NCBI GenBank assembly: GCA_964354495.1 | Contig: CAYHAA010000044.1 | Location: 1-5,442, forward strand | Direction of reading: 5' to 3' | DNA from: an uncultured archaeon | Lineage (GTDB): Archaea; Asgardarchaeota; Thorarchaeia; Thorarchaeales; Thorarchaeaceae | DNA: 5,442 bases | Part shown: positions 1 through 5,442 of the stretch, piece by piece | Layout: each line of letters opens with the position of its first letter | Numbering within the stretch: the stretch's first letter is position 1 | Notes under the pieces: model-generated | Databases searched by the model: none | Seen by the model: only the letters and a program-made list of their open reading frames with translations | What the model was told of the DNA's origin: nothing | Made by a program: the position numbers and the translations under genes

Positions 1-1871
1 TGACCAAGAGCCTCACGTCTATAACGCACGCCCTCGATCATCATCCCCCACAGGTTAGCTGAAAGATTCCAGCTATGTCTTTGCATTCCTCCCTTTCCTT
101 GGAACGAACGAAGGTCTTCAAAGTAGATGGTCTTCACACCATGCTGTTCACAGAACCACACGGTCTCAGCGGCGATCTGATGGGAGATCTCCTTGTCTAG
201 GCGACGGACTTTCTGCCACACTGACTCCAGCTCCTGTTCCTTCTTGAGGATGATAGCTGGAGGCTGCTGCCTAGCATGTTTCTTCTCCCAGTTGTTGCGC
301 TTTCTCGCAATCTGTGACATTAGAACTCTGGTTTCTTGTCGCAATCTCTCTCGCTTTTCAAATAGCTCCTGTCTTCCTATCATGGTCTCCTCGTAGGTAC
401 CATCCCCATTCTTGATGGATACTACCATCGAGTGCCTGAGTCCCCTGTCAACACCAGCCCTTCTCTTTCGGGTAGATAGCACTGGAAGGGTGGTCTTCAG
501 TAGGTCCTCATCAGGGGACATGAAGGGTATGTTCAAGGTGACTCTCTTTCCTTCAATCTTGACCAGTGGTGGTGCTGACCTTCTCGATTTCTTCAGCTCA
601 AATGCAATTTTCTTCAAATCGTGAATTCGAATCTCATTCTTCTCTGGTTGAACTCGTTCTCTAGCAAGCTCACGGGTGAACTGCTGAATCTTTATTGTAT
701 TCTCTAATTGGTTACTCATGTCCTCAAAACATGCAGCTCGATAGTCAAGCTGCATAGCTCGTTGGATATGACCTTGTGCTCTTGCTTCCTGTGCCTTTCT
801 CCTTGCTCTTGCAGCCTTTCTAGGAAGCCAGTTCAAGAATCTCAGTCGTACTGTCTGACTCTTGTATGGTGAAGGAGTATCTTGTTCATGACCTACTATT
901 CCCGGAGGGGTCTTGATGTAGAGAATGATCTCATCCTCTCTCTCTGGGTCTTGCTGGAACCAGTACCCCTGACCAGTGGTGTTCTCTGTAGAGGCTGCAA
1001 AGTCCACTGTATGTTTCTGGAAGGTTGGATTGATGAATGGAAATCCAATCTTTTTCCATGCTTTGACTTGCTCAATAATCAATGTCTGAGTTCTCAATCT
1101 ATCTGGAGATTTTTCATCTAGTAGCTCCCGAGTACTTCTCCGCTCATCTTTCTCTGGTGGATAAGCTTCACGTACCTTTGACCTCAGAGCACTCTTCACC
1201 TGTCGGCAGGCTGAGAGAGCATAGTGATAGGAACCATTAGACTTCTTCTCAATGGCGTCTTTTACTCTTCGAATGATGTCTGATGGAATCCTTCTATTCT
1301 TCATCAGTCGCATGAGTTGTTCATCATCAGATGCAAGGATGTCTAGTAGTGAATTCACGAGTCTTCGACGAGTATAGGTAGCAAGTATGATTCGAGCTGC
1401 GGTCTCAAGGGCGTTACGATATAGTCTTTCATATACAAGTTGTCCAAATTCGTTCTCAGGTTCCCATTTGAGCCGTTGTTCTTTTCGTAGGACCAGATAT
1501 ACCATTCCTCTACAATCATCTAGTTCTTCTCCCAGCATACTCAAATAAACAGAGTCAGCAAACGCCTTTTCCAAGATTAGATTCACTACTTTTCGATAGC
1601 TATTGAAACTCTGAGAGAGAACTGAAAAATCCAAATTGCTACATTTACGACCACTGAGTTCCCGAAGCATATCAGATGGAACAACAGTGGTTAAAGGTCT
1701 TCTATCCAGTCCCTTACGAGCTACAACTCTAGAGTACGAATTCAAGGCGAACTTTTGGACAAGAAGAGTCGATGATGGGTAACTTAAAATATCGTCCATT
1801 GTTTTTTGCGCTGGTTTTACATGAGTAGGAACCATCTGCTCGCGGGGACGACGCCGCGAATCTTTCTTCAT
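1..1871 (-). CDS. tnpB: Large TnpB/Cas12-like RuvC-domain RNA-guided endonuclease (3'-truncated by the window edge; >=623 aa)
   Basis: Manual translation gives a stop-free frame from ATG at 1871-1869 to the window edge: MKKDSRRRPREQMVPTH...RAGVDRGLRHSMVVSI...VWQKVRRLDKEISHQIAAETVWFCEQHGVKTIYFEDLRSFQG...LWGMMIEGVRYRREALG. RuvC-I GVDxG Asp is D475 (codon 449-447). A basic bridge-helix-like segment follows, then RuvC-II hhhEDL Glu E585 (119-117), then a Wxxh...hxY helix typical of TnpB/Cas12f. N-terminal TnpB-like motifs FNSYRKVVNLIL (aa 89-100) and GFPFINPTF (aa 276-284). GGTGA Shine-Dalgarno 7 nt upstream. The symbol is family-level only; TnpB versus Cas12 cannot be decided from this window. 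Confidence 0.88.
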   Translation of the reverse strand, partial: MKKDSRRRPREQMVPTHVKPAQKTMDDILSYPSSTLLVQKFALNSYSRVVARKGLDRRPLTTVVPSDMLRELSGRKCSNLDFSVLSQSFNSYRKVVNLILEKAFADSVYLSMLGEELDDCRGMVYLVLRKEQRLKWEPENEFGQLVYERLYRNALETAARIILATYTRRRLVNSLLDILASDDEQLMRLMKNRRIPSDIIRRVKDAIEKKSNGSYHYALSACRQVKSALRSKVREAYPPEKDERRSTRELLDEKSPDRLRTQTLIIEQVKAWKKIGFPFINPTFQKHTVDFAASTENTTGQGYWFQQDPEREDEIILYIKTPPGIVGHEQDTPSPYKSQTVRLRFLNWLPRKAARARRKAQEARAQGHIQRAMQLDYRAACFEDMSNQLENTIKIQQFTRELARERVQPEKNEIRIHDLKKIAFELKKSRRSAPPLVKIEGKRVTLNIPFMSPDEDLLKTTLPVLSTRKRRAGVDRGLRHSMVVSIKNGDGTYEETMIGRQELFEKRERLRQETRVLMSQIARKRNNWEKKHARQQPPAIILKKEQELESVWQKVRRLDKEISHQIAAETVWFCEQHGVKTIYFEDLRSFQGKGGMQRHSWNLSANLWGMMIEGVRYRREALG

Positions 1872-1878
1872 CGACACT

Positions 1879-1883
1879 TCACC
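1879..1883 (-). promoter_or_regulatory. Archaeal-type Shine-Dalgarno GGTGA for the TnpB/Cas12-like gene
   Basis: Plus-strand tcacc at 1879-1883 reads GGTGA on the minus strand, 7 nt upstream of ATG 1871. Confidence 0.6.
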
Positions 1884-1903
1884 AAAGTATTTTCTTGACC
1901 AGG

Positions 1904-1911
1904 ATATATAA
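1904..1911 (-). promoter_or_regulatory. Putative archaeal TATA box (TTATATAT) of the TnpB/Cas12-like gene
   Basis: Minus strand reads TTATATAT from 1911 to 1904, about 33-40 nt upstream of the ATG. This predicts a TSS near 1880-1885 and a very short leader. Confidence 0.55.
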
Positions 1912-1931
1912 GCCCATACTACGTATGGGCT
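1911..1931. repeat. Perfect 9-bp inverted repeat AGCCCATAC-tac-GTATGGGCT
   Basis: 1911-1919 agcccatac is the exact reverse complement of 1923-1931 gtatgggct, with a 3-nt spacer. The arms are GC-richer than the surrounding AT-rich spacer. Function (operator or IS-end hairpin) is unknown. Confidence 0.9.
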
Positions 1932-1933
1932 AC

Positions 1934-1941
1934 TTAATATA
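1934..1941 (+). promoter_or_regulatory. Possible plus-strand TATA box (TTAATATA), mirror of the minus-strand TATA across the palindrome
   Basis: TTAATATA lies directly right of the inverted repeat. It is >110 nt from the nearest plus-strand ATG, so it may be chance in AT-rich DNA. Confidence 0.3.
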
Positions 1942-2043
1942 CCAGAGTTAATGATTAGATGATTATTTGATACTCCAAAATGAATTAGATGGAGAAAATA
2001 ACCTAAGATAAGAAGACCACCCTAGAAATAATACTCCTAAAAT

Positions 2044-2057
2044 ACAAAGATAAATAT
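2044..2057 (+). promoter_or_regulatory. Possible BRE/TATA (acaaaga-TAAATAT) for a leaderless transcript starting at ATG 2083
   Basis: An A-rich BRE-like run is followed by TAAATAT at 2051-2057, 26-32 nt upstream of ATG 2083, typical archaeal leaderless spacing. No clear SD precedes either ATG. Confidence 0.35.
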
Positions 2058-5000
2058 GAAACTGCTGAGATATACTAGTGCGATGGCTCAATCAAGAGGA
2101 CGCCCAGTAAGACCAATACCTGTACACCCAGAGCGGGTGATATCGAGGGCAGTGAAGGCGGGACTCTCAGCCACCATCAGGCTACAACGAAATATTGTCA
2201 ATAAGAGGACAAAGAAATACTACGAACGTTCGTTCAATAACTGGAGTATCAGGCAACAGGTCTATCGAATCACAAAGGAACGAGGAACTCCAGATTTCTC
2301 TCACGTCAGTAAGGCAGAGGCCTCTATCAGAGATAACACACGACTGATGTTCTTTGAGAACGCAGCCAAGTATGGTTTTACTGAAGTCAGTAGACAGAAG
2401 AATGCAGACGATACCGTTTCTCCTCTCAACCAACGGTTCAATGCATGTGGTGCAGTTGTCCGAGAGAACTCCGAGATCATGTTCCCTTTCCCGGAACCAG
2501 TGAGTTTTGGGACACACACCAGACGACACGGTAAAGCCAGAAAGGAGTATAGACGCGCAGGATATGATGGGTCATCTTTTGCACCTCAGGTGATTCTTGC
2601 TCATCCAGACCTTCCCTCACTTGACTTTGGTGATGCTGTTCGTAGCCATAATGAGTATCTTTCGACCTTCTGTGCAATCCATGATGTTCCCGTGAAAGAA
2701 ACTACCAATTATAGTCACCTCTTCTACTTGCTGACTCGTCCATATCTGGAGCATCTCTATTCGGAGTTCAAGTGTGGCAAGGCCAACTTCCAGAAGGGCG
2801 TGAACTGGGCACTCCGCCAGGTCAAAGAGTTGATTCTTGAGGCGGGATATCAACCGACAATGTATAGTAAGCAGACGGTGACCAAGGAACGTGAGTTCGA
2901 AGAGTCAAAGAGTAAGGAGGAGAACAAGACCTTCTTAAAGAGAAATGAGAGAGCGGCAAGAGAGTTCTATGGGAATCATCCTGCAGTTGCTGAGCTTAGC
3001 AGGTTGAGGGGGATACTTGGGGATGATAAAGACACCATTGATGAGAAGAACAAGACTAGTGAAGAAGCCACGAAGGAAGATGATGATGGATTATTCACAT
3101 TACAGGATGTTGGATATATCAGGAATGAGGTGGCAAAGAGAGCACGAGTTGCTGGCTCGATTATGCACCGGAGAATAGCAGCTCTCTTCCCCAGCCCCTG
3201 GCATCTGAACGATGTCATTTTCTCAGGGGACAAGTACGCTCGTTCCTCTGACTATATCATCATCTCGGAGGTTCCCTTGCAGACATCATATGGAGCAGGT
3301 AAGGTGGACCTCATTCTCTGTGAGCGGACCATCAGTAATGATGGAAAGCAAGTCTTCTGGAGACCTGTCTTTGTCCTTGAGATCAAGACTCGGTTAGGAC
3401 AGAGCTGGTATGTTGATGCAAACTACAAGGAGTCAGAGGTCCGTCCTGATGGGAGTCCCCTTCAGCGAGTTGTCTGTGAGTTTCCACTCAGTGACTATCC
3501 CCTCAGTGACAATCTATGGGATGCCATTGTGAAGTCAACACCAAGCATTACTGCACAGAAACAGTTGGATGTCTATTGTCAAGCGCTCAGTGAGAATTAC
3601 AGAGATGGAACACAACAGGAATTGGGGCATATATTGAGGGGAGTTGTGGTCATTGAGTCCGCCTCTGACATTACTGAGATACGAAGAGTGCTGGAACAGC
3701 TCATTGTCCATGGATATGAGTCTGTGAAGAGTAGAGTCCGTAGGATTAAACGTACGGTCTTCACACCACCTGAGAGGGATAGTAGTCGTATCGCATTAGT
3801 CATGGATGGACAGCCTGGTCCTAATAGACAGGATGATGAGATGATTCAGGCTCCATGGGGTCCAGCCTACACTCCATTCAATGCCAAGAAGAAGACCAAG
3901 AGAGAGTTTCTGCTCTATGTTACTGGGCATTCTCCAACCTCTGCGGGACAGTCTGCGGCCTGGAACGCACGATATTACCATGGTCTACAGTTCCTGCATG
4001 AGATGAAGAAGACACAGGAGAATACTGAGTTTGTATGGGTCGATTTGGCAAGTCAGTTCAATGAACCTCGACTTGCAGAGGCACGCCTGCGTCTGCGACC
4101 ACGGGGGTATGCTGAGGAAGAGCTAGCCAAGGTCCAACCTGACCACATTCGAGAGTTCTTCGAGAGTATCAAGGTTAAGGGATACTTGGATGAAGTCTTG
4201 TCATTCCTGTACAGAGGCAGAGAAGTACCATCCTTTGAACTGAAGTTAAAGAAGAACAAGAGAAAGGTGATTGTTGTCACTGGGGCAGACACAATTCGTG
4301 ATGCCACTCCAACCTCTCATAGAACACGATTCTCTGAGCTCATAGACTATCTACTGAGTGGTCTTCCTGATGATGAAAAGACCACTATCGTGTGGTTCGA
4401 CGCTCCAGTCCCCTCTGTTGAGAAGTCTATTCCCTACTCAACCAGAGCTCTCAATCCCTACTATGATATATCCCCCTTGAGAGATGTGGTGACGGAGATA
4501 GTCTGGAATCTCCCAATTGCACCTAAAGGTGCTGTGCAACCCGAGAAGTGGGGACTCCCCATCATCGGTGATGCGCCCATGCATGATGATATCAGAGTCA
4601 TCATTAGACATTCTCCAACTGAGTTTCAGATAGAACTGATCCATGCTCCTCTCTTGCGAGGCTGGTCAAAGAGGTTCAGAAACAAGGGGACTGGGCGAAT
4701 CATCCGAGAACGAGAGTTGGATGATATAGTTCCTGATAAGACAGTACGGAATCGAATGAAGCTCCTCTCCCTGACCATGCTCCCTTGGCTGGTGAAACTC
4801 CAGTCAAACAAGACCCTAGTTGAGGACTCCATAGAGATCCTTCAAGAGCAATTCTCTCATCTAGAGAATGAGTTTCGCAGAGGAACGGAACCACTGGATA
4901 TTCTAAGGACTGTTCTTACTGAACCACCCTGCACCCCTCCCAGTTTGCTTGATTTAGTTAGATTCAGACTCCCAGCTGCCATGGATGCACTGTCCTATCA

Positions 5001-5442
5001 AGCTATGACCGCAGGGAAGATAAATTCCCAACGCCTCTATCGTTCTCCACGGAAGATACAGACTCAACCGGTTCAGGTAGTTCCACCATCTTCTCCAACA
5101 CAAGAGGCACCAATCATCGATAAAGATACACTAGAACATGAGTGGTTGTTTGGTGTCAAGTTCGAGAGCGACAATCAAGATATTCATTCCTGGTGGATGG
5201 TGGTTCAAGACCCCACCCATCCAGCAAGGATGCTCGTTGGTTGTTTCTCTGATGGGCCACCGGACAAGGATGGATTCCTCTGGGCCGAGAATAGGCACGA
5301 GATACTGACACAGTCCAGTCTGGATGAGATGCTCAGTTCCCTTCAGACCACAATGATTGGGAGGAAGACTGAGGAAGGACTAGAACTGTGGCTCTCCAGA
5401 GACTGTGAGGAGGCAGTCTATGCAGGGATTCTTGAGGTGAGG
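2056..5442 (+). CDS. Large multidomain protein: unknown N-domain + PD-(D/E)xK (RecB-like) nuclease + inactivated RadA/RecA-fold domain + unknown C-domain (3'-truncated; >=1129 aa from ATG 2056, 1120 from ATG 2083)
   Basis: Frame +1 is open from ATG 2056 (in-frame TAA at 2038-2040 upstream) to the last base, with no stop. Translation begins MKLLRYTSAMAQSRGRPVRPIPVHPERVISRAVKAG and ends ...RDCEEAVYAGILEVR. The start could be 2056 or 2083. Domain motifs are listed in separate features. Confidence 0.93.
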   Translation, partial: MKLLRYTSAMAQSRGRPVRPIPVHPERVISRAVKAGLSATIRLQRNIVNKRTKKYYERSFNNWSIRQQVYRITKERGTPDFSHVSKAEASIRDNTRLMFFENAAKYGFTEVSRQKNADDTVSPLNQRFNACGAVVRENSEIMFPFPEPVSFGTHTRRHGKARKEYRRAGYDGSSFAPQVILAHPDLPSLDFGDAVRSHNEYLSTFCAIHDVPVKETTNYSHLFYLLTRPYLEHLYSEFKCGKANFQKGVNWALRQVKELILEAGYQPTMYSKQTVTKEREFEESKSKEENKTFLKRNERAAREFYGNHPAVAELSRLRGILGDDKDTIDEKNKTSEEATKEDDDGLFTLQDVGYIRNEVAKRARVAGSIMHRRIAALFPSPWHLNDVIFSGDKYARSSDYIIISEVPLQTSYGAGKVDLILCERTISNDGKQVFWRPVFVLEIKTRLGQSWYVDANYKESEVRPDGSPLQRVVCEFPLSDYPLSDNLWDAIVKSTPSITAQKQLDVYCQALSENYRDGTQQELGHILRGVVVIESASDITEIRRVLEQLIVHGYESVKSRVRRIKRTVFTPPERDSSRIALVMDGQPGPNRQDDEMIQAPWGPAYTPFNAKKKTKREFLLYVTGHSPTSAGQSAAWNARYYHGLQFLHEMKKTQENTEFVWVDLASQFNEPRLAEARLRLRPRGYAEEELAKVQPDHIREFFESIKVKGYLDEVLSFLYRGREVPSFELKLKKNKRKVIVVTGADTIRDATPTSHRTRFSELIDYLLSGLPDDEKTTIVWFDAPVPSVEKSIPYSTRALNPYYDISPLRDVVTEIVWNLPIAPKGAVQPEKWGLPIIGDAPMHDDIRVIIRHSPTEFQIELIHAPLLRGWSKRFRNKGTGRIIRERELDDIVPDKTVRNRMKLLSLTMLPWLVKLQSNKTLVEDSIEILQEQFSHLENEFRRGTEPLDILRTVLTEPPCTPPSLLDLVRFRLPAAMDALSYQAMTAGKINSQRLYRSPRKIQTQPVQVVPPSSPTQEAPIIDKDTLEHEWLFGVKFESDNQDIHSWWMVVQDPTHPARMLVGCFSDGPPDKDGFLWAENRHEILTQSSLDEMLSSLQTTMIGRKTEEGLELWLSRDCEEAVYAGILEVR
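3154..3660 (+). other. PD-(D/E)xK / RecB-family nuclease domain within the large plus-strand CDS
   Basis: Ordered motif set, numbered from ATG 2056: G367-SIM-H371 (GxxxH helix); E405 (ISEVPL); G-K-V-D418-LIL; VL-E442-I-K444-T; Q503-L-D-V-Y507 (QLxxY); then hydrophobic strand LRGVVVIE. This matches the established RecB/AddB/Cas4-type PD-(D/E)xK signature with all catalytic residues present. Confidence 0.85.
3907..4656 (+). other. Degenerate (probably ATPase-dead) RadA/Rad51/RecA-fold domain
   Basis: FLLYVTGHSPTSAGQS (Walker A position, Lys replaced by Q632). FVWVDLASQFNEPRL has the same D,+5F,+9R,+10L spacing as Rad51 YIDTEGTFRPERL, with the catalytic Glu replaced by A665. KVIVVTGAD (Walker B position, Asp replaced by T742). 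PIIGDAPMHDDIRVIIR...IELIHAPLL resembles the archaeal RadA C-terminal core PIGGHILAHSATLRVYLR...IARLIDAPHL. Aligned by eye against remembered sequences. Confidence 0.62.

Follow-up and report, generated by a model that had tools for sequence, protein, structure and literature searches.

An Asgard archaeal aCas1-TnpB gene pair that is probably the middle part of an IS607-type transposon

Asgard archaea contain loci of a type named aCas1-TnpB, which Altae-Tran et al. 2023 (PMC10691335) divide into the groups Cas1H-Asgard-1 and Cas1H-Asgard-2, citing Makarova et al. 2020 (CRISPR J). In that paper aCas1 is described as taking the place of the serine recombinase and as the likely transposase. The DNA analysed here, called the window below, is the entire 5.4 kb contig C44 of a Thorarchaeota (Asgard) metagenome-assembled genome, and the homologues of its proteins are named Candidatus Thorarchaeota. 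An earlier reading made from the sequence alone recognised no named system with this architecture, but the head-to-head gene pair in the window is the already described Asgard aCas1-TnpB element (Cas1H-Asgard-1/-2; PMC10691335).

Two truncated genes and the region between them

The two long head-to-head genes seen by the sequence-only reading are present as divergent open reading frames, one on the minus strand (3..1877) and the other on the plus strand (2056..5442), each cut by a contig end (Table 1). The sizes that it gave, a partner of >1100 aa and an "oversized" TnpB, describe these truncated genes; full lengths in the window's clade are about 1650 aa for aCas1 and about 700 aa for TnpB. 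As it had also noted, the window has no CRISPR array. No canonical cas1 was found in this genome.

Table 1. Positions of features in the window
Feature	Position (nt)	Strand	Basis or remark
tnpB, 5' 623 codons of about 700	3..1871	-	cut by contig end
RuvC-I Asp477	447-449	-	P0001 numbering
RuvC-II Glu587	117-119	-	P0001 numbering
Divergent intergenic (promoter) region, 211 bp between homology-supported starts	1872..2082	.	relatives' start codons
Palindrome AGCCCATAC-tac-GTATGGGCT	1911..1931	.	9-nt arms, 3-nt loop
Conserved non-coding block TTACCAGAGTTAA..TTTAGATGATTATTTGATA	1937..1977	.	alignment, 7 clade intergenic regions
Giant aCas1 gene, 5' part (about 1120 of about 1650 codons)	2083..5442	+	cut by contig end
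Alpha-helical Cas1-like catalytic domain, P0002 residues 19-250	2110..2805	+	fold + motifs
Cas1-like conserved residues	E88 (2317), N125 (2428), H183 (2602), D190 (2623), D193 (2632), R196 (2641)	+	family conservation
RecB/Cas4-like PD-(D/E)xK nuclease domain, aa ~350-560	3103..3735	+	invariant motif set
PD-(D/E)xK residues	D418 (3307), E442 (3379), K444 (3385), Q503 (3562), Y507 (3574)	+	
RecA/RadA/KaiC-like fold, degenerate P-loop GHSPTSAGQSAA, no Lys	3886..4665	+	Foldseek, VIA
Start of C-terminal half	4843..5442	+	about 700-850 aa in full-length relatives

The minus-strand gene, whose start relatives place at ATG 1871, is by its sequence a large TnpB that keeps the RuvC Asp and Glu and has a predicted full length of about 700 aa, and its earlier description as TnpB-like was confirmed as follows: its protein matches NCBIfam guided_TnpB (E 3e-7), over aa 2-620 it shares 88% identity with a 698-aa TnpB, that of locus L082, and full-length TnpB paralogues match Pfam Cas12f1-like_TNB (E 1e-11 to 1e-14) and score 45-54 bits against PF07282, the zinc-finger TNB domain (cut-off 26.3). 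Against NF040570 (cut-off 100) the truncated protein of the window scores 30 bits and the paralogues score 58-94 bits. The full-length paralogues display a D-E-D triad and CxxC...CxxC together with PF07282, the third RuvC Asp (HAD[VI]NA) being present in P0004 and P0005; the third catalytic Asp and the zinc finger of the window's protein lie beyond base 1 of the window, as does the right end with its predicted guide-RNA scaffold. When 12 right ends of the same TnpB class are folded jointly, the consensus of this scaffold contains 39 pairs, of which 10 show compensatory changes, and in these 12 relatives the scaffold (in the region outside the window) overlaps the tnpB 3' end and the flanks diverge right after …CGG. 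Rfam held no family that matched the right-end scaffold.

The spacer between the two genes was first given as 184 bp, a value that holds only if the giant gene is started at 2056, from where its frame is open for 1129 residues; because relatives start the giant gene at ATG 2083 (MAQSRGRP) and tnpB at ATG 1871, the spacer is about 211 bp. The palindrome reported at its centre is real but not central, as it lies 40 bp from the tnpB start. A TATA-like TATATAAG adjoins it on the tnpB side, and a AAAGATAAATA box is found about 27 nt ahead of ATG 2083. Six of the seven loci of the window's clade keep the palindrome, with variable loops and, in L089, with one symmetric compensatory change (CCCGTAC/GTACGGG), whereas other clades lack it; an operator or a hairpin at the tnpB promoter is its probable nature.

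Domains of the giant protein

The missing 3' part of the giant gene probably lies on contig C22, which would continue it after a gap of about 100 codons: the relative P0055 is 78% identical to the window's giant protein over aa 1-1120 and 81% identical to C22:1-1296 over aa 1223-1654, so that the two contigs are linked by matching identity levels and complementary coverage, not by overlapping sequence.

The sequence-only reading saw no cas1, but residues 19-250 at the N-terminus of the giant protein have, in its structure model, the fold of the Cas1 catalytic domain. VIA-align matched this domain to the Cas1 structures 8flj_A, 4n06_B and 4w8k_A with Z values of 13.0 (rmsd 3.5, 175 aligned), 12.2 and 12.2, respectively, and to nine further Cas1/casposase entries with Z 8.8-10.3, all over model residues 15-254; the domain is helical and a Z near 13 borders on chance helical matches, and the argument is the consistency of these matches. 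Alignment of its motifs to Asgard Cas1s (hhalign) is weak (E 0.002-0.005, probability 6-7%), and at this weak profile-profile score E88, N125..Y/G, H183 and D190-xx-D193..R196 align with the Cas1 motifs E, NxxLxYGY and LDxxExFR. Pfam Cas1 (PF01867) did not match the giant proteins at E<=1, and a domain-profile search of 1.84 billion proteins gave 138 clusters, all of them long aCas1-type proteins or fragments of such proteins, with no canonical Cas1 among them. The N-terminal beta-strand domain of Cas1 is missing: the matches begin at Cas1 residues ~80-131, and the giant protein begins with the helical domain.

The PD-(D/E)xK motif set and the pseudo-RadA fold named by the sequence-only reading are both present. 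D418, E442-x-K444 and Q503-xxx-Y507 are invariant across 39 family members, the predicted topology of the domain (alpha-beta-beta-beta-alpha-beta) fits a PD-(D/E)xK nuclease, and its ESM-feature neighbours all belong to the PD-(D/E)xK clan (scores 0.80-0.90). Eight excised nuclease domains had no Pfam match at E<=10, and in whole-model fold searches the matches were taken up by the Cas1 and RecA domains. The RecA-like fold spans model residues 614-866 (VIA Z 10.8) and is matched by Foldseek to RAD51 paralogues, KaiC and DnaB (E 3e-4); it has no Walker A GxxxxGK[ST], the corresponding loop being GHSPTSAGQSAA (family consensus SGxGSPxQSAA), which contains no lysine. The C-terminal half is confidently folded (pLDDT 87 in a model of P0003:950-1800); searches for it returned no solved structural relative (best PDB Z 6.2, Foldseek E 0.016) and, in AFDB, uncharacterised proteins only.

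The probable transposon around the gene pair

The adjacency of aCas1 and tnpB is a conserved functional pairing, and it is invariant. All seven giant-gene copies with a 5' end in this genome (C1, C3, C6, C17, C27, C31 and C44) have a divergent TnpB 150-270 bp upstream, a divergent TnpB is present at 25/25 testable giant-gene loci in other genomes, and in the window's clade it is present at 7/7 context-distinct metagenome loci (6 proteins looked up). Both genes are under purifying selection (dN/dS 0.10-0.17). TnpB and aCas1 identities are only moderately correlated (r 0.40) and nearest neighbours agree in 11/26 cases, so partners have been exchanged.

The pair had been proposed to be a stand-alone module, but as a whole it lies within transposon ends along with an IS607 tnpA. 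In the closest relative, L082 (78% identical to the window in aCas1), a 200-aa gene directly behind aCas1 scores 176 bits against NF033518 (IS607 transposase; cut-off 110), and this tnpA is of the serine recombinase type with an N-terminal MerR-type HTH. The absence of tnpA reported earlier is correct for the window, but the same tnpA is found at the matching position on contigs C22 (88% identity) and C24 (85%) of this genome, beside aCas1 3' parts. Four copies, each in a different and unrelated flank, have a sharp left end, and at least 12 copies have a sharp right end; a mini-element of ~480 bp on C46 consists of the left end, tnpA codons 1-46, tnpB codons 615-698 and the right end. Where a full-length tnpA homologue has enough flank, a convergent aCas1 3' end lies behind it in 15/17 loci, and this convergence spans several aCas1 clades. 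Among 86 family genomes tnpA was found in 23, compared to 58 for aCas1; in the window's clade, copies without tnpA have no left end but retain 17-120 nt of the 3' end of tnpA, and they therefore derive from tnpA-bearing elements by deletion.

The element is multi-copy, with at least 7 giant-gene copies with a 5' end plus fragments in this genome; copies sit in differing flanks, internal-deletion derivatives exist, and genomes of the genus contain scattered fragments of the right end. The C3 copy lies inside the 5' end of a tRNA-Lys and is flanked by a 7-9-bp direct repeat (CCACCAG), and genome G344 has an intact tRNA-Lys, the empty site, at that position. IS ends and many contexts, which the sequence-only reading would have taken as signs of a chance tnpB insertion, were thus found for the pair as a unit, since the pair sits inside the transposon ends with tnpA, and not for tnpB alone.

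We infer that the window, which holds neither an element end nor tnpA, is the middle section of a transposon of about 8 kb, both ends of which lie outside it. That it is the central 5.4 kb of such an IS607-family transposon, with the mechanism below taken as a whole, has in our estimate a probability of about 0.7. The complete element would have the order left end, tnpA, aCas1 (opposite strand), 211-bp promoter region, tnpB, and right end with guide-RNA scaffold. TnpA, where present, would excise and integrate the element, and TnpB with the right-end RNA, the 3' part of which would be read from the flank, would cut element-free copies of the site, after which recombination would restore or spread the element; such cutting of element-free sites is the established role of IS605/IS607 TnpB. 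In the same scheme aCas1, with a Cas1-type transesterase, a RecB-type nuclease and an ATPase-dead RecA-like scaffold in one protein, would be an accessory enzyme that processes DNA at the ends of the element or at the break that TnpB makes, and the two genes would be co-regulated from their shared promoter region, with the clade-conserved palindrome at the tnpB promoter. Both genes are still intact in copies that have lost tnpA and the left end, which suggests that the pair also functions without its own transposase, and a division of labour in which TnpB marks the target and its partner resects is possible.

Could aCas1 itself be the transposase of a Cas1-based (casposon-like) element, and the IS607 tnpA a separate, secondarily associated IS? 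That aCas1 is the transposase is the inference in PMC10691335, and it agrees with the Cas1 catalytic fold and its E/H/D motifs and with the repeat around the C3 copy, which is of the kind left by a staggered integrase cut; in addition, the majority of copies have no tnpA and yet sit in differing neighbourhoods, so aCas1 could move them as published. Nonetheless we judge it unlikely, since tnpA lies inside the common left-end boundary of four copies, the mini-element is bounded by the same two ends and has the head of tnpA fused to the tail of tnpB, the tnpA-aCas1 convergence (15/17 loci, above) recurs across aCas1 clades, tnpA-less clade copies hold tnpA remnants and no left end, and no casposon-type terminal inverted repeats were seen. 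Because tnpA is inside sharp ends in relatives and on C22, C24 and C46, and deletion derivatives occur, the probable role of aCas1 is that of an accessory or cargo enzyme in an IS607-type element, and not simply that of a replacement transposase.

A different role, which we consider quite doubtful, is that aCas1 is more than a transposase or passive cargo, namely a machine encoded by the element that would couple the RNA-guided TnpB cut to DNA joining or copying; the routes for this, integration of the Cas1 type or RecB/RecA-like processing of ends at the site specified by the guide, are put forward just as tentatively. Such coupling would explain why the pair is intact after loss of tnpA and the left end, and if it is true the element would be a self-contained archaeal RNA-guided homing or insertion system.

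It is improbable that the pair is a domesticated, non-mobile host module for defence or guided recombination, two of the roles that the sequence-only reading had named, with TnpB locating a target for the giant nuclease to degrade or process. The tnpA-less, left-end-less copies do keep both long reading frames intact under purifying selection, the promoter palindrome is conserved, and two such copies (L087 and L089) adjoin the same cluster of ribosomal-protein genes, suggesting that they have long been inherited vertically at that place; however, this genome contains intact tnpA, ends and mini-derivatives of the window's own lineage, and the copy number and the scattered right-end fragments (above) also argue against it. 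Chance adjacency of an IS-borne tnpB and an unrelated giant gene, which has nothing but the general mobility of tnpB in its favour, is rejected as next to impossible by the synteny counts (7/7, 25/25 and 7/7), head-to-head pairing being found in every testable case and persisting across protein identities down to 22-26%.

Comparison with known systems

CASTs comprise Tn7-type TnsB/TnsC/TniQ, a nuclease-dead Cas12k and a CRISPR array. The element resembles the type V-K system (Cas12k-CAST) in the genetic coupling of a TnpB-derived RNA-guided protein to DNA-integration machinery, but its RuvC residues are intact, it has no array, and guided integration by it is speculation. With Cas4-Cas1 fusions and Cas4-Cas1-Cas2 complexes it shares a Cas1 catalytic domain and a RecB/Cas4-type motif set in one system, and 8d3p_A matches the giant-protein model (Z 8.9); it differs from them in its reversed domain order, in that no Cas4 cysteine cluster was seen, and in having no Cas2 in view and no CRISPR array in the window and no canonical cas1 in this genome. 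Casposons likewise carry a Cas1-fold enzyme on a mobile element (casposase 6opm_A matches with Z 10.3), but here the Cas1 N-terminal beta domain is missing, the Cas1-like part is only the first ~250 of ~1650 residues, and neither a family B polymerase nor terminal inverted repeats were seen.

The aCas1-TnpB loci of PMC10691335 share with this one an Asgard host, a large Cas1-like protein beside TnpB, multiple copies and flanking repeats, and the published hypervariable stretch and GTTCACTCA motif behind tnpB are found in ~557-aa paralogues of this genome, in whose class (C6, C17 and C27 included) the motif lies about 97 nt past the tnpB stop. Unlike them, the window's ~700-aa TnpB class has no GTTCACTCA and a right end that finishes in …ACAATGAACGG (a region outside the window itself), and in many copies here an IS607 tnpA lies inside the element. 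From IS607 elements it differs in the 5-kb opposite-strand aCas1 gene between tnpA and tnpB, in a TnpB about 300 aa longer at the N-terminus, and in a length of about 8 kb compared to about 2 kb; with that family it shares a 200-aa MerR-HTH/resolvase TnpA that scores above the NCBIfam cut-off, a common strand for tnpA and tnpB within defined, asymmetric ends, a structured right end that halts at the flank, and mini-derivatives in which the head of tnpA is fused to the tail of tnpB.

The divergent aCas1-tnpB pair

The 5442 bases make up an entire contig of a 3.3 Mb genome (51 contigs, 97.7% complete), and homologues of its genes carry the name Candidatus Thorarchaeota. Two long divergent open reading frames with a short spacer between them, tnpB on the minus strand and the giant gene aCas1 on the plus strand, both run off the contig (see the table of features below). 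No CRISPR array was found in the window, as the sequence-only reading had stated, and no Rfam family matched the window or the guide-RNA region (below). A search of sequencing runs listed no RNA run, and the best DNA run contained 0.21 of the words searched.

In the source genome a TnpB gene diverges 150–270 bp upstream of every giant-gene copy that has a 5′ end (contigs C1, C3, C6, C17, C27 and C31, and the window). Of the 85 other genomes in this taxonomic family, 57 contain the aCas1 family, which is rare elsewhere in the phylum. A divergent TnpB was found at 25 of 25 loci of other genomes that have upstream sequence; five loci without one stop at a contig edge and lie outside this count. 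Within the window's own aCas1 clade (~1650 aa, 48–78% identity) the pair is present at seven of seven context-distinct loci (six proteins looked up), and these occupy different housekeeping neighbourhoods. The head-to-head pairing noticed in the sequence-only reading is thus borne out as conserved by the seven copies in the source genome, by the loci elsewhere and by those of the window's clade. Both genes are under purifying selection (dN/dS 0.10–0.17 against four relatives). When the two genes were compared, TnpB and aCas1 identities were moderately correlated (Mantel r 0.40, a value reached in 0 of 2000 permutations), and nearest neighbours were concordant in only 11 of 26 cases, so co-diversification is partial rather than strict, and partners have been swapped between lineages. 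Between the window and L082, the locus with the closest relative of its pair, dS is twofold apart for the two genes (aCas1 0.77, tnpB 0.36), which suggests recombination between elements.

The start codons used by relatives are ATG 2083 for aCas1 and ATG 1871 for tnpB, and the spacer between them is 211 bp rather than the 184 bp first reported. The palindrome described as central is real but off-centre, lying toward tnpB. It is retained in six of seven clade members with one symmetric compensatory change, and no conservation of it was seen in clades other than the window's; we read it as a putative operator or hairpin at the tnpB promoter. Together, the TATA-like box, palindrome, second conserved block and AAAGATAAATA box look like a compact divergent promoter region.

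Features of the window, of the aCas1 protein and of deletion derivatives in the source genome
Feature	Position	Strand	Description
ORF (tnpB)	3..1877	minus	625 codons, runs off contig
ORF (aCas1)	2056..5442	plus	1129 codons, runs off contig
Palindrome	1911-1931		adjoins TATA-like box, ~40 nt from tnpB start
Second conserved block	~1937-1977		spacer
AAAGATAAATA box	27 nt before ATG 2083		spacer
Cas1 catalytic alpha-helical domain match	residues 19-250	plus	VIA fold comparison
PD-(D/E)xK-type nuclease (predicted)	residues ~350-560	plus	invariant motif set and predicted topology
RecA/RAD51/KaiC fold (predicted)	residues 614-866	plus	Foldseek E 3e-4; VIA Z 10.8
Internal-deletion derivative (L011)	C24 10745-13864		tnpA, last 313 aCas1 codons (aa 1343-end) joined to TnpB 189-698
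Internal-deletion derivative (L010)	C7 24394-28546		aCas1 aa 416-end joined to TnpB aa 575-end
Protein-less mini-element, ~480 bp	C46 ~2531-3013		left end, tnpA codons 1-46, tnpB codons 615-698, right end

Domains of the two proteins

The minus-strand gene is a large TnpB. Its incomplete product in the window matches the NCBIfam guided_TnpB model (E 3e-7) and also Pfam OrfB_IS605, though neither match reaches its cut-off; a Cas12f1-like TNB zinc-finger domain that does pass the cut-off is found, together with the D-E-D triad, in two full-length paralogues, of 712 and 721 aa, and in the 698-aa closest relative. RuvC residues Asp477 and Glu587 are both in the window's TnpB; its third Asp and zinc finger, like the right end, lie past base 1 of the window.

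The aCas1-type partners are 1,650–1,900 residues long. Pfam and NCBIfam gave no family for these giant proteins, and searching the PDB by sequence with a profile of the family returned no meaningful match. From an AlphaFold model of the plus-strand protein (39 homologues as input, pLDDT 70) and a model of the C-terminal half built from a full-length paralogue (pLDDT 87), a predicted layout could be defined, running from a Cas1-type catalytic domain through a RecB-type nuclease and a dead RecA-like fold to ~800 confidently folded residues that have no solved relative. The Cas1-like head, which the sequence-only reading overlooked, matches Cas1 structures with VIA Z 13.0 (8flj_A), 12.2 (4n06_B) and 12.2 (4w8k_A), and nine more Cas1/casposase structures match at Z 8.8–10.3. 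The E, NxxLxYGY and H...LDxxExFR motifs of Cas1 align with the family-invariant residues E88, N125, H183, D190, D193 and R196; comparison with Asgard Cas1s gives a weak but collinear alignment (E 0.002–0.005), and a profile of the Cas1-like domain retrieved no canonical Cas1 among 1.84 billion proteins.

In the nuclease region the invariant D418, E442-x-K444 and Q503-xxx-Y507 sit on a predicted alpha-beta-beta-beta-alpha-beta core, and its language-model neighbours are PD-(D/E)xK families without exception; Pfam found zero matches to the excised nuclease domains, so HMM support for the assignment is absent. The RecA-like fold lacks the Walker A lysine. Because of these domains, the original description of the protein as a PD-(D/E)xK/pseudo-RadA fusion appears right.

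Comparison of the C-terminal half with the PDB gave nothing convincing (best VIA Z 6.2, Foldseek E 0.016), and a second Cas1-like helical match there (Z 5.1–5.3) is too weak to claim. AFDB searches returned uncharacterised proteins only. Those of 440–520 aa are akin to free-standing ORFs of ~420–560 aa that match only positions ~1165–1580 of the aCas1 profile (e.g., G313:C4:34322-35443, G316:C116:2082-3254 and G368:C1:1975900-1976937 in other genomes), and the C-terminal module may form a protein family of its own. The window's aCas1 coding region also contains an in-frame 15-nt tandem duplication at 3483–3514 (…PLSDYPLSD…).

IS607 transposase, element ends and insertion sites

At L082 (aCas1 78% and TnpB 88% identical to the window) the aCas1 stop is followed two bases on by a 200-aa gene, tnpA, which is encoded on the tnpB strand and reaches 176 bits against the model for IS607 transposases (cut-off 110). 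Contig C22 of the source genome starts with aCas1 residues 1223–1654 (81% to L082), followed by the same tnpA (88%); since the window's aCas1 stops at residue 1120, C22 is probably its continuation across a ~100-codon gap. Upstream of tnpA, four copies (L082, C22, C24 and C46) have ~75 nt in common, beyond which their flanks are unrelated; the left end is thereby sharply defined. Across the taxonomic family, 17 loci have a full-length tnpA homologue with enough flank; at 15 of them an aCas1 3′ end lies behind it in convergent orientation, an arrangement found in several aCas1 clades. Copies of the window's clade that lack tnpA retain 17–120-nt leftovers of its 3′ end, and their left end is absent; no consistent left end was found for the tnpA-less class-A copies (C3, L046, L052 and L062), whose candidate direct repeats of 7–40 bp vary by copy.

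From the context of tnpA, the shared ends, the deletion derivatives and the tnpA leftovers, the complete element would be tnpA + aCas1 + tnpB between IS607-type ends. Altae-Tran et al. 2023 (PMC10691335), with reference to Makarova et al. 2020 as cited there and in PMC8730458, inferred that aCas1 is the transposase. The IS607 transposase inside the element in many copies argues against aCas1 simply replacing the transposase; aCas1 appears to be carried by the serine-recombinase system and not substituted for it, and the IS607 linkage is possibly a new detail. Two tnpA-less copies of the window's clade, from different metagenomes (L087 and L089), adjoin the same ribosomal-protein/eIF-6 gene cluster, a position that may point to an immobilised, intact pair having been inherited vertically for a long time.

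The final ~85 nt before the right-end boundary have a conserved predicted fold in which 10 of 39 predicted pairs covary. Five to six compensatory variants occur in its hairpin (core CCAG/CTGG), and its closing helix pairs GTTCA with the terminal TGAAC. Such a structure would be expected of a TnpB guide-RNA scaffold whose guide comes from the flank. The idea that the element has a second guide, directed at its own promoter, is not supported: five elements of the clade, and C24 and C46 compared with the window, gave no right-end/guide match of ≥11 nt to the intergenic region.

The C3 copy (locus L009, which is C3:72000-88000; region 4887–5035 and 12804–12830 of it) is inserted into a tRNA-Lys(CUU) gene at its 5′ end, with short direct repeats, CCACCAG(CC), on either side. 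Beside it are an inverted complete tRNA-Lys with an intron, which ARAGORN did not detect, and a 4.4-kb insert. A congeneric genome (G344; locus L078 on contig C29, 127–267) has an intact multi-intron tRNA with the same upstream flank, the empty site.

Possible role and relation to published loci

As the observations above show, the element is multi-copy and its ends are defined, the aCas1-tnpB pair is obligatory, tnpA belongs to the complete form and the right-end RNA region is structured; the sequence-only observation is partly confirmed and its interpretation partly supported. In IS605/IS607 biology TnpA moves the element, TnpB with the right-end RNA cuts element-free sites, and recombination restores the element. 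By analogy, TnpA would move the aCas1-TnpB element, and TnpB with its right-end RNA would cut element-free sites so that recombination restores it. Judging from its domain set, aCas1 might act on DNA ends or joints by Cas1-type transesterification and RecB-type trimming, with the dead RecA-like fold as a scaffold. Because intact pairs outlast the loss of tnpA, the pair may have a transposase-independent role, in its boldest form RNA-guided homing or insertion. Should aCas1 couple an RNA-guided cut to the joining of DNA, it would offer a new way to programmable insertion and add a new branch to Cas1 history; otherwise aCas1 is cargo of unusual size in a common insertion sequence. The domain layout, the IS607 transposase in the same element and the pair's outlasting of transposase loss sharpen this question.

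To our knowledge, aCas1-TnpB elements are known from computational surveys alone, and the window's pair belongs to this computationally described type. The sequence-only reading recognised no named system of such an architecture, but this is the published Asgard type whose 'aCas1'-associated TnpBs form two groups (Altae-Tran et al. 2023, PMC10691335). The same authors reported a hypervariable stretch and then GTTCACTCA behind tnpB. We find that motif in the ~557-aa TnpB class, ~97 nt past the stop; three paralogues in the source genome are among those that have it. Elements of that class are flanked by ~50–75-nt direct repeats with a tRNA 3′ end (C27 ~7100–7255 and 14290–14370; L053) that extend into the motif. 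The 'hypervariable' stretch pairs with sequence just past the motif in covarying stems (e.g., CACAGT/ACTGTG, C17), and because of these it may be a hairpin rather than a guide. In the window's ~700-aa class the end is a different one, a conserved …ACAATGAACGG, right after which all copies diverge.

Follow-up and report, generated by a model that had tools for sequence, protein, structure and literature searches.

The gene at one edge of this contig most probably encodes a TnpB-type (OMEGA) DNA endonuclease, RNA-guided and carried by a transposon. The lineage is specific to Thorarchaeota, and its proteins have been enlarged to ~700 residues. Judged from its sequence, the gene is a real and apparently active member of the TnpB type. 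The argument draws on the catalytic residues, a structural model of a close homologue, a covarying RNA at the right end of the related elements, and the transposon behaviour of the family.

The Locus

The window, i.e., the whole stretch of DNA analysed, is an entire contig of 5,442 bp and is the source of the 5′ 89% of the tnpB gene. The following features of this gene were read:

3–1871, minus strand: tnpB-like coding sequence with its ATG at 1871; 623 open codons are present before the contig ends
447–449, minus strand: codon GAC of the RuvC-I catalytic Asp (D475, in AGVDRGL), invariant in an alignment of 43 relatives
117–119, minus strand: codon GAA of the RuvC-II catalytic Glu (E585, in IYFEDLR), invariant in the same alignment

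The alternative start is a GTG, which gives an open reading frame of 1877..3, and the family-consensus start is the ATG at 1871 (MKK..RRRPR). The visible protein ends with RYRREALG at the contig edge, and the stop is expected ~77 codons past it. The Zn-ribbon and RuvC-III are unseen in the window copy because the contig ends, and for the same reason its right end and guide are missing. A search of the other contigs of the genome for the missing 3′ end gave no continuation. C17 matches at 93% over 79 nt, but the match lies in a mini-element of its own, which has an in-frame stop; C7 and C24 are deletion derivatives and were rejected as continuations.

Size, Catalytic Residues and Fold

The closest full-length relative, P0003, has 702 aa and is 89% identical, and the paralogues in the same genome have 712 and 721 aa. 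The initial annotation, which had predicted 700–780 aa, was right at the low end of its range, the close full-length homologues being of 698–709 aa. Its residue counts stand as well: 474 residues precede the RuvC-I Asp when counted from the ATG at 1871, and the codons at 449–447 and 119–117 give a D475-to-E585 spacing of 110. Both visible catalytic residues are intact, as it had stated, and its view that this is not obviously a dead enzyme of the TldR/Cas12k/Cas12m type is supported by the RuvC D/E/D residues, which are invariant or nearly so across the 43 relatives. The CxxC...CxxC motif and the RuvC-III Asp are carried by P0003, by an 84% identical paralogue on C24 and by nearly all relatives; C642/C645, C669/C672 and D679 (P0003 numbering) are nearly invariant in the alignment.

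Profile searches gave weak matches, confined to the C-terminal third of the window protein and below the curated cut-offs: Pfam OrfB_IS605 (E 3e-4), NCBIfam guided_TnpB (E 3e-7) and PADLOC Cas12u3/Cas12f (E 4e-9). The Pfam model Cas12f1-like_TNB was matched by the paralogue P0123 with E 1e-14. Sequence similarity to characterised TnpB and Cas12f proteins is very weak (phmmer against PDB, E ~0.02).

The initial annotation had also proposed an AlphaFold and Foldseek comparison, and here the AF2 model of the 89% identical homologue P0003 (pLDDT 76) matches Cas12f with a Foldseek E of 5e-10 and a VIA Z of 18.2. The corresponding VIA scores are 14.1 for Fanzor2, 13.9 for ISDra2 TnpB and 13.5 for ISFba1 TnpB. 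For ISDra2 TnpB, 340 of 362 residues are aligned, over model residues 34–693. In the model, a complete TnpB/Cas12f core of WED, REC, RuvC and Zn-ribbon is predicted. Three features account for the ~300 additional residues: the N-terminus is a disordered basic tail, the helical REC lobe is roughly doubled, and a helical hairpin of ~80 residues is inserted in the WED domain.

A Mobile Family With a Structured Right End

The lineage is a Thorarchaeota-restricted, multi-copy family of ~700-aa TnpBs. The genome holds three full or near-full copies together with deletion derivatives, and up to ~10 family copies are found in other MAGs. Truncated or internally deleted copies lie on C24, C7 and C17 (the last with its in-frame stop), and tiny derivatives, i.e., mini-elements, exist. 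The copies occupy different genomic contexts with unrelated flanks. In 77 loci the right end is sharp: a conserved ...ACAATsAACGGT, with the terminus ACAATGAACGGT before the variable flank, is followed by unrelated sequence. Left and right ends share an inverted repeat (GACAAAGTTGGACAT / ATGTCCAAGTTTGTCC). An IS607-type recombinase gene (tnpA, a MerR-HTH serine recombinase) was found in many loci, C24 of the same genome included; a conserved left end lies upstream of it in loci also carrying a giant gene, which there stands between tnpA and tnpB. This IS607 and left-end evidence comes from the relatives, both ends of the window copy being off the contig. No TAM could be derived from the left-end flanks, which are heterogeneous, and a YTGRT-like motif described below is a candidate only.

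In the relatives, the right end is predicted to form a structured RNA of 62 nt that covaries strongly and overlaps tnpB at its 3′ end. In a gap-free class of the relatives' ends (that of the window copy being cut off), scored against a hand-drawn structure, 98% of the cells are paired and 7 of the 14 pairs are compensatory, a result reached by none of 500 shuffles; slid controls gave at most 44% paired. When the 3′ and 5′ modules were aligned automatically, RNAalifold recovered the first hairpin only, and a search of the window and three paralogue loci against Rfam returned no match except tRNA. The conserved scaffold is short: 62 nt with covariation, and at most ~110 nt in the mini-elements.

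From this arrangement we infer that the final ~60–110 nt of the element, which extend over the tnpB stop, would be transcribed as a structured scaffold, for which the adjacent flanking DNA would supply the guide. The nuclease would then cut flank-matching sites lacking the element, leading to homing or retention as in ISDra2.

A Second Module in the First Codons

The 5′ end of the gene and its promoter contain a further set of features:

1841–1858, minus strand: hairpin CGCGG-N8-CCGCG in codons 5–10 of tnpB, with a shape homologous to that of the first 3′ scaffold hairpin; in some loci the sequence is homologous too
1791–1802, minus strand: ACAATGGACGAT, a copy of the right-end terminus ACAATGAACGGT, in codons 24–27 (TMDD)
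1775–1790, minus strand: 16-nt guide-like segment ATTTTAAGTTACCCAT, immediately after the internal terminus
1905–1911, minus strand: TTATATA, candidate archaeal TATA box of tnpB, proposed on sequence only, with the same layout in related loci
1925–1946, minus strand: TCTGGT followed by ATATTAAGTAGCCCAT, the promoter site of 16 nt, a short distance upstream of the TATA box

The stem of the 5′ hairpin covaries between loci (CGCGG/CCGCG, TCCGG/CCGGA, TCCAG/CTGGA). Some of the conservation of the first scaffold hairpin is protein-driven, because the hairpin lies in coding sequence. The ~27 codons that hold the mini-scaffold encode a disordered tail of the protein.

In the window copy, the promoter site and the guide-like segment are identical at 13 of 16 positions on the same strand. 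The guide-like 16-mers differ between loci, yet each stays matched to its second site: 23 of 29 loci have an own-locus match with at most 3 mismatches in 16, whereas 13 of 812 pairs taken across loci reach this level. In related loci the promoter site is preceded by the YTGRT-like motif. With this pattern, the partial scaffold in the first ~27 codons and the 16-nt promoter match next to that motif would bring about self-repression of transcription. It is conceivable, and we propose it tentatively, that the protein is a two-guide enzyme, with a homing guide from the right end and a second mini-scaffold borne on the mRNA that would guide self-repression.

The Giant Neighbour and Alternative Readings

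Head-to-head with tnpB lies a giant gene, a divergent arrangement found in ~23 of 33 full-length tnpB loci. Its features in the window are:

2056–5442, plus strand: divergent giant gene (aCas1-like), first 1,129 codons, cut by the other contig edge
2098–2805, plus strand: fold like the Cas1 catalytic domain, residues ~15–250, with invariant E110, H183, D190 and D193
3307–3387, plus strand: PD-(D/E)xK nuclease motif (Cas4/RecB-like), D418 ... E442-I-K444, assigned as a motif only

The true start is likely M10 at 2083. The giant partners in the family have 1,650–1,900 aa, and the full-length relatives of the one in the window 1,640–1,660 aa. The protein had no match in Pfam, NCBIfam or PADLOC, and its profile had none among all PDB sequences. 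Its Cas1 likeness was revealed by fold comparison only: the N-terminal model (pLDDT 81.5) has Cas1 or casposase proteins as all of its 12 best matches (Z 8.7–12.9), Foldseek alone being weak (E ~0.1). Aloposons, the giant-gene transposons of Heimdallarchaeia (PMC8813620), were considered for this neighbour and rejected, as they have tandem genes for 3,000–6,000 aa and integrate at tRNA sites, with no TnpB mentioned.

Such a neighbour might suggest a type-V-like defence system without CRISPR, or a 'proto-CRISPR', in which the nuclease is the effector and the Cas1- and Cas4-like giant installs or renews the guides. The giant joins a Cas1 catalytic fold to a PD-(D/E)xK motif, like the Cas4-Cas1 fusions of type V-B (PMC10691335), the nuclease is of Cas12 size, and the locus-specific 16-mers that remain matched to a second site could be read as renewed guides. 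We consider this reading very unlikely: no repeat array is present in the window or beside the paralogues, tnpA, ends with inverted repeats, multiple copies and deletion derivatives mark the locus as a transposon, and the match between guide and promoter is also kept in loci which have no giant gene (such as L028, L035, L051 and L070).

The same 16-mer, conserved, self-matching and beside the gene's own TATA box, could instead belong to a domesticated and immobile TldR-like regulator with transcriptional control as its main job and an unused nuclease, and the three mismatches of the window copy would favour binding over cutting. This is yet harder to credit, since the family has kept the Zn-ribbon and the complete catalytic triad, the copies lie in different contexts between unrelated flanks, and the mini-elements and internal-deletion copies indicate recent mobility. 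Least probable of all is that the window copy is a decaying pseudogene fragment with an intact look owed to its missing end, for which the truncated copies in the genome and the unassembled 3′ end might speak, but all 625 codons to the contig edge are open, the visible catalytic residues, promoter, 5′ module and divergent partner gene are intact, and both contig breaks fall within repeated sequence, as assembly collapse would give.

Comparison With Known Systems

The reading as a transposon-encoded TnpB places the family among described elements. 'aCas1-TnpB' loci were reportedly set out by Makarova et al. in 2020 (CRISPR J), and the window family belongs to these already catalogued loci and is not an unclassified CRISPR effector. 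According to Altae-Tran et al. (2023 PNAS, PMC10691335), aCas1-associated TnpBs form two Asgard groups, Cas1H-Asgard-1/-2, and a hypervariable stretch downstream of the aCas1-linked tnpB is bordered by a conserved T on one side and a GTTCACTCA motif on the other. The Asgard (Thorarchaeota) host, the pairing of tnpB with a giant Cas1-like protein, the repeat-flanked locus and the hypervariable stretch directly after a conserved end are all shared. In contrast, GTTCACTCA follows the stretch at none of the 77 right ends of the ~700-aa family; in a genome-wide search it accompanied another type of aCas1-TnpB element, whose TnpB has ~560 aa, on C6, C27, C17 and C43. Assignment to a named group is by context, not by tree, because the motif is absent here and belongs to the ~560-aa type. 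As two groups are named in PMC10691335, GTTCACTCA may be described for one only. A further difference is that aCas1 often does not replace the IS607 serine recombinase here: one pair of ends encloses both.

Several proposals of the initial annotation can be assessed at this point. Its option of an expanded OMEGA nuclease fits the structured RNA at the right end, the inverted-repeat ends, the multiple copies with deletion derivatives and the IS607 tnpA. The option of an unclassified type V effector was dropped, there being no CRISPR array in the window or beside the paralogues; likewise, of the omega-RNA or CRISPR repeats that it had suggested looking for downstream, the former has a candidate in the structured 3′ RNA of the relatives and the latter were absent. 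An intermediate between TnpB and Cas12 is apt as an analogy of size only, the lineage being still transposon-borne. Its reservation that the gene might fall within a described family of the same size was partly justified, as the aCas1-TnpB group is described and the relatives are all of ~700 aa.

With ISDra2 TnpB (IS200/IS605; PDB 8h1j), the family shares the complete WED-REC-RuvC-Zn-ribbon core, the D/E/D triad, a structured RNA that extends across the 3′ end of the gene as far as the transposon end, and a guide that would come from the flank. ISDra2 TnpB has 408 aa with RuvC-I at 191, against ~700 and 475 here; its partner is a Y1 TnpA, whereas a serine recombinase and/or aCas1 is found here; the conserved RNA scaffold is short in the window family, and sequence identity is 13–17%. 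Cas12f (type V-F; AsCas12f 8dzj, Un1Cas12f1 7c7l) provides the best structural matches (Z 15–18) and a similar compact architecture. Unlike Cas12f, the window family is transposon-borne without a CRISPR array or cas operon, it is larger than the 400–530 aa of the solved examples, and an N-terminal zinc-finger domain was not detected in it. The IS607-family TnpB/Fanzor proteins (mimivirus Fanzor2, 9b0l; Z 14.1) are also linked to an IS607-type recombinase, as in many loci here, and are enlarged relative to IS605 TnpB, but here the host is archaeal and tnpA is separated from tnpB by a giant Cas1-like cargo gene. Nothing in the analysis pointed to a specific relationship with Fanzor.

For the putative self-guide, a parallel is offered by tracr-L autoregulation of Cas9, a natural guide to the promoter of the nuclease itself (Workman et al. 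2021, as cited in PMC8730458). To the extent of that account, both would use an own-promoter guide with imperfect or short pairing favouring repression over cleavage; here the guide-like RNA would lie inside the first codons of the nuclease mRNA, and the enzyme is a transposon TnpB, not a CRISPR nuclease.

Significance

The growth in size of RNA-guided nucleases is usually told as the domestication of TnpB into Cas12. At ~700 aa and with its REC lobe enlarged, the present lineage is as large as Cas12j/Cas12-lambda, yet it still resides in a transposon. As the scaffold looks short and the protein is enlarged, the family is therefore a natural test of protein replacing RNA scaffold independently of CRISPR. 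The gene in the window is the nuclease half of the Asgard aCas1-TnpB elements. The IS607 recombinase is often still present, and thus the role of the giant may be that of a transposase, a cargo or something else. The nuclease predicted here is compact, divergent and probably active, and its guide RNA would be short, so that it is a candidate tool for editing. If the self-matching guide is real, it would represent a new way for a transposon to control itself.

Gene Content and the Missing 3′ End

The window coincides with the whole of contig C44 (5,442 bp), one of 51 in a 3.3-Mb Thorarchaeota MAG, and is occupied by two divergent ORFs, each of which runs off a contig end.

Open reading frames of the window
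1877 to 3, minus strand: tnpB-like open frame, cut by the contig end
2056 to 5442, plus strand: giant frame of at least 1,129 codons, cut by the contig end

The start of tnpB was placed at the ATG at 1871 because of the family consensus N-terminus MKK..RRRPR. Counted from this codon, the RuvC-I Asp (in AGVDRGL) falls at position 475 and the RuvC-II Glu (in IYFEDLR) at 585, the very numbers that the initial annotation had given, and its observation is therefore correct. The C-terminal third alone was recognised by HMM libraries, with scores under the curated thresholds (Pfam OrfB_IS605, E 3e-4; NCBIfam guided_TnpB, E 3e-7; PADLOC Cas12u3/Cas12f, E 4e-9 to 1e-7).

The reading breaks off at ...RYRREALG, at the contig end, and the true 3′ end is not assembled on the other contigs of the genome. 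As continuations, C17, which matches window 1–79 at 93%, was rejected because it is a mini-element of its own, with the left-end repeat at its start and an in-frame stop, and C7 and C24 were rejected as internal-deletion copies. The C24 paralogue (84% identical) reads on through ...GHKQGGIWLVNPAWTSQTCHVCGE...CPRCDEHFHADVNAARN to a stop 77 codons later; the nearest database relative has 702 aa (89% identity), and in an alignment of 43 relatives there is little or no variation at D476, E586 and D679 (numbering of the 702-aa homologue) or at either CxxC pair. Judged from these relatives, the window copy is very probably a protein of ~700 aa with a full triad.

Fold and Location of the Extra Mass

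An AlphaFold2 model was built on the 702-aa homologue with an alignment of 43 sequences (pLDDT 76, pTM 0.60). Foldseek matched it to Cas12f structures (E 5e-10), ISDra2 TnpB (5e-7) and many Cas12 types, and VIA-align gave Z 18.2 for Cas12f, 14.1 for Fanzor2 and 13.9 for ISDra2 TnpB, of which 340 of 362 residues were aligned, spanning model residues 34 to 693. By these structural alignments, the homologue model holds the whole TnpB core together with ~320 extra residues, which were read off the secondary-structure map of the model.

Extra regions of the homologue model (model residues)
1–35 and 43–75: disordered basic tail, pLDDT <50
66–276: helical REC region of ~210 residues
350–430: helical hairpin of ~80 residues between WED strands
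RuvC: longer helical lid

The REC region of ISDra2 TnpB comprises ~110 residues. By sequence the N-terminal 470 aa are private to the family: among 1.84 billion representative proteins just 30 clusters match, all of them family members or fragments.

The Giant Cas1-Like Neighbour

No match to the giant protein was found in Pfam, NCBIfam, PADLOC or PDB sequences. A predicted model of its residues 1–400 (pLDDT 81.5) placed Cas1 entries at the top of the Foldseek list, but at E of only ~0.1. In a Foldseek-independent structure search of 48,161 chains the best 12 were all Cas1 or casposase (Z 8.7–12.9; 150–196 residues aligned at rmsd 3.6–4.3), and the first unrelated rows followed at Z <7. Residues ~15–250 pair with the Cas1 C-terminal catalytic domain. 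E110, H183 and D190/D193 are invariant and show the E...H...D arrangement known from the active site of Cas1, a residue correspondence that we infer, and a D418...E442-x-K444 nuclease motif follows the Cas1-like domain. On this fold evidence the pair is thus an ‘aCas1-TnpB’ locus, a name that reportedly goes back to Makarova 2020. Within the giant ORF, a 15-nt tandem repeat (3483–3514, 2.1 copies) encodes a duplicated PLSD(Y/N) and is probably trivial.

Such TnpBs fall in two Asgard groups, and aCas1 was suggested as the transposase (Altae-Tran 2023, PMC10691335). The ~700-aa TnpB family of the window lacks the GTTCACTCA motif described in the literature. That motif marks a second aCas1-linked type, in which TnpB has ~560 aa (C6:13508-18998, C27:7156-13000, C17:229-4833, C31:7872-12452); the ends of this type carry a ~14-nt variable stretch and then GTTCACTCA, and its aCas1 shares only 25–27% identity with that of the window.

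Family Spread and Element Anatomy

Close relatives of tnpB form at least 150 clusters labelled nearly all Thorarchaeota, and most full-length ones have 698–762 aa. They are encoded by 465 stretches in species-representative genomes, up to ~10 per MAG, many being 3′ fragments. Besides the window copy, tnpB is present in full on C1 (721 aa) and on C3 (712 aa) of this genome, in the 37–40% identity range, and as deletion derivatives on C24, C7 and C17. The giant ORF stands head-to-head with tnpB on C1, C3 and C44 (1,800–1,907 codons; at least 1,129 on C44), and of 33 related loci in which tnpB is complete and the upstream sequence long enough, ~23 have the same divergent gene. In locus L013 (3838–12130) its place is taken by three co-oriented genes ahead of tnpB, which encode a protein of 1,417 aa, a Rad51/KaiC-like ATPase and a protein of 233 aa. 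At C24:10742-13829 and C7:24397-28520, an internal deletion has taken out the promoter that the two genes share, along with the 5′ half of each, and the C-terminal portion of the giant gene now abuts the 3′ portion of tnpB back-to-back; the C24 derivative retains an intact IS607 tnpA and the left end.

The anatomy of the element was taken from relatives of the window copy. All 77 of 77 right ends share one layout: CCCAG-N8-CTGGG, GGAC, a small hairpin across the stop codon, TTTGTCC and AAyTWACAATsAACGGT, after which similarity ends abruptly. A three-helix structure drawn on a gap-free 62-nt class (29 loci) reached 98% pairing, with compensatory changes in 7 of 14 pairs; none of 500 shuffles reached its score, and slid controls gave at most 44%. 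The pattern is the signature of a predicted omega-RNA scaffold that would end at the transposon end, with the flank as guide.

The left end is conserved (GGGT...ACAGCT...GACAAAGTTGGACAT) and is followed after ~45 nt by the gene of an IS607-type MerR-HTH serine recombinase. In L016, L057, L059, L062, L089 and C24 this gene is found past the giant gene's 3′ end, while L028, L040, L056 and L070 show decayed remnants just upstream of tnpB. These positions give the order of the full element in the window's subfamily: left end, tnpA(Ser), aCas1 (reverse strand), tnpB, right end. In the C1/C3-type subfamily no tnpA was seen; it often adjoins tRNA-Lys(CTT), and its elements end directly at a conserved flank, yrGTGGCTyAGCmrG. 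For the C3-type members L007 (5887–6030 of this locus; on C3, where the tRNA contains an intron), L038, L058 and L050, this neighbourhood points to site-specific insertion or to homing by the guide at a single locus.

Mini-elements of ~180 bp on C4, C25 and elsewhere have a left and a right end that enclose a TATA box and a scaffold of ~110 nt. They resemble stand-alone guide-RNA genes and could use the nuclease in trans. These and related copies, including a left-end/3′-tnpB fusion, lie at C4:57821-58001, C25:3028-3165, C17:19880-20240 and other sites.

A Guide-Like Module in the 5′ End of tnpB

The whole arrangement lies within window 1775–1946, where a 16-mer matches a site near the gene's own TATA box.

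Guide-like module (all minus strand)
1858 to 1841: hairpin CGCGG-N8-CCGCG, tnpB codons 5–10
1802 to 1791: copy of the right-end terminus, ACAATGGACGAT, one base off, codons 24–27 (TMDD)
1790 to 1775: 16-nt guide-like segment ATTTTAAGTTACCCAT, directly after ACAATGGACGAT
1940 to 1925: promoter site ATATTAAGTAGCCCAT, 13/16 match to ATTTTAAGTTACCCAT on the same strand, TCTGGT before it, 13 nt upstream of TTATATA

In 23 of 29 loci the 16-mer matches its own locus with at most 3 mismatches, a level reached by 13 of 812 cross-locus pairs; the 16-mers of different loci have a median of 9 differences in 16 positions. The matched site is fixed at 126–139 nt upstream with YTGRT-like bases before it, and the 5′ hairpin covaries and is near-identical to the 3′ hairpin in some loci (TCCAGTGCCAGTCCTGG). 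The motif comes first and is followed by a protospacer that runs in the guide's own sense, which is the geometry required of a TnpB target. The simplest reading of these sequence comparisons is that the guide–target relation is under selection, and the module may serve tnpB autorepression. Part of the extra N-terminus would then be a disordered tail because those codons double as RNA.

Conclusions

The initial annotation had offered the enlarged TnpB-lineage protein as an unclassified type V effector, an intermediate in TnpB-to-Cas12 expansion or an expanded OMEGA nuclease, and its interpretation is partly right: the last of these readings holds, and a new CRISPR effector is rejected. Its family, of uniform ~700-aa size, is catalogued yet experimentally untouched, and the novelty of the protein as such is modest. 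What is added is a domain map of the expansion, a short scaffold backed by covariation, the co-occurrence of IS607 tnpA with aCas1, and cross-locus support for a self-matching guide.

Follow-up and report, generated by a model that had tools for sequence, protein, structure and literature searches.

A predicted, inactivated RecA/RadA-like core in the middle of giant aCas1 proteins of Asgard aCas1-TnpB elements

We describe a domain with a predicted RecA/RadA-like fold and degenerate catalytic motifs, here called pseudo-RadA, within a giant Cas1-like protein that is encoded beside a TnpB gene. Drawing on analogy with proteins of related fold, we consider it reasonably probable that this ancient, catalytically dead RecA core serves the aCas1 giants as a non-enzymatic hub for DNA binding and assembly.

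Results

A giant aCas1-like ORF paired with a TnpB gene

The window analysed here is a whole 5.4-kb contig, which ends inside both of its genes. The giant aCas1-like ORF (2056..5442, plus strand) is open throughout its 1129 codons and runs off the contig at its 3' end; relatives of full length measure 1400-1900 aa. Head to head with it, and divergently transcribed, lies the gene of a TnpB/Cas12-like RNA-guided nuclease (3..1877, minus strand, with the 3' end likewise cut by the contig end), which is recognized by NF040570 (E 3e-7) and PADLOC Cas12u3 (E 4e-9) and also matches guided_TnpB and Cas12f models; it is the giant's partner gene in the element. This pairing of giant and TnpB is repeated at the paralogous loci C1, C3 and C6. 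Because the N-terminal residues 19-250 correspond to a Cas1 catalytic domain, we assign the giant as the 'aCas1' of the aCas1-TnpB elements known from Asgard archaea, which are mobile, occur in multiple copies in Thorarchaeota and were reportedly first described by Makarova and colleagues in the CRISPR Journal in 2020. The loci studied here share with those elements a giant Cas1-like protein next to TnpB, restriction to Asgard archaea, a multi-copy state and a presumed transposon nature, and they occur in Thorarchaeota and rarely in another family. Such loci have been catalogued as groups Cas1H-Asgard-1/-2 (Altae-Tran et al., 2023; PMC10691335), and the architecture, which the earlier note had described as unrecognised, thus belongs to the TnpB-paired aCas1 giants as presented in that paper's passages on these loci. 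The same passages treat aCas1 as a likely transposase and do not mention a RecA-like pseudo-ATPase domain; a full-text literature search for aCas1 matched only this paper.

Along the giant, the Cas1 catalytic domain is followed by a RecB/Cas4-type nuclease, by pseudo-RadA and by a C-terminal region of ~750 aa that extends beyond the window. An AlphaFold model of all 1129 aa reached a pTM of 0.73, which suggests that these domains are packed into one body. Scans with Pfam, NCBIfam and PADLOC of the whole giant protein, of aa 600-880 and of aa 340-620 returned zero families at E<=1, and profile searches against PDB sequences with the three domain alignments and the C-terminal alignment yielded noise only.

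The Cas1 and nuclease domains

The predicted Cas1 catalytic alpha-helical domain (aa 19-250; 2110..2805, plus strand) was delineated from its VIA-align fold match and its conserved residues. In VIA-align it matched 8flj_A at Z 12.9, 4w8k at Z 12.2 and 4n06 at Z 11.7, as well as the casposase 6opm (Z 10.1) and the C-domain of E. coli Cas1 (3nke, Z 9.7), and residues E101, E110, N125, N129, R136, H183, D190, D193 and R196 are invariant. From their spacing, we infer that E101/E110, H183 and D190/D193 represent the Glu-His-Asp triad of Cas1. A language-model atlas search with aa 20-330 gave no usable match.

The next domain (aa ~349-600; 3100..3855, plus strand) was assigned to the RecB/Cas4-type PD-(D/E)xK nucleases from its motifs and from the strand order in the AlphaFold model, which is alpha-beta-beta-beta-alpha-beta. 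Its motifs H371, E405, D418, [E/D]442-x-K444 and Q503xxxY507 are invariant or nearly so among 32 homologues, with position 442 being Glu in 26 and Asp in 6 of them, which bears out the description in the earlier note of an active-looking nuclease directly in front of the RadA-like domain. The pairing of a nuclease with a dead RadA was nevertheless incomplete as an account of the protein: both parts are present, but the Cas1 domain at aa 19-250 and the mobile-element context had been missed. In structure searches with the whole model, the top-50 lists were taken up by Cas1 and RecA-like matches; a search of the nuclease profile against PDB sequences was negative.

A RecA-superfamily core at residues 614-867

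The third domain (aa 614-867; 3895..4656, plus strand) is predicted to be a RecA-superfamily alpha/beta core, closest to Rad51/RadA and their paralogues, based on an AlphaFold domain model (pLDDT 90.9, pTM 0.89) and on searches with Foldseek, VIA-align and ESM Atlas. Foldseek returned 307 PDB matches at E<=1e-3, with a probability of 1.00 and a best E of ~2e-6, led by RAD51, RAD51C, XRCC3, RadA, KaiC and T7 gp4. Exhaustive comparison with VIA-align retrieved PH0250, XRCC3, XRCC2, KaiC, Twinkle, RecA, Elp456, DMC1 and RadB at Z 9.3-11.9, covering 169-198 aligned residues across aa 614-867, and the top ~30 matches all belong to the RecA superfamily; the ESM Atlas search found XRCC2 and RadB at TM 0.52. 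The Rad51/RadA-like fold proposed from the letters alone for 3907-4656 is thus recovered as a RecA-superfamily core (VIA-align Z 10-12 over 170-198 residues, far above chance) and not as another fold, and the boundaries agree to within 4 codons. The TM-scores against solved RecA cores are modest (0.35-0.42), and peripheral elements therefore differ. Among Rad51 paralogues, KaiC, Twinkle, RecA and Elp456, the Z-scores lie no more than 1 unit apart and thus reveal no specific affinity to Rad51 paralogues. In the model, strand 617-623 is connected by a loop to the helix 629/631-653, strand 657-663 ends with D663 and strand 736-742 ends with T742, so that the modelled strand order is that of a RecA core (strand 1, P-loop and helix, strand 2, Walker B strand).

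At the level of sequence, no tie to any ATPase family was found with Pfam, NCBIfam and PADLOC at E<=1 or in the PDB profile search, and the Pfam models for Rad51, KaiC ATPase, RecA and AAA_25 left the domain undetected. A six-frame search of the genome with PF08423 (Rad51) identified 6 other loci, this contig being absent. Comparison by hhalign of a 57-sequence domain alignment with an alignment of Thorarchaeal RadA gave a probability of 0.9% in default mode; the global mode was uninformative and a loose local mode gave a non-significant 1.2%. Ahead of the core there is no N-terminal HhH domain, the PD-(D/E)xK nuclease lying upstream instead, and the 32-sequence alignment has no column for a conserved FxxA polymerisation motif. 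Where recombinases carry the flexible L2 loop that binds DNA, this domain has instead a conserved loop rich in prolines (aa 821-845).

Degenerate catalytic motifs

All three catalytic motifs are altered in this protein. In the degenerate P-loop GHSPTSAGQSAAW (aa 624-636; 3925..3963, plus strand), Q632 stands where Walker A has its Lys, and S633 where it has Thr or Ser; with its layout G624-x6-G631-Q632-S633, the loop exceeds the canonical length by 2-4 residues. In VDLASQF, at the end of strand 2 (aa 662-668; 4039..4059, plus strand), A665 takes the place of the catalytic Glu, and in the Walker B-like strand VIVVTGAD (aa 738-745; 4267..4290, plus strand) T742 takes that of the Asp. The residues quoted in the earlier note sit in these segments as it had claimed, and loose hhalign alignment to the genome's own RadA core reproduces its mapping of the Q632, A665 and T742 substitutions: G631-Q632-S633 pairs with GKT, A665 with the Glu of DTE and T742 with the Walker B Asp, while PIIG..H...R is aligned with PVGG..H...R and LIHAP with LVDSP. 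These equivalences derive from strand order and from the non-significant alignment (1.2%), rather than from a residue-level superposition.

Across 57 diverse representatives (22-73% identity), column 665 holds Asp or Glu in 0/57, GK[ST] occurs in 5/57, and column 742 is Asp in 18/57 and Ser or Thr in 38/57. GKS and the Walker B Asp are found together in two of the 57, and not one has all three canonical motifs; the substitutions are therefore family-wide, and a decayed allele is not supported. Position 632 is variable (E, P, V, K, R, T, N or Q), G631, A634 and A635 are conserved at 82-91%, D663 is retained in 56/57 and G743 is invariant. These columns indicate that the Walker A lysine and the catalytic glutamate were given up before the family diversified, as was, in this lineage, the Walker B aspartate. 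We would thus expect the domain to be unable to act as an ATP-driven motor; its P-loop, conserved and rich in Ser and Gly, might still bind a nucleotide or phosphate.

Conservation and distribution of pseudo-RadA

Measured on the same 32 proteins, pseudo-RadA has a mean pairwise identity of 0.50, between the Cas1-like domain (0.54) and the nuclease (0.40), and the P-loop remnant (G631, A634, A635) together with W661, D663, G743, W780, Y794, N818 and R847 is 82-100% conserved. This pattern indicates that pseudo-RadA is under strong purifying selection. When its profile was searched against 1.84 billion representatives, 115 clusters were matched, all of them giants or their fragments with the domain at ~570-860, and no stand-alone form was found in that search. 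Two short matches considered as stand-alone domains (P0105 and P0158) proved to be pieces of broken giants, lying in same-strand rows of fragments with a broken TnpB adjoining. The Cas1-like and RecA-like profiles match an identical 30 of 201 Asgard genomes. The protein is present in 28/43 genomes of its own family, in 1/7 of another family and in 0 of the other 150 searched, at 1-12 copies per carrier genome (8 in this one), and the named homologues come exclusively from Thorarchaeota or Hermodarchaeota. Pseudo-RadA is an obligatory middle module of the aCas1 giants.

Discussion

In the role that we favour, pseudo-RadA would serve to retain DNA ends, or to arrange the multimer needed by the fused Cas1 integrase and nuclease, in a manner comparable to the service that Csn2 or Cas2 renders to Cas1 in CRISPR adaptation. 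The model for such a role would be the binding of nucleic acid by the same fold in ATPase-dead Rad51 paralogues and in Elp4/5/6. ATPase-degenerate Rad51 paralogues support DNA binding and assembly without ATP hydrolysis, or with hydrolysis being dispensable. These proteins (XRCC2, the RAD51D/XRCC3 complexes and Csm2-Psy3 of the yeast Shu complex) share the RecA core with pseudo-RadA, with XRCC3 at Z 11.5, XRCC2 at Z 11.2 and RAD51D at Z 10.7; however, they are stand-alone subunits of recombination mediators, whereas pseudo-RadA lies within a Cas1-nuclease fusion, resembles none of them detectably in sequence and lacks an FxxA motif. Similarly, Elp4/Elp5/Elp6 of Elongator display a RecA-like fold without canonical motifs that is used in tRNA handling (Z 10.6 for 4a8j_C and 4ejs_B), but the Elp456 ring is a hetero-hexamer assembled from separate proteins, belongs to a tRNA-modification complex of eukaryotes and archaea, and has no nuclease or integrase context. 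The archaeal RadA/RadB/KaiC-like ATPases (1xu4, 2cvf, 2ekd, 2dr3) have the same core fold (Z 9.3-11.9), and the strand 2 string WLDLxGxF of pseudo-RadA resembles YIDTEGTF of RadA. In contrast to pseudo-RadA, which has none of these residues and is invisible to both PF08423 and PF06745, such ATPases keep the GKT, Glu and Asp and are found by these models.

CRISPR adaptation provides a second frame of comparison. Csn2, a separate protein that forms a tetrameric ring, is an inactivated P-loop ATPase of type II-A adaptation, and the Cas4 nuclease is an alternative helper of Cas1. By analogy, the aCas1 giant may follow the same functional logic, with both kinds of helper, Csn2-like and Cas4-like, fused to Cas1. 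The likeness of pseudo-RadA to Csn2 is one of analogy only, as Csn2 is absent among the top structural matches and a shared RecA class is not established. Cas4-Cas1 fusions and the Cas4-Cas1-Cas2 complex also join a PD-(D/E)xK nuclease to Cas1 (8d3p_A against aa 15-250, Z 9.2); the giant differs from them in its reversed order, with Cas1 first, in having neither the Cas1 N-terminal beta-domain nor Cas2, and in its additional pseudo-RecA domain and long C-terminal region.

The conservation of the P-loop remnant bears on two other readings of the domain. It would be in keeping with a switch that senses a nucleotide or phosphate, binding it without hydrolysis and thereby gating the nuclease or the Cas1 active site: S626/S629/G631/S633/A634/A635 rank with the most conserved stretches despite free variation at 632, D663 is kept in 56/57, and Asp742 is found in 18/57 relatives, 2/57 of which also carry GKS. 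We nevertheless think such a switch unlikely, given that no Lys or Arg is conserved at 632, that an acidic residue at 665 occurs in 0/57, that a functional Walker A is shorter than this loop by 2-4 residues, and that the conserved small residues would fit packing or contacts with the DNA backbone equally well. The same loop residues, together with those of the 818-847 region, would be superfluous to an inert spacer, that is, a rigid linker that joins the nuclease to the C-terminal region and binds no ligand itself. The loss of all catalytic residues and a high whole-chain pTM, which suggests tight packing on the neighbouring domains, agree with a spacer, but the domain is about as well conserved as the Cas1 catalytic domain, and better than the nuclease, which makes this reading distinctly unlikely. 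The most sceptical view, that there is no RecA fold or that the gene is a broken copy of an active ATPase, can point to the truncation of the gene by the contig end and to broken copies elsewhere in this repeat family; it is contradicted by a strong and consistent fold match and by substitutions that recur in the 57 representatives and in the family of eight paralogues, and the ORF is open over its entire visible length, leaving it with almost no credence.

A further possibility, in line with the ssDNA or D-loop binding and the filament capping suggested in the earlier note, is that pseudo-RadA couples the element to host recombination by docking on or capping host RadA filaments or by binding D-loops, whereby the nuclease, the integrase and TnpB-made breaks would be tied to homologous recombination. 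TnpB elements of the IS200/IS605 type are thought to need recombinational repair for their retention, which would suit this reading, as would the best Foldseek matches, which include the filament-capping paralogues RAD51C and XRCC3 in addition to RAD51, and the RadA-specific-looking strings PxxG..H...R and L-x-x-x-P-x-L, for which the loose alignment finds counterparts in the RadA of this genome. However, the Z-scores do not separate Rad51 paralogues from KaiC, Twinkle, RecA and Elp456 by more than 1 unit, no FxxA, which would have favoured co-polymerisation with RadA, is conserved anywhere in the 32-sequence alignment, and the Rad51 Pfam model misses the domain in the six-frame genome search, and we regard such coupling as improbable. 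A bolder form, which we would treat as a long shot, makes pseudo-RadA a built-in mimic of Rad51 paralogues that recruits or caps host RadA at breaks made by TnpB or the RecB-type nuclease. If this were true, a Cas1-based transposon would steer homologous recombination so as to copy itself into cleaved empty sites, and there would be a direct physical link from an RNA-guided nuclease element to the host recombinase.

Few relatives of RNA-guided transposons and of the machinery for CRISPR adaptation are as poorly understood as the aCas1-TnpB elements, and we know of no bench study of any aCas1. Domain boundaries and targets for point mutations in aCas1 are now concrete for a first biochemistry. 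As a dead RecA core, pseudo-RadA adds a representative from prokaryotic mobile elements to the few RecA-fold pseudo-ATPases exemplified by Rad51 paralogues, the Shu complex and Elp456. Finally, its place behind Cas1 and nuclease domains suggests that a single aCas1 chain may unite roles that are split among Cas1, Cas4 and Csn2/Cas2 in CRISPR adaptation.

Results

Fold of the pseudo-RadA domain

The window is the entire contig C44 (5442 bp), from a Thorarchaeota genome assembly of 3.3 Mb, and carries two head-to-head genes, each cut at a contig end: on the minus strand a gene resembling TnpB/Cas12 (3-1877; NCBIfam guided_TnpB, E 3e-7; PADLOC Cas12u3, E 4e-9) and, on the plus strand, a giant open frame of 1129 codons (2056-5442), whose aa 618-867 hold the pseudo-RadA finding. 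That the genome holds the element in about 8 diverged copies is the probable reason why assembly stopped here.

AlphaFold2 models of the whole visible giant (32 homologues; pLDDT 77.8, pTM 0.73) and of aa 596-886 alone (57 diverse homologues; pLDDT 90.9, pTM 0.89) display an identical order of secondary structure: strand 617-623, a loop and a long helix starting at 629/631, then a strand that closes with D663, an excursion of helices and a strand whose last residue is T742, before one more helix and additional strands. Foldseek searches of the PDB with the domain model returned 307 matches at E<=1e-3, led by RAD51, RAD51C, XRCC3, RadA, DMC1, KaiC and T7 gp4 (E about 2e-6, probability 1.00, TM 0.35-0.42), and the same RecA-class proteins ranked first when the whole 1129-residue model was the query. 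When VIA-align was run exhaustively against 48,161 PDB representatives, the best matches all covered aa 614-867, with 169-198 residues aligned, and included PH0250 (Z 11.9), XRCC3 (11.5), XRCC2 and KaiC (both 11.2), Twinkle (11.0), RAD51C (10.9), RAD51D (10.7), RecA and Elp456 (both 10.6), DMC1 (10.5) and RadB (9.3); an ESM Atlas search retrieved XRCC2 and RadB clusters (TM 0.52). These searches agree with the RecA/RadA-like fold claimed in an earlier note on this DNA, and the predicted structures confirm a RecA-superfamily fold for aa 614-867. Since the VIA-align scores of the subfamilies are tied, structure alone supports the RecA/RadA/KaiC/DnaB class and not RadA specifically.

Inactivation is shared across the family

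The residues quoted in the earlier note are present in the degenerate P-loop GHSPTSAGQSAAW (aa 624-636), in VDLASQF (aa 662-668) and in VIVVTGAD (aa 738-745). In a permissive profile-profile alignment with the RadA core of the same genome, which at a probability of only 1.2% cannot stand alone, G631-Q632-S633 aligns to GKT within a loop carrying a 4-residue insertion, VDLASQF aligns to VDTEGTF, placing A665 at the catalytic Glu, and VIVVT aligns to LLVID, placing T742 at the Walker B Asp. PIIG..H...R and LIHAP likewise fall on PVGG..H...R and LVDSP. At that same low probability, the note's assignment of Q632, A665 and T742 to the ATPase positions was thus reproduced point by point, and the sequence hints at a RadA/Rad51 origin of the domain.

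A word-indexed search yielded 84 relatives, all annotated as hypothetical protein, mostly of 1400-1700 aa and from Thorarchaeota, with one from Hermodarchaeota. When the profile of the domain was run exhaustively with HMMER against 1.84 billion cluster representatives, it gave 115 clusters and recruited no canonical RecA, RadA or KaiC protein; in those giants that are nearly complete, the domain lies at about residue 570-860. Among 57 representatives of the domain (22-73% identity), the Walker A Lys column is variable (E, P, V, K, R, T, N, Q), GK[ST] occurs in five, column 665 never holds an acid, and column 742 holds Asp in 18 and Ser/Thr in 38. None combines all three catalytic residues; neither the non-RecA fold nor the canonical homologues that would have spoken against the earlier reading were found. 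Two representatives, P0145 and P0166, have GKS at the P-loop and Asp at Walker B, still without Glu at column 665, and this 'xDGW' subgroup may be nearer to the ancestral active ATPase.

The domain is also constrained. Mean pairwise identity within the same 32 proteins is 0.50 for pseudo-RadA, between the values of the nuclease (0.40) and the Cas1-like domain (0.54), and G631, A634, A635, W661, D663, G743, W780, Y794, N818 and R847 are 82-100% conserved. A decayed allele of an active ATPase was rejected, because the substitutions recur across the 57 representatives and the domain is strongly conserved; that or an artefact is very improbable. The domain is an old pseudo-ATPase kept by selection, and we hold its fold and inactivation with high confidence.

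Domain architecture of the giant

Structural searches with the whole model identified aa 19-250 (window 2110-2805, +) as a Cas1 catalytic alpha-helical domain (VIA-align Z: 8flj_A 12.9, phage ICP1 Cas1 12.2, A. fulgidus Cas1 11.7, casposase 10.1, E. coli Cas1 C-domain 9.7), with invariant Glu, His and Asp at Cas1-like spacing (E101/E110, H183, D190/D193); it lacks the beta-domain that Cas1 usually has at its N-terminus. This domain had been missed in the earlier note, whereas the RecB-type nuclease it placed before a dead RadA core is supported at the level of motifs: RecB/Cas4-signature PD-(D/E)xK residues (H371, E405, D418, [E/D]442-x-K444, Q503xxxY507) are invariant or nearly so. A low-confidence linker of ~30 residues leads into the pseudo-RadA core, behind which full-length relatives carry ~750 more residues without a PDB sequence match or Pfam family. 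Past the window end, this C-terminal region contains the motif H-x4-C-P ... H-x2-C-W, which is invariant and may be a zinc site (e.g. residues ~1268-1287 of the relative P0003; H407, C412, P413, H422, C425 and W426 in the C-terminal alignment). The full-chain pTM of 0.73 suggests that the giant's domains would pack as one body.

Copies and distribution

The giant is the 'aCas1' of Asgard aCas1-TnpB elements, named as their likely transposase by Altae-Tran et al. (2023, PMC10691335), who cite Makarova 2020. Its distribution and copy pattern fit a mobile element. The genome holds 8 paralogues, one at 55% identity and six at about 29%, several of them head-to-head with TnpB-family genes of differing subtypes. 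Two distant copies, on contigs C6 (TnpB-family gene 1106-2788, -, 560 aa; giant 3038-8140, +) and C3 (4073-6211, -, 712 aa; giant 6401-11803, +), both at about 29% identity, are likewise divergently paired, so the pairing predates the subfamily split. Just past the C3 TnpB gene lies a Schlafen AlbA_2-domain gene (2328-3584, -; Pfam PF04326, E 5e-14), either cargo or a chromosomal neighbour. The closest paralogue (55%; C7:24397-28283) is N-terminally truncated, its 1253-aa open frame beginning inside the nuclease domain, and abuts a TnpB-like remnant (last 52 residues, 85% identical), which marks it as a decayed or rearranged copy.

Of the Asgard genomes searched, carriers, with 1-12 copies each, comprise 28 of 43 in the organism's own family, one of seven in a single further family and none of 150 others. 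Cas1-like and RecA-like profiles matched the identical 30 of 201 genomes, mostly in the same reading frames, and two short 'stand-alone' domain candidates proved on inspection to be fragments of broken giants. Within this sampling, then, the fusion is obligate. Same-strand fragment rows on two ENA ERZ25039515 contigs (L033, 4073-9445; L034, 1920-9317, adjoining a broken TnpB) are frameshift-broken giants, either pseudogenised elements or sample assembly errors.

Discussion

We consider it probable that the domain is an inactivated RecA/RadA-like module serving the giant as a DNA-binding/assembly hub; the hub role in particular is tentative. Such a domain would have no motor function and would most plausibly bind nucleic acid and/or organise assembly. 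RecA-fold pseudo-ATPases that do so, such as XRCC2, the Shu complex and Elp456, are well known, and several rank among its best VIA-align matches. In Cas1 enzymes, helper proteins (Cas2, Csn2) hold the working multimer together. The giant lacks the Cas1 dimerisation domain and has no Cas2. The type II-A helper Csn2 is 'an inactivated P-loop ATPase' and the II-B helper a Cas4 nuclease (PMC10734277); by analogy, the aCas1 chain may carry one helper of each kind.

The conserved Ser/Gly-rich loop could instead make the domain a hydrolysis-dead nucleotide or phosphate sensor, which we regard as unlikely. An inert spacer is less likely still, as its loops are conserved, and lower again we place a coupler to host RadA filaments, for which the domain has neither an FxxA motif nor specific Rad51-paralogue affinity.

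The gene family and its TnpB pairing are already catalogued, and RecA-like domains that have lost activity are an established type of module. One built invariably into a fusion of Cas1 and a nuclease seems not to have been reported in the literature examined, which does not extend to Makarova 2020. The finding alone opens no long-standing question; it supplies clear domain limits and sites for mutation with which biochemical work on aCas1 could begin.
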